Sequence record: OR544956
Source: Escherichia phage vB_EcoM_EP57
Reading direction: 5' to 3' (one strand)
Length of the DNA stretch: 64,000 nucleotides
Part shown: positions 1-64,000 of the stretch, piece by piece
How the letters are laid out: every line of letters begins with the position of its first letter
Position numbering within the stretch: position 1 is the first letter of the stretch
Position numbers and translations under genes: made by a program
Notes under the pieces: generated by a model
What the model was told of the DNA's origin: nothing
The model's database searches: none
The model's input: only the letters and a program-made list of their open reading frames with translations

Positions 1-356
1 TCATACGAACCCAGTCAATATCTCTCCCTTTAAAACAATATAAGGATGGGTATTGATAACCTGGGTAAGGAATACCACGCCAACCGTCATATAATGCTGT
101 GTTAGGATCACTAATATTGGAAAATGGAATGATTCCTGGAGTATAATTCAAACTATCAAGTTTGTAGTCCAGTATTGTACAATCTCCAAGTTTTGCTGTA
201 TAAGGATTTTCAGATGAAACTGTAACCCTGAAATACATTGTGTAATCATCGCCAGCGGCTGAAGAATACAAAGATGGGATATCGTTAACGCAATAAAAGT
301 CGATTGCCCCTGTCAAGCCATTTGCAGGTTCAGAATCCAATGCAATATTGATCTGA
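1..356 (-). CDS. tail fibre protein, distal portion (partial, runs off window start; apparent continuation of 357..1406 in another frame)
   Basis: minus-strand frame open from ~400 to position 1 (>118 codons, Gly/Tyr/Asp/Pro-rich), no start codon with RBS, overlaps end of upstream ORF. Confidence 0.3.
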
Positions 357-1406
357 TCAACAGCAGTCAGGTTTATTGACGAAGGTTTTGCCTCGTTGCC
401 AAGTACTTAATTTGAAATCGGCAGGACTTAAAGCTTTAGTAACCCATGCAGAATTTGTTTTTTCTAACATGGCCCACCATCTCCAACCTGCGGAATCCGT
501 AATAGTGATGTTAAAATCATCTGCGTATGAACGATATGTAATAGATTTTAAATTGGCTGTTTTAGTTGGTGTTAACCAAAACCCAACAGTAAAACCACCA
601 TCTGAATCCATATTAGCAGAAACTATCTGATCACTATTTGTCCCAGCAATACCAGTTGCATATTTATATTGTATCACAGTATTGCTTCCCCAGTCAACAA
701 TAATTCTGGGTTCAGCAATAATATATACACCCCCTCCAGGAGGTTCAGTGCGCATAAAACTGGATAAAGGTATATCCATCTTAGTCATATTAGCTGCACC
801 AAGAGGTAAGCCACAACGATATGTCACTGTGTCTGTTTCACTCTTAGTCTTGCTTAATTCTAACTCTGGACGGAAAAGAACACCTTCCCCTGCATCATCT
901 ACACCTTGAAACTCAATACGCAGTTTTGAATTCTGATCCACTCTGAACCAAACTGCTTGTTGTTCTAGAGTTGTTTGTGCTGCAACATCTTGGCGAATTA
1001 CTGTGTATCCTAACTCGTCACGAGAATATTTAGGTATTGCTGTAGATGGGTATGAGTAATCATACGAGATACCATCTGTAAAAGGAATTATTGCTGTCGT
1101 AGATCTACGGAAGAATTTATCAAACATATCGATGTTTGAGTAGTCTTGACACAGCAATAAAGAAGATTGCCAGCAAAGCCAGTATTTTCTCTCTCCTGTG
1201 ATCTGATACATCAGGTAGTTTGCATCACACCACCACGTTTCAGCATCGGAAGCATTATCTTGATAACCTAACTCTACCGGAACGTTTACAGGACGGTTAT
1301 GCCACATCTCATTACGCTTAAGCAGATATCCACCGTGTTCTACAGGGTTGCATGTAGCGTAGTTGAATTTATAGTCACCGTTCACAGAAGCATTTTTAAG
1401 TTGCAC
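357..1406 (-). CDS. tail fibre / receptor-binding protein, middle segment; frame stays open upstream to ~1622
   Basis: 349-aa ORF; track start is an internal GTG; Trp/Tyr/Gly-rich fibre-like composition; position at distal end of tail module. Confidence 0.35.
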   Translation of the reverse strand: MQLKNASVNGDYKFNYATCNPVEHGGYLLKRNEMWHNRPVNVPVELGYQDNASDAETWWCDANYLMYQITGERKYWLCWQSSLLLCQDYSNIDMFDKFFRRSTTAIIPFTDGISYDYSYPSTAIPKYSRDELGYTVIRQDVAAQTTLEQQAVWFRVDQNSKLRIEFQGVDDAGEGVLFRPELELSKTKSETDTVTYRCGLPLGAANMTKMDIPLSSFMRTEPPGGGVYIIAEPRIIVDWGSNTVIQYKYATGIAGTNSDQIVSANMDSDGGFTVGFWLTPTKTANLKSITYRSYADDFNITITDSAGWRWWAMLEKTNSAWVTKALSPADFKLSTWQRGKTFVNKPDCC

Positions 1407-1480
1407 TGTTCCATATTCTGCAAAGCTGTGACCTGTAGATAAAATGTTACCGTCCCAATCAACTTTACGTCCTAGACGAT

Positions 1481-2107
1481 CTATAATCCATTCAACGTCC
1501 CACTGATCTCCATATTCTTTCCAGTTGGTTGAACCGTCTGGGTTAATTGCATAAACTGTTGCGTTAACGGAGTTCCAACCAAGATTACCATTGAAAGCAA
1601 ACCAAGCTTTATCTGCGCACCTTTAGGAATAATAGTCCTTCCGTTAATCCAAGTCATCATGCTACCTTTGAACCCACCGTGCGTAGGATACCCATCATCT
1701 GTGAGAGGATAGTGTGCTAAACGTGGTTCTTTACCATTGATGATCCAGTTGGGACGATATTTAGCTGGAGGATCAGGAATAGGTTGGCCCCCGAAGAAGT
1801 GATCTATATAGGCTTGCCAATACTTCTCGGCAGATTCAAGATATTTTTTATCCCCTGTAGCCAAATATGCATAAGCAAAACCAGTGATAAGCACAGATTG
1901 ACCTTCGGTAGTAGCGTCACCGTTTGGTTGCCCTTCCTGCGCTGTCCAGTTAATAAAGTGTCTGTTGTTCGCCAATACGTTTTGTGGGTTGATAATGTAA
2001 TGCTGAACCGTAGGATCTATGGTAAGCCCAGTATTTCTTTCCAAAAACTGAACCAACCCTTCAATCAACTGAAACGTGTTGTCAATATTGTGCTTAACTC
2101 TTGACAT
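1481..2107 (-). CDS. tail fibre protein, N-terminal segment (upstream frame of the same interrupted gene)
   Basis: 208-aa ORF; its last ~45 codons overlap the open upstream extension of 357..1406; TAATG coupling to 2107..2400. Confidence 0.35.
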   Translation of the reverse strand: MSRVKHNIDNTFQLIEGLVQFLERNTGLTIDPTVQHYIINPQNVLANNRHFINWTAQEGQPNGDATTEGQSVLITGFAYAYLATGDKKYLESAEKYWQAYIDHFFGGQPIPDPPAKYRPNWIINGKEPRLAHYPLTDDGYPTHGGFKGSMMTWINGRTIIPKGAQIKLGLLSMVILVGTPLTQQFMQLTQTVQPTGKNMEISGTLNGL

Positions 2108-2400
2108 TAAATAACTCCTGCTAAAACTAAGCTACCTGTCCAAGTTGCACCATTATCATAACTGATAAACTCAAAAGTGTCTGTTGCACCTTGACGATAA
2201 CTCAAAACTGGGGAACGACCAAAACTCCATTTTACAGAAGAAGGCCATACGACTTTATTTGCACCACTTCCTTGACGCAAAGCTAAAGTAAAGTTTAAAA
2301 CTGCATTTGTTGCTACTGGAATATTAGTAAAACTAATTGTGCACGTTGCAGAAGATAAAGTTGCAGAAAAATATTCTGCTGAACTAATATCTAATGCCAA
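2107..2400 (-). CDS. hypothetical tail/baseplate protein
   Basis: 97-aa ORF in the tail module; TTG start; 17-nt overlap with upstream ORF. Confidence 0.3.
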   Translation of the reverse strand: MALDISSAEYFSATLSSATCTISFTNIPVATNAVLNFTLALRQGSGANKVVWPSSVKWSFGRSPVLSYRQGATDTFEFISYDNGATWTGSLVLAGVI

Positions 2401-2578
2401 GGCTGGTTACTGTTCCCCGTGCATTCAGACGGTTTCTAGTTACCCCTGCACCACTCAACAACACTTTCAAAGAAGTTTTCTTTGTTATTCCAGCCTGATC
2501 TGTTACAAAGAAATCTGTATCAGACACAGAGGTTGTTTGTGTAAGATCAGAAATTTTGATCGTAGTTAAATCTGCCAT
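2384..2578 (-). CDS. hypothetical tail/baseplate protein
   Basis: 64-aa ORF; ATG overlaps stop of upstream gene (TAATG). Confidence 0.3.
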   Translation of the reverse strand: MADLTTIKISDLTQTTSVSDTDFFVTDQAGITKKTSLKVLLSGAGVTRNRLNARGTVTSLGIRY

Positions 2579-3204
2579 TACTCTTCTACTCCTGTCATAG
2601 CTGTTATACCGAAATTATTGTTTGTAGTTAATGCATCACCTTTTTCGTTAACCATGATTCTTTCCACTGCTGACTCTGTAGACCATTCATTCCACCAAGT
2701 AGAGTAGGTATCACGTGGCAAACCAACAAAGTTGATAAAGCGATAAAGTCTATTCGAATTCTCAACAATACTGTAAGCTTCACAAATGATCGCTGCATTG
2801 TCTTCACCAGCTTCAGGGTAAATAAACTCTTCAGAAGGTTGAGTATTGAATATAGATGTTACTGTATCTGCTCCTACTGTGACCATAACTGTCATTGAGT
2901 AATAACGTTGATCCATGTCATAAGCAGATTTATAACTGTTTATTGTATCTATGTAAACGTTTTTGGCAATCTCTGCTAAAAATATTCTGTCTACAATATC
3001 TTTCTTTCTAGCAACACCAATAATCTCTTGTAAGTAAGGAACACCGAAGTTAGTATTTAAAAACCACTCCCCACGATACGTGTTCAGAGTTATCCCAAGA
3101 GTTTGTGCTGCAATTTCTGTTCTGGTTGTAGTGAGGACCAAATCCCCATCATCCATGATGAGGTCGTTGTTTGGTCCAAGTTTTAAGTCAAAAGGGATTC
3201 CCAT
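2578..3204 (-). CDS. baseplate protein
   Basis: 208-aa ORF in collinear tail module. Confidence 0.35.
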   Translation of the reverse strand: MGIPFDLKLGPNNDLIMDDGDLVLTTTRTEIAAQTLGITLNTYRGEWFLNTNFGVPYLQEIIGVARKKDIVDRIFLAEIAKNVYIDTINSYKSAYDMDQRYYSMTVMVTVGADTVTSIFNTQPSEEFIYPEAGEDNAAIICEAYSIVENSNRLYRFINFVGLPRDTYSTWWNEWSTESAVERIMVNEKGDALTTNNNFGITAMTGVEE

Positions 3205-3205
3205 G

Positions 3206-3940
3206 TTAGGCTCCTGTTGGTTTTAAGGACTCGGCACTTGAGTTACCGCTCTGAATGTTACGAACCGTGTGCGTGTGAGTATGGAATCCGATGCCATTAC
3301 CATCTGTCATCAAACCGTTCTGGTCTATTTTAAGACCATTGATATCTGCCACGCCGCCTTTGAAAGTTAAATTACCACCTTTTAGATCCAAAGTCCCTGT
3401 GCCATCTGTAATAGTAATACCAGAGGTGGTAATATCTATTTTCATCCCTTGACTATTCCATATTGAAATATTACCTGTAGGGTCGAAAGAAGCGTACGTG
3501 TTTTTGTTATTAGAAATAACTACCTTTTCAGAATCTACAGCTTCTGTTGAATCTGTTCCTGTAGCTATTTTGGGAATAAAACAAATAGGGTATAATCCAC
3601 AAGGCTGCATAAAAGTGGATGATGAAGAGGTTTCTCCACTAGTTTGCAGTGCATTAGAAGGATCTCTTTCAGAAAATATAACAGTTCCTAAATCGCCAGC
3701 TTTAATAGGGAATGAGATTCTTCCTGTCCCACCACCATTAACCATAAAAGGAACATCTTCAAAAGTAGGGTAATCTATTTCATCTTCGCTAGATCGTGTG
3801 TTTTTAACAATAGATTCTAAGGTGACAGTCTTAGCACCATAATTAACGCCAGTCACACGGACTGGCAGGGCTGTATGGACTTCTGCTAATTGTTCTGTCA
3901 TTAAGCCACGCATTGCTGTGACAAAATTTAATGCATCCAT
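3206..3940 (-). CDS. baseplate spike-like protein with C-terminal Gly-rich repeats and HTHTHT motif
   Basis: 244 aa; C-terminus GGNLTFKGG...NGIGFHTHTHTV resembles beta-helical spike tips carrying HxH metal-binding motifs. Confidence 0.4.
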   Translation of the reverse strand: MDALNFVTAMRGLMTEQLAEVHTALPVRVTGVNYGAKTVTLESIVKNTRSSEDEIDYPTFEDVPFMVNGGGTGRISFPIKAGDLGTVIFSERDPSNALQTSGETSSSSTFMQPCGLYPICFIPKIATGTDSTEAVDSEKVVISNNKNTYASFDPTGNISIWNSQGMKIDITTSGITITDGTGTLDLKGGNLTFKGGVADINGLKIDQNGLMTDGNGIGFHTHTHTVRNIQSGNSSAESLKPTGA

Positions 3941-4950
3941 TATTTCTCCTTAGTCATTATTTCAGACACAGATACACACTCCACTTCAGTAACCCACTCT
4001 TTACCCTCTTTATCACCATTGTGAGAAACAGAAACAACTTTAAACGGACCATCATAATCTCGGCTTTTTAACCAGATTGTTTTTTCTGGTAATATTGCAC
4101 CATTCATTTGGCATTTGAATTTAACACCATCTGTAGGTTTCTTTGCCTTCTTAGAGGACTTGGTAACTTTTTTAGTAGGTTTTATATCGTTGTGGAATGG
4201 TTCTGGACTTCCTATCAGACCAGTTTCAGGGCTAATGTAGGCGCTACGTGCACTAGACATTTGTGAACGAGGAGTGACATAAACAGATCCATCTTGTATT
4301 GACACATTGTGATCAATACTTTTACAAATATGTTCTAGGTAATGTGAAGTGTTTCCACACATAGCTGTTGCTGAAGATAAGGTTTGATCATTATCTACGT
4401 GTATATTACCTTCTGTAGTTCCTAAATCCTTTACCAAATCTGTCACAACACGTTTGATTTTAGTTCCTTTTGGATAACTGCGGCTTGTTCTTGCTTCTGC
4501 AATGTTAATACCGCCATCCAAACAGTGTAAAGTGGTTTTCCTGTCTACCGAGTCAAAAGTATCACTAACCCACTGGATAGTTCCTTTGAAAATCATAACC
4601 AACTCTTCACCTTCGTATCCTACCGCTAAAGCAACAGCCAAGTTATTTCGGATACCACGGTTTATATAGTTAACAGTATCATCCGAAAGGTTATAAACTA
4701 CAATCTCTGCTTGGTTAGGATCTTTGTTATTATCTTTCTTAATACTGAAGGTTATTTGATGGTCTTGCAACAAATACAAATTAGAAGAGGATTTTTCTGT
4801 TGTTCCTAACTTGGTATCCAAATCTACTGTAGATTTAAATGCCGAGTTCTTAGTTCTCTTCTGTATTGTGTTTGTGGCAGAACCAATTAATAGTTTGTAT
4901 GCCCTGTTTAAATTAGGGGCAGGAGCTTTTGTATACTCTCTTTCTGCCAT
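3940..4950 (-). CDS. baseplate protein
   Basis: 336-aa ORF; start overlaps stop of upstream gene. Confidence 0.35.
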   Translation of the reverse strand: MAEREYTKAPAPNLNRAYKLLIGSATNTIQKRTKNSAFKSTVDLDTKLGTTEKSSSNLYLLQDHQITFSIKKDNNKDPNQAEIVVYNLSDDTVNYINRGIRNNLAVALAVGYEGEELVMIFKGTIQWVSDTFDSVDRKTTLHCLDGGINIAEARTSRSYPKGTKIKRVVTDLVKDLGTTEGNIHVDNDQTLSSATAMCGNTSHYLEHICKSIDHNVSIQDGSVYVTPRSQMSSARSAYISPETGLIGSPEPFHNDIKPTKKVTKSSKKAKKPTDGVKFKCQMNGAILPEKTIWLKSRDYDGPFKVVSVSHNGDKEGKEWVTEVECVSVSEIMTKEK

Positions 4951-4959
4951 ATTATCTCC

Positions 4960-5373
4960 TTACGCCTGATTAGGTTTGTTATCAATATAAACCAATACAA
5001 AACGTTTATCTCGACCTGTAGTTGTATACCCAGGACGACCATTAATCTTGACTGTATCTACTATATATAATTGACCATCTGGCACACTTTCAAGATATTT
5101 ATAAGGTTTAAGAAGATCTAAACCATTTGTAACTTTGAAACTTATACTCGGATCATCCCCAGATAATCCCATCTGACATTGCCAAGATTCGTCCCTAGTG
5201 TTCCACCTTAAACGAATGTCATAATCAACCCCATCCAATGTAACTGTATATGTTTGATCAGGGTACTCTTCAGTTTTCAGATACCATGCAAAATAAGTAG
5301 AATGGTCCTCCAGATAAACTGCACTGTAGCCTGTATTACTTGTAGACCTTGTTGTTTTAGAATAAGTTGTCAC
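4960..5373 (-). CDS. hypothetical tail protein
   Basis: 137-aa ORF in tail module. Confidence 0.3.
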   Translation of the reverse strand: MTTYSKTTRSTSNTGYSAVYLEDHSTYFAWYLKTEEYPDQTYTVTLDGVDYDIRLRWNTRDESWQCQMGLSGDDPSISFKVTNGLDLLKPYKYLESVPDGQLYIVDTVKINGRPGYTTTGRDKRFVLVYIDNKPNQA

Positions 5374-5375
5374 TA

Positions 5376-6077
5376 TTAACCTCCGTTGTTTGTTGGGGTA
5401 TTAGTAGCTTTGGCAGTTCTTACTGTAATATCTGACTTAGGACCATCCGAAGAAACTTGACCTTTCACATCACCACCAGTCGATTTATTTGGTGCTGTTT
5501 TTACAGCAATAGCATTAGTAGTGGCCTTAGAAACGAGACGGATTTGTTCGAACTCTAAATCAAATTGCATAGCAAATTCAGATTTATAATCATAAGAGTA
5601 GCCTTTGAGAATAACATTTTCAAAAGTTCTGTGTTCTGTCAAAAGAACTATTGGTTGTCTTGACTCAAATATTTGATCTAGATATTCTATTGCTTGAGAA
5701 ATCCTTGCACCATTTACACCTGCACTGTATAATTGATCTCGCATAAGCCGAATTGGTGTTTCGGTAATTATACCTGAAAGTTTAAATCTGTTGTTTTTTA
5801 TTTGAACGTGGTCACTTACATCCGATCCTGATTCTACTGGAAAACTTGTAACATCTGCCTCACGAGTTACACCTATTTCAGGGACTGAATCGAAAGTAAT
5901 TGCTTTAAAGTTTTGAATGTATTGATCACTTGAACTATTATAAACACTTGCTAAAATGCAGAAACCATTATCACCCTTTACAGTAGATGCCGAGGTATTT
6001 TTATTCTCGGTAGAGTTGATTTCCTGTTCTGCCTTATAGACGGCTCTCACCGACTGTTGTGGAGTCATTGCTGCCAT
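5376..6077 (-). CDS. hypothetical tail protein (distal tail / baseplate hub candidate)
   Basis: 233-aa ORF immediately downstream of tape measure gene. Confidence 0.3.
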   Translation of the reverse strand: MAAMTPQQSVRAVYKAEQEINSTENKNTSASTVKGDNGFCILASVYNSSSDQYIQNFKAITFDSVPEIGVTREADVTSFPVESGSDVSDHVQIKNNRFKLSGIITETPIRLMRDQLYSAGVNGARISQAIEYLDQIFESRQPIVLLTEHRTFENVILKGYSYDYKSEFAMQFDLEFEQIRLVSKATTNAIAVKTAPNKSTGGDVKGQVSSDGPKSDITVRTAKATNTPTNNGG

Positions 6078-6169
6078 GATAACCTCGTAGTAATGATAAT
6101 GCCAAAAGGAAGATGCAAGATCTTCCCATATTGATTATTGTAACACATATAGAAACTTCGTGTCAAGGG

Positions 6170-6198
6170 AAACGAAAAAACCCCGCCGAAGCGAGGTA
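6170..6198 (-). terminator. stem-loop plus T-run downstream of tape measure gene
   Basis: minus strand CCTCGC-TTCG-GCGGGG followed by TTTTTT. Confidence 0.35.
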
Positions 6199-6203
6199 TT
6201 TTA

Positions 6204-8048
6204 TTAACCACCAGTGTTAGATTGTCCACTTAGAGTTGAAAGAGATAAACGTTGGAAAATGCTATTTCCGCTATTTTGAATTCTTGCATCAAGAATATTT
6301 CCAAACTCTGAAGAAGGGCTGATCGTAACTTTGATAAGATCACTTGGTATTGCTACCGTATTCTCAACAACAGGTTGATTACGAGCCAAACTTACATTAG
6401 GTGTATATGCCGACTGACGTAAATCTTCCAGAGGATTACCAAATCCAAAAGCACGTGTCCTTGTTTGTTCTCCTCTCCACATACGACCAATATCTTGTGT
6501 ATCAATACCTGTTAAATTGTACAACCAATCTGCTACAGGATTGCTGTCTCCACTTTGCGTTGCCTCGTATGCTTTTTGTGCTAAAGATTTATTAGGATCT
6601 GTGTCTTTAACGTTATCCAACCAAGAATCATCTTTAGGTAAGGCTTTCACAAAACCCTCTAAGAAGTGGTTCTGCATACCTTGACCTACAAGCTGAACTG
6701 TTGCAGCAAAACGAGTAAACTCTTTAGAAGCATCTATTTGTTCTTGAGTTAATGTTGCACCTGTTCTTTGAAGCATTTTCAATACTTCATTATACCCTTC
6801 GCCGTTTTTACTAAACATACGTTGGTAGTGCATAAGGTCATCACCAAGGTTTTCAAGAAGTCGCCCGATTTGAGCAGAGTTCATACCTCGACGCTCACCT
6901 TCATTAACAGTAGCCTGAATAAAAGCTAAAGGATCGTTCTGTAAAGGTTTAAGCTGTTCTGGATTCCATCCAAACAAGTTCATAATGTCATTTATGCCAT
7001 TATCACCGCCTTTCCACTTCCCTTCTTTCTCATTCCATTTTGAGGCTAAAACTGTATTACCAAGACGTTCACGAACGTCTTTAATATTATCTATTGACTT
7101 AATAATATTTGCAGAGTCTACACCGTTCTGTTCACCCCAAGCTGTCATCGCTAAAATAGAGTTGGCGTTTGTCTGAACGTTTTCAGCGCCACGACTTACA
7201 AGTTTAATTCTTTCGTTAGTATTCATCAACGTGTTACCAACTACAGAACCACCTGCAAACAGCCCAGCACCTATTAAAGAGGATGCAATCATGCGTGGAT
7301 TAAGACCTGCTGCACCTTCTTTTAATTGTCCATATCGACGATCACGATCACGTTTTTGTTGAGCTAATTCACGCTTACGGTTGCGTTCTATATCTCTAAG
7401 TTCACGATTTCGCATACGTATACGCATTTTAGCTTCTGCTTCTAGCTCTCTACGAATACGGCGACGACCGCGAACCTCGTCTTCTATTTCAGCATTCTTT
7501 TCACGATGAGATCTGCGTAAGGCATCTAACTGGTGAGCAAGAGCTTGGTTCATACGTTGAAGAGTTATTTCACCCTTTTTGTATTGCTCTACAGCTTTAC
7601 CCATAACGTCCCTAGCTTCTTGCATAGCCCCAGGACTGGCTTTACTAAATGCTCTTGCTCTGTAGTTAAAGTTCTGCAAACGAAGATTACCTAAATCTTC
7701 CCTACGTGCTGCTGCTTTAGCTTCGCGTTCAGCAGCTTTACGAGCTTTTTCTTCTTCTCTTCCTTGCGGGGTTTTAGGAGTTCTAGGTCTACCAGATCCG
7801 CCTACAGGAGCACCCGCTCCAGCGGGAGTAGGTGCTCGCATAGGTTTTTGACTTTGAGTTTGAGCTTTCTTAAGTTCACGCTCAATCTCTTTCATTTGTT
7901 GTCTAAACTTGGTCATGTTCATAGTGGGTTGCATTTTATTTGCAAACTTCTGAACACTCAACACGGCATCTTTTGCTTCCTTGAGACTGTTCTTGTCCAC
8001 CTTAAACGTAACCACGTTACTAATTTTGGAGGCGTTAATTTCTAACAA
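6204..8048 (-). CDS. tail tape measure protein
   Basis: 614 aa, long charged coiled-coil stretch (REEEKARKAAEREAKAAARRE...), directly downstream of the frameshifting chaperone pair. Confidence 0.5.
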   Translation of the reverse strand: MLEINASKISNVVTFKVDKNSLKEAKDAVLSVQKFANKMQPTMNMTKFRQQMKEIERELKKAQTQSQKPMRAPTPAGAGAPVGGSGRPRTPKTPQGREEEKARKAAEREAKAAARREDLGNLRLQNFNYRARAFSKASPGAMQEARDVMGKAVEQYKKGEITLQRMNQALAHQLDALRRSHREKNAEIEDEVRGRRRIRRELEAEAKMRIRMRNRELRDIERNRKRELAQQKRDRDRRYGQLKEGAAGLNPRMIASSLIGAGLFAGGSVVGNTLMNTNERIKLVSRGAENVQTNANSILAMTAWGEQNGVDSANIIKSIDNIKDVRERLGNTVLASKWNEKEGKWKGGDNGINDIMNLFGWNPEQLKPLQNDPLAFIQATVNEGERRGMNSAQIGRLLENLGDDLMHYQRMFSKNGEGYNEVLKMLQRTGATLTQEQIDASKEFTRFAATVQLVGQGMQNHFLEGFVKALPKDDSWLDNVKDTDPNKSLAQKAYEATQSGDSNPVADWLYNLTGIDTQDIGRMWRGEQTRTRAFGFGNPLEDLRQSAYTPNVSLARNQPVVENTVAIPSDLIKVTISPSSEFGNILDARIQNSGNSIFQRLSLSTLSGQSNTGG

Positions 8049-8068
8049 AGTATGTTCCTCGTGTTGGA

Positions 8069-8407
8069 TTAAACAAGTTTCTTAAACAAATCTGACATTT
8101 TATTTGTCTGGTTTTGATGTTTTCTCTTTATTGAAGTGTCTTTAACATACATGGCTTCAACATACTCTTCGTATGTTAAATACTCATATAGTTTTAAAAG
8201 ATAATCTACACCGTAGTTATCCAATGTTTTCAGTGTTTCCGAGGTATCTTTAACGACTTTGCAAAGAATAACCTCATACCACTTCAAAGTAAGGGTTTTC
8301 GTTGCTGTGTCGATAGCATGTTCAATCGCAGGTGTTAATTTGCTGCTAAACTCGTCATCGCCTGAAGCTGTGTGAACAGTTTTCCGAAACCTCGTTTGAA
8401 AAAAGGG
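8069..8407 (-). CDS. tail assembly chaperone frameshift extension (GT-like, reached by -1 slip)
   Basis: -1 frame is open continuously from the slippery site at 8398..8407 to the stop at 8069; downstream ORF has no RBS of its own. Confidence 0.45.
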   Translation of the reverse strand, partial: PFFQTRFRKTVHTASGDDEFSSKLTPAIEHAIDTATKTLTLKWYEVILCKVVKDTSETLKTLDNYGVDYLLKLYEYLTYEEYVEAMYVKDTSIKRKHQNQTNKMSDLFKKLV

Positions 8408-8817
8408 CCGTAGTTTACCTCCAGAACTTTAGCAGTAAGATCTAACACTAGTTCTGGGTGAGCCATAAATAATTCATCAAAATTTTCTGCAACGTTATAA
8501 CCGTCTTGAGTATAAACCTCATCTAAAATTTTACGCAAAAATACAGTTAAATTCTTTTCTTCCAAACCTGCAAAAAGTTGGATCAGTGCCATAGCAATAC
8601 GTGACTCAAGGTCTTCGTCTGCGGACATTGTTGCTGTGCTATACATAGTCATAGGAACAACCAGAACACTACCCAATTCTGGAATCCTGTCAAACACTTT
8701 AGATGGACTCCACTTCATAATACGGAAAGTAACAGATCTGTTTCCATCTAACGGAATCTCAACTACTTCTTCTGGTCGAGCATATTTTTGAATCGTGTTA
8801 TCTTGTTCTTGTGACAT
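8335..8817 (-). CDS. tail assembly chaperone (G-like, zero-frame product)
   Basis: 160-aa ORF between tube and tape measure genes; slippery run near its 3' end. Confidence 0.5.
   Translation of the reverse strand: MSQEQDNTIQKYARPEEVVEIPLDGNRSVTFRIMKWSPSKVFDRIPELGSVLVVPMTMYSTATMSADEDLESRIAMALIQLFAGLEEKNLTVFLRKILDEVYTQDGYNVAENFDELFMAHPELVLDLTAKVLEVNYGPFFKRGFGKLFTQLQAMTSLAAN
8398..8407 (-). promoter_or_regulatory. programmed -1 ribosomal frameshift slippery site (CCCTTTTTTC)
   Basis: zero-frame codons GGC CCT TTT TTC; X_XXY_YYZ heptamer T_TTT_TTC. Confidence 0.45.
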
Positions 8818-8821
8818 ATTT

Positions 8822-8850
8822 TCCTCTCTAATGATAAAAAGGGCATTTCT
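8822..8850 (-). terminator. stem-loop plus T-run between tube and chaperone genes (attenuator candidate)
   Basis: minus strand AGGGCAGAAATGCCCT followed by TTTTATC. Confidence 0.3.
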
Positions 8851-8862
8851 GCCCTTTATTTA

Positions 8863-9314
8863 TTATTGAATTGTCAGAGCAGAGATTGAGTTAAGGGTGC
8901 TCAAACCTACACCAACTTCATTACGCAGAAGACTTGCATCTTTAAGACCAATAACCCATTGGTTCTCTGTAATCATTTCGCCAATAGTATCTTCAGGCTG
9001 ACTTTGAATCCATCCAATCGTGCTAATGTAATAGCCACGTGGGTCTTCCAAGTAAACACTGAACGCTACTTGACGAGTAGAATACATTGTTTGTGCATAT
9101 GTTGCAAGCAAGACATTGTGAGTGTTCCCAAACGGTTACGACTCAAAGCTAGTGAAACGTCGCCATCAGTCCCTGAATAAGGGTTGATAATATCGTTAGA
9201 TTTAGCAATAACGATTTTAGTATCAGCCGCAAAACCCCACGGTTCCCAACCACCTAATGAAAGGATAACTTGAGATGGGTCGTAGGCCATTACGCCAGTA
9301 AGCATTTTATCCAT
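8863..9314 (-). CDS. tail tube protein, interrupted by an apparent frameshift near 9111-9138
   Basis: two overlapping 82-aa ORFs in different frames (9066..9314 and 8863..9111); second has no RBS and TTG start; together ~145 aa, tube-sized, between sheath and chaperones. Confidence 0.4.
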
Positions 9315-9360
9315 TATAGATCCTCTTTATTTTGATAACGGGGGCTTAACCCCCGCCGTA

Positions 9361-10734
9361 TTAGTTTGCAGTACGGTTAGTCAGGACGTTGACCTGAACT
9401 TTAACGTAATGGAAGAAGCCAGCGTAAACATATTCAATCTTCATCCCATCGACCAGACGAGCATTGATTTGCGCATCAGTCATATCGGCACGAGAAGGAA
9501 TATAAACAATAGGTTTCAGATCGACACGCAAACCAGTCTCTTCAGAAGTAACAACTTCATTAGCGATGGAACCGTTGAGGATACCTACTTGGATTGGGTT
9601 AGCCAGAACAGCTTGTCGAATCAAAGCCAGACCGTTTGAAGTAGCACGAACACCACCACCCAGCATAGACTGTTGTTTAAACAGTGTAAACAGTGATTCT
9701 TCTGTGCGAGCTTTAAACCACAAAGCATGAACAACATAGTCAACAAAGAAACCGCTAACCATCAATCCATCACGATAGAACAGAGTTCCATGCTCTTTAC
9801 GATAGATGTTACCGTTCTGTTGAACAATATTGTTTTCCGAAGTCTGATCCAGTTTCTCGATCTCTACACCTACCAGTGTTTTACCGTGAAGAGTAGTTAA
9901 ACCAGGTTGACGAGAACAGATTGCACCAACAACTGCTGCTTCTGGGAATACAGAATCTGCATCGGTCATCCACAAAGCAAAGCAAGTGTTATTATAACCG
10001 AGGTCATTCAGTCGTTCCAGAACGTTATCTTCTGCTTTCGTTTTAATTCCAGGTTCAGAACTAGAGAAGAAGTAAACTTTATCATTCTCTTCTACCCATG
10101 CAGCCAAAGCTAGAACATCTTCTGTTTCATGGGAATCTGAAAGGGTCCAGAACCAGCTACTATCAATATCATGCAGAGCAGCGATATCTTCCGTAATAGC
10201 ATTAGCATAGACAGTTTCTTGAGTGAAACCTGTGCTGTCAATAGAACCAAACTTACCTTCTACTGGAGTGAAAGTCATTGCAGCGCCGTTGTTAGCTACT
10301 GTAAACAGTGGGCCATAAACAAGATCTGCATTGATCATTTCAGTCAGACCAACTACAATCTCTTGTGCAGTTGCAGTGTCATCAGCAATGAATTTAAATT
10401 CTTTTTTCTTGGTACCATTTTTGATGGTAATTGTGTAAGTTGCACTATCTTCTACGATTGGAGTTAGAGTAAAGTTTGTAACTTCACGCTTACCAACCAT
10501 GACTTGATCTGGTGGGAACAAACCGTTAAACAGTTTGACTGCCATAATATACGCTGGATCATTTAATCCATAACCTGCTTCCAAAAGTGCATCGGAAGAA
10601 GAGTAATATTGAATCGCTTCGCCAGTTACGTTCTGACCTGTAAGGATCAGGGGAATATCGAACTGGGTTTCACGAATTGATGTAGCACCATACAGTAAAG
10701 TTACGGTTGCTACCTTTTCACGAAAAGTTGCCAT
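9361..10734 (-). CDS. tail sheath protein (or major tail protein)
   Basis: 457-aa ORF immediately upstream of tube and chaperone genes; hairpin after its stop. Confidence 0.4.
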   Translation of the reverse strand: MATFREKVATVTLLYGATSIRETQFDIPLILTGQNVTGEAIQYYSSSDALLEAGYGLNDPAYIMAVKLFNGLFPPDQVMVGKREVTNFTLTPIVEDSATYTITIKNGTKKKEFKFIADDTATAQEIVVGLTEMINADLVYGPLFTVANNGAAMTFTPVEGKFGSIDSTGFTQETVYANAITEDIAALHDIDSSWFWTLSDSHETEDVLALAAWVEENDKVYFFSSSEPGIKTKAEDNVLERLNDLGYNNTCFALWMTDADSVFPEAAVVGAICSRQPGLTTLHGKTLVGVEIEKLDQTSENNIVQQNGNIYRKEHGTLFYRDGLMVSGFFVDYVVHALWFKARTEESLFTLFKQQSMLGGGVRATSNGLALIRQAVLANPIQVGILNGSIANEVVTSEETGLRVDLKPIVYIPSRADMTDAQINARLVDGMKIEYVYAGFFHYVKVQVNVLTNRTAN

Positions 10735-10768
10735 TTATGCTCCTGTTAGAAACTTAATTCCAATGAGT

Positions 10769-11407
10769 TTATTCGGTAGGGTTGTTAAATAATGATCCAT
10801 TTTGATTGACTGACGAGTATTCGCCTGGAACCAAAGTAATTGCATAAACCCTGTTTAGAATTAAATCTAAAGGGATAGGATCATTGTAACTATCTCTGAA
10901 TGAACGGATGTGCATGTTGATTGCTTCTATTGGTGTAGTAGCAATATCTTCAATACTCATACGAGTGTTGAACGTCATAACCATACGCGCTCTTAATTCA
11001 GTCTTATCTCCGTCTACAATTGTATTGGCTTGAGCTATATTGGAGGCTCCTAAAAAACCAAGACCTTTAGAATAGAGATGTTTGTATTTTAATTCCTCTG
11101 CACCACGGAGAGCAGCCAGAACATAGCTCATCAAAGTGGTAGGTCTTCCACGATAGGCTACAAGTTCAATCTCGTAGGTATTATCCATCTCGTAGGAATA
11201 CATATCATTTTGAATAGAGCTTCGGTAAGACCAACCTCCAGAATCGCTGGAAGTGATAATATGTAGTGCTAGGTAAGGAGTATCCGGTTTAATGAATGGC
11301 TTATCCATAACATAGACTGGCAACCCCACTAATTCTTGAAGGAAGCCACCTATATTTAAGTAGATGGCATTTTCGTATGCTTCTATTTGTTGGTAAATAT
11401 TAGCCAC
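10769..11407 (-). CDS. hypothetical head-tail joining / tail completion protein
   Basis: 212-aa ORF between head and tail modules. Confidence 0.3.
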   Translation of the reverse strand: MANIYQQIEAYENAIYLNIGGFLQELVGLPVYVMDKPFIKPDTPYLALHIITSSDSGGWSYRSSIQNDMYSYEMDNTYEIELVAYRGRPTTLMSYVLAALRGAEELKYKHLYSKGLGFLGASNIAQANTIVDGDKTELRARMVMTFNTRMSIEDIATTPIEAINMHIRSFRDSYNDPIPLDLILNRVYAITLVPGEYSSVNQNGSLFNNPTE

Positions 11408-11503
11408 TGTTCTGTTCCTTGTTGTAACCCCTTCATTTCTGTTTTAGTCCAGAAACTATATTGAGCCTTAGATCTGTAACCTTCAGGTAGTGCATTCAGT
11501 GTT

Positions 11504-11695
11504 TTACCAGATATCGGTTGTAAGCTTGCCTTCAATGGTAAATGGTTCATATTCTACACTACTTTCTAAGTTAGCAATAACTGAACCAACAGCCTCTTTG
11601 TAGACTCGTCTACGACCTTGGTATTCAGTTAGATCAAGGAGAGTAAATTGATCTAGTAACACTTGTATCTCCTTTTTAGTATACATCAAAAACAA
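11504..11695 (-). CDS. hypothetical protein
   Basis: 63-aa ORF, same strand, intergenic fit. Confidence 0.25.
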   Translation of the reverse strand: MFLMYTKKEIQVLLDQFTLLDLTEYQGRRRVYKEAVGSVIANLESSVEYEPFTIEGKLTTDIW

Positions 11696-11707
11696 AGTTT
11701 ATGCAAG

Positions 11708-12196
11708 TTATTTTTTAGACTTGCTTTTTGTGATTTTTGTTTCGATTGCATTTATCATGTGTGCCGTATCTATTAAGATATGATTAGAATAGTTTCCTTT
11801 ATCTTGTCGTATCTTAATTGTCACAGGAGACAAAGGACGATAACGTTGCATTGCAATCGCTTGAGCTATTCCTTCTCTAGAGGCTCTCGCTATAGGCTCA
11901 AAAACAGCTAACCCGACATTATTCATTAAGTAATTTGCAAACACCTGCTTCATCTTTTTAGCGATATCGTTCTGTGAGATAACAGCACCATCTGTTATAA
12001 AAGGGCGAGCAGGTATGTTATTTGTTTCATTACCATATTGTTGAATAGCTGCTATTGCAGGAATAGTGAGATCTGATTCAGGATGCCTTTTGTTTGTTAA
12101 AAAACCAGCTTCGATTTGAACTTGTTCAAGGTCCATCATCTTTTTGATAATGGTTTCCCAATCTGTATCGTCACCTGGTAAGATCTCACTTTCCAT
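11708..12196 (-). CDS. hypothetical head-tail connector protein
   Basis: 162-aa ORF; start overlaps upstream stop. Confidence 0.3.
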   Translation of the reverse strand: MESEILPGDDTDWETIIKKMMDLEQVQIEAGFLTNKRHPESDLTIPAIAAIQQYGNETNNIPARPFITDGAVISQNDIAKKMKQVFANYLMNNVGLAVFEPIARASREGIAQAIAMQRYRPLSPVTIKIRQDKGNYSNHILIDTAHMINAIETKITKSKSKK

Positions 12197-12744
12197 TATT
12201 TGTCCCTACGATAAAAAGAAACAGGTCCGTAATTTCGCAAATAATTAACGTTGCGTGTATTCCGATCAACACTTGCAACATTACCAAGACCATTTACAGA
12301 GTTAGGATCGCTGTTTACTCGATCAATCTCACGAGCATCCACACCACCAATAAGAACTTTACTGGTTGCTCCTCGTCCTGCCGTGCACCCAGGGATCACC
12401 ATAAGACCATTTAAATAGTTATGATAGATATCTTCCCACGGAGATTTATAAGTGACTTGACCGTTGTTAAATTTAACTTCAACTTCGACTTCACCCATCT
12501 TTTCTCTGCGGGACATAGCCCCTCCTGTTTGAGTACTGTTGTTAAGAACATCGTTGTTCCATAAATACTCTAAAACAGAAATCAAGCTGTTCCACAATAC
12601 TGCACACTTATCCTTATCTTCATTCCCTATAATATCAATCCAAGTTTGGATGATCTGAATCAGCATTGCGTCTGGCAATACTTCTTGAGAAGGGTTATAA
12701 ACAAGGATTCGGATCAGTGGTGCCAACTCTACCGCATTCAGCAT
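12196..12744 (-). CDS. hypothetical head completion / adaptor protein
   Basis: 182-aa ORF in collinear block. Confidence 0.3.
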   Translation of the reverse strand: MLNAVELAPLIRILVYNPSQEVLPDAMLIQIIQTWIDIIGNEDKDKCAVLWNSLISVLEYLWNNDVLNNSTQTGGAMSRREKMGEVEVEVKFNNGQVTYKSPWEDIYHNYLNGLMVIPGCTAGRGATSKVLIGGVDAREIDRVNSDPNSVNGLGNVASVDRNTRNVNYLRNYGPVSFYRRDK

Positions 12745-12753
12745 AAGCCCACC

Positions 12754-13152
12754 TTATTTTTTACGAAGGGAACGTTTTTTAGCTGGAGTGTCTACCGCTT
12801 CTACTTTTAAAACTTCTTCTTTGATTTTTACAGGCGAATAGTCTTCATAACTTACAAGATAGTAACCCATGTGTTCTTCACTTGCAAAAGGATGCACAAG
12901 AATACCTGTTTCTTCTCTCAAACGCGTGAGGAAGTGAATGAAGTTTCCACCTAATGCAATACGACCATCTTTCAGATAGAAAGACATTGGTGGCGCAGAT
13001 ACTAATGTTTTATCAGCATCAATCAGTGGTGAAAGCGATTCGAAATCACGAATCATTTCGTGATAACTAAAGTAACGTTTCAATTCTGGGTTTGACATAT
13101 CAATCTCCTCATTGTAAACTCTTATTGTAAACAGAAAAGGCTCGCCCATCAC
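12754..13152 (-). CDS. hypothetical head protein
   Basis: 132-aa ORF downstream of capsid gene. Confidence 0.3.
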   Translation of the reverse strand: MMGEPFLFTIRVYNEEIDMSNPELKRYFSYHEMIRDFESLSPLIDADKTLVSAPPMSFYLKDGRIALGGNFIHFLTRLREETGILVHPFASEEHMGYYLVSYEDYSPVKIKEEVLKVEAVDTPAKKRSLRKK

Positions 13153-13182
13153 GGACGAGCCTCTAATATTAACAGAGTTCTA

Positions 13183-14184
13183 TTAAGCCGTAGTCAGTTT
13201 AACTACCAGTTCTGGACGGGTGTTAACTGCGAGCAGCGAGAATTCAGACTGAAGCTGAATAGTGCGGTGCTGGCTGATCATGAAGGTATACAGTTCACGA
13301 GCCTGGGTGTTAGCCAGTTCTGGAGTATCCGCAGGAGCGTAGTGCGCCTGGAACATACCTTCGATACCCATAGGCAGAACATATGCTTCACCAGCAGGGA
13401 TGTTACCGTGGATATCTTCAATGTAAGTTACACCGTTCCATTCGAACACCTGAACATCCATGTTACCGCTAAGGCGGTCACGCAGAAGGTTAGGAGTTCC
13501 CTGGAAATACTGATATGCCTGGCGAACAAATGGAGAGTTAACCAGAGATGCGAAAAACTCACGAGAACACAGAGCTACGATACGGGTAGCGGTAGAGCCA
13601 TCTTGTTTAGTATCGATGATGTAAGCACGAGCTTCTTGTTCGATAGTGGCTGCTGGAGAAACAGTGGTAGAAGCAAAGTCTACAGCAACAGATTTCTGGG
13701 TAGCACCCCATTCGGTATACCAGTTGTATGCAGAGTTAGCTGCACCACCTACGCCGTTATAGGCACGACCCATAACTGCTTCTGCAAAGATTTTCTCTTT
13801 GGTTTTTGCTACGTCACGCAGAATCTGGGACATATAGCGGTTAACAACTTCAGCGTCTGTGCGCAGAGAGTCATTGATTCCTGCCATTGCAAAGCTACGG
13901 AAAGATTGAATATCTTGAGCTTTGATGTTTTTATCCAGAGGGAAGAACGGAATGCGGAACGCTTTCAGTTCTGGATTTTTCATGGTCAGGAAGTTACGCT
14001 CACCACCACGCTCACGAGCGGAGATCAGAGCATCTTCAGCTTTTTCTTTACCGATTTCAATAGCGGTAGTTGAATGATAGTCAACACTGAACAGATTCAG
14101 GCTGGCAATCAGTGTATCAGGGGAATCCTGAAGTTCGATCATAGGGCTGAAATCTACAACCTGATCTAAAATTACTGCTGGCAT
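13183..14184 (-). CDS. major capsid protein (candidate)
   Basis: 333-aa ORF downstream of scaffold-like and decoration-like genes; size and position typical of HK97-fold capsid proteins. Confidence 0.45.
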   Translation of the reverse strand: MPAVILDQVVDFSPMIELQDSPDTLIASLNLFSVDYHSTTAIEIGKEKAEDALISARERGGERNFLTMKNPELKAFRIPFFPLDKNIKAQDIQSFRSFAMAGINDSLRTDAEVVNRYMSQILRDVAKTKEKIFAEAVMGRAYNGVGGAANSAYNWYTEWGATQKSVAVDFASTTVSPAATIEQEARAYIIDTKQDGSTATRIVALCSREFFASLVNSPFVRQAYQYFQGTPNLLRDRLSGNMDVQVFEWNGVTYIEDIHGNIPAGEAYVLPMGIEGMFQAHYAPADTPELANTQARELYTFMISQHRTIQLQSEFSLLAVNTRPELVVKLTTA

Positions 14185-14205
14185 TATATTAATCTCCTAT
14201 TAAAA

Positions 14206-14604
14206 TTAAGAAGTGAAAACGACTTTTTCGGTCAGTTTCAGATCATGTGTTTCCAGTGCTGCTACGCCAGCGTCATCTACCAGGGAGCCATCTTTGTAGT
14301 ATACTGCAAAGCGGTTCAGAGTAAGATCACGTACGCCAACAACTGCGGTGAAAGTGTCACCTACTGCTACATCGTCAATACCGAACAGAGCATCAGTCCA
14401 AAGCAGAACTTTAGCAGCATCGGCAGCTTCAGCTTTAGCAGCTTCAGTGTTGTCAGCTTTCAGGATAGAACCAATTTTCATGGTTGCTGTTTTAACCAGG
14501 TTAACTTCACGTACACAGTGTCCAAGGTCAGAGCTAAACACTCCACCCAGAACCAGGTGTCCGAATTCCTGGCGAGAGTTAGATAAAGTAATTCCTTTAG
14601 CCAT
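14206..14604 (-). CDS. hypothetical head protein (decoration candidate)
   Basis: 132-aa ORF, strong RBS, between scaffold-like and capsid genes. Confidence 0.3.
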   Translation of the reverse strand: MAKGITLSNSRQEFGHLVLGGVFSSDLGHCVREVNLVKTATMKIGSILKADNTEAAKAEAADAAKVLLWTDALFGIDDVAVGDTFTAVVGVRDLTLNRFAVYYKDGSLVDDAGVAALETHDLKLTEKVVFTS

Positions 14605-14623
14605 TTAATTTAATCTCCTAAGA

Positions 14624-15739
14624 TTATTGTTTCTGGGCTTTTTTAAGTTCAGCAGCTTTCTGACTAATCAGTTCAGAAGAAGATTTAGCTACAGGTTGAG
14701 TATTGATCACATCAACACCACGTTCTGTTCCAAATTCTTTCTTAACTGCGTCCACTTCTGCACGTGCTTTTTCGAATGCTTTGACGATAGTTTCAGCGAT
14801 ATCTTTATTGTCTACCAGATATTTAACGAGAGCTTCAACTTTGTCTTCTTCTACGAAAGAATAGGATTTAACAACAGTTGTATATTCTTCTTCGATACGA
14901 GCTTGTTCAGCTTTACGAAGTTCTTCTGCTTCCTGTTCTGCCTTAGCGATTTTTTCCTGTGCTTCAAGTTCTGCGGCTGCACGTGCATCTGCTGCTGCTT
15001 TTTCTACAGCTTCAGCGATCTGTGCTTTCATCAGTTCTTGGAATTCAGCAGATTTCAGGAATTCTTCTTTGTTGATATTTTCCAAAGGGGTTTCTCCTTT
15101 ATTGATTCCAGTTGTGTTTGCAGATTTATCACCTGCGGGGTTAGCCTCTGCATCCACAGAGTTTGTATTAGCTTTAGCGTGAGCTTTCACTAAATAATCT
15201 TTAACTTGACTTTGTTTCAAGGAACTCTTAACGAGATTACTCAAAGCATCGTCTAAAACGTCCTCAAAGAAATCAATGGAGATCATTACATCACCATCAA
15301 CAACTTGATAATCAGTAACACGAACAACAGGTTTAGCAACCTCTTCAACTTCAACATTCAGTCCGTCAACTTTAAAGCCAACAGAGAACATACCGTTATC
15401 TGAACAGAAAATTGCAACGTTCGCATCGAAGTCAGCATCAATAACGTAAACCCAATCCCAACCAGCTTCAAATTTTTCACGCACTTTTTCAGAAATGCGA
15501 TCCATCACTTGTTGAATATAGCTTTTACGTAACTCTGTAACATCTTCTCCCATTTTAGTGAGAGCTTCTAACTTTTCAAAAGTTATGTCTGGAGATCCGT
15601 CTGACTTAAATAAAAGGGGGGTATTATAACCAGATGCCGCTCCACCTTGAAAATCAAAAGTGTAAGCAATATGAGCACCTAGTGACTCTTCCGTAGCTTT
15701 TCCAGAAAAGTCTACGTTAGTTAAATATGTATTTGCCAC
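14624..15739 (-). CDS. head scaffolding-like protein
   Basis: 371 aa with Ala/Glu/Lys-rich predicted coiled coil (AADARAAAELEAQEKIAKAEQEAEELRKAEQARIEEE). Confidence 0.35.
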   Translation of the reverse strand: MANTYLTNVDFSGKATEESLGAHIAYTFDFQGGAASGYNTPLLFKSDGSPDITFEKLEALTKMGEDVTELRKSYIQQVMDRISEKVREKFEAGWDWVYVIDADFDANVAIFCSDNGMFSVGFKVDGLNVEVEEVAKPVVRVTDYQVVDGDVMISIDFFEDVLDDALSNLVKSSLKQSQVKDYLVKAHAKANTNSVDAEANPAGDKSANTTGINKGETPLENINKEEFLKSAEFQELMKAQIAEAVEKAAADARAAAELEAQEKIAKAEQEAEELRKAEQARIEEEYTTVVKSYSFVEEDKVEALVKYLVDNKDIAETIVKAFEKARAEVDAVKKEFGTERGVDVINTQPVAKSSSELISQKAAELKKAQKQ

Positions 15740-15741
15740 GA

Positions 15742-16221
15742 TTAGTCCTTCTTGACTTTAACGCCCATTGCGCCTATACTCAAACCTTTAAGAACGCCGT
15801 CTTTACGAGCTTGATATAATTCAGGGTCGTTGAATTGGATTTTAACGAGGGGAGTTCCTTCCACAACGAGTTCGTCACCAATGTAACAATCGACTTCATT
15901 TACCCAAGCTTTAATTGGAGAAAACTTATCGGTGTTCTTCATGTGACCAAGATTACCACTAATGTTGGTAATATTCTCATTGAAGTTGTCAACCATCTTC
16001 CTGATTTCCAAATCAGACATGCGCTCTCCGTGGAGATCGTCTTCTTCAGGTGGACAATACAAGACCTCAATAACCTGCATCTTTTCTTCATCAAATTTAT
16101 TTTGTTTGACTAGAGTTTCAGGTTTTTGAGATGGTATAGAATCTTGTTGGGATTCAGAATTCTCTTTAAAACCAGCGAAGGTTTTGAAGAGTTCCCACAG
16201 TGTATCTTTATTGAGTTCCAT
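15742..16221 (-). CDS. hypothetical head morphogenesis protein
   Basis: 159-aa ORF between portal and scaffold-like genes. Confidence 0.3.
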   Translation of the reverse strand: MELNKDTLWELFKTFAGFKENSESQQDSIPSQKPETLVKQNKFDEEKMQVIEVLYCPPEEDDLHGERMSDLEIRKMVDNFNENITNISGNLGHMKNTDKFSPIKAWVNEVDCYIGDELVVEGTPLVKIQFNDPELYQARKDGVLKGLSIGAMGVKVKKD

Positions 16222-16314
16222 TTGAAACCTCTTAAAAACAGATATCCCATAAATCTTAGTCTACAGGATATTTGTTGTTTTGTCAATAGAAAAATTAAAA
16301 AATATTAAATATTT

Positions 16315-17880
16315 TTAATTCGACAGGTTTTGTGCTGAAGGATCTAAAGCAGAAACAGTATCAGACGTTCCAGTTCCCGCTGTAGCTAAACCGTCTCCTG
16401 ATCGTGAAGTTTTGTCAGGCATATAGTTATCCATGAATTCAAAGAATTTCTCTTTATTGGCAACAATATCGTCAGGGATACGATATTCAAAACCAATTTT
16501 TTCAAGGAACTCGTTAATAACTTCTGGGGTTAAAGGTATTGCACCAGAGGCTACCAACTGCTGAATAGCTTTAGCATTTACTTCAATATCAGGATCACCC
16601 ATTTCACCACTGACAAACTTAGGCATATCTTCATCAGAAAGGAAGATATTGTTTAGTCGTAGTGTTTGAGGGATCAGTTGAGAGTTTATAGCTTCTACAA
16701 CAATATCTACATCTCGCTCAATAAAATGAGACAATAGTGTTTGTTTGTTGTCAGAAAGCGCAAAACTTCCTGCATCACCATCACCCATAATCAACACACC
16801 CGCACCAAAACGGTTATAAATATCTAGCTTGCGTTGTTTGATTAGTGCTTGAGTGTCAAACTGTTTACCCGTGCCATCAACACCTTGGAATACAAGATCG
16901 TATTGACGCATCACTGTGCCTTCATAAACGTCTGAAGGCAATACCATGTAGGCTTGCTCCCCAGAGTGCAGGTTAGCGATGTTGGCTTGAAGAACTCGAA
17001 GAGATTGTGCTTCATCCCCAGCAGGATCTAAAGATGCCCTGTTTAGAATGTCACTTGGAACCTTAAGAACTGGCATACCACCTAAATCTTTAGATACCCC
17101 AATAACCTCAAATTCCTGAATAAGAGATTTTTCACGCCAGCTACGATATACAGCTAAAAGCGGACTAACTCCTAGTGGGTTATTCTCTGTAATGTTGCTA
17201 CCAACAAATAAAACTTTACTGAAAGGAATTTCTTTAATACCAGTTTCTAAAGTTGTATTACCTGGAGCTAACATCGTATTGGTGATATTCTGGTTAACAG
17301 ATAGAATAGAACGTCCGTCTGCCGAATATGTAAAAGGTTGAGCCATGTGAAGAGTGTCTTGTGGTCTAAAAGCCAGTTTGGTTAATCGCCAATACCCAAA
17401 GTAAGGACTTTTAGGATCTTCATCCAACTCATAAACTTTCTCTGCGAATGCAAAACCATATTGCTTATATGTCAAAAGTGATCTAACATATTGACGTAGA
17501 GGGGCTTGCATATTGCGTAACATGTAATCAATAAACTTAGCAGCTTTTCTTGACTTTGCCGAGTTTACATTGTATTTTATCTTGAAATCAAAGAATGCTC
17601 TATCTACAAAGATATATGTAGCGTCAAGAGCAGTAGCTACATCAGGGTCTTCACCCATCTCTTTAAAAGTGCGAATACATTCTGGGAAACGAGTCTCATA
17701 AGGTTGCATGAAATTCGTAAATGCTTTGATTGAGTTTAATCCGATCGTTCCTATTTCAGGTGACAGGAGTAACGTTTTCTCTTTCTCTGCCTCTTTTGTT
17801 GGAGAGAGAGCAGCTTTATTTGCAGCACCTTTGTCCCAGTATTCTGACTTTTTAGTGTACGTTCTTTTTCCTGTTGACAC
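16315..17880 (-). CDS. portal protein
   Basis: 521-aa ORF immediately downstream of terminase large subunit; promoter-like element upstream. Confidence 0.5.
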   Translation of the reverse strand: MSTGKRTYTKKSEYWDKGAANKAALSPTKEAEKEKTLLLSPEIGTIGLNSIKAFTNFMQPYETRFPECIRTFKEMGEDPDVATALDATYIFVDRAFFDFKIKYNVNSAKSRKAAKFIDYMLRNMQAPLRQYVRSLLTYKQYGFAFAEKVYELDEDPKSPYFGYWRLTKLAFRPQDTLHMAQPFTYSADGRSILSVNQNITNTMLAPGNTTLETGIKEIPFSKVLFVGSNITENNPLGVSPLLAVYRSWREKSLIQEFEVIGVSKDLGGMPVLKVPSDILNRASLDPAGDEAQSLRVLQANIANLHSGEQAYMVLPSDVYEGTVMRQYDLVFQGVDGTGKQFDTQALIKQRKLDIYNRFGAGVLIMGDGDAGSFALSDNKQTLLSHFIERDVDIVVEAINSQLIPQTLRLNNIFLSDEDMPKFVSGEMGDPDIEVNAKAIQQLVASGAIPLTPEVINEFLEKIGFEYRIPDDIVANKEKFFEFMDNYMPDKTSRSGDGLATAGTGTSDTVSALDPSAQNLSN

Positions 17881-17949
17881 TTGTTCCTCCAGTCAGGTAT
17901 AAAATCGTTAAGGCAAGGCTGTATTATATACAACCTCACCTATCTAGTT

Positions 17950-17978
17950 ATAATACACTTTAAAGTGACTTTTGTCAA
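17950..17978 (-). promoter_or_regulatory. sigma70-like promoter upstream of portal gene
   Basis: minus strand TTGACA - 17 nt - TATTAT. Confidence 0.4.
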
Positions 17979-17981
17979 CAA

Positions 17982-20057
17982 TTATCTTTTACGGACACTA
18001 TACGGTTGGTGAAATCCGCTGTTCATTCTACTGTATCCTGTAGGAGCATTTGTTGTTGTAGGGATAGCTACTGCTTTGAAAGTATTCTCTTTTGACAGAG
18101 TATTAAAACAAGAGGCAGCAGCATCGGGAATGTCATCTTTAATAGTGGCTGTAGATCTTTCACCATTGAAAGATTCCAATTCTTTATAAAAGTGGGTTAA
18201 AGTCTCCACATTAGGGAAAGAATCTTCAACAATATAAACAAAACCGTTTTGACACGCACTACTAAAAGGCATGAAACGCTGAAGCTTTTTCTTGTTACCT
18301 GGCATAGCATCTGGTTTAACAACAAAACCCTCTAGAATAAGTTTCTTTGCAGACTCTGTGTATTCTATTGTCCCAGCACCAGATGGGTCTTTAGGAAGCA
18401 CTACTGTAACTTCTGGTCCATCAATCTTACATTGATTTAGAATCAGGTTATCCCTTTCCCCAGGTAGTCTTCGAAACCTTCCGAAAATTTTACTTTTCTC
18501 ATCCACAGCATCATAATCATAGTCGCCAAAGATGTAGATATTACCATCTTGGTCTTTACCCATTTTGACAGATGTTGTATAGTCTGGATAACGGTAAGTT
18601 TCTGTAGGAACTGAAACAGCTTTATCCCATGCTCGCATTAGTTTAAGATTGTTAGGAACATCTTTATAAGATATTTTATGTAACCATTCACGTTGAAAGA
18701 AAGATTCTTTCTGGATACGTGCAAACCAACAACCGTCCAGAAGCTGTGCTCTTTTGATCGCTGTTTGTGATTTAAGCTGTGCTAAGTAATTAGGGTTAAG
18801 CCTAATGAGTTCTGGGTTATCAAATATTGTCCCACCAATAAATACGAAAGTTTGTGGTTCAATAACAACTGTCTCCCCTGTATTAGGGTTTTCCATGAAA
18901 CAGTTTTCTGGATATTTTTCTTTCAGTTCTTCAGGTGTGTCAGCAAAAACAGGTTCATCGTTAACAATGATGAAATATTTTTGTTTACCACACATATCTT
19001 CTCTAGGATAACCACCCTCATCAAGATAAGGTAACACCCAATTCAAAACCCAACTATCTGCGTCAGGGTTACATGTGCACAACATGAAACTTGTTTCTGA
19101 CTCTGAACGCATACGTCCCAGAAGATAGAGCATTTCATATTGTGTGAAGTGGGTTAACTCGTCAAAACCTACCATTGAATACTGTGTACCCTGATGGTTT
19201 GTTTCTGCTGTTACGTTATCATTTTCCAAATGGTCAAATTTGAGGGTTCCGCCACCAGTGGCTTCAAAAATGATATCCATTGTACTTTCTTTTACGTGTG
19301 GTTGTAAAGGAAGATACAAACGTTTTGCTTCTGTAAACAGACCACCTGGTTTACGGTGAGCAGTGGTGTTCTTACGGAAAAGTATTCCACCAAACAAAGG
19401 GTCTTTGTAGGCGTATTTTAAAGCTTTCAGCAATAGCAGACGAGACTTGCCGCTATTCCCAGTAACGAAGCAGTGATCGCCACGTCTAAAGACAATATAG
19501 CTGCTTGGAGTCTCAAAACAATATTTCTTATCATCTGTTGAAATAACCTCGTGTATTTTTAAGTAAGTGCTCTTTTTACCAGGTATGTTAAAAGGAACAC
19601 GTTTACCGAATGGATTTTCTACATAACCTTGCAGGGGTTTTCCTATTTGCTGTAATGCAATAAGATCTCCTACAAGAATCTCGAAATGTTTCTTTGATTT
19701 CTTTTTCTTATAGAATACAAAACGGTGTTCCATACTAAGTTCTTGGAATAATCCTACACCATTTGTTATTCTGTATAGGTTATCTCCATTTAAATCGTAT
19801 TCTACAAAATAAGGTGTTACCAATTCTAAACGCTTATTCTTAGGATTGTATTGGTAAATATCCTCTCCCGAATATTCACTAATCTGCCTCCAACCATCTT
19901 TTGTAAGATATTCCGTTTCAGCAGAAACACATCCAGCGGCACCACCATAAATCATAACCTCTGGCATTAAATCCATTGCAAGAGTCTGTTTACCTGGTTG
20001 AGCCTTTACTTCAATATCTACTCCAGCTAAACTACCTGCTGCCTTTTTCTTTGCCAC
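17982..20057 (-). CDS. terL: terminase large subunit (intein-containing precursor)
   Basis: Walker A split as GGAAG / SGKS around insert; Walker B MVGFDE; CTCNPDAD motif; 691 aa = ~532-aa terminase + 159-aa insert. Confidence 0.85.
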   Translation of the reverse strand: MAKKKAAGSLAGVDIEVKAQPGKQTLAMDLMPEVMIYGGAAGCVSAETEYLTKDGWRQISEYSGEDIYQYNPKNKRLELVTPYFVEYDLNGDNLYRITNGVGLFQELSMEHRFVFYKKKKSKKHFEILVGDLIALQQIGKPLQGYVENPFGKRVPFNIPGKKSTYLKIHEVISTDDKKYCFETPSSYIVFRRGDHCFVTGNSGKSRLLLLKALKYAYKDPLFGGILFRKNTTAHRKPGGLFTEAKRLYLPLQPHVKESTMDIIFEATGGGTLKFDHLENDNVTAETNHQGTQYSMVGFDELTHFTQYEMLYLLGRMRSESETSFMLCTCNPDADSWVLNWVLPYLDEGGYPREDMCGKQKYFIIVNDEPVFADTPEELKEKYPENCFMENPNTGETVVIEPQTFVFIGGTIFDNPELIRLNPNYLAQLKSQTAIKRAQLLDGCWFARIQKESFFQREWLHKISYKDVPNNLKLMRAWDKAVSVPTETYRYPDYTTSVKMGKDQDGNIYIFGDYDYDAVDEKSKIFGRFRRLPGERDNLILNQCKIDGPEVTVVLPKDPSGAGTIEYTESAKKLILEGFVVKPDAMPGNKKKLQRFMPFSSACQNGFVYIVEDSFPNVETLTHFYKELESFNGERSTATIKDDIPDAAASCFNTLSKENTFKAVAIPTTTNAPTGYSRMNSGFHQPYSVRKR
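19455..19931 (-). mobile_element. mini-intein (159 aa) inserted in the terminase P-loop
   Basis: starts CVSAETEYLT, internal SMEHRF (TxxH-like block), ends FVTGN followed by Ser; excision restores GGAAGSGKS. Confidence 0.7.
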
Positions 20058-20060
20058 TCC

Positions 20061-20405
20061 TTATTCAGCAATAATACCTTTTTCTTGCAGTGTTTTAATA
20101 TATGTTTGTAAACCTAGAACCTTTCGTCTATCTTGCTCCCAAAGAGCATTGTTTTGAGTTTGGTTGTTAACAACTTCAGATCTACTAACCCCTTTTGCAA
20201 TTTGATTTTTAGTGTATGGCACAGGTGTCGATACTTTATCCATCAAGTCCGAATCTGGACCTTTAACCTTTTCTATGGCTACAGCCTTACACTCATCAAT
20301 AAGAACTGGGGAAACTTTTGTTGATGATGAACAACCCGTCATCATTAGGGGCAAAGCAAGACATACTGCCAGAATTAGTTTTTGCATAATTCGTTGTATC
20401 CTCAT
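20061..20405 (-). CDS. o-spanin-like outer-membrane lipoprotein
   Basis: signal peptide with lipobox-like LMMTGC; overlaps the 3' part of the preceding gene out of frame (Rz/Rz1 arrangement). Confidence 0.45.
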   Translation of the reverse strand: MRIQRIMQKLILAVCLALPLMMTGCSSSTKVSPVLIDECKAVAIEKVKGPDSDLMDKVSTPVPYTKNQIAKGVSRSEVVNNQTQNNALWEQDRRKVLGLQTYIKTLQEKGIIAE

Positions 20406-20688
20406 TGATCGTTTGTTTCTTCTTCTCTAAATCTGCTTTTAATTGTGCATTGTTTTTAGACAAGTTGTTTATTTGAGTATTTAATAATGCTCTTTCTTCA
20501 TCTGCTCTTTTTTGAAGAACATCAAAATCTTGTTTTGCTTTTGCTTGGGCTGCTTGATATACTTGCGTTTGATAGGCAACACCATCTTTGTAGCCAGACT
20601 CACGTATCTTGTTATAAGCAAACATTCCGGCAAGAATAAGAACAACAATTAAAACAAAACTTAATACAGTTTTAGTCTTTAGATTCAT
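20296..20688 (-). CDS. i-spanin-like protein
   Basis: 130 aa, N-terminal transmembrane helix then charged coiled-coil region. Confidence 0.45.
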   Translation of the reverse strand: MNLKTKTVLSFVLIVVLILAGMFAYNKIRESGYKDGVAYQTQVYQAAQAKAKQDFDVLQKRADEERALLNTQINNLSKNNAQLKADLEKKKQTINEDTTNYAKTNSGSMSCFAPNDDGLFIINKSFPSSY

Positions 20689-20887
20689 TATCTTCTACTT
20701 CCTCATAAAATTTTATTTTAGGAAGAGAAGGGGCGTTGTTAACTATCTTCTTCACTTCCATTGGTTGAGCCTCCGCTAGGATCTCTTCCCAAGTCTTCTC
20801 TGTCATCATAAAGTTCTTCCTCCAAGTTCCAAGCCCGTGTGTAATCATTCTTTTTATCTTTATGATAAGAAGAACGGTTAAAATCAT
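20672..20887 (-). CDS. hypothetical protein (start uncertain; a 56-codon ORF with strong RBS at 20742..20909 overlaps in another frame)
   Basis: 71-aa track ORF; GAGGAGG precedes the alternative ATG at 20909. Confidence 0.2.
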   Translation of the reverse strand: MILTVLLIIKIKRMITHGLGTWRKNFMMTEKTWEEILAEAQPMEVKKIVNNAPSLPKIKFYEEVEDNESKD

Positions 20888-21049
20888 TTTTAACTACAAA
20901 ATTGCGCATATTTTATCCTCCTCATATCTGATCTTATCACAAAATGATATATAATTGCAAGCATTAAAAATAAAAAAGCCCCTAACCTTTCGGAGAGGGG
21001 TGTTAAAAATAACAAGGAGGAGGGGCAAAGCCCCAAGAGAGGAGAGGGA

Positions 21050-21346
21050 TTAGATTACGATCTTTTTAGGAACGTCATCTGTATTCTGCACGGCAGGGGT
21101 TTCTTCTTCCATAGCTTCATAATGTTCTTCTAACCATTCTTCTACTTGCTCTTTAATAGCTTTAGCTGCTTGGAAGCGGAGAGGTTTTGCTGCATCCTTA
21201 TCATTAACAAGTTCAACAATATACCGCATAGCTTCTAAATAATGCTCTGCAAATAATTCTTTTACACTTGCTTGCGCCGCATCCATTGCGTAAATCTGTT
21301 GCATTTCGGCTGTTGGTCTTCCACGACCACGTTTTAGTTTAGGCAT
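21050..21346 (-). CDS. hypothetical small basic protein
   Basis: 98 aa, N-terminal KLKRGRGRP; own promoter and RBS. Confidence 0.35.
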   Translation of the reverse strand: MPKLKRGRGRPTAEMQQIYAMDAAQASVKELFAEHYLEAMRYIVELVNDKDAAKPLRFQAAKAIKEQVEEWLEEHYEAMEEETPAVQNTDDVPKKIVI

Positions 21347-21368
21347 AATAAAATCCTCCTAAACTTTA

Positions 21369-21396
21369 TCTTAACATATAAAAAATAATAAGTCAA
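21369..21396 (-). promoter_or_regulatory. sigma70-like promoter upstream of 21050..21346
   Basis: minus strand TTGACT - 16/17 nt - TAAGAT, then AGGAGG RBS. Confidence 0.35.
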
Positions 21397-21413
21397 GTTT
21401 TATTCAATAGATA

Positions 21414-21437
21414 GCAAAAAGCCTCCAATAAGGAGGC
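21414..21437 (-). terminator. rho-independent terminator closing the tRNA operon
   Basis: minus strand GCCTCC-TTATT-GGAGGC followed by TTTTT. Confidence 0.6.
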
Positions 21438-21553
21438 TAATAAATACTGTTAAGTTGAAATGCTTTATTATAATTGTGCGTTAAGGAGTCGCACCCCTCC
21501 ATCTTAGAAGGAACCAGGCAAGGTCTTCAAAGATACCGCTGGCAAGCGATATT

Positions 21554-21632
21554 TGGAGGCGGGAATTGGATTTGAACCAATGATCTCCAGCATATGAAAC
21601 TGGCGAGGACGACCAGACTCCTCTATCCCGCT
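21554..21632 (-). tRNA. tRNA-Met (anticodon CAT), CCA encoded
   Basis: hand-folded cloverleaf; T arm ATTGG-TTCAAAT-CCAAT; anticodon loop TTCATAT; A1:C72 mismatch noted. Confidence 0.5.
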
Positions 21633-21638
21633 ATTATG

Positions 21639-21710
21639 TATCCCGTGCTGGATTCGAACCAGCATCACAATAAGCTGTGGAACTCTTATCCTGTAAGTCT
21701 AACGGGAAAC
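21639..21710 (-). tRNA. tRNA-like element, anticodon not resolved (possible pseudo-tRNA)
   Basis: T arm GCTGG-TTCGAAT-CCAGC and acceptor-like ends, but no canonical anticodon arm found by eye. Confidence 0.25.
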
Positions 21711-21784
21711 TGGTTGTTTCGACAAGAATCGAACTTGTGTCTCACGATTATCAGTCGTGGGTTCTACCATTGAACTACGAAACA
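21711..21784 (-). tRNA. tRNA-Ile (anticodon GAT), CCA encoded
   Basis: acceptor TGTTTCG/CGAAACA, D arm GTTC-AATGGTA-GAAC, anticodon arm CACGA-CTGATAA-TCGTG. Confidence 0.65.
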
Positions 21785-21790
21785 TTAAAT

Positions 21791-21867
21791 TGGTCGGAAT
21801 TGCAGGATTCGAACCTGCGACCCTACGCTCCCAAAGCGTATGCTCTACCAAACTGAGCTAAATTCCG
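21791..21867 (-). tRNA. tRNA-Pro (anticodon TGG), CCA encoded
   Basis: acceptor CGGAATT/AATTCCG, D arm GCTC-AGTTTGGTA-GAGC, anticodon arm TACGC-TTTGGGA-GCGTA. Confidence 0.65.
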
Positions 21868-21960
21868 TCATAACATTCTAAAGGTACACCGCAAAAGAAA
21901 GTGTTCGGCGGCTCCTCGTTTTTAACTTCACACTTGAGGTAGTGACTCACCTTTGTTATA

Positions 21961-22036
21961 TGGCTGGTCTGTCTGGATTTGAACCAAACCTACGACAGTC
22001 AAAGTGTCGTGTGCTACCGGACTACACTACAAACCA
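21961..22036 (-). tRNA. tRNA-Gln (anticodon TTG), CCA encoded
   Basis: anticodon arm CGACA-CTTTGAC-TGTCG; T loop TTCAAAT; acceptor pairs with one G-U. Confidence 0.55.
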
Positions 22037-22134
22037 ATAAATCATTTAATGAAGGGCAACCAGAAGAGGTGTGAGAGAAGGAGAAAACCATGAGTAAAAG
22101 AGAAAGTTTTCTGGCAACCCTTTATTAAATAATT

Positions 22135-22208
22135 TGGAGCGTTCTACGAGGATCGAACTCGTGCCGCCGACTTGGAAGGACGGAATGCTACCGCTACACC
22201 AAGAACGC
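22135..22208 (-). tRNA. tRNA-Gly (anticodon TCC), CCA encoded
   Basis: acceptor GCGTTCT/AGAACGC; anticodon loop CTTCCAA; T arm ACGAG-TTCGATC-CTCGT. Confidence 0.5.
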
Positions 22209-22219
22209 CCTACATCTTT

Positions 22220-22249
22220 ACTATACTACATTTTACTATTGGTTGTCAA
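22220..22249 (-). promoter_or_regulatory. promoter with AACTATTGACAA element, start site just upstream of the tRNA at 22208
   Basis: minus strand TTGACA - 18 nt - TATAGT. Confidence 0.45.
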
Positions 22250-22438
22250 TAGTTTTATTGAGTGGGACAGTGACGAGTATCCCGTTGGGTGACTAGCCCT
22301 ACGTTCGGTAAGCTAACTTAAAATAATACAAAACCAAAGTCAAATATTATTCTTCGTTGCTGTCGATGGGAGAGCCGCTTCTCATTTTGCCCCATCCAAC
22401 CCTACTCCGGTCAAGTTTCGGGTAACTCTTTTTGTGTG

Positions 22439-22527
22439 ATCAACACAATACTAAGAACACTGTCTTTCGAACAGACCTTGTGCACAGGATACGACGATCA
22501 ATCACAGTGCTCTTAATGTTGTGTTGG
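22439..22527 (-). ncRNA. tRNA-like degenerate element (GTTCGAA loop, 8-bp terminal pairing), not a canonical tRNA
   Basis: ends CAACACAA/TTGTGTTG pair; internal hairpin with TTCGAA loop; no cloverleaf could be completed. Confidence 0.2.
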
Positions 22528-22599
22528 TGCTCCCACACTGAATCGAACAGAGATCCACGGATTACAAAACCGTTGTAATAGCCATTATACTATAGGAGC
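22525..22599 (-). tRNA. tRNA-Thr (anticodon TGT), CCA encoded
   Basis: acceptor GCTCCTA/TGGGAGC (one G-U); anticodon loop TTTGTAA. Confidence 0.45.
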
Positions 22600-22605
22600 A
22601 AAGCT

Positions 22606-22682
22606 GGGACTCGGCAGGATTCGATACCTGCAATTCCAGAAGCCTCTTGGCGACTGGGGGTTTACCTTAACTCTACAAGTCC
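22606..22682 (-). tRNA. tRNA, anticodon not resolved by eye
   Basis: acceptor GGACTTG/CGAGTCC pairs; T-arm-like GCAGG-TATCGAAT-CCTGC with 8-nt loop. Confidence 0.3.
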
Positions 22683-22689
22683 ATAATTC

Positions 22690-22775
22690 TGGCGATGAGT
22701 ATAGGATTTGAACCTATATCGTTCTTTCGAACACGGATTAACAGTCCGCCGCTTAAACCATTCAGCCAACTCATC
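22690..22775 (-). tRNA. class II (long variable arm) tRNA with apparent anticodon GTT
   Basis: acceptor GATGAGT/ACTCATC; anticodon arm GCGGA-CTGTTAA-TCCGT; variable arm GTTC-GAAA-GAAC; T arm ATAGG-TTCAAAT-CCTAT. Confidence 0.45.
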
Positions 22776-22781
22776 TTAATT

Positions 22782-22869
22782 TGGTGGTGAGTGATGGAGT
22801 TGAACCACCCGAATCGCAATGATAACAGATTTACAGTCTGCCCCGCTACCCCTACGGAATTAACTCACC
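22782..22869 (-). tRNA. tRNA-Tyr (anticodon GTA), class II, CCA encoded
   Basis: acceptor GGTGAGT/ACTCACC; anticodon arm GCAGA-CTGTAAA-TCTGT; T arm GGTGG-TTCAACT-CCATC. Confidence 0.6.
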
Positions 22870-22947
22870 TAAATACTAATATTTAAATTCTTTTTAAAAT
22901 AGCCAGTGTTCACACCACTAACTATGTAAGCCATATTAAAAAGAACT

Positions 22948-23033
22948 TGGCGGTAGATGTAGGACTCGAACCTACACGCCGTTTCCGACTACAGTTTAGC
23001 AAACTGTCGTGGCTACCATTTCACCAATCTACC
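22948..23033 (-). tRNA. tRNA-Ser (anticodon GCT), class II, CCA encoded
   Basis: acceptor GGTAGAT/ATCTACC; anticodon arm ACAGT-TTGCTAA-ACTGT; long variable arm. Confidence 0.6.
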
Positions 23034-23038
23034 TAATC

Positions 23039-23129
23039 TGGCGGAAGGAGGGAGAGTCGAACTCCCAAGGCTCTTTCAAGCTCGGCGGTTTTCAAGACCG
23101 TTTTCGTCGCCACGTCGATTTGCCCTTCC
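23039..23129 (-). tRNA. tRNA-Ser (anticodon TGA), class II, CCA encoded
   Basis: acceptor GGAAGGG/TCCTTCC; anticodon loop CTTGAAA; long variable arm; T arm GGGAG-TTCGACT-CTCCC. Confidence 0.5.
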
Positions 23130-23138
23130 ATACTTATA

Positions 23139-23167
23139 ATCTAACATAAAATAATGTTTGTTGTCAA
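23139..23167 (-). promoter_or_regulatory. promoter with AACTATTGACAA element, start site at the tRNA-Ser 5' end
   Basis: minus strand TTGACA - 17 nt - TTAGAT. Confidence 0.4.
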
Positions 23168-23363
23168 TAGTTTTTTAAAACATTTTACCATGAATGGTGA
23201 CTCCACCAACCCCCGTTCTCCACGAACGGTGCTCTTCGAGCATTTATGTCTTCTAATATAACCGTGGCCTTTGTTTATAATGTCTGACATACTTGCCTCA
23301 TTCTCTGCCACCATGATCAGTAGTGGGTTCAAATTACTTGAGCTAATTCATGTTAAAATGTTC

Positions 23364-23438
23364 TGGTGTCTTTACAAGGAATCGAACCTTGACTAAGAGT
23401 TTAGAAGACTCCTGTGCTATCCATTACACCATAAAGAC
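23364..23438 (-). tRNA. tRNA-Arg (anticodon TCT), CCA encoded
   Basis: acceptor GTCTTTA/TAAAGAC; anticodon arm GGAGT-CTTCTAA-ACTCT; T arm CAAGG-TTCGATT-CCTTG. Confidence 0.6.
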
Positions 23439-23440
23439 GT

Positions 23441-23515
23441 TGGTGGCCCTGGCTGGTTTCGATCCAGCTACCTATCGGTTATGAGCCGACAGCTCTCCCA
23501 TTGAGCTACAGGGCC
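23441..23515 (-). tRNA. tRNA-Met (anticodon CAT; could be fMet or Ile2), CCA encoded
   Basis: acceptor GGCCCTG/CAGGGCC; D arm GCTC-AATGGGA-GAGC; anticodon arm GTCGG-CTCATAA-CCGAT. Confidence 0.6.
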
Positions 23516-23520
23516 ATAAA

Positions 23521-23712
23521 TGTGGTAACAGAGACGCTGACGATTGTAGAGAACCGCTACATTCTCTAAGACCAAGCCCAACTTTCAGCGTAAAAGTTCT
23601 TGAGCCGAGACTGTTCCTTTTCCTCTTTGGTAGCTAACCTCTGAAGAAGTAGTCTCTAACACTACCGCAGTGCAAGCCCCTCTTAACAAAAGTCAACGAC
23701 ACTGTTACCACA
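23521..23712 (-). ncRNA. candidate structured stable RNA (~190 nt) at the 5' end of the tRNA transcript
   Basis: perfect 11-bp terminal helix (5' UGUGGUAACAG / 3' CUGUUACCACA), internal hairpins, no long ORF, begins at the predicted start site of the 23725..23754 promoter. Confidence 0.4.
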
Positions 23713-23724
23713 CTTGATGAACGT

Positions 23725-23754
23725 ATCCTAACATATGAAGGATACGTTTGTCAA
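23725..23754 (-). promoter_or_regulatory. promoter with AACTATTGACAA element heading the tRNA operon
   Basis: minus strand TTGACA - 18 nt - TAGGAT; 6-bp inverted repeat GTATCC/GGATAC overlaps the spacer. Confidence 0.4.
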
Positions 23755-23761
23755 TAGTTAT

Positions 23762-24010
23762 TTAAGCATATTCTGCTACTTCTTCACTATCTTTCTTTTC
23801 CAGAAGAGCAACAACCAAAGCTTCTGCGTTAAAAGTATTAATTTCAAGATCCATCTCTCGCATCAGAGCCAAGAAATCAATAACTTTAACATCTTTAGTG
23901 ATTACAATAGAAGTTGTACCATTGTTTTCAGATGTGTATTTTTCTGGATGGAAAAGAAAAACTGCATTGCCGTTACCATCTTCAAACACGTGTTTTTCTA
24001 ATAGAGACAT
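23762..24010 (-). CDS. hypothetical small protein
   Basis: 82-aa ORF, first minus-strand gene left of the divergent region. Confidence 0.35.
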   Translation of the reverse strand: MSLLEKHVFEDGNGNAVFLFHPEKYTSENNGTTSIVITKDVKVIDFLALMREMDLEINTFNAEALVVALLEKKDSEEVAEYA

Positions 24011-24018
24011 TGTTCCTC

Positions 24019-24270
24019 CTAATCTGTTAGTTGTTCGTCCTCTACCAAGTTTGACACGAGAACGTCTGTTATATATTGATGCTGATAAACCCTTTCGGGA
24101 CTATCATCAAAAGCCAAACCTGTGCAAATAGAACAGAGGTCTGATTCCTTGATGACTCCATTTTTATCACGTCTGGAGTGGTTTGTCAAATGCCTATTAC
24201 AAGCACGGCACCTAAAATAAAAGCTATTTTGCATATATCCTTCGAACCCCAAATGGGGAGTGATCGGCAT
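24019..24270 (-). CDS. hypothetical zinc-ribbon protein
   Basis: 83 aa with paired CxxC (CRACN ... CSICTG). Confidence 0.35.
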   Translation of the reverse strand: MPITPHLGFEGYMQNSFYFRCRACNRHLTNHSRRDKNGVIKESDLCSICTGLAFDDSPERVYQHQYITDVLVSNLVEDEQLTD

Positions 24271-24307
24271 CTCCTCACTTCTAGTTTAGCACGAAGGATA
24301 TCTTAAG

Positions 24308-24505
24308 TCAACTAGGAATAATTTTATCCCTTTTGGTTTCATAACCAGTCCAATCTAAATCCTCCCAGCCTTCATCATCGTCTAACACATTGTCATCATC
24401 ATAAGATGCAATGTTATAAATAGAACGTGGATTACAAGACATACAATCTTTAATAGGCACATGATGCCATTTGCACGGATTCTCACTAATCATTGCACAC
24501 CTCAT
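24308..24505 (-). CDS. hypothetical Cys-rich acidic protein
   Basis: 65-aa ORF adjacent to the AT-rich divergent region. Confidence 0.3.
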   Translation of the reverse strand: MRCAMISENPCKWHHVPIKDCMSCNPRSIYNIASYDDDNVLDDDEGWEDLDWTGYETKRDKIIPS

Positions 24506-24519
24506 CTATAGATCAAGTA

Positions 24520-24690
24520 TTATTTATAATAATTTATTATTTTATTTTTAATTGATAGAAGTTGATCTGTACGTACCAGTTCTGATACACTGTACCTGTT
24601 TGTTAGATCTAATAATTATTTATTATTAATATTTAATAATTATTAATCTAGTACGGAGTACAGTACTTGAGTACAGAGTACTACATCAAC
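24520..24690. repeat. AT-rich iterated region between divergent transcription units (AATAATTATT repeats, GAGTACAG direct repeats, GTACGTAC and AGTACT palindromes)
   Basis: AATAATTATT at 24611 and 24635; GAGTACAG at 24656 and 24669; AGTACT twice; no ORF. Confidence 0.5.
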
Positions 24691-24915
24691 GACCTAAAAC
24701 CTTAACTCGCTGCGCTCGTTAATAGATTTCTAGGGTAACATACTTCGAACACAAAAGTCAAGAGTTTTATTAAAAATTATTTTCTGTGTGCAAAAACCTT
24801 GCTTAAACAGGTAGCAATAGTATTAAGAGGCTGTAGAGCAAGTTTACTTACTAGGTAAGGTGATTTATCATCTTATATATAAAAAGTGCGTCAGAGACGC
24901 GTTTAGGAGGCTAGA

Positions 24916-25332
24916 ATGAGATTTACAAGACAAGAGGTAGTTGTACTTGACGAAGCAATGACAATGATCGTCTTTTACTATGAGGATATCTTCTGTGCAG
25001 CATATCATTTAAATGATATTCAGATTGAATGGAAGCAGATAGCATTCCTGTTGGACAAGAGTAATCATTTGGATGGCTTTGAGTATTTGGAGTGGGATGG
25101 TGCAAAGGAAGTTAAAATTGTAGGGTTAAATCACGATCAGATTGTTGACATGCAATGTAAGTTGTGTCATTATCAGTTCTCAAACAATCCTGGCAACAAT
25201 TGTTCTGATTTTTGCCATGTGTGTGGTTCACGATGTTCTGGTAAGCTACTTTTGAAGACACAAGATGTGTCCTACAGCCGTGTTACGCTTACTGGCGACC
25301 ATACCCCAATCATGGAGTACGTAAAGAAATGA
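24916..25332 (+). CDS. hypothetical Cys-rich protein
   Basis: 138-aa ORF, AGGAGG RBS, CxxC pairs (CKLCH, CHVCGSRC). Confidence 0.45.
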   Translation: MRFTRQEVVVLDEAMTMIVFYYEDIFCAAYHLNDIQIEWKQIAFLLDKSNHLDGFEYLEWDGAKEVKIVGLNHDQIVDMQCKLCHYQFSNNPGNNCSDFCHVCGSRCSGKLLLKTQDVSYSRVTLTGDHTPIMEYVKK

Positions 25333-26132
25333 GCAACTATCCAATTACAGGCGTAACCTATTCTTGTGTAGCAAAAGGTGGTTTATATACAGTAGTGGAA
25401 TTTCCAAAACCTGCCGGAATATCTAAAGTGTTTGATCCTGTGGTTATCTATGAAGATCTTAGAACAGGTCAACGTTACTGGAGATTTGTGAATGACTTTT
25501 TAGATCGTATGGAGGTAGTAAGTGGCGAAAACACCGAAGAAGTTATCAAAGCCAACGTTACTAAGAAACCGAAAAACGAGGTTCTCAAAGTAGCCAAATC
25601 AGTTCCTAAGAAAGATAAATTTGATACGGAGGCATTCGTCTTTGACACACCAATCGAGAAGATTGAAGAAGCGTTGCAACGTCTTGAGGAGCAGGAGGCA
25701 GATCCAATGGCTGAACCACTCGCTGAAGCAAAAAACATTGGTCGTTCCAATGAAACAACACCAGAAGAACAAGCTGAACTTGAAGCTTTTGCCAAATGGA
25801 CAAAACAGTTAAAGAATGGCTATTATAAAACAAAAGAAGAAGCTGAAAACCATGTTCCTTCCACACCAATGAAATGCCAGGATTATAAAGATTATCCTGA
25901 AAGGGTTGTGTTCCCTGGTTATGCACAATACAAACTGAACGGGTTACGTTCTATGATTAACATGAAAGGAGAGTGTTTATCAAAAGCTGGGGAAGTGTAC
26001 AACCTGCCACCTCATTGGAAAGGTATTCCAAACTTTATTAGTGAAGTTGTTGGTCATCCTCTTGATGGTGAAGTGTTTGCTGGGTTAGGTGTCCTTAGTC
26101 TGCAACAAATTAACAGTGCTTGCAGTAGTTGA
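25329..26132 (+). CDS. ATP-dependent DNA ligase-like nucleotidyltransferase, N-terminal part (motifs I and III); apparently split from 26089..26592
   Basis: KLNGLR (motif I, KxDG-like) and LDGEVF (motif III); frame ends 16 codons after motif III. Confidence 0.45.
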   Translation: MSNYPITGVTYSCVAKGGLYTVVEFPKPAGISKVFDPVVIYEDLRTGQRYWRFVNDFLDRMEVVSGENTEEVIKANVTKKPKNEVLKVAKSVPKKDKFDTEAFVFDTPIEKIEEALQRLEEQEADPMAEPLAEAKNIGRSNETTPEEQAELEAFAKWTKQLKNGYYKTKEEAENHVPSTPMKCQDYKDYPERVVFPGYAQYKLNGLRSMINMKGECLSKAGEVYNLPPHWKGIPNFISEVVGHPLDGEVFAGLGVLSLQQINSACSS

Positions 26133-26592
26133 AGATTATGGTCTTGATGAGCTTATTTGTGTAGTTCATACAGAGTATATTGAAAACCAAGAACAGTTTG
26201 ATGCTTTCTATGAAAAAGCTTTACTTGAGAAAGCTGAAGGTGTAGTATATCGTAATGCTCACGGAGTTTACGAATTTGATAAACGTTCTTATGACGTTAT
26301 TAAACGTAAGCCTCGCCATACGCTTGAAGTTAAAGTAATAAATTCAAAAAGTGATAAAAATGGCGATGGAGTGTTGACAGGTGAGATGGAAAATGGTAAA
26401 GTAGTCGAATTCTTAATGCGTAAAGATGCTCATGAGACTATCAATTATCGTAAAGCAGAGAATGCTTCTACCTTGATTAATCAGTTCGTTGAAATAGAGT
26501 ATGAAGAATTTTCAGATGAAGGTATTCCAACAAAACCTGTTGGTGTTCGTATTCGAGAAATGATCCCAGGCACTTGGGAACCAGCAGAATAA
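26089..26592 (+). CDS. DNA ligase-like nucleotidyltransferase, C-terminal part (motifs IV and V), +1 frame relative to upstream ORF
   Basis: EGVVYR (motif IV) and DVIKRK (motif V); GTG start directly after an in-frame TAG, no RBS. Confidence 0.45.
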   Translation: MSLVCNKLTVLAVVEDYGLDELICVVHTEYIENQEQFDAFYEKALLEKAEGVVYRNAHGVYEFDKRSYDVIKRKPRHTLEVKVINSKSDKNGDGVLTGEMENGKVVEFLMRKDAHETINYRKAENASTLINQFVEIEYEEFSDEGIPTKPVGVRIREMIPGTWEPAE

Positions 26593-26645
26593 GGAGGAAA
26601 AATGTTCTTAGCTTATCATTGTGCAAAATACCTGGAGGCATTTTT

Positions 26646-26828
26646 ATGATAATTTTAGCAACAATTCTTATGATGTTGATAGCAATTGCTATTATAATTC
26701 TGGCATCTTTTCCGGCGGATAAATGGTATTTCAATATTCCACGTATGCTTGTTTTCGGTTTCGCAGGGATTTACATGGGTGAGTCTGTAGTAAATATTAG
26801 CAACTTTCTAGAAAGCTATTTTAAATAA
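26646..26828 (+). CDS. small membrane protein (two predicted TM helices)
   Basis: ATG at 26646 preceded by GGAGG; hydrophobic IILATILMMLIAIAIIILA. Confidence 0.4.
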   Translation: MIILATILMMLIAIAIIILASFPADKWYFNIPRMLVFGFAGIYMGESVVNISNFLESYFK

Positions 26829-26837
26829 GGAGTTATA

Positions 26838-27551
26838 ATGATCGAGAATTTTTTTAAAGATATTAAATTCGATACTGAATTTTTCAAAAATGCAGCAAAG
26901 CACGTAATTGATTGGAATGCCAAAGCACGAGGTGGTGAACAACCTGAATTCACTCAAGAGCTATTTATGTCCCAAATCGGGTTCGTTCGTGAAGAGCTTA
27001 AAGAGTATGAAACAGCCGCGAAAGTAAACGATCATGTAGAACTCTTGGATGCAGCAGCGGATATTTTTGTAGTATCCAGTTATCTTACTTACATGTTCTT
27101 TGGTGAAGAACATACGATGAATTTCTTGGACTATGCTGTAGGCGATGTTTTTACTCCAACTGTGTATACTGATTTTGATGCTTTGGAACAAACATTTACA
27201 GAGCCAGTTCAAATGGCACTAATGGCTGCTGGTATTATGCGTATGTCTCGTGACACTCTAATCCGTTCAAAATATCCAGAAAAGAAAGTTATTAAAGAGG
27301 TATTGAAAAGTAATGATTCCAAGTATCCAACTAAACAACAGTTGCTGAAAACTTGGAAAACTTCGGATATCGATTCAGCCATTGCACAAGAATGCGCTGC
27401 AATTGAAGAACGAAATGCCAATCGTCCAGAAGGGGCATACACTGGTGTTCATGCTGTTTATAATGAAAAACAGAAAGTGTATGTGTTCTTTGATGATAAA
27501 GGTAAGATCATGAAACCATCGACCTTTGTCAAACCTAATATTAATAAGTAA
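26838..27551 (+). CDS. hypothetical protein (weak MazG-like all-alpha NTP pyrophosphohydrolase resemblance)
   Basis: 237-aa ORF with RBS; REELKEYE...LLDAAADIFVV pattern. Confidence 0.3.
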   Translation: MIENFFKDIKFDTEFFKNAAKHVIDWNAKARGGEQPEFTQELFMSQIGFVREELKEYETAAKVNDHVELLDAAADIFVVSSYLTYMFFGEEHTMNFLDYAVGDVFTPTVYTDFDALEQTFTEPVQMALMAAGIMRMSRDTLIRSKYPEKKVIKEVLKSNDSKYPTKQQLLKTWKTSDIDSAIAQECAAIEERNANRPEGAYTGVHAVYNEKQKVYVFFDDKGKIMKPSTFVKPNINK

Positions 27552-27607
27552 TGTTGTAAGCCGCCCTTTATGGGCGGTAATGTGAGATGTATTAAATAGG
27601 AGGAAAC

Positions 27608-28486
27608 ATGTTTGTAAAATCTTTTAAATCCGCTCTGCCTATGGTTGTTGGTGACAATGCTTCTGTAGCATCCCTTAACAGCATTACAGATATTCCTCTG
27701 GAATTTGTAACAGCAGAAGGCTCCCAGTCACACACTATTGGTCTTGTTCGTTTTGAAGATGACTCTAAATTTGTAAAAGAGTTCTCAGATCTTGAACTGC
27801 TTAATGTAGGTCAATCTGTGAAGAAGGTAGATAAAAAGAAAGTTAAACGTATTCTGAATGAACGTCTAGAAGAAATGCGTCAGGACATGGAGAGCGAAGG
27901 TAAAGAGTTTTATGTCGATAAAGAAGTAGTCAAAGCAATGAAGGAAGATATTGAATTTGCACTATTGCCTGAAACAGAACCTGAAGATTTCTTTAACTAT
28001 GTTGTCTTGGATAAAACTACGAATCTTCTTTATGTTCTTAATGGAAGTAAAAAGGTTGCAGAAGAGATTACTTCTTTCCTCCGTTCCGTTCTGGGGACTT
28101 TCCCTTCGGTAGGTTTTAGTGTGCATGAAGAAGCTATTGTAAAAGGTTTTGGTGAATTGCTGGAGAATCACGAAGCAGATCGTATTACTCTCGGAAATTA
28201 TATCAAAATGGAGGATAGCGAGGGCGTTGTTGTTTGGAGTAAAGAATCCCTATACGAGTCTAAAGCTGTCGAACTAAAAGAAGATGGTAAAGATGTTGTT
28301 GCAATCGGTCTTGAATATGACGGTGTTGTAGATTTTGTAGTGGATAAAGAGTTTAAACTTTCTAAACTACGTTTTCCGAAATATTTTGCAGACGAAGAAG
28401 GTAGTATTGAAGCTTCAGTCCTTCTGTGCTTCAATGAGATTCGAGGTCTGATGGAAGATTTAACCAAAGCAACAATCCTTAAATAA
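27608..28486 (+). CDS. RdgC-like recombination-associated protein
   Basis: 292 aa; NLLYVLNGSKKVAEEITSFLRSVLGTFPSV matches the conserved RdgC core as recalled from E. coli RdgC. Confidence 0.5.
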   Translation: MFVKSFKSALPMVVGDNASVASLNSITDIPLEFVTAEGSQSHTIGLVRFEDDSKFVKEFSDLELLNVGQSVKKVDKKKVKRILNERLEEMRQDMESEGKEFYVDKEVVKAMKEDIEFALLPETEPEDFFNYVVLDKTTNLLYVLNGSKKVAEEITSFLRSVLGTFPSVGFSVHEEAIVKGFGELLENHEADRITLGNYIKMEDSEGVVVWSKESLYESKAVELKEDGKDVVAIGLEYDGVVDFVVDKEFKLSKLRFPKYFADEEGSIEASVLLCFNEIRGLMEDLTKATILK

Positions 28487-28490
28487 GTTC

Positions 28491-28519
28491 TTGACTTGCG
28501 GGATTAGTTATGATATTAT
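28491..28519 (+). promoter_or_regulatory. sigma70-like promoter overlapping a hairpin plus T-run
   Basis: TTGACT - 17 nt - TATTAT, then GCCTACCT..AGGTAGGC TTTTT and RBS. Confidence 0.4.
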
Positions 28520-28558
28520 GCCTACCTACTTAATGAGGTAGGCTTTTTAGGAGGCGTT

Positions 28559-28768
28559 ATGAAAAAGATTCTGACAGTCGTTCTTTTAGCTTTTAGTTTC
28601 ACAGTAGCAGCAGGTCAAATTACTTTAATCTTGTCTGATTCTGAAGTTAATGGCAATACAAAATATTGCTACTATTCTAACGCTAACCAAGATGAAGTTA
28701 TAGCAATCCCGAAAAGTCGTCAATGTCCGTATACTAAAACATTCTCAACAGAGGATGACGATGAATAA
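28559..28768 (+). CDS. small secreted protein with signal peptide; stop is in frame with the long open frame that follows
   Basis: MKKILTVVLLAFSFTVAAG signal peptide, two Cys, acidic C-terminus; single TAA at 28766. Confidence 0.45.
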   Translation: MKKILTVVLLAFSFTVAAGQITLILSDSEVNGNTKYCYYSNANQDEVIAIPKSRQCPYTKTFSTEDDDE

Positions 28769-28780
28769 TTAGGGGGAAAT

Positions 28781-29899
28781 ATTAGCGGTTATATTTTAAT
28801 TAAGCCTGAAGATCTTCATTTATATGTCAACGAAGAAACAATAGCTGCAATTGATTATGATCAGATCGCTTTCCAAGCAGCGTCTGCATTAGAGAAAAGA
28901 ACAATCATTGCAAAGCACATCCCTTCAGGTGCTCAAAAGGAATTTAAAAATAAGACAGAGTTTTGGGGTAAAAGCAAGACTAAGATTGGAGGTTGGCTAG
29001 GAGATACAAATGCAGAAAGAGCCTCCAAAAACAAACGTCCCTTCACAAAGGAAGAGTTCGAAATCATTGATAAGCAATACCCGCCAGAAGATATCGGACA
29101 CACCTTCCAAGCAGCTAAAACAAAAGTCTTAGGTATTCTAAAACATCTACGTTTAGAAAAATATTGCGGAGTTATTGGCGTAGGAAAAACTTTCAGACAC
29201 GCCTTCAAAATGCCTGTAGAATATAAATCTGAACGATTAGATATCAAACCACTTCAGCTTTCAGAAACCAAAGATTATCTTGTGGAGTTCCACAATGGTG
29301 ATGTTGTTACTGTAATAGAAGCTGATGATGAGTTAGAGAAGTATGGTTTCCAAGGTTATAAAGATTATAAAAGGACGGGTAAATTTTCTTATATCGTTGT
29401 ATCTATAGATAAAGATAGTTTACATACTCCTAGTATCCTTTTTAATTTCTACAAAGAGGATGGAGTATTTAAAAATCCAGATATAATTCTTATTGACGAG
29501 TCTATTGGCGATATATGGATCGTAGATAAAGGTAAAAAGAAAGAAGTTAAAGGTTGGGGCAGTTACTGGTTAGCATATCAGATGCTAATGGGAGATAAAA
29601 CAGATAGTATCCGACCTTATCAAGATTTTGATATTAAGTTCGGAGATATTACTTGTTTTAATCTTCTTTCAGCTTGTAAAACTCAAGCAGAACTTTTCCA
29701 AACAGTTAAAGACACTTACTACTCATGGTTCCCAGAGGGTGTTAATTTTACTTCTTGGGATGGAGAAGAAGTCCATATGACAACAGATGAATGGATAGAA
29801 ACAATTTTCCAGTTGGTATACATGAAACGCTGGGATAATGACGATACAACATTTGAGAGTATGCTTCAGTCATACATCTCGCAACAGGAGGCAGAGTGA
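28781..29899 (+). CDS. hypothetical protein, possible FEN-like nuclease; start uncertain (ATG at 29210, or ATT at 28781 after GGGGG, or readthrough from 28559)
   Basis: frame open for 147 codons upstream of the track ATG with no ATG/GTG/TTG; GDKTDSIRP resembles the FEN GDxSDNIPG motif weakly. Confidence 0.3.
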   Translation: MSGYILIKPEDLHLYVNEETIAAIDYDQIAFQAASALEKRTIIAKHIPSGAQKEFKNKTEFWGKSKTKIGGWLGDTNAERASKNKRPFTKEEFEIIDKQYPPEDIGHTFQAAKTKVLGILKHLRLEKYCGVIGVGKTFRHAFKMPVEYKSERLDIKPLQLSETKDYLVEFHNGDVVTVIEADDELEKYGFQGYKDYKRTGKFSYIVVSIDKDSLHTPSILFNFYKEDGVFKNPDIILIDESIGDIWIVDKGKKKEVKGWGSYWLAYQMLMGDKTDSIRPYQDFDIKFGDITCFNLLSACKTQAELFQTVKDTYYSWFPEGVNFTSWDGEEVHMTTDEWIETIFQLVYMKRWDNDDTTFESMLQSYISQQEAE

Positions 29900-30849
29900 G
29901 CAGATTAACAGAAGAGCAGAAAGCAGATATCCTTAGTATGAGTGCAGAGGGTATGTCTTCTCGTAATATTGCAGCAATTGTTTTAGGTAGTCCAACAAGA
30001 AAAAGCACAGTGAACGATTTCCTTGCACGATTAAGTAAACAAGAGCCAGTTAAAAAGAAACAACCCGTTATTAAAATTATTGATGTTGAAACTGCACCAG
30101 AGATTGCATATACTTTCCGTCGATTCAAAGCCTTCATTTCTCCAGATCAAGTAATTCGTAGGGGTTATTTGTTATCTTACTCTTCTGCTGACCTATATAC
30201 TGGTGAAGTGGAAGGTAAGAACTTGTCTTCTTATCCTCTTTTTGATATTGATCATACAGATGATTGGGAGCTTTGCCAAGATCTTTGGAACCTTCTGAAC
30301 GAGGCAGATGTAGTTGTGGCACACAACGGGTATAAGTTTGACCGTGCATACATTAACCAACGATTTGCATATCACGATATGGCTCCTCCTTCTAATTATG
30401 TAGTTGTTGATACATTGAAGGCAGCTAAGAAACAATTTGCACTTCCTTCCAACTCCCTTAAAGAAATGGGAGCATATTTCGAAACAGAAAGTGAAAAACT
30501 GGATAACGAGGGGTTCCCTTTATGGAAAGCATGTTGTGAAGGTGATCGTGATGCTTTTGAACGTATGCAGATTTACAATGATGGTGATGTTGTTTCACTC
30601 CGTGATTTGTATATGAAAATCCTTCCGTGGATTCCACAGCATCCTAACTTATCCGCTTATTACCCAGATGAGAAAGTCCGTTGTTCTCGTTGTGGCAGTG
30701 ATCACGTTCACGTTGTTACTGGTAAGCAATACCACACTGCGGTAAGTTCTTTCGATATCATTCGTTGTGAATCTTGCGGCGGTTTGTCACGTAGTAGAGC
30801 AAACACCAGATCCAAGGATAAACGAGCAGCAACTATCATTGGAATCTAA
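29896..30849 (+). CDS. DEDD-family 3'-5' exonuclease (DnaQ-like) with C-terminal zinc ribbon
   Basis: Exo I IIDVETAPE, Exo II VVAHNGYKFD, Exo III YNDGDVVSLRDLY; CSRCGS...CESCGG. Confidence 0.5.
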   Translation: MSRLTEEQKADILSMSAEGMSSRNIAAIVLGSPTRKSTVNDFLARLSKQEPVKKKQPVIKIIDVETAPEIAYTFRRFKAFISPDQVIRRGYLLSYSSADLYTGEVEGKNLSSYPLFDIDHTDDWELCQDLWNLLNEADVVVAHNGYKFDRAYINQRFAYHDMAPPSNYVVVDTLKAAKKQFALPSNSLKEMGAYFETESEKLDNEGFPLWKACCEGDRDAFERMQIYNDGDVVSLRDLYMKILPWIPQHPNLSAYYPDEKVRCSRCGSDHVHVVTGKQYHTAVSSFDIIRCESCGGLSRSRANTRSKDKRAATIIGI

Positions 30850-30855
30850 TAATCA

Positions 30856-30878
30856 GGGAGCTTATTGCTCCCTTTTTT
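30856..30878 (+). terminator. rho-independent terminator
   Basis: GGGAGC-TTATT-GCTCCC followed by TTTTTT. Confidence 0.6.
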
Positions 30879-30879
30879 A

Positions 30880-30908
30880 TTGACAAAAATTTTATATTAG
30901 TGTATACT
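30880..30908 (+). promoter_or_regulatory. strong sigma70-type promoter
   Basis: TTGACA - 17 nt - TATACT. Confidence 0.55.
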
Positions 30909-31090
30909 CTGCTAACCACAATAAAAGGAGGAAATATGAGCATTACATTAACAGGTAACGAAATTTTCGAACTGTTTGAAATGTTAGGTTTGAACTATAC
31001 CATCCGATGGTGATATTATCTATCAAGGTAGGGTAGCTTATTATGCAGACTACCCAGAAGAAGGCGCAGTAGGAATTCAGGAGGAAAATT

Positions 31091-31492
31091 ATGTCTAATG
31101 CTTTTGATAATCAGGTTGACGGTGATCACTACACAAAGATGGCAATGCAACCTATTGAACTAGCTTATTTGGTTGGTGGCACACCTTGTTTTTGCAAATT
31201 GGCAAAATATGCAACACGTATTAAAGGTGAACGTCAGATTAACCTAGATAAAGCTATTCATTGTATTGAACTAGAAAGAACCCTTATGCAAAATAACACG
31301 TATATGGTTCGTGAAAATTATCCCTCTATGACAAATGCAGCTAAACATGATCAAGCTATGCTTCTTATTGATTTCTTCACAAAAGATCCTTTAATACGAG
31401 TAGCACTGAAACACATGTATAACTCTTCTTATGTAGATGCAATCGAAGCTATTAAACAACTTAAGGAACGTATTAGTGGCGAGCAATACTAA
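31091..31492 (+). CDS. hypothetical protein
   Basis: 133-aa ORF with AGGAGG RBS. Confidence 0.45.
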   Translation: MSNAFDNQVDGDHYTKMAMQPIELAYLVGGTPCFCKLAKYATRIKGERQINLDKAIHCIELERTLMQNNTYMVRENYPSMTNAAKHDQAMLLIDFFTKDPLIRVALKHMYNSSYVDAIEAIKQLKERISGEQY

Positions 31493-31582
31493 ACAATATG
31501 GAGCAGGAGAAGTTTATAAAATATTCAACCGAAAAGGTGATAAACTTTTACTAACTTTGACTATTCCAGAAACAATGTGCAA

Positions 31583-31610
31583 GGCGGGGTTAGACCGCCT
31601 TTTGTTTTTT
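31583..31610 (+). terminator. rho-independent terminator
   Basis: GGCGG-ggttaga-CCGCC followed by TTTTGTTTTTT. Confidence 0.5.
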
Positions 31611-31659
31611 AAACATAATATCCCACCAGGGGAATATACAGCTAAAAAGGTGAGCAATA

Positions 31660-32235
31660 TTGGCAGGTGAACCAAAAATAATGTGGGGTGAAGGAACACC
31701 CTGGAAAACACAAGCTGAATTTTATACTTATCTTAGGGGATGTTTTAGAAAAGCATGGATGAGACACCCTAATAAAATTAAGGTTATCAATGCAAGGCGT
31801 TTTAAAGTTGATCGTGTAGATAAAGACGGCAATGTAATGATAGACAAGAAAACTGGAAAACCAAAACAAGTTTGGAATTGTGAGTGCGAAATATGTGGAC
31901 ACAGAGGAGGAATGAAAGACTTCCAAGTGGATCATATTCACGCAGCAAAACAACTTCAATGTTTTGAGGATATTCCCCTTTTTGTTTTCCGTTTAATCTA
32001 TGTGAAAGAAGAAGATTTGCGCATGGTTTGTAAATTGTGCAACTCTATTCTTGCTTATGCAGATAAACAAGGTATATCTTTTGAAGAAGCGAAAGCTGAA
32101 AAAGAAGCAATAGCTTTGTGTAGAGCTAAGAAAGATAAAGCTTGGTTGAAGAAGCGTAAAATAGAACCTGAAAGCACAGTAGCGAAACGCCGCAAACAAA
32201 TAGTCAAAATCCTATTGCAGGAAATTGAAAGTTAG
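31660..32235 (+). CDS. HNH endonuclease (free-standing homing endonuclease-like); likely start ATG at 31681
   Basis: CECEICGH...QVDHIH...CKLCN HNH zinc-finger motif. Confidence 0.5.
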   Translation: MAGEPKIMWGEGTPWKTQAEFYTYLRGCFRKAWMRHPNKIKVINARRFKVDRVDKDGNVMIDKKTGKPKQVWNCECEICGHRGGMKDFQVDHIHAAKQLQCFEDIPLFVFRLIYVKEEDLRMVCKLCNSILAYADKQGISFEEAKAEKEAIALCRAKKDKAWLKKRKIEPESTVAKRRKQIVKILLQEIES

Positions 32236-32271
32236 TATAAGATAACTATACTAAAAGAGAGAGGAGGTTTT

Positions 32272-32880
32272 ATGCAGATAGTATGTGATTGGGATTTAGT
32301 TGTGGCTCCATTAGATGTTGCTTGGTTAGAATGGTTGAATAAGATTAGTGGACTTGGTGTTAAGATAGACACATTCACAAAAAATGCAGACTATGATCTT
32401 ACCAACTACTTTCCTGGTTTCAGGGAGGAGTTCAATATAGATCCTTACGGATTTCTGGATAATCCTCATCTCTATGATACAATGGGTTTTGTTGCAGGTA
32501 TGCCAGATTTCTTAAAGTATGTTTCAAGGAAAGGTAGCAATCTTTTGATCGCAAGTGTGACAAAAGGTGGTCACTTAAGTTCTAAACATAAGCATGTTTT
32601 AAGAACATTAGATACGATTGATTTTAGCAAAGGATCTGGCAACGGCTTTTTTGCTACGAAAGAAAAATACTTATTACCTTGTGATATAGCAATAGATGAC
32701 AGGGCTGATAACCTACTATATTTTCCAGATGAAGTGGTTAAAATATATTTTAATACGCCTTATAAAGATAACCATCTAGAAGAACTAAAGAAAAAACCAA
32801 ATGTTGTGATCACAGGTTTAGAAGATCAGTGGCTAACATGTTTGGATGTTTTTAACACTTTGAACAATTTTAAAAACTAA
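32272..32880 (+). CDS. HAD-superfamily phosphatase (5'-deoxyribonucleotidase candidate)
   Basis: N-terminal DWDLV (DxDx[TV]) and IDDRADN motif; sits among nucleotide-metabolism genes. Confidence 0.4.
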   Translation: MQIVCDWDLVVAPLDVAWLEWLNKISGLGVKIDTFTKNADYDLTNYFPGFREEFNIDPYGFLDNPHLYDTMGFVAGMPDFLKYVSRKGSNLLIASVTKGGHLSSKHKHVLRTLDTIDFSKGSGNGFFATKEKYLLPCDIAIDDRADNLLYFPDEVVKIYFNTPYKDNHLEELKKKPNVVITGLEDQWLTCLDVFNTLNNFKN

Positions 32881-32889
32881 GGAGAAAAA

Positions 32890-33888
32890 ATGACAAAACA
32901 GATTTCGGCTAGTATTATTGCGCATTCCATTACTGAAGACGGAAAAGAGATTGTAACTTTTGAACTAGAATATCCACGTATTATTCATTCAGAATTGATG
33001 ACTCACCGCCTGTTCAGTCGTAATGCTGCTTCTAGCCGTGCTATACCTGTTAAAACACTGATTGAAATGGTGCGAAATCAACCTGCTCGTCCTTATCGTT
33101 TTGGGGCTAACCAACCTGGTATGCAGGATAAAGGTGTTGATCATGACGCTCTTATTGATGCAGGTTATACTGCTCAAGAGTGGTGGGATCTTGCCGCGCT
33201 TAGTGCAGCACGTTTTGCAGAAGAATTCTCTTTGGCAGGGTACCACAAACAAGTTGCAAACCGTCTTCTGGAACCTTTCCAACGAATTAAAACAGTTCTG
33301 ACAGCAACAGAATATGAAAATTTCTGGTGGCTACGTGATGACAAAGAAGCCGATCCTACTATCGAAGCTTTGGCTAAAGAGATGCACAAAGAGTATGAAG
33401 GATCTACACCAGAAGTGCTGAAACCAGGGCAATGGCACACACCTTATGTAGACCATTTCTATGATAATATTGGTACAGAAGGTGACGATCATTTTGTTTT
33501 TGGTGGATACTACGTTCAAGATGAATCTGGAGAAGTTGTTGTGCTTACTTTGGAAGAAGCCAAAGCTATTTCAGCTTCGTGTTGTGCACAGGTTAGCTAT
33601 CGTCGTTTAAATGCAACTAAAGATAAAGCTTTAGATATCTATGGTCGCTTGCTGACTGGGCGCAAGGTTCATGCTTCTCCGTTTGAACATCAAGCTACTC
33701 CAATTCAAGAAACATGCGAACAATATGGAGAGAACTGTTTTGAAGATTTGTTTATCAATGCTCCTTGGGATTTTAACTCTTGGGAACCAGGTATTACCCA
33801 TGTAGATCGTAATGGTAAGTTTTGGTCTGGCAATTTCAAAGGCTGGATTCAACATCGTCAACTTTTAACAAATCATACTAAATGGTGA
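32890..33888 (+). CDS. thyX: ThyX-like flavin-dependent thymidylate synthase family protein with divergent signature and C-terminal extension
   Basis: MTHRLFSRNAASSRA aligns to the ThyX RHRxxSxxxxSSRY signature with first Arg replaced by Thr and Tyr by Ala; 332 aa. Confidence 0.45.
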   Translation: MTKQISASIIAHSITEDGKEIVTFELEYPRIIHSELMTHRLFSRNAASSRAIPVKTLIEMVRNQPARPYRFGANQPGMQDKGVDHDALIDAGYTAQEWWDLAALSAARFAEEFSLAGYHKQVANRLLEPFQRIKTVLTATEYENFWWLRDDKEADPTIEALAKEMHKEYEGSTPEVLKPGQWHTPYVDHFYDNIGTEGDDHFVFGGYYVQDESGEVVVLTLEEAKAISASCCAQVSYRRLNATKDKALDIYGRLLTGRKVHASPFEHQATPIQETCEQYGENCFEDLFINAPWDFNSWEPGITHVDRNGKFWSGNFKGWIQHRQLLTNHTKW

Positions 33889-33904
33889 TCTGTTTAAATA
33901 GTTA

Positions 33905-33932
33905 TTGACTTTAGTATTAGTTTTAGTATAAT
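33905..33932 (+). promoter_or_regulatory. consensus sigma70 promoter
   Basis: TTGACT - 16 nt - TATAAT. Confidence 0.55.
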
Positions 33933-33986
33933 ATAGCACAATACTGGGAGGAGGTGAGTCCTCCCATTCAAAATGAAGGAGAAAAT

Positions 33987-34397
33987 ATGTCATTAGTAAA
34001 TACTACAACTTGGGCTACCGTAAGCATGTCTACTGTAATGTCTACCCCTATCTGGAAACTAGAATCAAATAAACACAATGGCAATATCCCACACGAGAAA
34101 CAAAATGCTGTTATTAGAGCGTCGCTTGTAATGCTGGGTATGGCTGAAGATTCACACTATTCTGTTGAGCGTAATGTGAATATCAGAAGCAATAACGATA
34201 AGCGAGTAGTGTTTGCAAATACAACGCTTTTCACTTTCCCTGTTTCACCTAATTGTGGTTTTAAACGAATCTATCAAGAAAATGATATTTTTCATTTTGG
34301 TGATGAAGAATTTACAGGTTGGGGTGCGTCACATATTAAGATGGATGATTTCGGTAACTCTTATGATCCTGCGAAAGCAGATGATACTAATCAATGA
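33987..34397 (+). CDS. hypothetical protein
   Basis: ATG at 33987 with RBS. Confidence 0.4.
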   Translation: MSLVNTTTWATVSMSTVMSTPIWKLESNKHNGNIPHEKQNAVIRASLVMLGMAEDSHYSVERNVNIRSNNDKRVVFANTTLFTFPVSPNCGFKRIYQENDIFHFGDEEFTGWGASHIKMDDFGNSYDPAKADDTNQ

Positions 34398-34648
34398 GAG
34401 GGACAATGACTGATAATAAATATGAAGGCTGTGAAATCGAAGTCTATTTTGATGAAACTGTTGGTTGTAATGTAACTGTAATTCTAGACACTTCAAAACG
34501 TTTATCTCCTAAAAGACAAGAAGCAGACCGTCGAGCAAAAGCAAAAGGGTTTGATGACATAACTCATTTTGAAGGTTTTCTATATGCTAATGGACTTTTT
34601 AATGAAATGAAGTTTGGTTATGATGTAGATGTTTTGAATATGCATTAA
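34394..34648 (+). CDS. hypothetical protein
   Basis: 84-aa ORF, start overlaps upstream stop. Confidence 0.35.
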   Translation: MRGTMTDNKYEGCEIEVYFDETVGCNVTVILDTSKRLSPKRQEADRRAKAKGFDDITHFEGFLYANGLFNEMKFGYDVDVLNMH

Positions 34649-34664
34649 TAATAGGGAGGAGAAG

Positions 34665-36905
34665 TTGATTCGTTTTGTAACTAAATCTAATGGTAAGACA
34701 GAGGAGTTTAATCCAGAAAAACTTCGCAAGTGGTCTGAATTTGCAGCAGGTAAACTAAACTGGTCTGAAATTGAATTAGAAGCTGTGAAGCGGTGTTATG
34801 ACGGTGTGTCTACACGTGATCTGCATAAAGCAATGATTGCAGCGTGTATTGACAAGAAAACACAAGCTTACAGTGATATGGCAGGAAGACTTCTTCTGGG
34901 TATGATTTACAAACAGGCTCATGGGGGATACCACAGTATCCCTTCACTGAATACCTTTTATCATGATATGGTAGAACGTGGACATTGGGCTAAAATGGAT
35001 TATACTGATGAAGAGATCAAAGAAATAGGTAAGATTGTAAAGCATAATAAAAATCTAACTTATGGTTATTCTGTTTTACGTCAGATGGTAGATAAATATC
35101 TTATTCGAGATGCAGTAAACGATGTGGTGCATGAGTCTCCACAATTTCTTTTCATTGGTATCGCAATGAAGGTTATGGAGATCCAACCAAAAGAACGCCG
35201 TATAGAAGATATTAAAAAACTTTATACTTATGTTAGCGATCTTAAGATTAATCTGCCATCGCCGTATCTGACAACTCTACGAACTCCAATCAAAGGAAGT
35301 GCGTCTTGTTGTTTATTCCGTGCAGACGATACGGCAGAATCTTTAGCCATTGCTAATTACTTAGCTCATGAGTATACGTTGAATAACGCAGGTATTGGTG
35401 TTAATCTTCAAACTCGTGCCACAGGTCAAGGTGTTAAGAATAATCGTATTATTCATGGTGGTCTTCTTCCGTATCTGAAATGGATGGAAGATAGTGTTGG
35501 AGCTTCGAAGCAAGCAAGCCGTGGAGGTAGTGCTACAGTTACCTTCACCATACTTGAACCAGACTTCGACGATCTGATTCGACTGAAGAATCCAACAACA
35601 CCTATAGATAAACGAGTAGACAAACTGGATTATTCTATTGTTGTTAACCGTTCGTTCTTGCGTCGAGCAGCAAAAAACGAAGATTGGATGTTAGTTAGTT
35701 GTGATGATGCTCCTGAACTTTATGAAGCTTTGTATAAAAGTGAAGAAGAGTTTGATGCAGTTTATGACAAAGTAAGCCGTCGTCGCATTAAGAAAAAATT
35801 TGTTAAGGCTCGTGATCTTCTGACAGAGATTATTGTTCAACGTGCAGAAACAGGACGTATTTACATGTTCTTTGCTGACAACGTTAACAACCATACACCT
35901 TTCCTGGATACGGTGTATCAATCAAACCTGTGTCAAGAGATCTTCTTACCAACTAAAGCTTTCCACAGTATGCCGGATCTCTTTACTGGTGAGAATACAG
36001 AAGATCAAGAATTGGCTTTATGCTTCTTATCTTCTATTGTTGCTGGTCGTGTCTTACCTGAAGAATATGAGGATGTTGCATATTACACTGTATTGACAAT
36101 TGACAACGTTATTGAAACAATGGATTATCCATTTAAACATAACGAAATAACTGCTAAAGCACGTAGATCTATTGGTGTAGGTATTACAAACTTAGCGCAT
36201 TATTTGGCAAGTAATTTTGTAAATTATTCAGATGCTTATGCTAAAAAATTAATGCATGAACTTGCAGAACGTCATTACTTTTGGTTGGCAAAAGCCTCTC
36301 TGCGTCTGGCTAAGGAAAAAGGTAATGCAGAATGGATCGATAAGACCAAATGGCCTCAAGGTTGGCTACCAATTGACACTTATGCTAAAACAGTAGATAG
36401 TATCGGTAATTTTGATCTTAAAATGGACTGGGAAGGCTTACGTGCTGAAATCATTGAACAAGGTGGTATCCGTAACAGTGTCTTGGCTGCTATTGCACCT
36501 AATGAGTCCAGCAGTTTGGTAAGCAATACTACTAACTCTCTGTACCCTGTTCGTGATACTATTATGTATAAACAAAGTCAGAAAGGTAGCGTATTATTTA
36601 TTGTTCCAGATTACGAAAAACTGAAAATGTTCTACCAATCCGCCTGGGATACTCCGGCTAAAGACCTTGCAGAAATGTATGGTATCTTTACCAAGTTTAC
36701 GGACCAAGGAATTTCTTGTGATTCTTGGTTAGATTATTCTAAATTGGTAGGGGGACGTTTATCAGTTAAAGAAGAGATGAAATTTATTTTGAACTTTGCT
36801 AGACTGGGTGGTAAGTCATTGTATTACCTTAATAGTAGAACAAAATCAGCAGATTCTTTAGCACAAGAAGATTCTGATGGTGGTTGTGAAGCTTGCAAGA
36901 TGTGA
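34665..36905 (+). CDS. nrdA: ribonucleoside-diphosphate reductase large subunit
   Basis: 746 aa; N-terminal ATP-cone (VTKSNGKTEEFNPEKLRKW); TTG start after GGGAGGAG; followed by nrdB. Confidence 0.8.
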   Translation: MIRFVTKSNGKTEEFNPEKLRKWSEFAAGKLNWSEIELEAVKRCYDGVSTRDLHKAMIAACIDKKTQAYSDMAGRLLLGMIYKQAHGGYHSIPSLNTFYHDMVERGHWAKMDYTDEEIKEIGKIVKHNKNLTYGYSVLRQMVDKYLIRDAVNDVVHESPQFLFIGIAMKVMEIQPKERRIEDIKKLYTYVSDLKINLPSPYLTTLRTPIKGSASCCLFRADDTAESLAIANYLAHEYTLNNAGIGVNLQTRATGQGVKNNRIIHGGLLPYLKWMEDSVGASKQASRGGSATVTFTILEPDFDDLIRLKNPTTPIDKRVDKLDYSIVVNRSFLRRAAKNEDWMLVSCDDAPELYEALYKSEEEFDAVYDKVSRRRIKKKFVKARDLLTEIIVQRAETGRIYMFFADNVNNHTPFLDTVYQSNLCQEIFLPTKAFHSMPDLFTGENTEDQELALCFLSSIVAGRVLPEEYEDVAYYTVLTIDNVIETMDYPFKHNEITAKARRSIGVGITNLAHYLASNFVNYSDAYAKKLMHELAERHYFWLAKASLRLAKEKGNAEWIDKTKWPQGWLPIDTYAKTVDSIGNFDLKMDWEGLRAEIIEQGGIRNSVLAAIAPNESSSLVSNTTNSLYPVRDTIMYKQSQKGSVLFIVPDYEKLKMFYQSAWDTPAKDLAEMYGIFTKFTDQGISCDSWLDYSKLVGGRLSVKEEMKFILNFARLGGKSLYYLNSRTKSADSLAQEDSDGGCEACKM

Positions 36906-36913
36906 TGAAACTA

Positions 36914-36935
36914 GGGGCTTCGGCCCCTTTTTATT
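36914..36935 (+). terminator. stem-loop GGGGCTTCGGCCCC plus T-run
   Basis: GGGGC-TTCG-GCCCC then TTTTTATT. Confidence 0.5.
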
Positions 36936-36949
36936 GAGGAGAATTTTAA

Positions 36950-38035
36950 ATGGCAGCAATTAATTTACACAATGAAGTTTACAAAACAGGAAAATATCCA
37001 GTATTTTTGGGGGAGCAATTAGGGATCTTTGATTCTGTTAACGTAACTTATCCAGAAATGCACAAACTCTACAAACTTCAAAAAGCACAAGATTGGGATG
37101 AAAACGAAGTTAATCTGGATCAGACACGTAAAGATTTCGTAGCTTGTTCTAAAAACAACTATGATGTTATGATTAAAAACTTATCGTTCCAATGGGAAAA
37201 TGATTCTCTTGCAAAATCAATCATCACTTTGTTCTCTCCATTCTTGAGTAACAATGAAGCCTGTGCTATGATGATGAAGCAGAGTGAAATGGAAGTTCTC
37301 CATGCGTTAACGTATTCTGAAATAATCCGTCAATGTACTCCAGATCCAATTGAAGTCATCAATCAGATTATGATTAATGATAAAATTTTCAATCGTATGG
37401 GTATCATTGCTGATATCATGGGTCAGTTGGAAGAAGCTGGTCATAAGTATGCTCTAGGATTGATTGAAGCTAACGATGAACTTCGCTTGCTGATTCTTAA
37501 AGGGATGGTAGCCCTGATTGGATTAGAAGGTATTCAGTTTATATCTTCCTTCTCTGCTACTTTTGCTATGGCAGAACAACAATTGTTTGTTGGGGCTTGT
37601 AAACTGATCCAGAAAATTATGCTAGATGAAATCTTGCATGTTAAGATGGACTATGCTGTAATTGATGCATTGATGCATGACCCAATTTGGCGTAAAATTT
37701 ACGAAGATAATATTGAAGAGTTGACTTTGATCCTCGACACTGTTGTTGAACAAGAGGAACAGTGGTGTGACTACCTGTTTAGTGAAGGTCGTTTTATTGT
37801 AGGTCTTAACGCCGAATTGTCTAAACAGTGGGTTTATTTCAATGCTGCTCCTATTTATCGTCGATTGAAAATGAAAGCCAAGTTTAAAGCACCTAAACAT
37901 AGTCCTTTAGCTTGGATGGAAAAATGGTTGAATCCTGATTTGATTCAGTCAGCAGCCCAAGAGATTCAGTTAACTAATTACAAATTGAATTCAGCTAACA
38001 AAGATCTCTCTGATGATGAGGAGCTTGACTTCTAA
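36950..38035 (+). CDS. nrdB: ribonucleoside-diphosphate reductase small subunit
   Basis: 361-aa ORF directly after nrdA, RBS and ATG; size typical of class I R2. Confidence 0.7.
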   Translation: MAAINLHNEVYKTGKYPVFLGEQLGIFDSVNVTYPEMHKLYKLQKAQDWDENEVNLDQTRKDFVACSKNNYDVMIKNLSFQWENDSLAKSIITLFSPFLSNNEACAMMMKQSEMEVLHALTYSEIIRQCTPDPIEVINQIMINDKIFNRMGIIADIMGQLEEAGHKYALGLIEANDELRLLILKGMVALIGLEGIQFISSFSATFAMAEQQLFVGACKLIQKIMLDEILHVKMDYAVIDALMHDPIWRKIYEDNIEELTLILDTVVEQEEQWCDYLFSEGRFIVGLNAELSKQWVYFNAAPIYRRLKMKAKFKAPKHSPLAWMEKWLNPDLIQSAAQEIQLTNYKLNSANKDLSDDEELDF

Positions 38036-38244
38036 TGATTTTGAGATGTGTTGGTATAATCGACACATTCAAAGACGTTTTTGACAAAGGGGCTTCTTAT
38101 GAAGCCTCCGAAATGAAGAATGGTTTTTGTGATGTATTCGGTAAACGCCCGAAGAAAAACGGCGATCCTTGGCTAGGAGTTATGTCTTGTGGTCATATTA
38201 TTGTAAATGGTGTTGCCAAGTTTGAAATAATTAAGGAGGAATAA
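38035..38244 (+). CDS. hypothetical small protein
   Basis: 69 aa, ATGA overlap with nrdB stop. Confidence 0.35.
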   Translation: MILRCVGIIDTFKDVFDKGASYEASEMKNGFCDVFGKRPKKNGDPWLGVMSCGHIIVNGVAKFEIIKEE

Positions 38245-38537
38245 TGGCTGAAAAACTTATTTTTTGTCCTGTGTGCGGTGGGACTGGACAGATGGAAGTG
38301 GAAATTATGGTAACATTTCCTTGCCTGAATTGTCATGGTGAAGGACGAGTAGTAATCTTTGAAAAAGAAGAGGTGGAAGATGGAGAAGAGTATGTCCGTA
38401 TTCCACGAGAATTAACAGATCACATTGCAGAAGCAATAGCTTTCGAAGCTAGATGTTGTGGAGGCATTGCTTACGATATTTATGAAGCAATTATTAAAGC
38501 TGCTCAAGAAGAGGAGGAGATGAAAAATGGGTATTGA
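38244..38537 (+). CDS. hypothetical zinc-ribbon protein
   Basis: CPVCGGTG...CLNCHGEG; acidic C-terminus. Confidence 0.4.
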   Translation: MAEKLIFCPVCGGTGQMEVEIMVTFPCLNCHGEGRVVIFEKEEVEDGEEYVRIPRELTDHIAEAIAFEARCCGGIAYDIYEAIIKAAQEEEEMKNGY

Positions 38538-38853
38538 TATCGAATGGCGTATGTTACAGGGTGCACCTTTTAATAAGTGGGAAGAGGCTGTAGGAGAAGA
38601 TCCTAGAATTGAAGAAGAATTTGACGGAGATTTTAACTGGTTCTTACAAGAAGGTCTGGACTTAAGCCGCATCTCTCCTTTCTACGATGCGGATGAGTCT
38701 TATTGCATATATGGCCTTGATTTAGAAGGCGGAGAGGGAAGCATAGCTGTAGATCTTGAGCAATTGAATGAGAATGCAAAAGAAGCCTATGCAAAGCTAC
38801 TTGAAAAATATAACATTAAAACGGAAACTATTATTTCTCAACATGTTTGGTAA
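38527..38853 (+). CDS. hypothetical acidic protein
   Basis: 108-aa ORF, coupled to neighbours. Confidence 0.35.
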   Translation: MGIDIEWRMLQGAPFNKWEEAVGEDPRIEEEFDGDFNWFLQEGLDLSRISPFYDADESYCIYGLDLEGGEGSIAVDLEQLNENAKEAYAKLLEKYNIKTETIISQHVW

Positions 38854-38862
38854 GGAGAACTG

Positions 38863-39855
38863 ATGCGCTATCTGGTAACAGGTGGTCTTGGTTTTATTGG
38901 GAGTGCCGTGGTGCGCTCTCTTTGTCAAGATCCTAATAACGAAGTTTTTGTCGTTGATAAGATGGGCTATGCAGCAGATATTGAGAATGTAGGCGATATC
39001 ACTCACGTTAAACTAAGCATAACAGATTTGGCAAACGAAACCCAGGTCAAAAGTTTAGTAGTAGAGTGCAATCCTGACTTCATCATTCACTTAGCGGCAG
39101 AAAGTCATGTGGATAATTCTATCAAGAATCCACGAGTTTTCATCGACTCCAATATTATCGGTACATACAATTTATTGGAAGCTGCAAGGCTCCTCCCAAA
39201 AAATAAACTGAAGATGTTCGTACACGTCTCCACAGACGAAGTGTACGGCGATATGGCAGACTCTGGCGTTCCCTTTACCGAAAAGACAGCTTATGCCCCT
39301 TCAAGCCCGTACAGTGCGTCTAAGGCAGCATCTGACCATCTTGTGAAAGCTTGGCACCGCACCTACGATTTGCCTGTTGTGATAACCAACTGCTCCAATA
39401 ACTTTGGGCCTTATCAACATCCAGAAAAGCTGATCCCAAAAATCATCACAAGTATCTTGACGAATAAAGAGATTCCGGTGTATGGTAAAGGCGACCAGGT
39501 GCGAGACTGGCTTTTTGTTGAGGATCATGCGCGAGCTATTCTTCAAGTGGCAACAGGTGGAGAACCAGGTCAAACGTATAATGTTGGAACACGTAATCCC
39601 AAAACCAATATGGAGATCATCTATATGGTTTGTGACTATATGGATACTGTACATCCAGAAGCAGTAACCTACCCTTCTTCCAACTTGATAACTTTTGTTG
39701 AAGATCGTAAAGGACATGACTTGCGTTATGAAATCAATCCTTCTAAGATAGAGTCTGAACTGGGCTGGAGTGCAAACTCTACATTTGAACAAGATCTCTA
39801 CTCAACGATTGAATGGTACTTAAACAACCCTCAATGGTGGAGTGAGAAAATTTAA
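38863..39855 (+). CDS. rmlB: dTDP-glucose 4,6-dehydratase
   Basis: [17 protein letters not shown] Rossmann motif; catalytic [15 protein letters not shown] (YxxxK); 330 aa. Confidence 0.9.
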
Positions 39856-39863
39856 GGAGGGTT

Positions 39864-40742
39864 ATGAAAGGTATTATTTTGGCGGGAGGAAGTGGAACCC
39901 GCCTTCATCCGGTAACACGCAGTGTGAGCAAGCAATTGCTCCCTGTGTATGACAAACCCATGATCTACTACCCTTTATCGGTATTGATGTTGGCTGACAT
40001 TAAGGATATTTTAATCATCACCACACCAGGTGATCAGGAAGACTTTGAGTATCTTCTCGGAGATGGGTCTATGTTTGGGATAAAACTCACTTACGCAATC
40101 CAATCCGAGCCACGAGGTCTTGCGGAAGCTTTCATCATAGGTAAAGATTTTATCGGAGAAGACTCTGTTGCTCTTATTTTAGGTGACAACCTATTCTTCG
40201 GACAAAGCTTTGGTAAACTACTGATTAACGCTAGTGAGATGGTAGATGTTTGGGGTGGAGCTTGTATCTTCGGGTATTTGGTGAAAGATCCTGAACGATT
40301 CGGTGTGGTTGAATTTGGGAGTAATCGTCAAGCTATTTCTATTGAAGAGAAACCTGAAAATCCTAAATCAGATTATGCTGTCACAGGTTTGTATTTCTAT
40401 GATAACTCTGTTATTCAACGTGCATTAGAAGTAACCCCTTCCGCGCGTGGAGAACTGGAGATCACTGATATCAATCGCAGCTACCTAGAAGACAGCAAGT
40501 TACAAGTGGAAGTTCTCGGACGAGGATTTACTTGGCTTGACACAGGAACACACGCCAGTCTGATGGAAGCTGGTCAATTCGTGCAGACTATTGAGAACCG
40601 TCAAGGATTGAAGATTGCGTGCCTGGAAGAAATTGCTTTCAAAAAAGGGTGGATTTCTTTAGAGACTTTGGTGTATCATGGAAACTCACTGAAGAAAACA
40701 GAGTACGGGCAATACCTACTCAAATTAGCGGAGAGAAAATGA
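39864..40742 (+). CDS. rmlA: glucose-1-phosphate thymidylyltransferase
   Basis: [39 protein letters not shown] signature; 292 aa. Confidence 0.9.
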
Positions 40743-41305
40743 AAGTAGAAAAAACAAAAATTGAAGGTGCGGTAATTATCAAACCAGACGTTTATAAAGA
40801 TGATCGTGGTTTCTTTCTAGAAACATATAATGAACAAAAATACGAAGATATTATTGGTAGACAAACTTTCGTTCAAGATAACATGTCTAAATCAAACTTC
40901 GGTGTTTTGCGAGGAATGCACTTTCAAACAAATAACCCGCAAGGTAAGCTTGTTCGTTGTGTAAGTGGGGAAGTATTGGATTTCGCTGTAGATTTACGTA
41001 AAGATAGTCCAACTTACGGTGCTTGGGACGGTGTTGTTCTTCGTGCACGACACCATACGCAGTTTTGGCTTCCACCTGGTTTGGCACATGGTTTTATAGT
41101 TTTGAGTATGGATGCGATCTTTGAATACAAATGCACAACTCCATACGACCCTTCTAGTGAACAAAGTTTACGTTGGGATGATCCTGATATAGGGATCGAT
41201 TGGGGCTTCGATATGATTTTTGACGAAGGTTTTAAACCTATTCTATCAACAAAAGATGCAATGGCTAAATCTTTTCAACAGTTACGTAGCGAGGGTGTAT
41301 GCTAA
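40739..41305 (+). CDS. rmlC: dTDP-4-dehydrorhamnose 3,5-epimerase
   Basis: ATG at 40739 overlaps rmlA stop (ATGA); cupin with RGMHFQ motif; 188 aa (track start 40619 is an upstream alternative start inside rmlA). Confidence 0.8.
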
Positions 41306-42141
41306 CATATCTGGTATTGGGCGGTAATGGACAACTGGGACAAGCTTTACGTAAAGTGGCTCCTTCAAATGTATCTTTAATTTATCCTAAAGAACGTGTA
41401 GATATTACAAATTTTGAAGCTGTGCGAAACGCTATTATTGAAGATTATGTAGATGGTGTTATTAATTGCGCCGCTTATACGGCTGTAGATAAAGCAGAAC
41501 ATGATTTTGCTACTGCTTTGGCTGTTAATGCGTATGGACCTGCAAATATTGCGGCAGTGTGCAGCAAACTTAAAATTGATTTTGTGCATATTTCTACAGA
41601 CTATATTTTTAATTATTCTCATCCTATTTTTGAAGATACTACACCTAACCCAATAAACAATTATGGGTATACGAAAGAACTTGGTGAAAAAATGGTGCGA
41701 GGAGTTAACCCAAATGCATATATTATTCGAACAGCCTCGGTATATAGCGAATTTGGAAATAACTTTCTAAAAACCATGTTGTCTCGCTATAATGATGGAC
41801 AACGTGATTTTATTATTGTTGCTGATCAGTTCTCTTGTCCAACATATGCTCCAGATTTAGCAGAAGCTATTTTTGAAGTATTAAAAACAGGTTGGTCAAG
41901 GTCTGTTAAGACTTACCATTTTGCAGGAAGCCATCTTATTTCTTGGGCGGAGTTTGCGGAAAAAATCTTGACACAGATGCCAGAACCTGTTAAGATATCG
42001 GCGGTATCAGCTTCAACCTATAATGCTCCAGCAGCACGTCCGGTGAAGTCACAACTAGTAACCAGTCACTATCTTACAAAATCAGATTTAAATAAAGGTA
42101 TTGAACAGTCTTTAGCAGTATTACTTAATAAGGAGAGGTAA
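41299..42141 (+). CDS. rmlD: dTDP-4-dehydrorhamnose reductase
   Basis: N-terminal LVLGGNGQLG; YGYTK (YxxxK); 280 aa; overlaps rmlC stop. Confidence 0.7.
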   Translation: MLTYLVLGGNGQLGQALRKVAPSNVSLIYPKERVDITNFEAVRNAIIEDYVDGVINCAAYTAVDKAEHDFATALAVNAYGPANIAAVCSKLKIDFVHISTDYIFNYSHPIFEDTTPNPINNYGYTKELGEKMVRGVNPNAYIIRTASVYSEFGNNFLKTMLSRYNDGQRDFIIVADQFSCPTYAPDLAEAIFEVLKTGWSRSVKTYHFAGSHLISWAEFAEKILTQMPEPVKISAVSASTYNAPAARPVKSQLVTSHYLTKSDLNKGIEQSLAVLLNKER

Positions 42142-42401
42142 TGGAATTTGTAATTTTTGGTAAACCTAACTGTCAATTTTGCGAAATGTCAAAACAACTA
42201 TTAACCATGCGCAATAAACAGTTTGAATATTTAAGTCTTGATCAAGACTATGATTTAGAATCAATGACTAAAACAGTTGTTGATCTTACCGGAGTTCCTC
42301 CACGCACATTTCCACAAATTCTGTCCGAAGTGAACGGGGAGGTAACATACGTAGGCGGTTTTACCGAACTGCGTGATCTCATGGCTCAAATTGCGGAGTA
42401 A
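42141..42401 (+). CDS. glutaredoxin / NrdH-like redoxin
   Basis: 86 aa with N-terminal CQFC (CxxC); TAATG coupling to rmlD. Confidence 0.6.
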   Translation: MEFVIFGKPNCQFCEMSKQLLTMRNKQFEYLSLDQDYDLESMTKTVVDLTGVPPRTFPQILSEVNGEVTYVGGFTELRDLMAQIAE

Positions 42402-42563
42402 CAATTATGAAAAGTAAACAGAAACGTAAGATCTTTTCTCGTGCTTTGGCAAATGAGCTGAAGTCCAACATAAAGAAAACGAAACCAAAACGTGAAACTT
42501 CTCCAGAACATCTGTTGTTTAACGAGTTGGATCACGGAGTAGGAGACGACGAATAGGAAGTAA

Positions 42564-43064
42564 ATGGCTAAAGTAGTAGATGAGTTTGATATGCTACGAG
42601 TCGATGAAGGACTGAAGCTTACTGTTTATCAAGACCATCTTGGTTATTGGACAGTCGGCATAGGACACCTTCTGACTAAAATAAAAGATAAAGCAAAGGC
42701 TATTCAAATCTTAGATAATCTTCTTGGTCGTAAGACTAATGGAGTTATCACAGAAAAAGAAGCCCGTCAAATCTTTGCTGATGATGTTGCAAAAGTGAAG
42801 AGAGACATAAAAAACAGTGCTATCTTATCACCAATCTATGATAAGGTTAGTGATACTCGTAAATTGGGAATAATCAACATGGTTTTCCAGTTGGGGTTAA
42901 AAGGTGCTGAAGGGTTTCAAAATAGCTTGACTTTAATCAGCAATGCATATTATACTCAAGCAGGTAAAAACATGCGTAAAAGCCGATGGTATAGCCAGAC
43001 GCCAAACCGTGCTGAACGAGTAATTAAAGTTCTGACTTCTGGAACTTTAGATGCTTACAACTAA
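42564..43064 (+). CDS. T4-type lysozyme (endolysin)
   Basis: MLRVDEGLKL...YQDHLGYWTVGIGHLLTK with catalytic Glu/Asp/Thr; SRWYSQTPNRAERVI matches T4 gene e lysozyme as recalled. Confidence 0.85.
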   Translation: MAKVVDEFDMLRVDEGLKLTVYQDHLGYWTVGIGHLLTKIKDKAKAIQILDNLLGRKTNGVITEKEARQIFADDVAKVKRDIKNSAILSPIYDKVSDTRKLGIINMVFQLGLKGAEGFQNSLTLISNAYYTQAGKNMRKSRWYSQTPNRAERVIKVLTSGTLDAYN

Positions 43065-43860
43065 TAAAGGGGCTTCGGCCCCTTCTAAAAGGAGTGCTAC
43101 TATGGGAAATAAAACCGCAGCTAAAACACAACGGCAGAAACTGGCTAATTCAGCAAAGATTGAAAGCCGTTATGCAGCAAAAGCGGTAGGTAATGACGAT
43201 TACCGTTTAGATGAATTTATGCCTGAAGGGGACCAAAATAAGATTGTTCAAAGCATGATTTGGAATGATCTGACTGTTGTAAATGCTCCGGCAGGGACTG
43301 GTAAAACCTCTGTTGCTTTATGGAAAGCTTTGCAGATGCTTCGTTCAGGAGACTTCCGTAAACTACTTTTTATCAAGAACCCTACTGAAGTCGGAGATGA
43401 CCAGATTGGTTTCTTGTCTGGAGATAAAACAGATAAACTAGCAGCACACTATGAATCTACAAAACGTATTTTCCAGCAATTCATGACAGCCAACAAATTG
43501 GAAAACGACATTGGATCAGGTAAGATCGAATTGAATATTCCTAACTATTTGTTGGGGGCCACCCTGGATAATACAATCGTCATTATTGACGAAGCACAAC
43601 TTATGTCAACAGAAACACTTAAACTTCTTATTGAACGTGCAGGTATTAATACGCATGTTATTGTATTAGGCGATGTTCGCCAGACATATGCAATTAAAAA
43701 ACGTAGCAATGGTCTGCATCAAATTTTGGAACTTTTATATCCAGAAAATGAAGAAGGTGTTCGTGAGCCAATTGTAGATTTTATTGGATACGTTGAACTG
43801 ACAACGGACGATAATAAACGTGGACGTTTGTCTAAACTGATTACTGAAGTGTTTATTTAA
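43051..43860 (+). CDS. phoH: PhoH-like ATPase
   Basis: Walker A NAPAGTGKTS; IIDEAQ Walker B; 269 aa. Confidence 0.75.
   Translation: MLTTNKGASAPSKRSATMGNKTAAKTQRQKLANSAKIESRYAAKAVGNDDYRLDEFMPEGDQNKIVQSMIWNDLTVVNAPAGTGKTSVALWKALQMLRSGDFRKLLFIKNPTEVGDDQIGFLSGDKTDKLAAHYESTKRIFQQFMTANKLENDIGSGKIELNIPNYLLGATLDNTIVIIDEAQLMSTETLKLLIERAGINTHVIVLGDVRQTYAIKKRSNGLHQILELLYPENEEGVREPIVDFIGYVELTTDDNKRGRLSKLITEVFI
43068..43082 (+). terminator. GGGGCTTCGGCCCC stem-loop without a clear T-run
   Basis: same hairpin as at 36914 and 54099, followed only by TT. Confidence 0.25.
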
Positions 43861-43895
43861 TAACATGGCAGGGAAGCCATTTATAAGGAGGATTG

Positions 43896-44396
43896 ATGGG
43901 TGTAGCAACAATAGCTATCGGAAGAAGCGGTATAGATGAGTGCTATCAAACGGGACTCGTAAAACCTAACGAATTTCGTCAAATTTGTGTAAACCATATT
44001 GAAAAAGAGATTGCTCTTACTTTAGAGAATATGACCCTCCGAGATAAACTGGAAATGTTTAAATGTTGGTGTCTAGGAGAAGATTGGCTTTTAAACCATT
44101 TTCAAGAACTTTCTGATAGTAAAGAAAGCTTGTTTGATTGTATAATAGGAATAGCTGGCTCCGATCCTAGCCTTCTGCACATAACAGAAGAAGAGGCGAA
44201 GTTACTGTTCTTAAGTAATTTGTTTAATAAGAAAGCACTGCTTGTTCGTGATTGCAGTGATCTTCTTAATAACCCGCTCGCAACGTCTGATCAAATTTTT
44301 GTTGACAAAGAGACACTACGTGCGATAGAATACATCTGCAAATATGTGAATGGTGGGAAAGCGGTTCTTAAAACATTAACAGAGGAGGAAGAATAG
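43896..44396 (+). CDS. hypothetical protein
   Basis: ATG at 43896 after AGGAGG. Confidence 0.4.
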   Translation: MGVATIAIGRSGIDECYQTGLVKPNEFRQICVNHIEKEIALTLENMTLRDKLEMFKCWCLGEDWLLNHFQELSDSKESLFDCIIGIAGSDPSLLHITEEEAKLLFLSNLFNKKALLVRDCSDLLNNPLATSDQIFVDKETLRAIEYICKYVNGGKAVLKTLTEEEE

Positions 44397-44998
44397 TGAC
44401 GACAATTATTGCAACCAAAAATAAGATTTTGAGTGATGGTAAGGTAACTTTTGGTGGACGTGTAGATTCTATTAATTTCAAAAAGGTCCGAAAAATTGGA
44501 GATTACCTTGTGGGTGGTGCTGGTCGTCTGACCTCCGTGCTTTCTTTCTTTCAATGGTTTGAACAAAATCTACAGTGCGAAGCAGCACGTGATGCTGTCC
44601 CTGGTTTGATGATTCACTCTGATCCAGATAAAGAAGATGAAGAGTTTATTGCACTTGTTGTTCATCCAGACGGACGTATTTTCCTGCACGAAGGTAACAA
44701 CCCAACACGTGCATATCCGATTGATGAAGAATATTATGCGGTAGGAAGTGGGTCAGACTTTGCTTTAGCTGCTCTTGATGCAGGGGCAACACCAGAACAG
44801 GCTATGGAAGTAGCTAAAAAGCGAGATGCTTTTTCTGGTGGTGAAACATTTATTGAAGAACAAGACGAGATTATTGAATTAACAGACGATGATTTAGAAA
44901 ACTTCTCCAAAGAAGAATTGATCAATCTTTTGAAATTCGGTAATCCCTACGGTGAAGAAGAACCTCGTAACGTGGCAGGGTTGCAGAAAACAACTTGA
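44396..44998 (+). CDS. HslV-like (proteasome beta-type) peptidase
   Basis: N-terminus MTTIIATKNK...GGRVDS...KVRKIGDYLVGGAGR parallels HslV with Thr nucleophile after Met; 200 aa. Confidence 0.55.
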   Translation: MTTIIATKNKILSDGKVTFGGRVDSINFKKVRKIGDYLVGGAGRLTSVLSFFQWFEQNLQCEAARDAVPGLMIHSDPDKEDEEFIALVVHPDGRIFLHEGNNPTRAYPIDEEYYAVGSGSDFALAALDAGATPEQAMEVAKKRDAFSGGETFIEEQDEIIELTDDDLENFSKEELINLLKFGNPYGEEEPRNVAGLQKTT

Positions 44999-45066
44999 CT
45001 TCTAAATCTGAAAATATTAATCTCGTAAATGTGGCGGATTTCGAAGGAACCGCTATTTAACAAACT

Positions 45067-45087
45067 GCCCCTTCGGGGGCATTTCTT
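45067..45087 (+). terminator. stem-loop GCCCC-TTCG-GGGGC with weak T-tract
   Basis: hairpin followed by ATTTCTT. Confidence 0.3.
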
Positions 45088-45105
45088 AAACATAGGAGAT
45101 TAATA

Positions 45106-45540
45106 ATGTTACAAGTTCCTGCTAAGTTTGTTGAAGGCGCTATCCACTCTTACCGTCAAACATGTAAGAGGGCAAGAAACTGTTTAGATGGTCTGGTGGC
45201 AAAAACCTATACTGTTGAAAAGAAAAAACGTTGGTTTGGCAAAGATGTTTACGAAGTTAATATTTTTGGTGAACATAAACTAAACCACGATACTCCTGAA
45301 AACATGTTAGAAATATTTCTAAGAGATGACAAAATATCTCCTATGGATTACCAACTTTTAAAATTTTATGATTCTTCTTTAGCTATTGATAAGTTTGTTG
45401 AAGATATTCTGTCTAGAAAAACAGATAAAAACACTTATCCTCTAGAAGCTGATCAAATAGGATTATTAAATGAGATTTCATCCTTTAAAGAGTTGGATAA
45501 TATTACAAAAGAGGAGATTTTAGATGGCATTAGATTATGA
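45106..45540 (+). CDS. hypothetical protein
   Basis: 144-aa ORF with RBS. Confidence 0.4.
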   Translation: MLQVPAKFVEGAIHSYRQTCKRARNCLDGLVAKTYTVEKKKRWFGKDVYEVNIFGEHKLNHDTPENMLEIFLRDDKISPMDYQLLKFYDSSLAIDKFVEDILSRKTDKNTYPLEADQIGLLNEISSFKELDNITKEEILDGIRL

Positions 45541-46033
45541 TCGCCCAACGAGCGATTATTATCCGACACCGCAAAAAGCAATCAATAGTTTGTTTAGTGT
45601 TATAGATTTCAAAAATCTAAAGGAAGAAGGTTGGGTTTTTGCAGAACCTTGCAGAGGTGAAGCTGAAGCGATTTATCGCCATTTTCCTGAAGGTTCAGAA
45701 TATTGCGAACTTGAAGAAGGTAAAGATTATTTTAGTCATGAATGGGAAAATCGTCCCGACATTATAATCACAAATCCTCCATTTAAGTTAGCAATGGAGT
45801 TCTTGGAAAAGAGCTTAAAAGAGGCGGATGTTTGTATTTATCTTCTTCGGTTGGGCTTCTTGGAGTCAAAGAAACGACGAGAGTTCCATCAAAAGAATCC
45901 ACCAACAAACCTTATAGTTCTTTCAGAACGGCCTTCGTTTGTTGCAGGTGGAACAGATAAGACAGCATACGCTTGGTATGTATACGACCCAAAGAATCGT
46001 TTGGGCCTCTCTCAACCATTTTATTTTGTTTAA
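45524..46033 (+). CDS. small N6-adenine DNA methyltransferase-like protein
   Basis: DYYPTP, AEPCRGEAEA (AdoMet pocket-like) and IITNPPF ((D/N)PP(Y/F)) motifs; 169 aa. Confidence 0.45.
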   Translation: MALDYDRPTSDYYPTPQKAINSLFSVIDFKNLKEEGWVFAEPCRGEAEAIYRHFPEGSEYCELEEGKDYFSHEWENRPDIIITNPPFKLAMEFLEKSLKEADVCIYLLRLGFLESKKRREFHQKNPPTNLIVLSERPSFVAGGTDKTAYAWYVYDPKNRLGLSQPFYFV

Positions 46034-46045
46034 GGAGTGTGAACT

Positions 46046-46282
46046 ATGGGTAAACTAATTATGACAGTGGCTATTGATTTTGATGAAGTAGATGAAAGCC
46101 TCAACCTTTCACTTTCTACTGACGTAGATGGCGAAATGGATAATATTGAAGCAGCTACTGCTCTTTTCTTCAAAAAAGCCATTGAAGTTTATGCCGAACA
46201 TGCTGCAAATCAGGCAGTAGATTACGGTGGTATCGTGCGAGCTTTAGTTCACTCTACCGAGGGCAATGACTGGGAAGATTAA
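46046..46282 (+). CDS. hypothetical acidic protein
   Basis: 78-aa ORF with RBS. Confidence 0.35.
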   Translation: MGKLIMTVAIDFDEVDESLNLSLSTDVDGEMDNIEAATALFFKKAIEVYAEHAANQAVDYGGIVRALVHSTEGNDWED

Positions 46283-46485
46283 TGGCTTACAATTATTACT
46301 GCATTTATGCACATGAAAAGAAAAAAGGTGACACTGGGACTAACGTTTATGCGGAGTCCGAATCTCATGCAAAAGAGATTGGTGCTATCCTTTTATCACG
46401 CTGGACTGGAAATAATTACAGTGCAGAAGATATGTTTGCAGAAGTGGATTCTAGTATCCAAGAAGACAACATAACAACTACGTGA
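46282..46485 (+). CDS. hypothetical protein
   Basis: 67-aa ORF, ATGA overlap. Confidence 0.3.
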   Translation: MAYNYYCIYAHEKKKGDTGTNVYAESESHAKEIGAILLSRWTGNNYSAEDMFAEVDSSIQEDNITTT

Positions 46486-46963
46486 TATACTTATACTCCC
46501 TTTTCGGAGGGAGTATTTTTAAGGAGGGATTATGCAGAGCGGAGAAGAACTTTTAGAGAAACAATTCTCAACGCGTTAAGTTATATAGTTTTTCTAAGCA
46601 ATCTTGATGTGAATGAGATACTTTTACGGCGCGAAGGTAATTTCTGGAGCGTTAAATATCATGCAACAAGGTCTGTAATCTACCTGGAAGAGGCGGAATT
46701 CTCTTTGGTAGAATGATCCGAGGAGTAGTTATGCGTTCAACTTTCACTGGCAAAATAAATGCTGGTTTGATTTTTACAGCAGTAAGCATTCTTAGCAAAA
46801 AGTTTAAAGTTGTTAACTTACCTGTGTGTGTCGATTTCGATCATGTTTTTGATCCTTCGAACCCCACTCGTTGCATAGTAAGGAGCAATGTTGAAAACCC
46901 AACAGAAAATCTTTTTATGTAACAAAACCATCTCAAAGCATACTTAACCAGGTTGAGGCGAAA

Positions 46964-47302
46964 TTGATACCTAACGGTAAATATTACTCCTTTTTACCTT
47001 GTAAGTCGGTTGAAGTAGAGAATAGCAATACTTTCGCTAATAACTTGTCTGTATTCGTTTTCTTTGTTTCACAGGAAGACGAAACAGATGAAATGGTAGC
47101 AACAGTGAGATCACTTTATGACTCTTTAGGGGTTGTTTATAGTCAACAAGTGTGCGAAAATAATAAAGCCTGTGTAGATTTCATTATCAACGGTATTTGT
47201 GTTTGTAGAGTAGAATCTTTTTGGCTGCACGATACATATGTGACTGTAGCAGAGGTTATATCTGAACCAAGATTTAGTCATGCAGTTTCGTTAATAATTT
47301 GA
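46964..47302 (+). CDS. hypothetical protein
   Basis: 112-aa ORF. Confidence 0.3.
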   Translation: MIPNGKYYSFLPCKSVEVENSNTFANNLSVFVFFVSQEDETDEMVATVRSLYDSLGVVYSQQVCENNKACVDFIINGICVCRVESFWLHDTYVTVAEVISEPRFSHAVSLII

Positions 47303-47312
47303 GGAGGAAGGA

Positions 47313-47642
47313 ATGGAAATTACTACAGAACAAGCCCTTATCGATGAGGGTCGTAAAATCTTAGAAAAGTATTTAGGGGAGATTCATAAAACCCCTGGCT
47401 ATTTGGGTTGGAGAATTGTTGAAGCTGTAGATTTCCTTCCTCGTAACAGTAAAAACGTCGAAATGCGATCTCTTTTCTTATTAGTAAAGGTGGATGGGGA
47501 TACGCCTTTTAAAGATGCCGCAGAACATATTGAAAAAGTTGAAGAGAAAGCTTATGCAGAATTTGCCGATCTTGTTTTAGAACAAGAGATTGAAGGAAAG
47601 GTGAATATTTTTATTTTCTTAGATTTTGAGGAGGATAAGTGA
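47313..47642 (+). CDS. hypothetical protein
   Basis: 109-aa ORF with GGAGG RBS. Confidence 0.4.
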   Translation: MEITTEQALIDEGRKILEKYLGEIHKTPGYLGWRIVEAVDFLPRNSKNVEMRSLFLLVKVDGDTPFKDAAEHIEKVEEKAYAEFADLVLEQEIEGKVNIFIFLDFEEDK

Positions 47643-48382
47643 TCATACACAGAGAAATTACTGTTAAAAGCGATCAAGATCTTTTTATAATTGGAGATCT
47701 ACACGGTTGTTATAATTTGTATGAAAAAGGAAAGGCAAAGTTAGGTATCCGAGATACAGATGTGGTTGTATCTCTAGGAGATCTTACTGACCGTGGAAAG
47801 CAAAACTTTCGTTGTGTTTTAGAATTTACTCGTAAACACAATCGCTACGCTATTCGTGGCAATCATGAAGACATGATGATTAAAGGTATGCTGGAAGGAG
47901 ATCGTAGCTACTACGAGTGTTGGTATCAAAATGGAGGATATACGGTCTTTGAAGAATGTGGTGAAGAAGGAGCTACAGCCTTAGCAATGATGACAGAAGA
48001 TTTACCTGTTGTTCTCATTGTTAACTACAGAGGCATGAAACTTGCGTTTATTCATGGTGGGTACCCATCTTCTTTGGAATATCTCCCTGTAACAGATATT
48101 CCAGAATACATTTCGAAGATGACGAAAACACAGGAAAACCGTTTTGCTGAAGCACTTGTGTGGGACAGAGATATGGTAGACTGTGCTAAAGAGGGAATGA
48201 AACTTCCTGTTGTGATGGGTGTGGATTATGTGTTTCATGGACACTCTTATGTAAAAACACCTATTATCAATGCGAATCGTGTTTATATGGATACTGGATC
48301 TGTGTTCAATAATAACTTAACATTTGCTTATTTCGATATGGACGGTGGTCTTCAATTTTATTCAACTCTTGAGGAGGATTAA
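47639..48382 (+). CDS. Ser/Thr protein phosphatase (metallophosphoesterase)
   Basis: GDLHGC, GDLTDRG and RGNHE motifs in order. Confidence 0.8.
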   Translation: MIIHREITVKSDQDLFIIGDLHGCYNLYEKGKAKLGIRDTDVVVSLGDLTDRGKQNFRCVLEFTRKHNRYAIRGNHEDMMIKGMLEGDRSYYECWYQNGGYTVFEECGEEGATALAMMTEDLPVVLIVNYRGMKLAFIHGGYPSSLEYLPVTDIPEYISKMTKTQENRFAEALVWDRDMVDCAKEGMKLPVVMGVDYVFHGHSYVKTPIINANRVYMDTGSVFNNNLTFAYFDMDGGLQFYSTLEED

Positions 48383-48690
48383 TGTATAAGATTACAATTA
48401 TTCAAAGTGTAGGTAATATCCGTAAAGAAGTTATCTTAGAAACAGAAGATGTTAATCTTGTTCGTGAGATTGTTCTTAAGGAAGATAACCTGCAAGCTGT
48501 AGAATCAGATGCACCGAATCTTATGGTGGATCAAGAATATTCTGAACTTCGTCGTATTTTTGAAGAGATTCAGAAGAAAGAAACACAACCTACCATAAAA
48601 CCTTTTGGTCCTTATGATCCGAGCAATCCTAGCAGTCCTTGGATCATGAGAAATACGGAACCCTATACACCTTTTGAAATTACTTGTTGA
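48382..48690 (+). CDS. hypothetical protein
   Basis: 102-aa ORF, coupled. Confidence 0.35.
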   Translation: MYKITIIQSVGNIRKEVILETEDVNLVREIVLKEDNLQAVESDAPNLMVDQEYSELRRIFEEIQKKETQPTIKPFGPYDPSNPSSPWIMRNTEPYTPFEITC

Positions 48691-48697
48691 GGTGATT

Positions 48698-49279
48698 ATG
48701 GCAGAACTGTTCTATACGGGAGTTGGAAGTAGGGACATATCTGAAGAAGAGTGGGCTTTGATGGTAGGCATAGGGAAATGGCTTTCAAACCTTGGGTTTA
48801 AATTACGGTCTGGGAAGGCAGAGGGTAGTGATTCTGCTTTTGAAACAGGTGTCCAAGAGTCTGAAAATCCTACTAACAAGGAGATTTATGTTCCTTGGGA
48901 AAATTTCAAAGGTAATCAGATTCCAGGTGATGTTATTGTTCTTGCAAAACCAGATACAATGAACTATGCTATCTCTGTGCAATGGATTAAAGATGTTCAC
49001 CCAGCTTATGAAAAGCTTAAGCAGGGTGCTAGAAAATTGCACCAACGTAATGTGCATCAAGTGTTAGGCAGAGATTTGGAGAATCCTGCTCCATCATGTT
49101 TCTTATTGGCTTGTGCTAATACTGATAAACATGGGGATGCAAAAGGTGGAACAGCTACGGCTTGGAAGATAGCTAAAGCCAATAATGTTCCTTGTTTAAA
49201 CATTCGTGGGAAAACAAAACAAGAGATTTACGATTTTCTACGACCTTTGGTAATGAGGGCGATAACAAGTGATTCCTAG
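48698..49279 (+). CDS. DprA/Smf-like Rossmann-fold (SLOG) protein
   Basis: YTGVGSRDIS...LRSGKAEGSDSA matches the DprA GSR...SG.A.G.D pattern; ATG at 48698 with RBS. Confidence 0.45.
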   Translation: MAELFYTGVGSRDISEEEWALMVGIGKWLSNLGFKLRSGKAEGSDSAFETGVQESENPTNKEIYVPWENFKGNQIPGDVIVLAKPDTMNYAISVQWIKDVHPAYEKLKQGARKLHQRNVHQVLGRDLENPAPSCFLLACANTDKHGDAKGGTATAWKIAKANNVPCLNIRGKTKQEIYDFLRPLVMRAITSDS

Positions 49280-49781
49280 ACGTAAACGTGGTGAACAAAG
49301 AACAAACTTGGCAGAAATCTTAGATTACAACATGGTTAATGATGTGACAAAAGAAATTCTGCCTGTTGTAGAAGATATTCTTCGTAGAGGGTTACGATTC
49401 TGCTCGGATCGGGTGCATTTCATGTGGACACATAAAAGTGACTCCGCTTTGAATTTCTATCCTTTGGACTATACTCTGAACAATACAGAGATGAAAGATA
49501 TCAACAAATATTTAATGGGATATAAAGATATAACCGAAACTGTTCTTGGAGAATTGGCAGAAATCTTGGCTAACGATATCCTTAGAAATATTAATAAGGC
49601 TCTTGACAGAAGCCCAGCAGGAGTAGTAGTATCTTTTGCTGTGCCAGATATGGTTAAATATGAGTCTACAATACCTAATAAAGCTTATGCCTTTCTTCGG
49701 AGAGACGTTCGTGGAAATGTGTTGGAGATGGAGTCAAACTACAAGATTGAGGAGGTTTTATGGCAGAGTTCGGATCAGTAA
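49269..49781 (+). CDS. hypothetical protein
   Basis: 170-aa ORF. Confidence 0.35.
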   Translation: MIPRRKRGEQRTNLAEILDYNMVNDVTKEILPVVEDILRRGLRFCSDRVHFMWTHKSDSALNFYPLDYTLNNTEMKDINKYLMGYKDITETVLGELAEILANDILRNINKALDRSPAGVVVSFAVPDMVKYESTIPNKAYAFLRRDVRGNVLEMESNYKIEEVLWQSSDQ

Positions 49782-50050
49782 CAAGTTTTGAAAGTAACTT
49801 CGTTACCGCTTGGGAAGCTTGGGATGAAATGGGTGTTGGGGAACTTTATTTTTACAATGTAACACTACGCCCAGAGTATGTTTACCTGGTACCAGAAGGA
49901 ACAGTTCAAATTGGCATGTATTTGTCTTCTCAAGACGGTGTTGTTCAATTTGAGTTTTATTCAAACACAACGGACAACGAATTTACATACCGCGCATTTC
50001 ATGTCAACATGTCTTTAGGAGAGGAGAAATTTTATGACGACCAAGTTTAA
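49760..50050 (+). CDS. hypothetical protein
   Basis: 96-aa ORF with RBS. Confidence 0.35.
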   Translation: MAEFGSVTSFESNFVTAWEAWDEMGVGELYFYNVTLRPEYVYLVPEGTVQIGMYLSSQDGVVQFEFYSNTTDNEFTYRAFHVNMSLGEEKFYDDQV

Positions 50051-50231
50051 AACAGTAGAAGAAGCCGTAAAAGCAGCTTATGAGGCTTTAGCGGAAGCAG
50101 AGCAGTTAGCAGACGAGACTGGTGAAGGTTTCAGCTTCTCCCCTGAATATGGGATGGGTGGTTATTATGATCCAGAAGATGAAAATGAGAATACTGGAAC
50201 AAATTGGCATCCATCTTCTTTAAGTTGTTAA
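50034..50231 (+). CDS. small acidic protein, family member 1 (C-terminal W-x-SS-x-C motif)
   Basis: 65 aa ending NWHPSSLSC. Confidence 0.4.
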   Translation: MTTKFKTVEEAVKAAYEALAEAEQLADETGEGFSFSPEYGMGGYYDPEDENENTGTNWHPSSLSC

Positions 50232-50242
50232 TAGGAGGTAAA

Positions 50243-50512
50243 GTGGGAATCGAAGATATCAAAGGTTATAAACCGCATACCGATGACAAAATTGGTAAAG
50301 TGAATGCTATTAAAGATGCTGAAGTTCGATTAGGATTAATCTTTGATGCTCTAATGTCTGAATTGTGGGCTGAACTGGATGATTGTGAAGATTTGGAAGA
50401 GTCTACCAATATATCCACCCGCCTTGACCAAATTTCAATAGCAAAGACTAAGTTGAAAGAAGCTTCTATGTGGGCCTGTCGTTCCGTTTTCCAACCAGAG
50501 GAGAAATACTAA
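50243..50512 (+). CDS. hypothetical acidic protein
   Basis: GTG at 50243 after AGGAGG. Confidence 0.3.
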   Translation: MGIEDIKGYKPHTDDKIGKVNAIKDAEVRLGLIFDALMSELWAELDDCEDLEESTNISTRLDQISIAKTKLKEASMWACRSVFQPEEKY

Positions 50513-50730
50513 TGAGTTATCGTAATGTTGAAGAATTAACTGAAAAAGCCCAAGCTATTATGGCTTTGGTGGACGAACTTACAAAAGAAGCTGAAGATGC
50601 TGGTTTTGGTCTTAGTTTAGAAGATGACGCAATCTGTTTTGAAGATTGGCAATCCTCTTCTTGTTATGGTGAAGGTGATGATGGTTTCGTTGTTAATTCT
50701 CAAGGCGTTTGGCACAGTAGTAGCTGTTAA
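50512..50730 (+). CDS. small acidic protein, family member 2
   Basis: ATG at 50512 after GAGGAG; ends GVWHSSSC. Confidence 0.4.
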   Translation: MSYRNVEELTEKAQAIMALVDELTKEAEDAGFGLSLEDDAICFEDWQSSSCYGEGDDGFVVNSQGVWHSSSC

Positions 50731-50739
50731 GGAGAGATT

Positions 50740-51012
50740 GTGGAGTCTGAAGGCGAACTGCTGATAAAAAAGAAAGTTAAAGAGATGGAACAAGCACAAA
50801 GAAAGTTTCGTAAGGAAATTGAAGAACTTTGTGAACAGTTTCAGGAACAAGCTTGGATAGGTGACTACGGTAACGGAGAAACTTATTACCCTACAGGAAC
50901 GCCAGCCGCAGATCACTATATTGATTTCATTTGTGAAGATTATGGTGTAGAGTTGGATGAAAATGGTTTAACCACAAGAGGTGTTTGGATCTCTTCTTCC
51001 TCAATGTGTTAG
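50740..51012 (+). CDS. small acidic protein, family member 3
   Basis: 90 aa ending GVWISSSSMC; RBS AGGAG. Confidence 0.4.
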   Translation: MESEGELLIKKKVKEMEQAQRKFRKEIEELCEQFQEQAWIGDYGNGETYYPTGTPAADHYIDFICEDYGVELDENGLTTRGVWISSSSMC

Positions 51013-51022
51013 TAAATAATAA

Positions 51023-51044
51023 CCCGCTTCGGCGGGTTTTTTAT
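51023..51044 (+). terminator. rho-independent terminator
   Basis: CCCGC-TTCG-GCGGG followed by TTTTTTAT. Confidence 0.6.
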
Positions 51045-51072
51045 TGACAGGAATCTGGAAGCTTGATAAACT
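51044..51072 (+). promoter_or_regulatory. sigma70-like promoter
   Basis: TTGACA - 17 nt - TAAACT. Confidence 0.35.
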
Positions 51073-51102
51073 TAACCTATCAACCAATAGAGGAGAAATA
51101 TT

Positions 51103-52044
51103 ATGGTGTTAATTGGTAGCCGTGCATTGCAAATTCATGCTATGGACATGGGAAAAGACTTGTATCGCCCTTGTGTAGATTTAGATTACCTGTGTACAGA
51201 ACAAGAGTGGGAAGAATTATCAAAAATGTTCTCTCAAGACGAGTTTGTTGAACTTGTAGAACGTAAAGGAAACAAAGGCCATGTCAAAATGATAGCTGGT
51301 GCACATTTGGAATACGATATTGCTTCTCAAGGAGATAGCACAGAAGCTTTGATTAGCTATTGTGAAGATTCTGATGATGTTCGTCGAACTTACGCTGGAC
51401 ATGTTGTTGCTCCTTTAGATGTGCTCTACCTTCTTAAAATGAGTCATCGTTTTAAAAAGGATAGTCCTCACTTCTTTAAAACTATGAAAGATATTCATTT
51501 CATGCGGTCACTGGGCGCAAAGATCCCAGAAAATCTTAAGAGTATTTATGAGTTGCGTGAGAAAGAAACATACACTTACTCTCATCCGAACTTAAACGTA
51601 AAAAGTAAAGAGTTCTTTAAAGGTGACGAGGTTCCGTATGTTTATGATCATGATTCTATCCATGAAGCAATCGCGTTAATGGATGCTCCAGCATATAAAT
51701 CTTATATGAAAGATGGAAGTGAAGTTATGACCAGCAAAGAAAAGTTTTTTGCTCAACCAAAACATGTGCGGCTGTTAGGTGTTTATGAAGAAGCGTGTGT
51801 TTTGGCTTTGGAACGTTCACAAATTCCTTTCGGTGAAGAGATCGGAGGTCCAACCCCTAAGCAAAGTTTTATAATGGCTTTATCTAAAGTCTGCACATCC
51901 ATCACTAGTGGTTGGTTTAGGGAATATGCTTGGGAAAACTTTTATGTTGTTACTAAGCTATATGAAAACATGGGCGAAAACGACTATGTTGAACGTTTTA
52001 AAGCTAATCAACATGTAGTTAAGCCTTTTGAAGGAGGTTATTAA
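51103..52044 (+). CDS. hypothetical protein with weak nucleotidyltransferase-like GS...DxD pattern
   Basis: 313 aa; N-terminal LIGSRALQIH...CVDLDYL; spacing longer than canonical minimal NTases. Confidence 0.3.
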   Translation: MVLIGSRALQIHAMDMGKDLYRPCVDLDYLCTEQEWEELSKMFSQDEFVELVERKGNKGHVKMIAGAHLEYDIASQGDSTEALISYCEDSDDVRRTYAGHVVAPLDVLYLLKMSHRFKKDSPHFFKTMKDIHFMRSLGAKIPENLKSIYELREKETYTYSHPNLNVKSKEFFKGDEVPYVYDHDSIHEAIALMDAPAYKSYMKDGSEVMTSKEKFFAQPKHVRLLGVYEEACVLALERSQIPFGEEIGGPTPKQSFIMALSKVCTSITSGWFREYAWENFYVVTKLYENMGENDYVERFKANQHVVKPFEGGY

Positions 52045-52045
52045 T

Positions 52046-52441
52046 ATGTGTGGATATCTTTCAGAAAGTTATTTCAAAGTGACCCAGGAGGATTTAGAAA
52101 AAGCACGATTGAAACTGACAGCTATTATTGAATACTCTAATACTGTTGATCACAGATTAAAGACTACTAAAGTATCTGTTCCTTGTTGGTTAGGTTTACG
52201 GCATAAAACAATGTCTCAGCATGACCATGTTGTTCGAGAGATGCATGGTTGGTGTTGGTTTCACGATGTGGCTCTGCATTTTGGTTATATTACAGAAGAA
52301 GAGCATAGATTCTGTGAACTAACATATCGTATTCCAACCCTTTACGATTTAGATTTGTGGAAGAAAGCAAACGAGATTTTTCTTACAGAAAGTGATTGGC
52401 GTAAAGTTATGGCTTGTCTTGAATGGAGGGGTAATGAGTAA
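52046..52441 (+). CDS. hypothetical protein
   Basis: ATG at 52046 after GGAGG. Confidence 0.35.
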   Translation: MCGYLSESYFKVTQEDLEKARLKLTAIIEYSNTVDHRLKTTKVSVPCWLGLRHKTMSQHDHVVREMHGWCWFHDVALHFGYITEEEHRFCELTYRIPTLYDLDLWKKANEIFLTESDWRKVMACLEWRGNE

Positions 52442-53117
52442 AACAGTTTTGTCTATGTTTGACGGATCTGGGATCATGGTGTTACGTTATGCCGAAGCAG
52501 GTCACAAGTGTTTTTGTGTAAACGCTGATGAAGGGGATCACGGTAAATACGAGGTTAGGATGGAGCACCCAAACATAACCTATGTGAATGCTTGGATAGA
52601 TTCTACATTCAACCCTGAAGATCATGGGATACCTAAACCCGATATTATTTTTGGATTTCCACCTTGCACTATGTTAGCAGGTAGTGGTAGCAAACATGAA
52701 CGTAGCACAGAGGAATTAGATGAAGCTTTAGCTAATATTCGTGTAGTGGAAGCTTTGGGTAACAAATATAATGTTCCTTGGATGATTGAGAACCCAGTAG
52801 GTAAACTTTCAACCTTATGGCGTAAACCCGATTTTTACTTTGATCCTTATGAGTATGGTGGGTATTTGTTTGAAGAGGAAGGAAGCTTTCATCCTAAAAT
52901 GCCTACCCGTGATGGGTATACAAAGAAAACTTGTATTTGGCACGGCAATGGTTTTGTTCAACCAGTGAAGAAACCAGTAGATCATATAGGCTGCTTTTGG
53001 GGTTGGAAAAGCTTAGGTGGAGCTAGTGCAAAAACAAAACAACTTAGATCCCTAACCGCACGTGGTTTTGCTCGTGCCGTGTTTTTGTCTAACAATCTTC
53101 TAGATAAGGAGAAATAA
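52434..53117 (+). CDS. C5-cytosine methyltransferase-like protein (short, no obvious target-recognition domain)
   Basis: motif I FDGSG, motif IV GFPPCT (PCQ-like catalytic Cys), motif VI ENP; 227 aa from ATG 52434. Confidence 0.5.
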   Translation: MSKTVLSMFDGSGIMVLRYAEAGHKCFCVNADEGDHGKYEVRMEHPNITYVNAWIDSTFNPEDHGIPKPDIIFGFPPCTMLAGSGSKHERSTEELDEALANIRVVEALGNKYNVPWMIENPVGKLSTLWRKPDFYFDPYEYGGYLFEEEGSFHPKMPTRDGYTKKTCIWHGNGFVQPVKKPVDHIGCFWGWKSLGGASAKTKQLRSLTARGFARAVFLSNNLLDKEK

Positions 53118-53770
53118 TGTCAAATTCAAAACCAGTAGTTGCTTATCAAGTAGATCGTAATGATGGTGAAGGAAGTGTTGTTATTTTCAGTACACACGGT
53201 CTTGAGGCTCGTCGAAAAGGTGCATATCGTTTAGAATGTGAGTTTGAAGACTGCACAAGCCACCGTGTCAAACAATTCGATCAATATGCTGATAAAGGCT
53301 TCGTCCCTGTCAAAGCCTTACTGGAAGATGGTTGGTGGGTATATTCTGCTTTTGATTACTCAAGACTGGAGGAGTCAGCTTCGTGCGCCTCCGAGATCGA
53401 ATATGATGATTACTATGACACTCTGTACCTTCCAGAATGGCTTGTCTTTTCTCCTGATGAAAAAAGTGTCTGGAAAACGTGGGAAGAAATGGAGAGACAT
53501 GCGTATAGCATCAATGAAGCTTTAGATCGTAAAGCTTGGTTTATTGAGGCAGTAAAGGCGGCATACCCCCAATTCTCATTCTGTGATTTCACTGGTGGCC
53601 CAGGATACATTACACATACAGCCTCTTTTGAGTTTCCTGGTTCACGTTATAAGGGTAATGTTTATTGGGACTGGGATGAAAATAAACAACCTTCGGCTCA
53701 AGACTTCCGTTGCTATGTTTGTCAAGGTGATCAAGAAGCCCTTGACAAATACCTTGAAAGTCTGGTATAG
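53117..53770 (+). CDS. hypothetical protein
   Basis: 217-aa ORF, start overlaps upstream stop. Confidence 0.35.
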   Translation: MSNSKPVVAYQVDRNDGEGSVVIFSTHGLEARRKGAYRLECEFEDCTSHRVKQFDQYADKGFVPVKALLEDGWWVYSAFDYSRLEESASCASEIEYDDYYDTLYLPEWLVFSPDEKSVWKTWEEMERHAYSINEALDRKAWFIEAVKAAYPQFSFCDFTGGPGYITHTASFEFPGSRYKGNVYWDWDENKQPSAQDFRCYVCQGDQEALDKYLESLV

Positions 53771-53829
53771 TGCCGATATCTGAACAAAGCCTCCTGTTTC
53801 AGGGGGCTTTTCTTTTATAGGAGGGAATA

Positions 53830-54081
53830 TGTTTCAATGCACATTGGTTGGTGAGCAAACTAAAAGAAAAAGAGAAACCATTTCCTACTCTGCTTGATCG
53901 TTCTCTTGTGGAAGATGCAGGTAAAGCATATGCAGACTATGCGTATGCAGACGGGAAATATTTGGAAGATGATAAGGCTAACCATTTGCTTTATGTTTAC
54001 TATGAAGCTGAATCTGCCTACGATAATTATTACAGCATGTCTAACATCCTACGTCTGTTTGCAGAGTTTGATATTTATTAA
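53830..54081 (+). CDS. hypothetical protein, apparently frameshifted in an A-rich run (ATG 53830 frame closes after 22 codons; 77-aa frame from 53848)
   Basis: strong RBS and ATG at 53830; downstream frame lacks RBS and starts TTG; homopolymer-rich aaactaaaagaaaaagagaaacc at junction. Confidence 0.3.
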   Translation, partial: CFNAHWLVSKLKEKEKPFPTLLDRSLVEDAGKAYADYAYADGKYLEDDKANHLLYVYYEAESAYDNYYSMSNILRLFAEFDIY

Positions 54082-54098
54082 ACAAATAAACCACTCAA

Positions 54099-54118
54099 GG
54101 GGCTTCGGCCCCTTTCTT
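54099..54118 (+). terminator. GGGGCTTCGGCCCC hairpin plus T-tract
   Basis: GGGGC-TTCG-GCCCC then TTTCTTATT. Confidence 0.45.
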
Positions 54119-54132
54119 ATTAGGAGAATAAA

Positions 54133-54366
54133 ATGACTGAAGAAATCCGTGATTACTACCTTGCACATTACGTTTACTACTTTGCCAATGCTACACAAAA
54201 AGGGGAAGGTAATCTTTACTTGGCAACAGGACATGGAACAGGCGTTAGGAAATCAGAAGATAAACTTCAAACACCTGTAGTTGTAGTGATGCAAAACATA
54301 AGTTACCTAGCAAGTTGTACTGAAACCGAATTTAACGCGTCTGAAACGCAATCTAACGAAGAATAA
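54133..54366 (+). CDS. hypothetical protein
   Basis: 77-aa ORF with RBS; last plus-strand gene before convergent terminator. Confidence 0.4.
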   Translation: MTEEIRDYYLAHYVYYFANATQKGEGNLYLATGHGTGVRKSEDKLQTPVVVVMQNISYLASCTETEFNASETQSNEE

Positions 54367-54372
54367 AACAAA

Positions 54373-54401
54373 GGCACCCAAGTGGGTGCCTTTTCTATTT
54401 T
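54373..54401. terminator. bidirectional rho-independent terminator between convergent blocks
   Basis: GGCACCC-AAGT-GGGTGCC flanked by T-rich tract on plus strand and TTTGTTTT on minus. Confidence 0.6.
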
Positions 54402-54435
54402 AGAGCGTCTCTGTTCGATTTAGGTGGGTTCTAGC

Positions 54436-54666
54436 TTACTTGTGTAGTGCTCTCTCGTATAACTCAATGATCAATTCATCCTCTACTGTAATACGCGCCA
54501 TTTGATCCGTCTTAAGTATTGTTGGTTGGTAGTGGTGCATTTCACTATTGATAATACAATCCCATTCGTCATAACCTAAATACTCTCCTACATGGACCTT
54601 AACCATAAAGGGAAACGGGTTATCTACCAAAAATGCCATACAACCTTCTTCGATTTTATTTAACAC
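54436..54666 (-). CDS. hypothetical protein
   Basis: 76-aa ORF. Confidence 0.3.
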   Translation of the reverse strand: MLNKIEEGCMAFLVDNPFPFMVKVHVGEYLGYDEWDCIINSEMHHYQPTILKTDQMARITVEDELIIELYERALHK

Positions 54667-54692
54667 ACGACCTCCTATTGCTACAGATATGA

Positions 54693-54718
54693 AAAAACCC
54701 GCCGAAGCGGGTTCTATT
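54693..54718 (-). terminator. rho-independent terminator
   Basis: minus strand CCCGC-TTCG-GCGGG followed by TTTTTT. Confidence 0.5.
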
Positions 54719-54757
54719 GCTACGATAGGATCACTATCCTATAGTATTGTTTCTGTG

Positions 54758-55039
54758 TCAAGCCTTAGCGTAGAAAAACTTCTCATATTCAGCTTTTGTT
54801 ACGATTGTGGGGCAACCTTTTGTTCCATCCTCGATAACAGGGGCTTCTACCATTCTGGTGTTGAATAAGCAATAAGTTCCACGCATGTAAATACCCAGTT
54901 TTGTTTCTACGATGTGCTCTTTACTTACGCTTGAAAACTTAATCTCACCATCGGAGTCTCTTATAGCAATAAGCGCATGTTCGGGCCAATCTTTTCCTTT
55001 TGCTCCTAAAGCATTATACAATTCTTGAACGAGTTCCAT
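54758..55039 (-). CDS. hypothetical protein
   Basis: 93-aa ORF. Confidence 0.35.
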   Translation of the reverse strand: MELVQELYNALGAKGKDWPEHALIAIRDSDGEIKFSSVSKEHIVETKLGIYMRGTYCLFNTRMVEAPVIEDGTKGCPTIVTKAEYEKFFYAKA

Positions 55040-55051
55040 ATGACCTCCTTA

Positions 55052-55226
55052 TTAAATAACAAATTTTTCTTCTTCTGGCTTATCGTAATCTGGAGAATAA
55101 ACATGTGCGGGATTAAAACCTTTAAAATTTCCGCGACCTTTACGTGGACAGTTGAATGTGCGAGCTTGATGATCCCCAAAAGATTTCCCACAATGCATAC
55201 ATTTAAAATCAGTGCGTTTAGTCATG
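55052..55226 (-). CDS. small zinc-ribbon protein
   Basis: ATG at 55226 after AAGGAGA; CMHCGK...CPRKG. Confidence 0.4.
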
Positions 55227-55388
55227 CCATATCTCCTTTTAAAAGGCTGCACCTATTGAAGATGCAGCTTTGATAGATTATTTAGATGAGTCTAAAATGT
55301 CTTTTACTTTTGCCGTGATAACGTCTTGATATTTGTTAATAAGATAGCCTACAACTACACCTACGATAAATGAAACCATTATTTCTCC

Positions 55389-55997
55389 TTATTTAAGTGG
55401 TGAGAGAACAATCTCTCGGTTTTTTAAGAACCAAAGCATGTCATCTTGATCATAGTCTGATCCCTCTGTAGTAGAATTTTTGATAGAATCAAAAAACCAA
55501 CGAGGTATACCAAAACAACTTCCAGATGACTGCATGTCTTTCTGCGACATTTTAAATGTGATTGGAAAATCACAATTATCAATCTCTCGGATATCTGCTG
55601 AAGATAAGATTGTAACTTCAACCAGTTCGTCGTTAGATGTAGTATCGTTGTCTTCCTGAATAATGTCAAATGCTTTTTGCACATCTTTTGCATCTAATGT
55701 TAAACCTGTGGCTTTCTGAAAAGCCGAAACAAAAATTAGAGCTTCTTCAGAGCAAGGGGCTTCCAGCAAATGAGCCATAATAGGTGACAAGCAAATGTTA
55801 AGATCTTTGTCATACCAACGAACAATCCACACAGGCGTTGCTCCGTTTTGTTTGTCACGAGCCAAAATTGTAACGTGCTGACCTTCTTCTGGTATATGAT
55901 ACAAACCAGAAAAACCAGGACCTGTAGTAGATTTTTTGACACGCGCTACGTGTCCAACTTCTAAAGGATCTTTACCATCCCAAATCTTCTCTTCCAT
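55389..55997 (-). CDS. hypothetical protein
   Basis: 202-aa ORF. Confidence 0.4.
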   Translation of the reverse strand: MEEKIWDGKDPLEVGHVARVKKSTTGPGFSGLYHIPEEGQHVTILARDKQNGATPVWIVRWYDKDLNICLSPIMAHLLEAPCSEEALIFVSAFQKATGLTLDAKDVQKAFDIIQEDNDTTSNDELVEVTILSSADIREIDNCDFPITFKMSQKDMQSSGSCFGIPRWFFDSIKNSTTEGSDYDQDDMLWFLKNREIVLSPLK

Positions 55998-56005
55998 ATA
56001 ACCTC

Positions 56006-56269
56006 CTAAATAACATCTTTGAAATAGTGAATCACTTCAATATTATGGTACAAAGTGCTTCGCTCTTTTGTGTACTCTGTTTTAGTAACAAACACTTTTG
56101 CAATACCGTACTTATGCGCTGGTAGGTTTGGATTGGTTTGCATAATTTCTTTCACTACACTTATAGTTTCGTGCTCGGATTCCCAATAAGTGAAGTAACC
56201 CTCACTATCAACGATTAAAGACTCGTTTTCAAGATCTACAAAACAGAAAAATATTGACGGATGGCTCAT
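56006..56269 (-). CDS. hypothetical protein
   Basis: 87-aa ORF. Confidence 0.35.
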   Translation of the reverse strand: MSHPSIFFCFVDLENESLIVDSEGYFTYWESEHETISVVKEIMQTNPNLPAHKYGIAKVFVTKTEYTKERSTLYHNIEVIHYFKDVI

Positions 56270-56271
56270 TC

Positions 56272-56439
56272 TTTTTCTTCAACCTTCCTCAAAGCTTTTT
56301 GATCGAATATAGCGTGTTGCAACTCCCCGTTTTCATCAAACCAAGTTACTTTACAAGATTCACCATAACTTTCTATTACTGTCATTTGTTTGTTTGCACC
56401 TTTAAGACAAACCACATCACCTACTTGCATCATGATTGA
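56272..56439 (-). CDS. small YodC/DUF2158-like protein (55 aa, below the track cutoff)
   Basis: MMQVGDVVCLKGANKQMTV... matches the GDxVxLKSGGPxMTV pattern. Confidence 0.4.
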
Positions 56440-56861
56440 GTTCCTTTTTGTTTTTCAATAGCTGCACGAATTTCTGCTAAAGGCTCTGCTACCAGATCTT
56501 CAACTTCTTGGATTTGTTCATTCATTACGTCACGAACCATTTGAATCCGCTCTTCAAGGGAGACAGCAAGTTCATCTGCATAAGCCATATTAAGAACGTG
56601 GTAGAAATTTTCTTGTGCACTTAAAGCACCAGATAACAAATAATCCTGATCTTCCTCTGGTAAAAGCATGTGTTGCTCATATTCAGCAAAAGTGTTTTTG
56701 TTAATCTCAAGCAAAGCACCCATCATAACATCATACTGATAATCTTTATGACCAGGATTGTTTAAAACAACATCTTCAAAAATATTAAGAAGAATCTTAG
56801 TAACAAATGCTTCCATCTGACGGATTACCGTGATTACTTCTCTTTCTTTAGCGTTTTGGCT
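56430..56861 (-). CDS. hypothetical acidic protein
   Basis: likely start ATG at 56861 after AGGAG (track start further upstream). Confidence 0.35.
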   Translation of the reverse strand, partial: SQNAKEREVITVIRQMEAFVTKILLNIFEDVVLNNPGHKDYQYDVMMGALLEINKNTFAEYEQHMLLPEEDQDYLLSGALSAQENFYHVLNMAYADELAVSLEERIQMVRDVMNEQIQEVEDLVAEPLAEIRAAIEKQKGTQS

Positions 56862-57021
56862 CATAGTATTTCTCCTCTGACTCTGTTTGGATATAACCCG
56901 TGGTTTTGCACATCCGCCATAACATACCCTGAACCACCACAATAGGGGCAAGGCATAGGAGGACAAGGTATGGACGTAGTAATTGTTACAACATCATCAA
57001 TTGCTAACATTTTCGCCATTA

Positions 57022-57270
57022 TTACCACTCCGCTATTAATGTCAGACCAAGTGCATCGTTAAAACGCTCAACATTTGAATATAGGTATGGAGGGGTTATT
57101 TGCTCTAAAATTTGTGCTGCTTCCACTTGGTGCTCTATGTTTTGAGAAGTTCGGGCATAAACTAAGACACCCATTTTATTCAAAATAAAAACAGAATCAG
57201 ACCCATCCAGCTTATCAACGGCTGCATACATTTTAGTCATATCTTCTCCTGGATTACCATTCAGCAACAA
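57022..57270 (-). CDS. hypothetical protein
   Basis: 82-aa ORF. Confidence 0.3.
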   Translation of the reverse strand: MLLNGNPGEDMTKMYAAVDKLDGSDSVFILNKMGVLVYARTSQNIEHQVEAAQILEQITPPYLYSNVERFNDALGLTLIAEW

Positions 57271-57469
57271 GACTAGGATTCATAGCAAAAGCTTTGAAAG
57301 TTGTTATATCATGACTAACATTAAAACTAACACCTTTTACTTTCTCTAGTATTTGAACTTTCGTCTCTCCGTCCCACGGTAGGATGATAACACCATCTTC
57401 TGTGATCAACCACCAATGGTTCTCTCCATCTCGTGAATCTTTTGCTTTGTATAGAAAATTGGAACTCAT
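57254..57469 (-). CDS. hypothetical protein
   Basis: 71-aa ORF with AGGAGG RBS and upstream promoter. Confidence 0.4.
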   Translation of the reverse strand: MSSNFLYKAKDSRDGENHWWLITEDGVIILPWDGETKVQILEKVKGVSFNVSHDITTFKAFAMNPSLVAEW

Positions 57470-57496
57470 TCTTCCTCCTGTTCGGTATTATTCACT

Positions 57497-57526
57497 TGTG
57501 AGACACAATGTAACACAAGCTTTGTG
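57497..57526 (-). promoter_or_regulatory. sigma70-like promoter
   Basis: minus strand TTGACA - 18 nt - TACATT. Confidence 0.4.
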
Positions 57527-57573
57527 AGTTTGTCAAGGATCTAATTACATTCTACAGAAGAAGAGGGTTAATA

Positions 57574-57661
57574 ACTATAGGAATAGTCTTACTATAGGTG
57601 CAATACTAGTTAAGAGTTAGATTGATAGGTAAGACTTATCTTAAACAGATAATTGATAGGT
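57574..57661. repeat. paired direct repeats in an intergenic region (ACTATAGG x2, ATTGATAGGT x2)
   Basis: ACTATAGG at 57574 and 57591; ATTGATAGGT at 57621 and 57652. Confidence 0.45.
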
Positions 57662-57829
57662 GAATCAGCATTGACTTTTTCAAAAAAATATGGTACCCTA
57701 AACATATGTTTACGAGCGATAGCGAGTAGTAGATTTCTATATAATAATGTTTCATGTTACTCACGATAGTGAGGTATGAAACGTAAGTGAAGGTAGATAA
57801 ACTATGATCATCTATCTACCATCTATTAA

Positions 57830-58039
57830 TCAATATAGATCTAATGTTAGACTAACAGTTATCCAACAAACAATAGCAGTCCATATAACAAGTAATGATC
57901 TACAAACTACATCCCATTCAAATACATTGTATGTTAACCATTCTCCCATCACAACAGAAGAACCCAACCAACATCCAACAATAACTATAATCCAATAAAA
58001 GAATCCTACAGTAGAGTATACAGCAAAAGCTTTTAACAT
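57830..58039 (-). CDS. small membrane protein
   Basis: 69 aa, two hydrophobic segments. Confidence 0.3.
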   Translation of the reverse strand: MLKAFAVYSTVGFFYWIIVIVGCWLGSSVVMGEWLTYNVFEWDVVCRSLLVIWTAIVCWITVSLTLDLY

Positions 58040-58452
58040 CTTTCCTCCAGAAGTTGTTCAACAGTTTGACGAGTATGATTGTCCCAGTAAACCTTAGTGA
58101 AGTCAAGAGTTCCTTGTTCGTTTCTCTTAGTTTCGAAGAAGTATCCGCCTTCTCTTTCTACTCTGTCTCTAATGTGCTCTATGAGGTGCTTTTTACAAGA
58201 TGCTGATAAACAATAGTCATACTCCCCACGAAGCAATGCTATAGCTGCAAGTCTGTTATCACCAACTTGAGATATTGTCCAAGAAAGCATACTACCTTCT
58301 ATACCTAAAGGTGTTTGTCGAATGGAATATCCACCATGCCGACTGATAGAAATTATGGCAAGTGGTTCTCCTGTTAGAGATCTTCCTAATGCACCTTCTG
58401 TTGGACTTCCTTCAACAATACGTTTGAAAAAAGCTTTGATCTTACCTAACAT
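58033..58452 (-). CDS. hypothetical protein
   Basis: 139-aa ORF. Confidence 0.35.
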   Translation of the reverse strand: MLGKIKAFFKRIVEGSPTEGALGRSLTGEPLAIISISRHGGYSIRQTPLGIEGSMLSWTISQVGDNRLAAIALLRGEYDYCLSASCKKHLIEHIRDRVEREGGYFFETKRNEQGTLDFTKVYWDNHTRQTVEQLLEERC

Positions 58453-58596
58453 AAGTCCCCCTTAAAAACTTACTTGTTTAAAGTATCTCTTACTTGTTCT
58501 GCTTGACGTTTAGTAATAAAAGTCCCAACCGAAACGTTAAATTCATTGACTACAGAGAACGATCCATCACGATTCTCACGAATATTAAACAATTTC

Positions 58597-58800
58597 TTAC
58601 TCATTTCTACCTCCTTCAATGCTTTGTGCCGTACCATCCCAAGCCATTAGAATATTTGCCAATAGCTCACGAGGCTCTTTAAACCAAACTTCCATTTCAT
58701 CAAGGATCTCGTCCGTGTCGTAAGTATAACCTGGAACACCAAGTTCACATTTCTTAAGATAGCTTTCTAACCAGCGGTGATAATTCTTAACCCCATTCAT
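58597..58800 (-). CDS. hypothetical protein
   Basis: 67-aa ORF. Confidence 0.3.
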   Translation of the reverse strand: MNGVKNYHRWLESYLKKCELGVPGYTYDTDEILDEMEVWFKEPRELLANILMAWDGTAQSIEGGRNE

Positions 58801-59173
58801 ACTGTGCTACCTTTTCTTTTACCCAATCTACACGATCTTTATCATAATGTTGAGTGCCAAGGAAAAGACCATTGTGGAAACTTTCCTCACCGAAAGGATA
58901 AATTGGATCTAAACCATCTTCTTCAAACAACATTTTTAATCTGTTTGATGTAGATTTCTTAGTTTCTGAATTGTAGTTTGTGGTTATAAGCCAATCTTCC
59001 AAACAACGACACAAGCCTTGACGAGAATCCCAAGGAAAAACACAATCTCCGACAGGAGCTTGTTCCGCCCATTTCAACCAACCTTTAAAAAAGTTATACA
59101 ATATGTAGTCTTCAGTGTAATACATTAGCGCCTCCTTTACATATACAATAACACCCCGCAGAACGGGGTGCAA
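58787..59173 (-). CDS. paralog family member A (DR[VI]xWV[KR] C-terminal motif)
   Basis: shares GLC core and C-terminal DRVDWVKEKVAQ with 60065, 62948 and 63707 ORFs. Confidence 0.45.
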   Translation of the reverse strand: MHPVLRGVIVYVKEALMYYTEDYILYNFFKGWLKWAEQAPVGDCVFPWDSRQGLCRCLEDWLITTNYNSETKKSTSNRLKMLFEEDGLDPIYPFGEESFHNGLFLGTQHYDKDRVDWVKEKVAQYEWG

Positions 59174-59176
59174 CTG

Positions 59177-59788
59177 TTATTTAATCTGTTTGAAAATTTC
59201 GTTTGGAACAGTACCGTTTAAAATACCTTCTACGATCTCCTGTGCAGACGTGTAAGAGAGTCCAAAAGAAGCTACGCCTAAAATTGCCTCCTTCAAAGGA
59301 TCTGGCAGGGGTTCAAAGTTACCTGCAACAAAGCCACCTGCACAAGCAGCGCCTTCATCATCCCAGAAAACAACTGCTACATCGTTACCATGCGAAGTCG
59401 TGCGATGTGCAATAACTTCAACTTCGGTGCCTTCTTTAGGAACAGAATAAGAACTGTCCCAAGAATATCTTTCCAAATCAGGAACAAAGATAACCTTTTC
59501 ACCTACTGGCGGCAGTTCACAACGATAATACCAAGAATTTTTTTCGTTCATTGTTTTATTTTCCTCCACGTCTTCAAAAGTAACGATCCAATCGTAGCCG
59601 TAAGAAAACGGATATTTTAGATCTAAAGAATAAGTTTGACCCAGATCGTCCTCAACAAGAACCATCCTATCAAAGTTTGCGATGTTAGGATTATGTTTAA
59701 TGACAGGGTATGTTTCCCCTACAGTAAATTGTCCCAAATGGTAAAGTTCATCTCTCCAAGTAATTTGGATATGAGTGCATTGAATCAT
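59177..59788 (-). CDS. hypothetical protein
   Basis: 203-aa ORF. Confidence 0.4.
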   Translation of the reverse strand: MIQCTHIQITWRDELYHLGQFTVGETYPVIKHNPNIANFDRMVLVEDDLGQTYSLDLKYPFSYGYDWIVTFEDVEENKTMNEKNSWYYRCELPPVGEKVIFVPDLERYSWDSSYSVPKEGTEVEVIAHRTTSHGNDVAVVFWDDEGAACAGGFVAGNFEPLPDPLKEAILGVASFGLSYTSAQEIVEGILNGTVPNEIFKQIK

Positions 59789-59792
59789 AAAA

Positions 59793-60065
59793 TCACCCCC
59801 AAGAAATATTTATATATCTTACAATGTTTGCACTGTCTAAAGCCATGTTTGCACCACACCCACGCTCGCGCCAGTAACTAACAATACCTTCACAGATACT
59901 CTCTTGTATCTTCTTATCACTTGGCATTTCTAGTATAAGACTTGGGTTATGGATGTTTATGTTATAATATCCTTCCTCTGCGGCTTGAGCTACCAATTTA
60001 CTTACTTTTTCAAAGTACGGGGAATTAGTGGCATCTGCTATTGTTTTTAAGGTTTGTCTATCCAT
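59793..60065 (-). CDS. hypothetical protein
   Basis: 90-aa ORF. Confidence 0.3.
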   Translation of the reverse strand: MDRQTLKTIADATNSPYFEKVSKLVAQAAEEGYYNINIHNPSLILEMPSDKKIQESICEGIVSYWRERGCGANMALDSANIVRYINISWG

Positions 60066-60463
60066 TATTCTGCCTCATCATAGAAGAAATCCAACTCTTG
60101 TTCCAGTTGTTTAACTCGATCCTTAACCCACTGTACACGTTTTTCATTAAACATGCAACGTTTTTCCTTACACTCTTGCTCAAAAGATTTTGCTGTGTTA
60201 AATGGGAAAGTTGTATCTAAGCCAGCGTTTTCAAAACTGGCTAATTGCATACCATAAACAGAATATGCTAAAGAATGCTCGGCCCGAAATTCATCACTTA
60301 TATACATACGTAGACCTCGGCATAAGCCAACATCAGCGTAACCACTTTCTCTTGGAAAGAGACGGAGGTGTTCTAACCAATTATTATAAAAATCTAAAAG
60401 AATCCTCTTACACTTCAAATCGATTGTCATAAAAAGTTTCTCCTTCATCGAACAAGTTGGCAA
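60065..60463 (-). CDS. paralog family member B
   Basis: C-terminal KRVQWVKDRVKQ and GLCRGL core. Confidence 0.45.
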   Translation of the reverse strand: MPTCSMKEKLFMTIDLKCKRILLDFYNNWLEHLRLFPRESGYADVGLCRGLRMYISDEFRAEHSLAYSVYGMQLASFENAGLDTTFPFNTAKSFEQECKEKRCMFNEKRVQWVKDRVKQLEQELDFFYDEAE

Positions 60464-60749
60464 GATTGTTCACGGCAATCTGGGTGGAAAGAAGACAACT
60501 GTTTGCAGACACATAAGCACGAGCTATTTTGTAAACATAAACTTTCGTATTACAATTGTCTAGGATCGGAAGACTTTCGTCGATAGCATCTATAACACTA
60601 AACATCACATCTAAAACTTTAATGGTGAGTGTTGTATTTGTATCTTCGTAACCTTTTTCAATCCGACCTGAATAGAAAGCATAGTCCTCAACAGTTCGTC
60701 GTTTAAACTGGCGCATAAAATCGGAACCATCTGTAGCAGAATTGAACAA
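60408..60749 (-). CDS. hypothetical protein
   Basis: 113-aa ORF. Confidence 0.3.
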   Translation of the reverse strand: MFNSATDGSDFMRQFKRRTVEDYAFYSGRIEKGYEDTNTTLTIKVLDVMFSVIDAIDESLPILDNCNTKVYVYKIARAYVSANSCLLSTQIAVNNLANLFDEGETFYDNRFEV

Positions 60750-60837
60750 ATTTTCAAAAAATACGTCCCATCCGGCAAAAGGGCTGACAGCATGATTAAG
60801 TGATCTACAGATTCATTTTCTTGTTTCATATCCTCTC

Positions 60838-61515
60838 CTATTTAATGTTCAGTCTGGCACACAAACGGGAAACAGTTTTAGCATCCCATTTACCACCACG
60901 TGCTGTTGCTATTTTCTTACTATTGAATTTTTCAGCAATAGTTTTGTAAGGTGTATTTAAATCTCTAAGGATCTCCAAGCGTTCACGGAATGTCTCTGCA
61001 AAAGCGTCTGCTTTAACAGAATTGTATTCCATTTTTCCTTTTCTACGTGCAGCGGCAGTTTTAGGATTAGCACTGCCTAATAAAACACCTTTACTTTTTG
61101 CTACAGCAAGACCCTTTTTAATACGATCAGCAATACCTCTAACTTCTTGTTCAGCCAGAACAGACAGAAGCTGTATAACCATTTTATCTGCGTCTGGCAT
61201 AATGGCTATCTTAACATCGATCATTTCTAGAAGAGTTGCTACGGAGGCGTTGTTACGACCCAAGCGGTCAACTTTAGCTACCAATAAAGTTGCTCCGGTA
61301 GCTTTACACATTTCAACCGCTTTAACCAGTTCCTTACGTTGCTTCCAATCGCCCTTACCCGAATAGTATTCAGAAAATTGACCAATAACTTCCGCATCAG
61401 GCACAGAGTCTAAGAAGTAACGGATATCATTCTCTTGGCTCTCCATACCATATTGTGCCTCACCTTTTTTCTGTTTAGAAAGACGACTGTAAACAACAAA
61501 CTTTTTCATAACCAC
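60838..61515 (-). CDS. serine recombinase (resolvase/invertase family)
   Basis: N-terminal VYSRLS (catalytic Ser region), LLVAKVDRLGRN, LSVLAEQEVRGIADRIKKGL; 225 aa. Confidence 0.7.
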   Translation of the reverse strand: MVMKKFVVYSRLSKQKKGEAQYGMESQENDIRYFLDSVPDAEVIGQFSEYYSGKGDWKQRKELVKAVEMCKATGATLLVAKVDRLGRNNASVATLLEMIDVKIAIMPDADKMVIQLLSVLAEQEVRGIADRIKKGLAVAKSKGVLLGSANPKTAAARRKGKMEYNSVKADAFAETFRERLEILRDLNTPYKTIAEKFNSKKIATARGGKWDAKTVSRLCARLNIK

Positions 61516-61579
61516 TCCTAAACTATTGCTGTATTCTCACTTTACAAAACGAATAAACACTTGTCAAGGTATTTATTAT

Positions 61580-61792
61580 TTACAGCCATTCTACTCTTAA
61601 GCAGTATTCCTCGACATGTTGTTTACGCTTGTTTTTGTCTATGTAAGTGTATTCAACAAATGTCCCAAGATAGTCCTTGTCTACATTGTGTGGGCTATTG
61701 ATTGGACATTTAGTACGACAAACCCGTTGCCACTGACGAAGAATTACGGCTTTGTTTTTAGGATCAAAGGGATGAGGGTAATGTACCTTCAT
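61580..61792 (-). CDS. hypothetical small protein
   Basis: 70-aa ORF. Confidence 0.3.
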   Translation of the reverse strand: MKVHYPHPFDPKNKAVILRQWQRVCRTKCPINSPHNVDKDYLGTFVEYTYIDKNKRKQHVEEYCLRVEWL

Positions 61793-62116
61793 TCACGCCT
61801 CCTGTTTTAGTCGAAAAATATTTTGAATAACTAGAGATGTATAGTTATCACCTAGTCCCATAAGTTCTACTTCCAAGTTTCGAATATCCTCCACCGTAGG
61901 AGGATATGTTGGTAAAAATGCTTGAGCATTACCAGATCCAACTTCATTGCTGTAAGCAGTTGTAAAATTGTAAGATACAAAACATGAAACACCTTTTTGT
62001 CGGTACCCGATTAATCGACGAATACACCAGATAAGAGCCAAACCTATGAGAACACCTCCTAAACCAGCTAACAAGAAGGATAAGTTCATAATAGCTTCGT
62101 TAACAACTGCTTCCAT
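61793..62116 (-). CDS. membrane protein (one predicted TM helix)
   Basis: LSFLLAGLGGVLIGLALIWCI hydrophobic segment. Confidence 0.35.
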   Translation of the reverse strand: MEAVVNEAIMNLSFLLAGLGGVLIGLALIWCIRRLIGYRQKGVSCFVSYNFTTAYSNEVGSGNAQAFLPTYPPTVEDIRNLEVELMGLGDNYTSLVIQNIFRLKQEA

Positions 62117-62126
62117 TCTTTTCTCC

Positions 62127-62426
62127 TTAGTTATGTAAACCCAAATGTGCTACAACTTCTCTACGATAAGACAACTGCATAGCGATTTTATAGCCAGGAT
62201 GAAAACCATTTACATCAATGTCATCAAACCAAATCTCAAACGAACCGTGCTTAAGAGTCATTAAGTTGATATACCATTCGATAATATAATGATCGTCAGC
62301 AATACCTTCGATGTAAAATTCTCGGCAACAGTGAGATAGGTCTTCACTCGTTTCACGTTTCCAGTCTTTGATAGCACCCTTCTCTTTGGCTTTATTCAGA
62401 ATCTGGATCAGGTCTTCAACTTGCAT
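62127..62426 (-). CDS. hypothetical protein
   Basis: 99-aa ORF. Confidence 0.35.
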   Translation of the reverse strand: MQVEDLIQILNKAKEKGAIKDWKRETSEDLSHCCREFYIEGIADDHYIIEWYINLMTLKHGSFEIWFDDIDVNGFHPGYKIAMQLSYRREVVAHLGLHN

Positions 62427-62479
62427 TTTCTCTCCTTTTGTGGTTAATCTTTATATTTTAAATATTGCACCGTTTTCTG

Positions 62480-62893
62480 TCAAATAGCCTCTTTCTCTAA
62501 AACAACTCTTTGGATCACAACATCTTCAATGTTTGCCAAACAATGACCCAAAGTCAATCCCGCCTTGAAAGGTGCTTGTAGCTTGGATTCGGCTTCTACG
62601 CGAACAGAATGTTCCGCTCCGCACATGGTGTAATCTACACGGTAAACGTTTAAACCTAAGAACATAGATTCTTCTTCTTCACAACAAGGATTGAGTTCAG
62701 CCCAGTCCCAAGCATCTCCTTCTAAAGCAAATGGAGTGTTGTAATTGAAGAAAGTGCAGCGCGGATATTCCCCGTTGAAAGAATCTTTCAGCAGAATATA
62801 TTTCTTACCGTTTGCATGGAAGAGTTCTCCTTTGATAACCTTACCTACAAGGATATCACTGTTAGTGGAACGGGTGCAAATAAACTTTTTCAT
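62480..62893 (-). CDS. hypothetical protein
   Basis: 137-aa ORF. Confidence 0.35.
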   Translation of the reverse strand: MKKFICTRSTNSDILVGKVIKGELFHANGKKYILLKDSFNGEYPRCTFFNYNTPFALEGDAWDWAELNPCCEEEESMFLGLNVYRVDYTMCGAEHSVRVEAESKLQAPFKAGLTLGHCLANIEDVVIQRVVLEKEAI

Positions 62894-62947
62894 GATTTTC
62901 TCCTCTTTGTTTCGATGAGATGATTATGACAAAGACAGATCCTTCTG

Positions 62948-63274
62948 TCAACTATTTATTTCTTCTGCTACACGTTCTTTTACCCAGTTCACACGATCCA
63001 CATTCAAATGACAACGGCTTTTTTCCGCTTCTAAGGTGTACTTTCCAAAATTACTGTTGAAAGGCAACACCATAACCAAATCTTTGTGGTAGAACTGCTC
63101 ATGCATTTCATCCAGTACGGGTTCGTATCGTTCGCTTTCACCCATATCGTAAAAATCATAGAGGTTCGAGCACAAACCTGTGCAACGGGTGAACGGTTCG
63201 CCTTCAGGAGCACCAGCTTCCAACCATGCCAAATACGTGCGGTAAAATGTTAATAGTTCTTCGCTCATTTCCAC
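62948..63274 (-). CDS. paralog family member C
   Basis: YLAWLEAGAPEGEPFTRCTGLCSNLYDFY and C-terminal HLNVDRVNWVKERVAEE. Confidence 0.45.
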   Translation of the reverse strand: MEMSEELLTFYRTYLAWLEAGAPEGEPFTRCTGLCSNLYDFYDMGESERYEPVLDEMHEQFYHKDLVMVLPFNSNFGKYTLEAEKSRCHLNVDRVNWVKERVAEEINS

Positions 63275-63483
63275 TCTCCTTCATGATAGTAAACCTCAAA
63301 AGAATAGTAAGTGAACATGCTCATTGTAACACCTGCCATTTCTGGATCAACGGAAGTGTTGTTATACATGTCAACTACTGCCTGACCCGCTGCTTTGGCA
63401 TGTGCTGCCGAATCACAAGCACAAACATCTTTCTCCCACGGAAACTTGCCATCATACTTAAGACGCACAATCCACATGATCAT
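63265..63483 (-). CDS. hypothetical protein
   Basis: 72-aa ORF. Confidence 0.3.
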   Translation of the reverse strand: MIMWIVRLKYDGKFPWEKDVCACDSAAHAKAAGQAVVDMYNNTSVDPEMAGVTMSMFTYYSFEVYYHEGEWK

Positions 63484-63707
63484 TCTTCCATCTCAAACCA
63501 TTCAGGGAACACTTTGCGGAAGACCCGCGTGTTTTCTAAGAGAAATTCCAACTCTTTTTCCAAATCTGCGTTCCAACCGTTTATTTTAACACGGATTGCC
63601 AATGCACTTGCACGGCGACTCAATTCTTGACAGATTGGATCACGCAGAACTATTGAGTCATAAAACTGACAAACAGCCTCAAGTTCATACCAGTTATAAT
63701 CCGACAT
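63480..63707 (-). CDS. hypothetical protein
   Basis: 75-aa ORF. Confidence 0.3.
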   Translation of the reverse strand: MSDYNWYELEAVCQFYDSIVLRDPICQELSRRASALAIRVKINGWNADLEKELEFLLENTRVFRKVFPEWFEMEE

Positions 63708-64000
63708 TATTCATCCTCCTCTGCAATACGATCTCTTACCCAATTAATCCTGTCCACATTCAGGTGACATACCTCTGCATCTGATTCTAAGACATATGCA
63801 TCGTAGTTCTCATTGAAGGGTAATTCTTGACTCAACCCTTTGTAGTAAAACTGTGCGTGCATTTCATCTGACAAGGTTGTTATAAGGGGATTGTAGCCAT
63901 CCGCGTGCACATAGTCGAATAAGTTGGCACACAAACCGCAATCCCGCCGAAAAGGTTTACCATCAGGAGCACCAACATCAATCCATGCTAGATAAATTTT
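63707..64000 (-). CDS. paralog family member D (5' end beyond window)
   Basis: frame open to window edge; IYLAWIDVGAPDGKPFRRDCGLCANLFDYV and HLNVDRINWVRDRIAEE; track M is an internal TTG. Confidence 0.45.
   Translation of the reverse strand, partial: KIYLAWIDVGAPDGKPFRRDCGLCANLFDYVHADGYNPLITTLSDEMHAQFYYKGLSQELPFNENYDAYVLESDAEVCHLNVDRINWVRDRIAEEDE

Follow-up and report, generated by a model that had tools for sequence, protein, structure and literature searches.

The intergenic region and its gene context

The window analysed here is a 64-kb stretch of record OR544956, from a Phapecoctavirus, phAPEC8-like coliphage whose nearest relatives, SKA64, ukendt and tuntematon, are 96-98% identical to it. 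An ORF map, a tRNA scan and PHROG matches placed a leftward block of small genes, tRNAs, spanins, terminase, portal and capsid beside a rightward block for DNA metabolism and replication that encodes ligase, exonucleases, a polymerase exonuclease subunit, ThyA and RNR, which confirmed the initial annotation of the intervening DNA as the divide between two oppositely transcribed gene blocks. The first leftward gene most likely starts at the ATG at 24493, the start annotated in tuntematon, ESCO13 and phAPEC8, and not at 24505; the intergenic region would therefore span 24494-24915, or approximately 420 bp. Neighbouring genes encode proteins of 61-138 amino acids, none of which was Rep- or initiator-like in PHROG and Pfam comparisons, and an Rfam scan of 20500-26000 at E ≤ 1 returned no match within 24494-24915. 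A Seunavirus homolog of the leftward gene was uninformative, as it is not syntenic. The features of the locus, together with one related element elsewhere in the window, are as follows.

24308-24493, minus strand: first leftward gene, 61 amino acids, phrog_26411, unknown function; ribosome-binding site (RBS) GAGGTG at 24503 to 24498
24494-24915, no strand: intergenic region, delimited by ORF maps, tRNA scan, PHROG hits and relatives' annotations
24511-24516, minus strand: remnant of predicted promoter P_L2, -35 TTGATC, from alignment and PWM scan of relatives
24515-24558, no strand: AT tract 1, 44 bp, 93% A+T, between the back-to-back -35 elements of P_L2 and P_C
24562-24591, plus strand: predicted promoter P_C, -35 TTGATC (24562-24567), 18-bp spacer, TG (24583-24584), -10 TACACT (24586-24591)
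24601-24610, no strand: TGTTAGATCT motif, shared with alia, Tr1 and phiWec-type phages
24607-24649, no strand: AT tract 2, 43 bp, 95% A+T, internally palindromic, present in Phapecoctavirus only
24650-24682, no strand: GTAC array, five AGTAC units (24650, 24657, 24662, 24670 and 24677), from motif counts
24702-24722, minus strand: leader hairpin box TTAA-CGAGCGCAGCGAG-TTAA, invariant core 24706-24718
24732-24761, minus strand: predicted promoter P_L-core, -35 TTGACT (24761 to 24756), 18-bp spacer, TG (24740 to 24739), -10 TACCCT (24737 to 24732)
24843-24871, plus strand: predicted promoter P_R, TTTACT-17-TATCAT, of the DNA-metabolism operon
24888-24900, plus strand: 5'-UTR hairpin GCGTC-AGA-GACGC, 4 nt upstream of AGGAGG (24905-24910), with the ATG at 24916
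57671-57735, plus strand: second copy of the promoter-hairpin module, TTGACT-17-TACCCT-AAACATATGTTTA-CGAGCGATAGCGAG, from sequence search

The GC-skew minimum of the window coincides with the transcription switch at this region, and a further reversal of the skew accompanies the following switch, at ~54 kb. The authors of the rV5 study described the same skew pattern and expected bidirectional promoters at such gene-block junctions. Our literature search turned up no promoter map, origin or regulatory circuit described for Phapecoctavirus or Justusliebigvirus, no transcriptome, mapped transcription starts or expression data for Stephanstirmvirinae, and nothing on this intergenic region, on TACCCT promoters or on the hairpin box in these phages.

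Four predicted promoters at conserved positions

A PWM promoter scan of the window, in which 127,930 positions were ranked, placed P_L-core at rank 39, P_C at rank 44 and P_R at rank 177, the last with a modest score of 8.8 bits. All three have near-consensus sigma-70 -35 and -10 elements separated by 17-18 bp, and from these elements P_L-core is predicted to start near 24725. The fourth promoter, P_L2, lacks its -10 and start site in the window owing to a 40-bp deletion at 24503|24504; it reads TTGATC-17-TACAGT in relatives, and TTGACT-17-TAGAGT, TTGACC-17-TACACT or TTGACC-17-TAGTAT in other genera. P_C has counterparts in phiWec188, alia, FKP3 and Tr1, while P_L-core is conserved in all five lineages. 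P_R is invariant within Phapecoctavirus, reads TTGACA-17-TATCAT in FKP3 and TTGACT-17-TACCAT in Tr1, and is weak or unclear in alia. Despite sequence drift, the four promoters keep their positions and 17-18-bp spacers in phiWec188, alia, FKP3 and Tr1. Alignment across genera revealed islands of conservation exactly at the -35 and -10 elements, the AT tract, the box, the hairpin and the RBS, and within the genus the right half of the region is nearly invariant. The earlier suggestion of a regulatory hub with divergent promoters is supported by four sigma-70-type predicted promoters, co-located in five diverged lineages, and by the retention of the hairpin that precedes the rightward genes. A further candidate, TTGCTT-16-TATAGC between P_L-core and P_R, was rejected: it has a poor -10, is hit by a 20-bp deletion, and is replaced in phiWec188 by a different promoter and an inserted ORF.

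The inverted repeat reported just 5' of the first plus-strand RBS is present as described, and three of its five pairs show compensatory change over six lineages (GCTC/GAGC in alia and Tr1).

AT-rich tracts and the GTAC array

The region had been described as containing about 130 bp of more than 85% AT. It is AT-rich, although not as a single stretch: 24506-24650 is 81% A+T and consists of two tracts separated by 48 bp of 60% A+T. These tracts are the only 40-bp segments with at least 38 of 40 A+T in either the 64-kb window or the complete 149.5-kb relative 536P1, and in both sequences they form the least stable duplex, ~5 sd away from the mean for segments of 40 and 150 bp. Their AT-richness exceeds chance. 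An AT tract occupies the tract-1 position in all five Stephanstirmvirinae lineages compared; in the window 3 bp separate it from the -35 of P_C, and it directly adjoins that of P_L2, an arrangement repeated in the four other lineages. This puts tract 1 at the UP-element position (approximately -40 to -60) of both promoters, for which it may act as such. An UP element needs only ~20 bp, and the tracts, at 43-44 bp and 93-95% A+T, are far longer and are the extreme of the genome. Tract 2 is similar to tract 1 in either orientation, direct or inverted, differs in length between strains, and was resolved by TRF into period-7 and period-17 repeats. The AATAATTATT repeats noted earlier were recovered at 24611 and 24635. 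The GTACGTAC palindrome is also real; it lies at 24569-24576, in the P_C spacer, and hence between the tracts instead of after the AT stretch as first placed.

Two further motifs of the initial annotation, GAGTACAG direct repeats (24656 and 24669, 13 bp apart) and two AGTACT palindromes (24662 and 24677), were found as given and are sub-readings of one five-unit AGTAC array, the units of which are irregularly spaced by 5-8 bp. GTAC is four-fold depleted in the window (56 occurrences versus 225 expected, 0.25 of expectation), yet eight lie within 115 bp here (Poisson P ~7e-14). The region holds 8-10 copies within 190 bp and is the only cluster of at least four GTAC per 200 bp in 536P1. The clustering therefore exceeds chance. 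GTAC units overlap promoter sequence at two places, in P_L2 at the -10 and in P_C at the spacer and start region; the array itself lies inside the P_L-core leader. Conservation in relatives, the absence of which had been named as a refutation, held within the genus, where 61 of 64 Phapecoctavirus records carry the array at an identity of 95% or more, and failed outside it: phiWec-type, Justusliebigvirus and Tr1 phages lack the array and keep the rest of the architecture. In BI-EHEC and KKP3954 it has decayed to GTAT/ATAC. BI-EHEC has lost seven of the eight sites at the locus, and 15 of the 28 window GTAC sites outside the region as well, so the sites at the locus are not specially protected. 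Judging by such sequences, the array is dispensable in some strains. We prefer to interpret its units as genus-specific, either binding sites or products of slippage, over an interpretation as iterons.

Several other readings of short motifs were rejected. A subfamily-wide GTAC operator at promoters is at odds with the other genera, which are not GTAC-depleted (9-14 per 4.2 kb). A phage GTAC methyltransferase was suggested by a "Dcm" note in Schickermooser, without Pfam support among the window ORFs. GATC (Dam) sites are not clustered, with three copies in the region, approximately the background of 284 per 64 kb.

A promoter-hairpin module present in three copies

P_L-core forms part of a module consisting of TTGACT, an extended -10 TGnTACCCT and, ~10 nt past the predicted start, a box of the form CGAGCG-N(1-2)-AGCGAG. 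There are three module copies in 536P1, one of them near 74.8 kb, and three in each of three full-length IMG/VR Stephanstirmvirinae contigs, and the extended box occurs three times in the genome versus 0.2 expected. Among 16 module copies, N is A, C, AT, GG or AA and all other box positions are invariant, such that the loop carries all of the variation in the box, including the change in length between one and two nucleotides. The arms flanking the box are complementary (41 pairs versus 16 ± 5; 0/5000 permutations) and covary as a stem that includes G-T pairs. One module copy precedes a co-directional gene, with a leader of 110 nt. An exact 22-mer search of IMG/VR matched one contig. Many of the matches from searches with a degenerate box are GC-rich chance matches or belong to one unrelated lineage. 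An RNA fold of the P_C/P_L-core overlap gave z scores of -2.9 (minus strand) and -0.9 (plus strand) and was not used as evidence, the pairing being mostly trivial self-pairing of AT and GTAC palindromes.

The box also resembles sequences at or near known priming sites. It shares 14 nt (CGAGCGCAGCGAGT) with pMB1-type plasmids beside the ColE1/pMB1 origin, where the copy lies ~150 bp downstream of the origin, by a DnaA box, on the strand displaced in leading-strand synthesis. In p15A-type plasmids it differs at the N position only (N = T), and the viral strand of the phiX174 F-G intergenic region, which we take to be the place of the n'-pas priming site, carries AAGCGAAGCGCGG and matches the box at 12 of 14 positions. 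This possible likeness to n'-pas/ssiA concerns the core only. In the literature, ssiA/n'-pas is described as becoming exposed on the downstream side of the ColE1 origin, near a dnaA box. The centre of the P_L-core box, GCGCAGC, fits the GCGNAGC mini-hairpin consensus, and GCGNAGC/GCGNNAGC mini-hairpins occur at the priming sites of G4, St-1, alpha3 and RSF1010 (PMC13037366). Taken bare, neither the heptamer nor the octamer shows enrichment in the genome, and GCGNAGC occurs at chance frequency.

A putative central transcription-control hub

The architecture of the region, its statistics and its conservation are direct observations, and from them we infer promoter activity, start sites, the role of tract 1 as an UP element and the function of the hairpin. 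We consider it probable (approximately 0.7) that the region is a central transcription-control hub, made up of compound, interdigitated divergent promoters read by the host sigma-70 RNA polymerase. In this model, P_L2 and P_C would fire leftward and rightward, respectively, from back-to-back positions around tract 1, which would provide the UP-element site for both and collect the negative supercoils generated by divergent transcription. P_L-core, ~200 bp to the right, would face P_C across tract 2 and the GTAC array, while P_R, followed by the small 5' hairpin before the RBS, would launch the DNA-metabolism operon. Such a layout would therefore give each gene block a near and a far promoter, with the two far promoters transcribing through each other, and P_L-core would be one of three promoter-hairpin modules of the same class per genome.

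Divergent sigma-70 regions with UP elements are known from rrnB P1-type promoters and from the face-to-face pR/pL switch of coliphage 186. The hub shares with them near-consensus -35 elements, 17-18-bp spacers, the extended -10 TG, TAnnnT -10 elements, an A+T tract upstream of the -35s and a location at the junction of oppositely transcribed modules. It differs in fitting four interdigitated predicted promoters into 420 bp and in having no known regulator. A reading as promoters only does not explain why the most extreme AT tracts of a 150-kb genome lie here, why GTAC is kept at the hub against its genome-wide depletion, or why the box is invariant over 12 nt.

The likeliest place of action for the box hairpin is the newly made transcript, which it would stabilise or in which it would be the site for a factor or for antitermination; the alternative is a role in the DNA strand that transcription displaces. 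Known hairpins near the start of a transcript, which act on RNA polymerase or shield the mRNA, include lambda nut boxB, HK022 put and ompA-type 5' stem-loops. Like these, the box is a stem-loop located ~10-30 nt from a specific promoter class, with several copies per genome and covarying lower stems. Unlike nut and put, it lacks a boxA on its own strand, no N/Q-like protein is known for it, and its sequence is unrelated to theirs. A more unconventional possibility is that the hairpin represents a new sequence class of processive antitermination signal akin to nut and put.

Alternative readings of the region

Part of the hub could be functionless. On this view, the array of GTAC sites, the AAT/ATT repeats and tract 2 would be low-complexity DNA, prone to slippage and duplication and tolerated between real promoters, a reading that we regard as possible but doubtful. 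It would account for a region that is an indel hot spot, with 40-, 20- and 81-bp deletions and strain-variable tracts, for the TRF repeats of tract 2, for the restriction of tract 2 and array to one genus, and for viable isolates without the array. However, 8-10 GTAC sites in 190 bp are hard to keep by neglect when the genome-wide frequency is 0.25 of expectation, several of the sites overlap elements of P_L2 and P_C, and the AT tract at the tract-1 position is conserved in every lineage. We also considered a genome terminus or packaging (pac/DTR) site, since a cluster of short motifs about bendable AT DNA is reminiscent of some pac sites and the nieznany record starts at the hub. A 328-bp terminal repeat has been reported for Schickermooser, and the hub lies ~54 kb into that record, hence that far from the end if the record begins at the terminus, on which the paper is silent; the nieznany start is an untrimmed assembly overlap, and records start at many different places. 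A terminus is scarcely plausible at the hub and was rejected.

The initial annotation had regarded iterons plus an AT tract as the usual architecture of an origin, and in that classical form the proposal was not supported. An origin at which a phage initiator recognises the GAGTACAG/AGTACT repeats and opens the AT tract beside them would agree with clustered short repeats beside an extreme AT tract at a unique genomic locus, with the retention of the array in most Phapecoctavirus records, and with the AT tracts as an unwinding element at the global minimum of duplex stability. In place of phased iterons of 17-22 bp, though, the region has 5-nt units 5-8 bp apart and one 12-mer pair 20 bp apart, and TRF called no array at the GTAC repeats. 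The array is missing from the other genera and largely from BI-EHEC, no Rep/initiator-like gene adjoins it, and there is no excess of DnaA boxes in the region (one match versus 1.4 expected per 500 bp), which together make an iteron origin very unlikely. IHF gave one single-mismatch match versus ~0.9 expected per 500 bp, and Fis none. An origin activated by transcription would be compatible with the promoter hub: transcription from P_L-core, from P_L2 and P_C, or from all of them would open the AT tracts and form an R-loop, and a hairpin in the displaced strand would be the initiation or primosome-loading signal, with the three modules of each genome serving as three origins. We think this unlikely, albeit well short of negligible. 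P_L-core would read from its predicted start into tract 2 ~75 nt downstream and then into tract 1, an arrangement that is conserved and that aims it at the least stable duplex of the genome; the DNA downstream of the other two modules is also relatively unstable (top ~0.1-1% before correction for the choice of window), and the plasmid, phiX174 and mini-hairpin likenesses of the box point the same way. On the other side, GC skew is fully accounted for by the direction of transcription and was rejected as origin evidence, the partner arm of the plasmid box is missing in the phage, bare GCGNAGC is not enriched, one module merely precedes a gene, and the G-T stem pairs, like the position at 2-5 nt from the predicted 5' end, suit a 5' hairpin in RNA no less well.

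Comparison with transcription-activated origins

Transcription-activated origins are well known: T4 oriF and oriG combine a promoter with a downstream unwinding element and use an R-loop primer, the primary origin of T7 consists of two promoters and an AT-rich segment, and ColE1 uses RNA II. The hub likewise has a conserved promoter aimed into an exceptionally unstable AT segment, and a phage that replicated in this way would need no dedicated initiator protein. Its predicted promoters are of the plain sigma-70 type, in contrast to the MotA-dependent or phage-RNAP promoters of T4 and T7, and its AT tract doubles as a promoter-upstream element. With n'-pas/ssiA of ColE1-family plasmids and phiX174 the box appears to share a core whose G-rich sense lies, in each case, on the strand that becomes single-stranded. 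Only 13-14 nt are common to the box and the ~70-nt hairpins of the plasmid pas, and the phage box has a short flanking stem of its own. With the mini-hairpins (Hirao; PMC13037366) it shares GCG-N(1-2)-AGC in every copy, with variation confined to the loop N, whereas the conserved box is longer (CGA...GAG) and permits a C-G pair plus tandem G.A. By analogy, the three modules of TACCCT promoter and CGAGCG-N-AGCGAG box could be the replication origins of Stephanstirmvirinae, at which an R-loop made by host RNA polymerase would let the displaced strand fold into a ColE1/phiX174-like hairpin that loads helicase-primase, the hub copy firing into the two weakest duplex segments. We put this forward as a speculative and improbable proposal.

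Significance and natural deletions

Phages of the genera Phapecoctavirus and Justusliebigvirus are widely isolated as therapeutic agents against pathogenic E. coli. For this group, the analysis turns an anonymous gap of 420 bp into a map of four predicted promoters with coordinates and a common AT-rich core, and adds a putative three-copy promoter-hairpin regulon conserved across the subfamily and a specific candidate for the start of replication. If the box were a priming or antitermination signal, it would represent a new sequence class and tie a large lytic myovirus to the priming signals of plasmids and microviruses. If it were a 5' stabiliser only, the region would still be useful as a source of strong phage promoters and for safe genome engineering.

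The window carries two deletions, the 40-bp one at P_L2 and another of 20 bp in the interval from P_L-core to P_R, from which it follows that the hub has dispensable parts. Tract lengths vary in BI-EHEC, Schickermooser, KKP3954 and phAPEC8, and an 81-bp deletion distinguishes the two overlapping ends of the nieznany record. Together, these natural deletions of 40, 20 and 81 bp mark the dispensable parts of the hub.

Predicted divergent promoters at the gene-block junction

The window derives from a Phapecoctavirus (phAPEC8-like coliphage, Stephanstirmvirinae), and over the 2.2 kb around the intergenic region at 24494-24915 it shares 96-98% identity with SKA64, ukendt, tuntematon and some 60 more. 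Gene maps on both strands bear out the view of the initial annotation that this region separates leftward and rightward gene blocks. The minus-strand block runs from three small unknown genes through 10-12 tRNA genes to spanins, large terminase, portal and capsid, and the plus-strand block from small genes to DNA ligase, exonucleases, DNA-polymerase exonuclease subunit, thymidylate synthase and ribonucleotide reductase. In the record of Schickermooser, a phage with a published 328-bp terminal repeat, the junction lies ~54 kb from the start, between the DNA-metabolism block and the tRNA and structural block.

An equivalent divergent junction was found in phiWec188/179, Justusliebigvirus alia, Klebsiella phage FKP3 and Citrobacter phage Tr1. 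Its sequence is mostly diverged across genera, with conserved islands persisting, and a sigma-70 position-weight scan revealed that these islands are four predicted promoters in every lineage compared, P_R being weak or unclear in alia.

Features of the region (ranks are out of 127,930 scanned positions)
24493, minus strand: start of the left gene, RBS GAGGTG, as in annotations of relatives
P_L2, leftward: TTGATC-17-TACAGT in Phapecoctavirus, -10 removed in the window by a 40-bp deletion; elsewhere TTGACT-17-TAGAGT, TTGACC-17-TACACT, TTGACC-17-TAGTAT
24515-24558: AT tract 1, 93% AT
P_C, rightward: -35 at 24562, extended TG, -10 TACACT at 24586-24591, rank 44; elsewhere TTGATC-18-TACTAT, TTGTTA-17-TAGTAT, TTGATT-17-TATAGT, TTGTAA-17-TAGTAT
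24607-24649: AT tract 2, 95% AT
24650-24682: array of five AGTAC units
P_L-core, leftward: -35 at 24761->24756, TGnTACCCT at 24740->24732, rank 39; elsewhere TTGACT or TTGACA, 17-18 bp, TACCCT in 4/4
24843-24871, rightward: P_R, TTTACT-17-TATCAT, rank 177; elsewhere TTGACA-17-TATCAT (FKP3), TTGACT-17-TACCAT (Tr1)

We consider a compound divergent promoter hub, with its parts as proposed, to be the best-supported reading of the region (probability roughly 0.7). From its architecture, statistics and conservation, which are directly observed, we infer promoter activity, start sites and the roles of the elements. AT tract 1 would act as a shared upstream element, UP-like and easily melted, for the back-to-back P_L2 and P_C. 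P_L-core would be the far leftward promoter, a member of a three-member regulon whose leader opens with a conserved hairpin, and P_R the near rightward promoter, with a small hairpin at the RBS in its leader. Of the regulatory hub with repressor-controlled divergent promoters suggested initially, the divergent-promoter part is supported by four predicted promoters kept across lineages. The GCGTC-AGA-GACGC inverted repeat reported before the first plus-strand RBS is indeed 4 nt ahead of it, in the P_R leader, and the hairpin of this leader is retained with compensatory changes (GCTC/GAGC) in alia and Tr1.

Across 11 aligned Phapecoctavirus genomes, the right half (24690-24915) is nearly unchanged and AT tract lengths differ. 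Two deletions are private to the window, 40 bp at 24503|24504 and 20 bp near 24823. In the nieznany record, the terminal segments (L005 1-240, L014 200-449) overlap, and one of these copies lacks 81 bp covering AT tract 1 and GTACGTAC; the cause is population heterogeneity or else a break of the assembly within the repeat.

Other predicted promoters were also noted. The phiWec-type phages carry an additional 70-aa ORF between P_L-core and P_R (phiWec188 L003 1659-1871; also L004) with its own strong predicted promoter, TTGTGT-16-TGcTATAGT. In the complete 149.5-kb relative 536P1, ~83.5-90.7 kb, outside the window, holds a family of at least seven TTGACA-N14-TGnTAAnAT promoters, six of seven followed by a GGGCGG...CCGCC-type hairpin; these are probably early promoters with 5' stem-loops.

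AT tracts and the GTAC array

All motifs listed in the initial annotation are present. The AT-richness it described is real, although it is divided into two tracts by 48 bp of ordinary composition (24506-24650 is 81% AT overall), and GTACGTAC, placed after the tracts, actually lies between them at 24569-24576. No 40-bp stretch outside the two tracts reaches 38/40 A+T, either in the window or in complete 536P1. Nearest-neighbour energies make the tracts the least stable duplex as well (-34 and -36 vs a mean of -51 ± 3.3 kcal/mol per 40 bp), and the 150-bp stability minimum falls on them (-156 vs -192 ± 7 kcal/mol). In every lineage compared, the -35s of P_L2 and P_C stand back to back, with an AT tract of 45-55 bp placed exactly between them. 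Tract 2 and the five-unit array are Phapecoctavirus additions, sited between the facing promoters P_C and P_L-core in a zone of ~125 bp.

GTAC is depleted four-fold in the window (56 vs 225 expected) and in 536P1 (137 vs 528 expected), yet the region holds eight copies within 115 bp (9-10 in relatives), a clustering with a Poisson P of about 1e-13 and the only one of its kind in the genome; GATC showed no enrichment in the region. Both AT-richness and GTAC clustering are far beyond chance. Conservation of the repeats in related phages, named as a check in the initial annotation, holds within Phapecoctavirus, where 61/64 records match the array segment at 95% identity or better, but the array is genus-specific and has decayed in BI-EHEC and KKP3954, where most of its GTACs are changed to GTAT or ATAC. 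BI-EHEC has lost 15/28 window GTAC sites outside the region and 7/8 inside, at a density of 0.38 per kb (30-80 kb, L063) vs 0.88 per kb in the window. In that lineage the array thus enjoys no special protection, and a phage can be viable without it. A genus-specific protein-binding array, as suggested by further units that coincide with the P_L2 -10 and with the P_C spacer and start region, and a slippage product would both fit the evidence.

Short palindromes are strongly avoided across the window (observed/expected: GTAC 0.25, CCGG 0.18, CGCG 0.26, GGCC 0.27), and the genome-wide GTAC purge in BI-EHEC consists almost wholly of GTAC>GTAT/ATAC transitions. Together these suggest ongoing restriction avoidance or methyl-cytosine decay.

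A repeated promoter-hairpin module

P_L-core is not unique; it is one member of a repeated module consisting of TTGACT, a 15-16-nt spacer, TATGnTACCCT, ~13 nt and the box CGAGCG-N(1-2)-AGCGAG. There are three copies in 536P1, at 145970(+), 107344(-) and 74792(-), and two in the window, at 24761(-) and 57671(+); each of three full-length Stephanstirmvirinae contigs in IMG/VR also has three. The extended box occurs three times per genome vs 0.2 expected. One module copy lies clearly upstream of a co-directional gene, with a 110-nt leader. Across 16 box copies, variation is confined to one or two nucleotides at the centre (A, C, AT, GG, AA), and the flanking nucleotides pair with each other at 41 contiguous pairs vs 16 ± 5 expected, a value reached in 0/5000 permutations. 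It follows that the box forms the tip of a single-strand hairpin, which begins a few nucleotides past the predicted transcript 5' end.

The second window module (57671-57830, plus strand) is antisense to neighbouring genes; two good hairpins (~57750-57782 and ~57793-57821) but no ORF lie downstream of it, and a small RNA is a possible product. About 25 IMG/VR contigs of an unrelated metagenomic phage lineage that is abundant (L023, L024, L027, L029-L032, L034, L037 and others) carry TACCCTATCCCCCCCAACGAGCGAAGCGAGTGGG, an identical box following TACCCT that lacks a sigma-70 -35; in L030 this box forms an inverted pair close to the contig end.

The box core matches the mini-hairpin consensus GCGNAGC/GCGNNAGC, a motif known from the G4, St-1 and alpha3 priming sites, RSF1010 ssiA and N4 promoters (PMC13037366). 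A literature string search found its plus-strand 13-mer, CTCGCTGCGCTCG, in published vector sequences, which pointed to plasmid backbones. In pMB1-type plasmids, 14 nt (CGAGCGCAGCGAGT) are identical to the phage box. With the origin located by reference to the RNAI gene, they lie ~150 bp downstream of it, adjoining the DnaA box, and on the strand displaced by leading-strand synthesis. The literature puts ssiA / n'-pas in this plasmid area, a match by general location rather than exact limits. The p15A-type box differs from that of the phage at N only. On the viral strand of phiX174, AAGCGAAGCGCGG is found in the F-G intergenic region, which we take to be the site of n'-pas.

Promoter hub or replication origin

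The classical iteron-type origin initially proposed fails its defining tests, as the repeat units are neither 17-22 bp long nor helically phased, no initiator gene lies near the region, DnaA, IHF and Fis sites are not in excess, the repeats are genus-specific and dispensable, and the GC skew is accounted for by transcription. A transcription-primed origin, proposed by analogy, in which a promoter would fire into the duplex of lowest stability and an ssi-like hairpin would sit on the strand displaced, is compatible with all observations and, if true, would partly vindicate the origin proposal. We nevertheless regard it as unlikely: the likeness of the box to plasmid and phiX174 sequences is a resemblance and not a test, the phage shows no enrichment of bare GCGNAGC, and an RNA 5' hairpin accounts for the position of the box equally well.

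A promoter hub is itself an ordinary kind of element. New here are the occurrence of the promoter-hairpin module in three copies and the identity that it shows to plasmid origin-proximal sequence, and both merit experiment; in the literature searched, no paper describes the region or, for these phages, the box or the class of TACCCT promoters.

Neighbouring genes and deletions

On the minus strand, predicted sigma-70 promoters of the extended -10 type, close to consensus, recur through the block of small genes and tRNAs (-35 at 24311, 23754, 23167 and 21396), and the tRNAs would therefore not depend on the hub. Rfam matched two tRNA-like genes missed by ARAGORN (22785-22869 and 23043-23129), probably the tRNA-Tyr and tRNA-Ser(TGA) annotated in ASO2A between the same neighbouring tRNA genes, and gave a weak, sub-threshold RyhB-like match at 21413-21467 (E = 0.054).

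The first rightward ORF (24916-25332) encodes 138 aa in the window and is two genes (107 and 38 aa) in relatives, 64- and 134-bp deletions vs 536P1 having fused or altered the first rightward genes. At 25721/25725 the window lacks 5.3 kb of 536P1, for which close relatives have RNA ligase, polynucleotide kinase, metallophosphatase and small genes annotated. Many smaller deletions (107, 140, 681 and 185 bp) were also seen, the sites of deletion being 25721-25725, 26122, ~26608, 27514-27592 and 22533-22604. The DNA ligase of the window is apparently N-terminally fused and split (ORFs 25329-26132 and 26089-26592).

Follow-up and report, generated by a model that had tools for sequence, protein, structure and literature searches.

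Phages of the genus Phapecoctavirus encode an ATP-dependent DNA ligase in a single gene. The ligases of tuntematon (gp261, YP_009986564.1), nieznany (gp018, YP_009986138.1) and phAPEC8 (YP_007348494.1) are all 371 aa long, and in nieznany and phAPEC8 the gene is a single one of 1,116 nt. Homologues of this ligase occur in 991 phage records. In 756 of them a single stretch accounts for at least 80% of the gene, and the 40 records listed, a sample drawn from across the 991, all match it as one piece. The same family takes in the Felix O1-, rV5- and PB1-like ligases (for example those of Citrobacter phage Michonne, rV5_ev146 and Pseudomonas phage PAO1_Ab03), at 27-37% identity. These too are single genes with the same motif order, although they differ in carrying the canonical lysine motif KxDG and, in some cases, a long insertion between motifs III and IIIa.

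Two solved ligases help to place the family. The best structural match to an intact Phapecoctavirus relative is the minimal bacterial ATP-dependent DNA ligase PDB 4D05 (E = 1e-5, aa 110-287), and the alignment takes in motifs I to V including the IIIa region; 4D05 differs from the phage ligase in its canonical KLDG and in having no phage-type N-terminal domain. A more distant match is the ligase of African swine fever virus (ASFV; PDB 6IMJ/6IML/6IMN), to which the intact relative aligns over aa 39-308 (E = 5e-4). The likeness includes an N-terminal KN(I/L)G(R/K)xNxTT element and motif I, which reads KRNGVR in ASFV and KLNGLR in the phages, with Asn replacing Asp in both. The ASFV ligase is however a eukaryotic-virus enzyme of 419 aa, and is a precedent for KxNG rather than an orthologue.

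A preliminary description of the locus studied here, made from its sequence, had called KLNG in place of KxDG unusual. At the level of the superfamily this is correct: homologues at 27-37% identity from Proteus, Citrobacter, rV5, Vibrio, Pseudomonas and Aeromonas phages have KLDG, KMDG or KKDG. It does not hold within the clade, where KLNG is conserved in all close relatives, the undamaged nieznany and phAPEC8 genes among them, and in the ligase of Klebsiella phage KP2025 (75% identity). Because intact clade genes and the ASFV ligase both show KxNG, the motif I Asn is best read as a clade trait of apparently functional enzymes, unrelated to the disruption described below. No new ligase biology is implied; KxNG is peculiar to the intact enzymes of the clade, not to the present locus.

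That locus lies in a window of 64,000 nt (the whole stretch of DNA analysed) from the record of Escherichia phage vB_EcoM_EP57 (OR544956). The window belongs to a phAPEC8-like myovirus of the genus Phapecoctavirus and is 98-99% identical to many Escherichia phages. Judged by its alignments, the locus holds, in a form damaged in the EP57 record, the ATP-dependent DNA ligase that such phages encode in a single gene. It encodes ligase aa 47-179 and 216-371 with 100% amino acid identity to the tuntematon ligase (about 99.5% at the nucleotide level), and it shares its downstream neighbours with nieznany and phAPEC8, namely a small ORF, a nucleotide pyrophosphohydrolase and RdgC. Unlike the Phapecoctavirus ligases, it is without codons 1-46 and 180-215, occupies two frames, and is fused at its 5' end to fragments of homologues of tuntematon gp275 and gp274.

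The two ORFs and the deletions at the ligase locus

As deposited, the locus consists of two overlapping plus-strand ORFs. ORF1 (25329..26132) has an ATG start and 267 codons, and its product exactly matches GenBank WPK29351.1 (vB_EcoM_EP57, 'DNA ligase'); ORF2 (26089..26592) opens with GTG in the +1 frame relative to ORF1, and its 167-aa product exactly matches WPK29352.1 (vB_EcoM_EP57, 'hypothetical protein'). Reading the sequence directly, we place motif I (KLNGLR, an Asn variant of KxDG, 25932-25949) and motif III (LDGEVF, 26061-26078) in the frame of ORF1, and motif IV (EGVVYR, 26236-26253) and motif V (DVIKRK, 26293-26310) in that of ORF2, so that motifs III, IV and V are all present but spread over two frames. 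The ORF list and this reading agree with the preliminary description in the ORF coordinates and in all four motif placements, and also in its account of ORF2 as a +1-frame ORF whose GTG follows directly on a stop codon without a ribosome-binding site: TAG occupies 26086-26088, GTG begins at 26089, and a search 5' of this GTG for a Shine-Dalgarno or AGGAG-like site found none. In the other frame, ORF1 ends in an out-of-frame tail of four codons closed by TGA at 26130-26132. The overlap zone between the ORFs (26086..26132) is a product of the frameshift, and in the DNA alignment 26089-26121 falls inside the single ligase ORF of the relatives. On this alignment the ORF2 GTG is an internal triplet of the intact ligase gene, read in the wrong frame, and not a start site.

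Profile searches recovered a ligase from one half. ORF2 matches the C-terminal end of the Pfam family DNA_ligase_A_M (PF01068, profile positions 155-204 of 204) at 28.2 bits against a cut-off of 26.2 bits, while ORF1 by itself gave no ligase match in Pfam. The intact relative matches positions 1-204 of the same profile at 36.3 bits; with only ORF2 matching, and only at 155-204, the window has no end-to-end adenylation domain. The putative OB domain of ORF2 scores 15.7 bits with PF14743, below the cut-off of 28, and matches the C-terminal sequence of the intact relatives at 100% identity.

The change of frame corresponds to a deletion of 107 nt. In a three-way DNA alignment with nieznany and phAPEC8 the window shows no or almost no differences from AEAKNIGRSNETT on, save for 107 nt (alignment columns 825-931) that both relatives have between AACAGTGCTT and GCAGTAGTTG. 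The junction lies at 26121..26123, its placement being ambiguous by the single G at 26122 (1 nt of microhomology), and reads AACAGTGCTTGCAGTAG in the shortened 141-nt version found in the window. Since 107 = 3n+2, its loss gives exactly the +1 change seen between the ORFs. With it go 36 codons (180-215, WKKHNANTPLLNYYVYDIPVPGLPFEKRVDALAALK), among them motif IIIa, an aromatic-rich strand that reads YYVYD in the relatives and is absent from the window. The motif IIIa block is conserved in homologues down to about 30% identity (FHIFD, YHIFD, FWVFD), and the Felix O1-, rV5- and PB1-like ligases retain a conserved block matching the 36 deleted residues; the 4D05 alignment likewise spans the deleted region. 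On either side of the junction tblastn finds the tuntematon ligase at 100% identity: codons 47-179, from the end of the N-terminal domain (AEAKNIGRSNETT) through motifs I and III, at 25722..26121 (plus strand), and codons 216-371 with the stop, carrying motifs IV and V and the putative OB domain, at 26122..26592 (plus strand, frame +1). The actual content of ORF 26089..26592 is ligase aa 216-371.

A 141-nt query over the junction matched 64 phage records. In all 40 of the matches listed it aligned as two pieces with a total span of 248 nt, which means that each of these relatives has the 107 nt; in all 40 a single gene contains the 107 nt, and those of the records that have annotation call it a ligase. 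Searches of viral, metagenome and genome contig collections with the exact junction strings gave no matches, nor did we find elsewhere a record of a contig encoding the ORF1 protein. The preliminary description had offered an indel as one of two explanations for the split, and it is the one that stands: relative to every relative compared, a 107-nt deletion causes it. By the same alignments the second ORF arises from the resulting frame shift, and its opening with GTG is coincidental. We considered the possibility that the relatives carry an intron or intein of which the window is the spliced form, and rejected it because the 107 nt code for conserved core ligase residues and 107 is not a multiple of three.

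The 5' part of ORF1 has another origin. The description of ORF1 as a ligase gene is right for 25722-26121 and wrong for residues 1-131 (25329-25721), which stem from two unrelated genes farther upstream. Codons 1-75 of the homologue of gp275, a 79-aa hypothetical protein of tuntematon, lie at 25329..25553 (plus strand; tblastn 100% identity, frame +3) and supply the start of the chimeric ORF. They are followed at 25554..25721 (plus strand) by codons 13-68 of the homologue of gp274, a 'putative transposase-like protein' (tblastn aa 13-70 at 25554-25727). A 4-nt deletion at 25554|25555, seen against tuntematon, nieznany and phAPEC8 alike, puts the two fragments in one frame, and the DNA around them matches tuntematon 103426-103899 and nieznany 976-1449.

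The switch to ligase sequence occurs at a blunt junction (25721..25722) where 4,044 nt corresponding to tuntematon 103900-107943 are missing. The BLAST pieces adjoin, window position 25721 being tuntematon 103899 and 25722 being 107944, with 0 nt of microhomology; the 1 kb to the left of 25722 has its counterpart in the relatives some 4 kb 5' of the ligase. Twelve genes (gp273-gp262) are lost here in full, together with the 3' end of gp274 on one side and ligase codons 1-46 on the other, and the gp274-ligase fusion that the deletion leaves is in frame by chance. The phage/ASFV-type N-terminal domain (aa 1 to about 60 of the relatives) is incomplete, its codons 1-46 replaced by the gp275 and gp274 fragments. 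One relative carries the annotation DUF1653, which we tried as a name for the non-ligase N-terminus and rejected, gp275 and gp274 having no Pfam family at E <= 0.01. Neither ORF1 nor ORF2 is a natural gene, and the locus as written encodes neither a functional nor a two-subunit ligase.

Deletions across the 64-kb window

Aligned to tuntematon over 64,008 positions, the window shows 309 mismatches, 28 deletions and no insertions. The deletions range from 1 to 4,044 nt and sum to 6,059 nt. Nieznany and phAPEC8 likewise have the sequence missing at each of the 28 sites, which makes the deletions specific to the EP57 record; against those two phages the window additionally shows insertions and other natural indels. 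The record itself has 130,723 bp, and the listed relatives mostly have 145-152 kb. Only seven of the 28 deletions are multiples of three. Microhomology at the junctions averages 0.82 nt, about what chance would give, for which reason we rejected repeat-mediated natural deletion as their source.

The deletions coincide with sites at which the relatives vary. Within the 26 small ones (<= 152 nt), tuntematon and phAPEC8 differ from each other at 130 positions; random placements of the same lengths hold 14.4 such positions on average, and none of 5,000 placements reached 130. At least one variable site is found in 19 of the 26 (5.9 expected), and the 107-nt segment of the ligase holds four. The two large deletions, too, fall where the relatives differ from one another in sequence or in the genes they carry: one takes in a block of an HNH endonuclease and small ORFs, the other a Sir2-like gene.

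Seven of these window-specific deletions fall in structural genes: 17 nt at 394|395, 19 nt at 1614|1615, 2 nt at 2401|2402, 144 nt at 6604|6605, 28 nt at 9109|9110, 151 nt at 11406 and 2 nt at 11529|11530. All of them shift the frame except the one in the gene of the tape measure protein gp149, which loses 48 codons. The tail protein gene gp142 (tuntematon names are used here) is left in three frame segments, the tail fibre protein gene gp143 is split by a 2-nt deletion, the virion structural protein gene gp151 is split by the 28-nt deletion, and the minor head protein gene gp154 is both split and truncated by the 151-nt and 2-nt deletions. The coding sequences for the major capsid protein, portal, sheath and terminase large subunit (TerL) are 100% intact. 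EP57 is a plaque-forming lytic phage whose efficiency of plating has been measured (PMC11657129). A plaque-forming phage cannot carry such frameshifts in its tail and head genes, so at least these deletions are errors of the record.

The TerL gene was affected in a different place. Its ORF (17985-20057, minus strand) encodes 691 aa, 100% identical to tuntematon, and a 6-nt deletion at 20056|20057 removes the spacer between ribosome-binding site and start, such that AAGGAG now abuts the GTG. This lost spacer may be behind the missing TerL gene in the annotation; the paper on EP57 reports 'no TerL found' (PMC11657129).

Outside the structural genes, five deletions lie in the intergenic/small-ORF region just upstream of the ligase locus: 50 nt at 22926, where the tRNA cluster has its genes for tRNA-Asn and tRNA-Ser on either side, 38 nt (24503|24504), 20 nt (24823|24824), 61 nt (25185-25186) and 134 nt (25252). 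The homologue of gp254, a hypothetical protein gene, has lost 65 nt at 31004|31005, and a homologue of HslV-family peptidases is frameshifted by a 28-nt deletion at 44979|44980; these two are of the same class as the ligase deletion. Farther along, deletions of 152, 871 and 39 nt (53837|53838, 54078-54079 and 54254|54255) erase nearly the whole of the Sir2-like (NAD-dependent deacetylase) gene and also damage the genes beside it.

Origin of the deletions

We propose, with a probability of roughly 85%, that the ligase deletions together with the whole set of 28 are assembly artefacts that the phage itself would not carry. EP57 was sequenced by Illumina 2x150 and assembled with SPAdes from about 100 Mb of reads per sample, and tuntematon was reported as the most similar phage, at 99.37% (PMC11657129). 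Most likely, stretches that the assembler could not resolve were left out and their flanks abutted without Ns; a mixed phage population, or local divergence from a guide sequence, could have produced such stretches. The observed pattern of deletions only, with blunt ends, sizes from 1 nt up and polymorphic locations, fits the dropping of unresolved stretches. We also considered low-coverage gaps of the Lander-Waterman type. The sizes fit these roughly, but the amount of reads, about 100 Mb, speaks against simple coverage gaps, as do the overlap with polymorphic sites and the fact that several of the deletions are only 1-7 nt. Dropped variant stretches fit better than low coverage. If the deletions arose in this way, the real EP57 most likely has an intact 371-aa ligase.

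Two considerations count against an artefact. One is that most of the larger deletions lie in non-structural early genes. The other is that host LigA can replace a phage ligase, so that the phage enzyme can be dispensable, as with gene 1.3 of T7; a deletion of the ligase alone would be compatible with a viable phage. It may be asked whether the 107-nt and 4,044-nt deletions are real, making EP57 a natural ligase-null Phapecoctavirus with a fresh pseudogene, its nicks sealed by host LigA. The deposited sequence does have the deletions, phage ligases can be non-essential, and both remnants are 100% identical in amino acid sequence to the relatives, which would make the inactivation very recent. 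We nevertheless consider this improbable. The ligase deletions belong to a series of 28 that are deletion-only, blunt and mostly out of frame, and the same series disrupts genes for tail and head in a phage that forms plaques (PMC11657129). The missing sequence lies at polymorphic sites, as unresolved assembly predicts, and the junction occurs in no other public sequence among the collections searched. Accepting the two ligase deletions as real would moreover require a separate cause for them, distinct from that of 24 sister deletions. The full biological scenario, in which EP57 has just lost its own ligase along with twelve neighbouring early genes and replicates on the host NAD-dependent ligase only, seems to us a shade less probable again; were the loss of the ligase real, it would mean that a conserved phage ligase is dispensable in Phapecoctavirus.

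Far less credible is the other explanation offered in the preliminary description, a genuinely split two-subunit ligase in which two polypeptides would join in trans, that of ORF1 bringing motif III and the lysine that is adenylated, that of ORF2 the OB fold along with motifs IV and V. Motifs I/III and IV/V do lie in separate open frames. Both pieces are however 100% identical in amino acid sequence to parts of one 371-aa gene, which refutes the idea. What separates them is the loss of 36 codons including motif IIIa, kept even in homologues of about 30% identity. ORF2 has no ribosome-binding site, and its GTG is a triplet from inside the intact gene, read out of frame. The N-terminus of ORF1 consists of pieces of two other genes fused on by accident, and ligase aa 1-46 are missing from it. 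Orthologues encoded as two independent genes with their own starts, which would have favoured a two-subunit enzyme, are found in none of the 40 listed close relatives (from the 64 matching records), and the one-piece matches in 756 of the 991 homologue records (>= 80% in one place), and in 40 of 40 listed, point the same way.

Programmed +1 frameshifting or translational bypassing, for which the 44-nt overlap (26089-26132) would offer a place to join the frames into one functional ligase, has as negligible a chance of being correct, since the joined product would still be without motif IIIa (36 core residues) and the N-terminal 46 residues, the two-frame layout is conserved in no listed relative, and the 107-nt (3n+2) deletion fully accounts for the change of frame.

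Use of the EP57 record

The significance of the assembly-artefact reading is mainly one of quality control. The deposited EP57 genome appears to be short of about 9% of its sequence in the window, in the form of blunt deletions, and the 267-aa 'DNA ligase' and 167-aa 'hypothetical protein' entries are chimeric or truncated products that already stand in protein databases. Claims on gene content, safety or taxonomy that are built on this record would mislead, the published absence of a terminase being an example. The EP57 paper places the phage in Autographiviridae (PMC11657129). We observe that the EP57 sequence is 99% identical to that of Phapecoctavirus tuntematon, which is recorded under the subfamily Stephanstirmvirinae.

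Follow-up and report, generated by a model that had tools for sequence, protein, structure and literature searches.

A conserved Shine-Dalgarno element and near-cognate codon as the most likely translation start of a FEN-type exonuclease gene in phAPEC8-like phages and their relatives

Introduction

Just two non-canonical starts, those of infC and pcnB, have been experimentally confirmed in Escherichia coli (Hecht et al.). Reporter studies put initiation at near-cognate codons at roughly 1-15% of that at AUG, with ATT, ATC, ATA and CTG forming the E. coli near-cognate set at about 1-2% of AUG in the work of Hecht et al. IF3 acts in the rejection of non-canonical starts (PMC9723500). The AUU with which infC, the gene for IF3, begins is a weak start conserved as functional, and infC output mixes de novo initiation with re-initiation; at junctions of this type the two are about equal, a 20-nt gap giving about 40:60. 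As reported by Butler et al. (1986), this AUU is the sensor in an autoregulatory loop in which IF3 represses its own start. For pcnB, which specifies poly(A) polymerase I, Binns & Masters (2002) and Hecht et al. describe an inefficient AUU that limits the amount of a nucleic-acid enzyme. A further natural case of non-canonical translational control is the GTC start of Streptomyces sigR, which is repressed by IF3 (PMC5472188). The literature searched contained no specific earlier description of the start considered below, nor of natural AUU, AUC or AUA starts in phage genes, and it yielded no proteomic or ribosome-profiling map of this N-terminus.

The locus of interest lies in Escherichia phage vB_EcoM_EP57, a phAPEC8-like Phapecoctavirus, within the 64,000 nt of record OR544956 that were analysed as a whole (‘the window’). 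All features are on the plus strand unless stated otherwise. The preliminary description had drawn attention to a long frame that follows a signal-peptide ORF after a single in-frame TAA and lacks a canonical start over much of its length, and had offered three options for it: initiation at an ATT, readthrough of the stop, or a base-call error creating that stop. Strong comparative evidence now argues for the first of these and against the other two. The frame from 28769 to 29899 is one gene, for a FEN-type 5'-3' exonuclease of the phage replication/recombination module, and its translation, judged from sequence comparison, most likely starts at ATT 28781.

Gene order and the open frame

A predicted sigma-70-like promoter, TTGACT-17-TATTAT with a TG extension (28491..28519; 10/12 matches in a consensus scan), is situated 5' of the small ORF/exonuclease operon, and a comparable TTGACT element is present in the relative L022. 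Abutting it is a terminator-like hairpin with a T-run (28520..28548), which closes the rdgC gene and whose counterpart in phage ASO2A is annotated as a rho-independent terminator. The small ORF that comes next (28559..28768; phrog_4641, E 7e-27) has the RBS GGAGG-cgtt-ATG and encodes a 69-aa protein bearing a signal peptide and two Cys; its phi92 homologue, gp086, carries an annotated SignalP probability of 1.000, and the ORF is kept 5' of the exonuclease gene in most lineages. On the other side of the exonuclease gene is one for a DnaQ/RNase H-like 3'-5' exonuclease (29896..30849; PF13482, E 9e-10), the GTG of which overlaps the FEN stop as GTGA and is served by the RBS GGAGG-caga-GTG.

The sequence bears out what had been reported of the frame itself. 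ATG 28559 starts the 69-aa ORF, the N-terminus of which is signal-peptide-like, and the same-frame TAA at 28766-28768 ends it; from 28769 the frame stays open for 376 sense codons up to the TGA at 29897-29899; its first ATG, GTG or TTG comes at codon index 147, as ATG 29210; and both GGGGG (28772-28776) and ATT (28781-28783) are where they had been placed. In the long ORFs of the window 4.85% of codons are canonical-start triplets, and the chance of 147 codons without one is P about 7e-4, while an open frame has P about 1.6e-4 over 147 codons and about 2e-10 over 376. With probabilities so low for both the absence of starts and the open length, the start-less open frame is beyond chance. A base-call error as the origin of the stop is contradicted by six independently sequenced close relatives, in which stop, SD and ATT are all unchanged. 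A second start-less frame in the window, on the minus strand at 357-1622, is a split tail-protein gene and a different phenomenon.

That 28769..29209 is protein-like, as had been proposed, is borne out: the outcome went against the conditions named for refutation (independent conserved starts past a non-coding spacer in orthologues, or random codon usage), and across codons 2-143, which are coding, pN is 0.09-0.35 with pS saturated at 0.65-0.90. On this comparison of sequences, purifying selection acts strongly on the 147 start-less codons.

The encoded nuclease

When the full frame was used as a tblastn query, at least 80% of it was covered in 900 phage records, and its 376 codons correspond to single exonuclease genes of 345-385 aa in hundreds of phages. 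The 372-aa protein specified by 28781..29899 matches phrog_107 with E 1e-55, and its N-terminal 143 aa by themselves still match that family. An AF2 model has a pLDDT of 96.2 across all 372 residues, and the top 12 PDB matches found for it with Foldseek are ExoIX, T5 D15 and M. smegmatis Pol1 (probability 0.98-1.00 for the first 11 and 0.93 for Pol1; E from 6e-5 to 4e-3 for FEN-family matches). Alignment with hhalign to the verified T5 FEN equates EYKSER, IEADD, SIDKDS and MGDKTDSIR with K83/R86, E128/D130, D153/D155 and D201/D204, respectively; the EADD catalytic motif (E180, D182 and D183; 29318..29329) is invariant in both A1 and A2. The motif IDYDQ (residues 24-28; 28850..28864), which is encoded within the start-less part, is invariant in A1 and has a conservation of 90% or more in A2. 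Strand beta1 of the AF2 model comprises residues 16-25, and D25/D27 of IDYDQ, where that strand ends, probably provide the first metal-binding aspartates; an IDYDQ Asp was equated with T5 D26 by inspection alone. T5 D68 is not conserved, hhalign placing Val or Gly at the equivalent site. In the predicted structure the N-terminal part is shown to belong to the nuclease fold.

The phage protein has its fold in common with T5 D15, ExoIX/Xni and the Pol I 5' nuclease and its motifs EYK..R, EADD, DxD and GDxxD in common with T5 FEN, but it is ~80-100 residues longer, and a large insertion (residues 40-126 or so) separates strand 1 from the second core strand. A Pfam scan with the full-length window protein gave no match, PF02739 included, and relatives score 23.7-27.3 bits against PF02739, below its 34.3-bit gathering threshold; membership of the FEN superfamily is therefore drawn from fold, motifs and phrog_107. 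PDB sequence searching, by phmmer and by profile, matched no nuclease, so that fold search and hhalign were needed. A likeness to T7 gp6 is presumed, and one tblastn match was to phage RIO-1, which we take to be T7-like.

The ATG at 29210..29212 that serves as the start in public annotations is the internal Met144. It is within the conserved core motif GVIGVGKTFRHxFxMPxEYKSER and lacks an SD, and several relatives have Leu in its place.

The start site across relatives

The start site was compared over 30 distinct junctions taken from GenBank, IMG/VR, JGI/ENA and Logan and ranging from 100% to ~49% protein identity, many of these relatives being unverified metagenome or Logan contigs. In the window the Shine-Dalgarno sequence GGGGG (28772..28776) precedes the proposed near-cognate start, ATT (28781..28783), by 4 nt. 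A GGAGG or GGGGG core is found 4-5 nt ahead of the start in 29/30 junctions, L073 having GGAGA, and the G residues at -9 and -6 are invariant in all 30. The codon at the SD-anchored position is ATT in 14, ATC in 10, ATA in 6 and CTG in 1 (per record, with the identical junction of L003 and L012 counted twice), exactly the near-cognate set of Hecht et al., and it is canonical in none of the 30 distinct junctions; in outgroups and more distant relatives the homologous position is occupied by TTG or ATG, and the distance to the SD is unchanged. Depending on lineage, the SD nucleotides would translate as Gly-Gly or Glu-Asp, or include a stop, and because the same nucleotides have such different coding content the SD is conserved at the RNA level. 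Protein conservation starts exactly at the ATT 28781 codon.

The absence of a third-base G would also be expected of an internal Ile codon, and so the argument for the start rests on the CTG lineage, the lineages with flanking stops, and the SD. An in-frame TAA is directly 5' of the ATC in L014, L034, L035 and L036, with the next canonical start 35-142 codons on, and six other lineages have a TAG that overlaps the SD, three codons upstream of the start. The first canonical start is 142 codons past the proposed one in L035, L037 and L022, and 195 codons past it in L067. Five lineages offer a possible alternative in a canonical codon lying 5-12 codons farther on, ATG in L029, L046, L073 and L075 and TTG in L025; none of these five codons has an SD.

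How ordinary is such a ribosome binding site for this phage? An SD-N4-start arrangement is the commonest RBS spacing there, being that of 15/33 genes in the 64-kb window; 4 nt is short by E. coli standards, and the pairing of GGGGG with the anti-SD includes one G-U wobble. A scan of the 64 kb for other combinations of SD and near-cognate start revealed none without an adjacent canonical start, and the arrangement is accordingly specific to this gene. A structural gate over the RBS was considered and rejected: single-sequence folding there was not significant (z -1.4), and an RNAalifold consensus of 15 lineages contained no predicted pair. Leaderless initiation from a weak promoter-like match at 28742-28769 was set aside, leaderless mRNAs requiring a 5' AUG. 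Among the phage tRNAs there is no obvious initiator with an altered anticodon. One phage tRNA-Met has a 1:72 mismatch.

Sequence comparison has thus shown the arrangement of SD plus near-cognate start to be conserved clade-wide, and initiation at ATT 28781 is put forward as a well-supported new case of weak starts of the infC/pcnB type.

Mechanism and alternatives

We regard it as very probable that this is a single 372-aa FEN gene, begun at ATT 28781 past GGGGG, with its output kept low and its initiation partly re-initiation. The GGGGG, strong, unstructured and 4 nt away, would recruit ribosomes to the ATT, which the initiator tRNA would decode as fMet. The weakness of the start codon presumably holds nuclease synthesis low, and that synthesis would probably be IF3-sensitive, as is the case for E. 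coli infC and pcnB. Since the small ORF ends just 12 nt ahead of the ATT, a part of initiation is probably due to re-initiation by ribosomes fresh from the stop of that ORF.

A stricter dependence can be envisaged, with the ATT being used essentially only by ribosomes ending at the small-ORF TAA and with small-ORF translation setting the output. In most junctions an upstream ORF of 50 or more codons ends 8-18 nt ahead of the near-cognate start (the gap in the window being 12 nt), its stop frequently overlaps the SD as taGGAGG, and a close stop recurs in L029 where the upstream gene is for a methyltransferase; the infC AUU is likewise 3 nt past the thrS stop. However, L030 retains SD-tttt-ATT with its small ORF ending about 100 nt upstream, close gene spacing is generic in phages, those ATG-start outgroups included, and the strong conserved SD favours some de novo recruitment. 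IF3 overexpression lowers re-initiation too, so coupling is no obvious bypass of start-codon proofreading. Such obligate termination-reinitiation strikes us as rather unlikely, though it is the alternative to be taken most seriously. A start slightly farther on, at ATT 28793 or ATT 28799 for example, comes to mind because several ATT and ATA codons are among the first seven (ISGYILI), but these would be 16-22 nt from the SD, beyond the 2-12 nt range in the phage, and the divergent L015, L016, L029 and L073 do not keep them in place. With the SD-N4-5 codon always near-cognate and protein conservation running from the first codon on, a start of that kind is very improbable.

Still less credence attaches to programmed readthrough of TAA 28766, or to a frameshift, fusing the 69-aa ORF to the exonuclease. 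The two ORFs do share a frame in the window, with one stop between them, and a database protein of 444 aa (P0005) resembles such a fusion; that protein is a gene-caller artefact, its DNA having a TAG that was read as Gln. Neither the frame relation nor the single stop is conserved, and for that reason this is not a readthrough system: the small ORF is out of the exonuclease frame in L003, L010, L012, L025, L027 and L028, two in-frame stops part the ORFs in L014-L016 and L034-L036, TAA directly precedes the start in some lineages, L029 has its methyltransferase gene upstream, and the L030 small ORF is 100 nt off. Between the stop and the ATT there is no conservation at the protein level, and a secretion signal on a DNA nuclease is hard to reconcile with its function. 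In E. coli, TAA with T as the next base is a strong context for termination. An equally slim chance is given to the public annotation being right, with only a 229-aa protein made from ATG 29210 and with 28769-29209 either non-coding, the decayed 5' half of a gene, or cut off by a sequencing error in the stop. All 7 of the 7 GenBank/RefSeq records inspected call a 5'-shortened gene, yet purifying selection acts on the 5' part, which by itself matches phrog_107, is within a confidently folded single domain and holds the invariant IDYDQ; the nature of Met144 and the sameness of the junction in six independent genomes also tell against it.

Returning to initiation at ATT 28781, might the weak start be there for a purpose? 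It could be a conserved regulatory device in which an open SD, an IF3-discriminated codon and the adjacent stop tie nuclease output to the initiation-fidelity state of the host and to translation of the small ORF. We consider this unlikely, a shade more so than obligate coupling. Were it so, the fidelity state would amount to the IF3-to-ribosome ratio, ppGpp and temperature, an infC-like sensor would be timing or dosing a FEN nuclease potentially damaging to the host, and the switching among AUU, AUC, AUA and CUG, never AUG across the clade, would reflect selection for a regulated start.

Significance and comparison with known systems

Within Phapecoctavirus, Justusliebigvirus and their relatives, >130 GenBank/RefSeq genomes have the same junction or a close variant. 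In the seven records inspected, the annotated product has 229 aa for Phapecoctavirus and, counted from a GTG, 345 aa for Justusliebigvirus; the phi92 curators remarked of their GTG start ‘No RBS identified; weak Prodigal statistics’. The annotation gap is sometimes occupied by spurious ‘hypothetical proteins’, and one gene caller went so far as to adopt a TAG=Gln code to span it. Callers restricted to ATG, GTG and TTG will go on truncating a core replication/recombination nuclease. For the E. coli translation apparatus the exonuclease gene would be a third candidate for a non-canonical start, one backed by evolution. It also provides a natural ‘allelic series’ at one SD-anchored position, ATT/ATC/ATA/CTG in the clade and TTG/ATG in outgroups, useful for experiments on the tuning and maintenance of start-codon strength. 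These E. coli phages are therapeutic candidates, and any recoding or cloning of the nuclease gene should take account of where it truly starts and of the probable limit on its dose.

Among the systems with which the locus invites comparison, readthrough of the Qbeta A1 type is like it in superficial layout only, two same-frame ORFs with a single stop, and that in this one genome; unlike in programmed readthrough, the phage exonuclease gene has its own conserved SD. Streptomyces sigR differs from the phage gene in codon, organism and regulatory logic. infC is nearer, and since the phage product is a nuclease any IF3 dependence here would be one-way, rather than a loop. The best functional analogy for a nuclease that may be dose-limited, the toxicity of the phage enzyme being assumed, is with pcnB; yet pcnB is a chromosomal host gene with a single codon type, whereas the phage clade swaps four near-cognate codons.

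A frame open beyond chance

The small ORF, 69 aa from ATG 28559 with the N-terminus MKKILTVVLLAFSFTVAAGQ, stops at TAA 28766, after which 376 codons are open in the same frame up to TGA 29897-29899 and the first ATG, GTG or TTG is codon 147 (ATG 29210). Re-reading of the window bears out this layout as the preliminary description gave it: a small ORF, a single TAA and a start-less stretch in the same frame. With the window's G+C content of 38.6%, and ATG, GTG and TTG making up 4.85% of long-ORF codons, 147 successive codons lacking a canonical start have a probability of ~7e-4 and a 376-codon open frame one of ~2e-10; the start-less open frame is beyond chance.

A probable full-length exonuclease

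Searched with tblastn, the whole 376-codon frame, start-less part included, matches 1,208 phage records, 900 of which cover at least 80% of the query, and in other genera (CR3, rV5-like JES2013, Ro1, ICP1, JG004) the match lies inside one annotated exonuclease gene of ~350-520 aa. Coding status and domain integrity are established. Within codons 2-143 the Nei-Gojobori pN is 0.09-0.35, resembling the C-terminal part, and because this is far below the saturated pS of 0.65-0.90 the 147 start-less codons are coding and needed, not the randomly used codons or non-coding spacer that the preliminary description had allowed for. The full protein matches phrog_107 'exonuclease' (E 1e-55), as do its N-terminal 143 aa by themselves (E 5e-7), and in an AlphaFold2 model built with 56 homologues (mean pLDDT 96.2) residues 1-143 are no less well folded than the remainder. 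In the PDB the model best matches E. coli ExoIX, the T5 D15 flap endonuclease (FEN) and the M. smegmatis Pol I 5' nuclease. The overall hhalign score against T5 FEN, whose sequence was checked against 1ut5, is marginal (probability 48%, E 1.9e-4); the alignment pairs the window's EYKSER with EYKGNR (K83/R86), IEADD with VEADD (E128/D130), SIDKDS with STDGDW (D153/D155) and MGDKTDSIR with MGDLGDNIR (D201/D204). By inspection, the invariant IDYDQ (residues 24-28) matches the FEN strand that carries the first metal-binding aspartate. Most likely the gene encodes a 372-aa FEN-type 5'-3' exonuclease.

Public annotation has it otherwise: in every record inspected (7) the gene is 5'-truncated, to 229 aa from ATG (phAPEC8 RefSeq, ASO2A, WPEC4, Ro121lw) or to 345 aa from GTG at codon 32 (ECGD1, phi92, PaulScherrer), the phi92 record itself remarking 'No RBS identified; weak Prodigal statistics'. 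In records of the 229-aa type the gap is often filled by spurious 93- or 123-nt 'hypothetical protein' CDSs, the 123-nt one in a different frame from the exonuclease (L001 2211-2333; L071 809-901 and 911-1033, in GenBank records, equivalent to window 28909-29132). That the 229-aa gene is all there is, is contradicted by purifying selection, fold, the phrog_107 match and the position of its initiating Met144, which falls in the middle of the conserved block GVIGVGKTFRHxFxMPxEYKSER, has no SD of its own and in several relatives is replaced by Leu; two core strands and IDYDQ would be missing from the product.

The probable start site in the window and among relatives

Translation very probably starts at ATT 28781, preceded by GGGGG at 28772-28776. 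SD-N4-start is the commonest geometry among the window's canonical genes (15/33) and is that of both neighbours (GGAGG-cgtt-ATG and GGAGG-caga-GTG); in a scan of the 64 kb, ATT 28781 was the only SD plus near-cognate site without an adjoining canonical start. No conserved RNA structure was found over the exonuclease RBS. ATTs further downstream, at 28793 and 28799, are too distant from the SD and not conserved in position.

Initiation at this ATT was one option of the preliminary description, and it is now backed by SD and near-cognate codon in 30 distinct junction sequences, from orthologues (protein identity 100% down to ~49%) in GenBank, IMG/VR, JGI/ENA metagenomes and Logan assemblies whose 5' ends were compared; many are unverified metagenomic contigs. 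All 30 have GGAGG or GGGGG (GGAGA in L073) followed 4-5 nt on by an in-frame near-cognate codon, with G at -9 and -6 in every case, and at this SD-anchored position a canonical start is absent from every one. Counted per record (the identical L003/L012 junction twice), the codon is ATT in 14, ATC in 10, ATA in 6 and CTG in 1. It is the exact onset of protein conservation (I/L-S-G-Y-I-L-I..., I-S-K-F-E-T-I-S...). The SD nucleotides, by lineage, translate as Gly-Gly or Glu-Asp or include a stop, so their conservation is at the RNA level. Since exclusion of G from the third base is equally expected of an ordinary Ile codon, the case rests on the SD, the protein-conservation boundary, the CTG lineage and the stop-flanked lineages. 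The latter leave no alternative start: in L014, L034, L035 and L036 an in-frame TAA adjoins ATC on its 5' side, the next canonical start being 35-142 codons on, and in L011, L022, L033, L037, L038 and L040 a TAG overlapping the SD lies three codons before the near-cognate codon. Five lineages have a canonical codon, without SD, 5-12 codons downstream (ATG at L029 1501, L073 801, L075 70 and, in L046, 6 codons past ATT; TTG at L025 1501), which may serve there as an alternative or emerging start.

At 47% identity or less, the homologous codon in relatives, at an unchanged distance from the SD, is TTG (L048, L074, rV5-like) or ATG (CR3-like, L019/L051). An approximate neighbour-joining tree puts all users of a near-cognate codon in one clade and has ATT as the inferred ancestral state; on it the codon changed state nine times or more, between ATT, ATC, ATA and CTG and in one TTG sub-clade, and never to ATG.

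Readthrough, sequence error or coupling?

The preliminary description also offered readthrough of the stop and a base-call error. Readthrough, or a frameshift, fusing the exonuclease to the signal-peptide ORF is rejected on the differences among relatives: the two ORFs are out of frame in L003, L010, L012, L025, L027 and L028, have two stops between them in L014-L016 and L034-L036, and are not adjacent in L029 (a methyltransferase is upstream) or L030 (a ~100-nt gap). Nor is P0005 (444 aa; L022 1501-2835), the single database protein that looks fused, a natural fusion, its gene call having read the intervening TAG as Gln; apparently the metagenome gene caller picked an alternative genetic code, and the lesson is that an absent canonical start can provoke a false recoding call. 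Sequencing error is ruled out by six independent genomes with the same stop, SD and ATT.

The small-ORF TAA is 12 nt from ATT in the window (8-18 nt in most lineages), and because of this proximity a share of initiations is probably re-initiation by ribosomes terminating at the small ORF. That the ATT is used essentially only by such ribosomes (obligate coupling) is a less likely variant of this reading, both the L030 arrangement and the strong SD speaking against strict dependence. With initiation at ATT 28781, initiator tRNA would read the codon downstream of an SD that is strong and accessible; the codon's weakness would hold exonuclease yield low, and the start would be sensitive to IF3.

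Genome setting and other features of the window

Phages of the phAPEC8 type (genus Phapecoctavirus, Stephanstirmvirinae) share 99% identity with the stretch. Genes for a MazG-like pyrophosphohydrolase and for an RdgC-like protein precede the exonuclease gene, and it is followed by one for a DnaQ/RNase H-like 3'-5' exonuclease, whose GTG overlaps the stop at 29897-29899. At 28491-28548 a predicted near-consensus extended -10 promoter (TTGACT-17-TATTAT) directly abuts the rdgC terminator hairpin; its transcripts would begin within the hairpin 5' arm and thereby avoid the termination to which read-in transcripts would be subject. The small ORF (28559-28768; phrog_4641, homologue phi92 gp086) is kept directly upstream of the nuclease gene across the clade, and its product has a signal peptide, an acidic C-terminus and two conserved Cys (...C[FY]YSN... 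and ...QCPYT[KR]TF...); a replication-nuclease neighbourhood is an odd context for a secreted protein.

Elsewhere, a minus-strand tail-protein gene (phrog_2871, 357-2107) is split into two overlapping frames, an ORF 2107->1481 (208 aa; profile positions 113-275) and an open frame 1622->357 (421 codons, with codon 72 the earliest canonical start; positions 282-701). A 520-nt stretch in relatives corresponds to 501 nt in the window at only ~94% identity, which suggests a ~19-nt indel or net gaps; the gene could be frameshifted or pseudogenised, use a programmed frameshift or reflect an assembly error. Bacterial initiator tRNAs characteristically have no Watson-Crick 1:72 pair, and the tRNA-Met(CAT) at 21554-21632 (minus; cloverleaf parsed by hand) has an A1xC72 mismatch atop its acceptor stem; its anticodon stem, CCAGU/GCUGG, is without initiators' three consecutive G:C pairs. 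A second 'Met'(CAT) tRNA (23441-23515, minus) has an acceptor stem and CUCAUAA anticodon loop resembling those of E. coli tRNA-Ile2 (ileX), and probably decodes AUA once modified with lysidine, rather than being a Met tRNA. Rfam (39 bits) found an eleventh tRNA, not reported by ARAGORN, at 22785-22869 (minus).

Near-cognate initiation in E. coli and, probably, in its phage

Full-text literature searches found no description of this ATT start. When Hecht et al. tried all 64 codons as starts, the near-cognates were exactly AUA, AUC, AUU and CUG, at 1-2% of AUG; a second reporter study put AUU 6- to 8-fold below AUG. In the latter the infC AUU is 3 nt past the thrS stop, and initiation at infC-type junctions is about half re-initiation and half de novo (~40:60 with a 20-nt gap). 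IF3 is the factor rejecting non-canonical starts (PMC9723500); IF3 overexpression reduces re-initiation, and in vitro nutrient limitation and ppGpp affect non-AUG starts more strongly. By the account of Hecht et al., infC and pcnB, both AUU, are the only non-canonical starts confirmed in E. coli. Judged from sequence comparison, the exonuclease start appears to belong with these two to known near-cognate initiation, no new mechanism being called for, and the four codons of the phage clade coincide with the near-cognate set of Hecht et al. What distinguishes it is that all four are kept, and swapped clade-wide, at one SD-anchored position.

Follow-up and report, generated by a model that had tools for sequence, protein, structure and literature searches.

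We analysed a thyX-like gene in the window, a stretch of 64,000 nucleotides (sequence record OR544956) whose source is a Phapecoctavirus-type E. coli myophage. The ORF is real, and its GGAG Shine-Dalgarno sequence comes directly after the stop of the preceding ORF (Table 1). The product is 100% identical to phAPEC8 gp113 (JX561091), a 'putative thymidylate synthase', and the 3 kb around the gene are 99.1-99.6% identical to the listed relatives, including phages nieznany, tuntematon and phAPEC8 (99.6% for nieznany, over positions 32000-35000 of the window). The PHROG 85 'thymidylate synthase' profile covers residues 3-332 (E 1.2e-107). The gene and its 'thymidylate synthase' label are already known.

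The gene is part of a rightward, early/middle block devoted to nucleotide metabolism. Its upstream neighbour, an NT5C-like gene that stops 10 nt short of the thyX-like start, is annotated as 'deoxyribonucleotidase' in LR597654. Downstream lie the genes for ribonucleotide reductase (RNR) and for RmlB, RmlA, RmlC and RmlD, which together make up a complete dTDP-L-rhamnose pathway encoded in the same direction as the thyX-like gene. A close relative has four glycosyltransferase genes at another location of its genome (L003, 38806-41950). In addition to the HNH endonuclease ORF listed in Table 1, HNH genes occur at further places in the nucleotide-metabolism block; one of them separates nrdA from nrdB in nieznany, a position taken by a different small ORF in phAPEC8. 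This suggests the presence of mobile homing endonucleases within the block. A 2-kb composition profile of the whole window shows that the sign of the GC skew flips at ~24 kb and ~54 kb, matching the switches of gene orientation, and the thyX-like gene lies within a positive-skew, plus-strand block.

ThyA, FolA (DHFR) and Dut (dUTPase) are absent from the annotation of the complete nieznany genome, and tblastn with E. coli ThyA, FolA and Dut as queries gave no significant match in either the window or that genome. Elsewhere, orthologues of the thyX-like gene adjoin RNR in Pseudomonas K8 and ICP1, dCTP deaminase in PhAPEC7 (an N4 relative), dCMP deaminase in DSS3phi2 and dNMP kinase in Caulobacter C2; in roseophage genera, thyX and dcd co-occur (PMC11934525).

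Table 1. Features of the thyX-like gene and its surroundings, with positions in the window.
Feature	Position	Strand	Details	Basis
HNH endonuclease ORF	31660-32235	+	191 aa	Annotation in RefSeq records of close relatives
NT5C-like 5'(3')-deoxyribonucleotidase (HAD family), borderline	32272..32880	+		Pfam NT5C, 23.6 bits against a cutoff of 24.8, E 5.5e-5
Shine-Dalgarno GGAG	32881..32884	+	5 nt before ATG	Read directly from the sequence
thyX-like CDS	32890..33888	+	332 aa + stop, ATG start; permuted ThyX-family protein	
N-terminal β-hairpin joined directly to ThyX core	32890..33417	+	Residues 1-176	Pfam, hhalign, AF2
Altered ThyX motif THRLFSRNAASSRA	33001..33042	+	Residues 38-51	HMMER, hhalign, family conservation
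β-rich linker with GxWHxPY motif	33418..33546	+	Residues 177-219	Alignment, AF2, conservation
Displaced α1-α2-His module (AISASCCAQVSYR…HASPFEHQ)	33547..33693	+	Residues 220-268	HMMER pieces, re-permutation, conservation
Family-specific tail	33694..33885	+	Residues 269-332	Family alignments
Conserved WSGNFKGWIQHRQL of the tail	33823-33864	+	Residues 312-325	
NrdA, class Ia ribonucleotide reductase large subunit	34665..36905	+		ORF list, phAPEC8 annotation
NrdA, NrdB, RmlB, RmlA, RmlC, RmlD, glutaredoxin	~34665-42500	+		By correspondence with L001, 21776-29840

Fold and segment order

An AF2 monomer model of the product (pLDDT 93.9, pTM 0.91) has the ThyX fold, with strands at residues 6-14 and 20-29 followed by a helix at residues 30-37. 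Pfam Thy1 (PF02511) matched the product with 33.3 bits (gathering score 24.8; E 5e-8 (5.4e-8)), the match being limited to residues 22-174, that is, to profile positions 59-190 of 191. The NCBIfam thyX equivalog TIGR02170 gave 31.1 bits against a cutoff of 87.9, the level at which the same function is transferred automatically. A search of the PDB with the single sequence of the product returned zero matches, and a family profile was required, while a BFVD structure search matched family members and canonical phage ThyX only. We detected neither sequence nor fold similarity of the product to ThyA-type thymidylate synthases or hydroxymethylases.

Canonical ThyX (or FDTS; PF02511, TIGR02170), as represented by T. 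maritima TM0449, M. tuberculosis Rv2754c and the enzymes of H. pylori and of PBCV-1 (A674R), has a module composed of helices α1-α2 and His53 between the β-hairpin and the RHR motif; it is a homotetramer in which each active site draws on three subunits. In the product, in contrast, the helices between hairpin and core are missing from residues 1-176, and the module comes after the core. Linking the two is a β-rich segment whose GxWHxPY motif is invariant (H183, P185) and for which no counterpart was detected in canonical ThyX. Behind the module lies a tail with a variable insert (residues ~270-310) and a conserved segment that includes the invariant R323. The product is 332 aa long, ~110 aa longer than ThyX; the solved ThyX chains measure 216-258 aa, tags counted. 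The earlier note had described a long C-terminal extension; the extra length is real, but it holds a displaced ThyX segment and is not an add-on.

As can be seen from the HMMER comparison of the family profile with T. maritima (Tm) ThyX in the PDB, the two match in three pieces of scrambled order. Profile positions 220-262 correspond to native Tm residues 20-60 (helices α1-α2 and GHETPFEH), positions 28-56 to residues 62-90 (a strand and the RHR motif), and positions 141-181 to residues 160-200 (core); Tm numbers are the PDB chain numbers minus a 12-residue tag. We constructed a re-permuted sequence with residues 220-267 placed between residues 17 and 20. Its Pfam Thy1 score was 50.5 bits, compared with 33.3 for the native order and 28.7 for a control with the insert reversed, and the profile was covered from 14 to 190 as opposed to 59-190 for both the native sequence and the control. 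The TIGR02170 score rose from 31.1 to 49.2 bits (still below the cutoff), with the reversed-insert control at 24.6. Similarly, the family HMM scored 25.5 bits against Tm ThyX in the native order and 44.8 bits when re-permuted, now as one continuous piece over Tm 20-90; 100 column-shuffled inserts gave 20.9±1.3 bits (maximum 28.7), and other 48-residue blocks of the product put at the same spot gave 20-29 bits. This increase over the controls shows, at the level of sequence, that the product is a non-collinear (permuted) ThyX.

Alignment of the family with Tm ThyX by hhalign returned the collinear core only (residues 21-176, probability 54%) and cannot reveal a permutation, which is seen from the multi-piece HMMER output and the re-permuted constructs. 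The segments of the Tm ThyX sequence used offline agree with the PDB sequence in the HMMER output, and the three-piece result against the PDB is independent of that offline sequence. The rearrangement may plausibly have originated from a partial tandem duplication, followed by loss of α1-α2 from the first copy and of most of the second copy. In three dimensions, the displaced module would be expected to occupy the position of α1-α2 and H53 in ThyX, and R323 and H183 may lie near the active site.

The altered motif and the active site

In both HMMER and hhalign, LMTHRLFSRNAASSRA (residues 36-51) pairs with T. maritima FRHRIASYNELSGRY, aligning THRLFSRNAASSRA to RHRIASYNELSGRY. Where the complete ThyX motif is RHRxxSxxxxSxRY, the product reads T-H-R-L-F-S-R-N-A-A-S-S-R-A, so that, of the fixed positions, all but the first and the last are retained. 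The claim of the earlier note that the first Arg of RHR is replaced by Thr and the Tyr after SSR by Ala is borne out by both alignments, in which T38 corresponds to R78 and A51 to Y91. Both substitutions are family-wide, T38 being present in 58 and A51 in all of 61 sequences, and they persist in relatives with 31-41% identity.

These two positions are prominent in the enzymology of ThyX. Within RHR, which holds FAD by its phosphates and ribityl, the first Arg additionally contacts the isoalloxazine and dUMP, and the Tyr acts as a lid over dUMP C5 and flavin N5 (PMC6514825). R78 faces N1/C2=O of FADH- and stabilises the anionic flavin hydroquinone; it has been called conserved in ThyX, and Y91 and S88 strictly conserved, and mutation of Y91 slows flavin oxidation during methylation ~1000-fold (PMC11940539). 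A conserved Tyr standing in for Y91 was sought and rejected, as Phe replaces Y237 in 12 of 61 sequences and Y186 likewise in 12.

We mapped the remaining residues of the canonical active centre onto an alignment of 61 diverse members, 38-52% identical to the query. In the core, H39 (H79), R50 (R90), R125 (R147), N144 (N169) and R149 (R174) are present in 61/61, S48 (S88) in 60/61 and R40 (R80) in 48/61. In the displaced module, S236 (S30) and H261 (H53) are found in 61/61, S263 (T55) as Ser in 59/61 and E266 (E58) in 58/61; H267 corresponds to H59. Apart from R78 and Y91, the residues lost are R74 (A or S in the family), Q75 (E), E86 (A or S), N163 (T or S) and R165 (T, 60/61). Thus, of the dUMP-binding set (R74, R78, S88, R90, R147, R174), the counterparts of S88, R90, R147 and R174 are invariant or nearly so, and R74 and R78 are replaced, R30, K120, R238 and R323 being candidate substitutes. 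Of the FAD/folate set (S30, H53, T55, E58, H79, R80, N169, R165), S30, H53, T55 (as Ser), E58, H79 and N169 have counterparts in 58-61 of 61 sequences, R80 in 48, and R165 is replaced. In ThyX, H53 stacks on the flavin or folate, and a hydrogen bond links S30 to C4=O of the flavin (PMC11940539). Altogether 16 columns are invariant across the 61 sequences, nearly all of the substrate and cofactor ligands among them.

Invariant or near-invariant residues without a canonical counterpart are R30, G77-M78, K120, H183, P185, R238 and R323. Relative to canonical ThyX, then, the family has lost three arginines (R74, R78, R165) and a Tyr (Y91); at other positions it has acquired three arginines, one lysine and one histidine. 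We read this as function that probably relocated after the rearrangement.

By its fold and most of its ligands the product is a member of the ThyX superfamily. Three defining features of the canonical enzyme, the full motif, collinear order and an equivalog-level score, are lacking.

Relatives, inteins and split genes

The family is large, with 4982 representatives of 50%-identity clusters at E ≤ 1e-3, and is found in 1034 phage records, among them those of rV5-like, ICP1, Pakpunavirus, N4-like and Caulobacter phages. The 'thymidylate synthases' N4 gp30, rV5 gp106, ICP1 gp193 and that of Pakpunavirus (PHROG 85) belong to the product's own family (31-74% identity) and share with it the motifs THR…SSRA, GMQ, GEWHxP, HASPxEH and GNxxGWxQxR, which are kept down to 31-41% identity. 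Nothing essential differs between them and the product, the insert at 270-310 varying in length.

Some family members carry inteins, located precisely in the two motifs of highest conservation. In the metagenomic relatives P0128 and P0135, an intein of the HNH type comes directly after THR (Intein_splicing 59.7 bits, HNH 32.4 bits), and a LAGLIDADG-containing insert follows the His equivalent to H261 (H-ASPFEH) in the metagenomic relative P0157. In the window these sites would fall at R40/L41 (~nt 33007-33012) and H261/A262 (~nt 33670-33675). The positions of the inteins provide independent support that both motifs matter.

Split versions of the gene were also observed. In Flavobacterium phage FPSV-D7 (MW421580, an UNVERIFIED record) the family gene is present as two ORFs on the minus strand (7369-6656 and 5735-5451), ~0.9 kb apart. 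The break comes right after GEWHxP (residue ~192), and the family HMM matches again from residue ~227 onwards (E 1.8e-18), so the break coincides with the junction of core and displaced module. A group I intron in the gap was considered and rejected, there being no Rfam match except a spurious miRNA. The rV5-like Escherichia phage vB_EcoM-ECP26 has two deposited proteins, A0A4Y5TVX3 (245 aa) and A0A4Y5TVY4 (97 aa), both of them BFVD entries that match the AF2 model; its two-protein 'thymidylate synthase' reflects either an error (frameshift or sequencing) or a further split of the gene.

Another member of the permuted family (41% identity) is gp50 of Stenotrophomonas phage AXL3 (MT536174, 168-1016, minus strand). 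It coexists with a ThyA-type enzyme, dCMP deaminase and thymidylate kinase, indicating that redundancy between the two enzyme types does not hold in every case. Of 37 restriction enzymes, 35 fail to cut AXL3 DNA; TasI and Tru1I alone cut it, at AATT and TTAA (PMC7504290), which points to a modification of G or C rather than T. In AXL3, DNA modification could be the task of the ThyA-like enzyme and thymidylate synthesis that of gp50, or the two roles could be swapped.

Function of the product

In addition to the ThyX fold, the non-collinear homology, the residue map and the genomic context, which are established here, we propose that the product is probably a permuted but functional flavin-dependent dTMP synthase, a ThyX-type enzyme of a large phage-borne subfamily with rearranged architecture. 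This reading is favoured indirectly by the invariance of the dUMP-contacting arginines known from solved ThyX structures (PMC6514825), by the product being the only thymidylate synthase candidate of its genome, and by the linkage of orthologues to RNR, dCTP/dCMP deaminase and dNMP kinase. Against it stand the absence of R78 and Y91, for which no strictly conserved Tyr makes up, the score below the equivalog cutoff, and phage AXL3, where a family member occurs next to a ThyA-type enzyme in a phage with restriction-resistant DNA. FAD and dUMP would be bound through the retained H39, R40, S48, R50, R125, N144, R149, S236, H261, S263 and E266, and the methylene would be taken from CH2-THF via flavin N5 to give dTMP. 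The roles of the lost R74, R78, R165 and Y91, which would comprise charge stabilisation of FADH-, phosphate binding and a lid/acid over C5-N5, were presumably passed to the new invariant residues R30, K120, H183, R238, R323 and G77-M78. The dTMP may serve replication of the phage genome where the supply from host ThyA is limiting; the genome is ~38% G+C (62% A+T), and dTDP-rhamnose synthesis also spends dTTP. ThyA, described as non-homologous to ThyX (PMC7824862), and the phage dUMP/dCMP hydroxymethylase paralogs perform the same step (C1 transfer to pyrimidine C5) and occupy the same position in phage nucleotide operons.

The earlier note left the choice between a genuine ThyX and a paralog with another pyrimidine chemistry, and the retention of the fold and most ligands supports this in part. 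The loss of R78 and Y91 at the reactive centre could indeed reflect a flavin- and folate-dependent enzyme with a different C5 chemistry on dUMP, for example its conversion to 5-hmdUMP by hydroxymethylation. With neither the Tyr lid nor an Arg to stabilise FADH-, the methylene intermediate would take up water in place of being reduced. The NT5C-like deoxynucleotidase immediately upstream recalls the dTMP-removing enzymes that occur in hmU and U-DNA phages, and the phage carries dTDP-sugar genes and glycosyltransferases. The idea also has a precedent, as a second Thy1-like protein of SP-15 (a different protein) was hypothesised to be an hmdUMP synthase (PMC5977210). However, the genome has no other thymidylate synthase despite its A+T-rich DNA, hmU-processing genes such as that for 5-hmdU DNA kinase are not annotated, and the family occurs in more than 1000 routinely sequenced records of many lineages with no thymine replacement reported in the literature searched. 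Moreover, Vequintavirinae and relatives have been described as 'exceptionally susceptible' to restriction-modification systems (PMC8594841), and this sensitivity of the phage's relatives makes a bulky pyrimidine modification or thymine replacement unlikely. We therefore consider hydroxymethylation or a similar reaction by the product quite improbable. Very unlikely, too, is methylation of another nucleotide, be it dCMP or UMP, the latter as by PolB (PDB 4P5A), the ThyX-like UMP/dUMP C5-methylase of polyoxin biosynthesis that is among the closest known systems. R50 and R149, whose counterparts R90 and R174 contact dUMP in solved ThyX, are invariant, the neighbourhood always consists of DNA-precursor genes, and cytosine as the substrate should call for an acceptor residue in their place; in AXL3, a cytosine could equally well be modified by the ThyA-like enzyme. 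For the family as a whole, it seems unlikely that its members are flavin-dependent uracil-C5 transferases of altered chemistry, releasing 5-hydroxymethyl-dUMP or acting on another nucleotide and serving DNA modification in some carriers, such as AXL3; such chemistry would be enabled by removal of the Tyr lid and Arg and by an active site rebuilt with R323 and H183.

An ordinary collinear ThyX domain followed by an unrelated C-terminal extension, the anatomy proposed in the earlier note, would agree with the collinear Pfam and hhalign matches, which cover residues 21-176 only. However, Thy1 profile positions 1-58 have no N-terminal counterpart and match residues 220-267, with 17-19 bits more against the controls, and residues 220-268 are the sole place with counterparts of the FAD/folate-contacting S30, H53, T55 and E58. 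The re-permutation tests contradict this anatomy, and we regard it as extremely unlikely. It is just as hard to believe that the product is a catalytically dead ThyX relic, retained as a nucleotide- or flavin-binding regulator: two residues held critical are indeed lost, but the 16 invariant columns include nearly all of the ligands, inteins occupy the motifs, and the family is very widely retained.

Our searches of the literature on ThyX and circular permutation, the ThyX motif, N4 gp30, ICP1, rV5 and Pakpunavirus returned annotation-level statements only. The searchable literature yielded neither biochemistry nor genetics on any member of the family; its papers carry over the 'thyX/thymidylate synthase' label, and the rearranged architecture with its systematic loss of R78 and Y91 is undescribed there.

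ThyX enzymology and inhibitor design rest on a few collinear enzymes from bacteria and chloroviruses, for which R78 and Y91 count as indispensable. Thousands of phage proteins, however, keep the fold and most ligands, yet move an active-site module and dispense with both residues. If the phage dTMP synthase proposed here is not one, much phage annotation would need revision. If it is active, the family would constitute a natural experiment on the true requirements of the ThyX mechanism, would show how flavin hydroquinone and methylene transfer can be handled without the lid Tyr, and would give an experimental footing to thyX as a common auxiliary metabolic gene label in N4-like, rV5-like, ICP1-like and Pakpunavirus phages.
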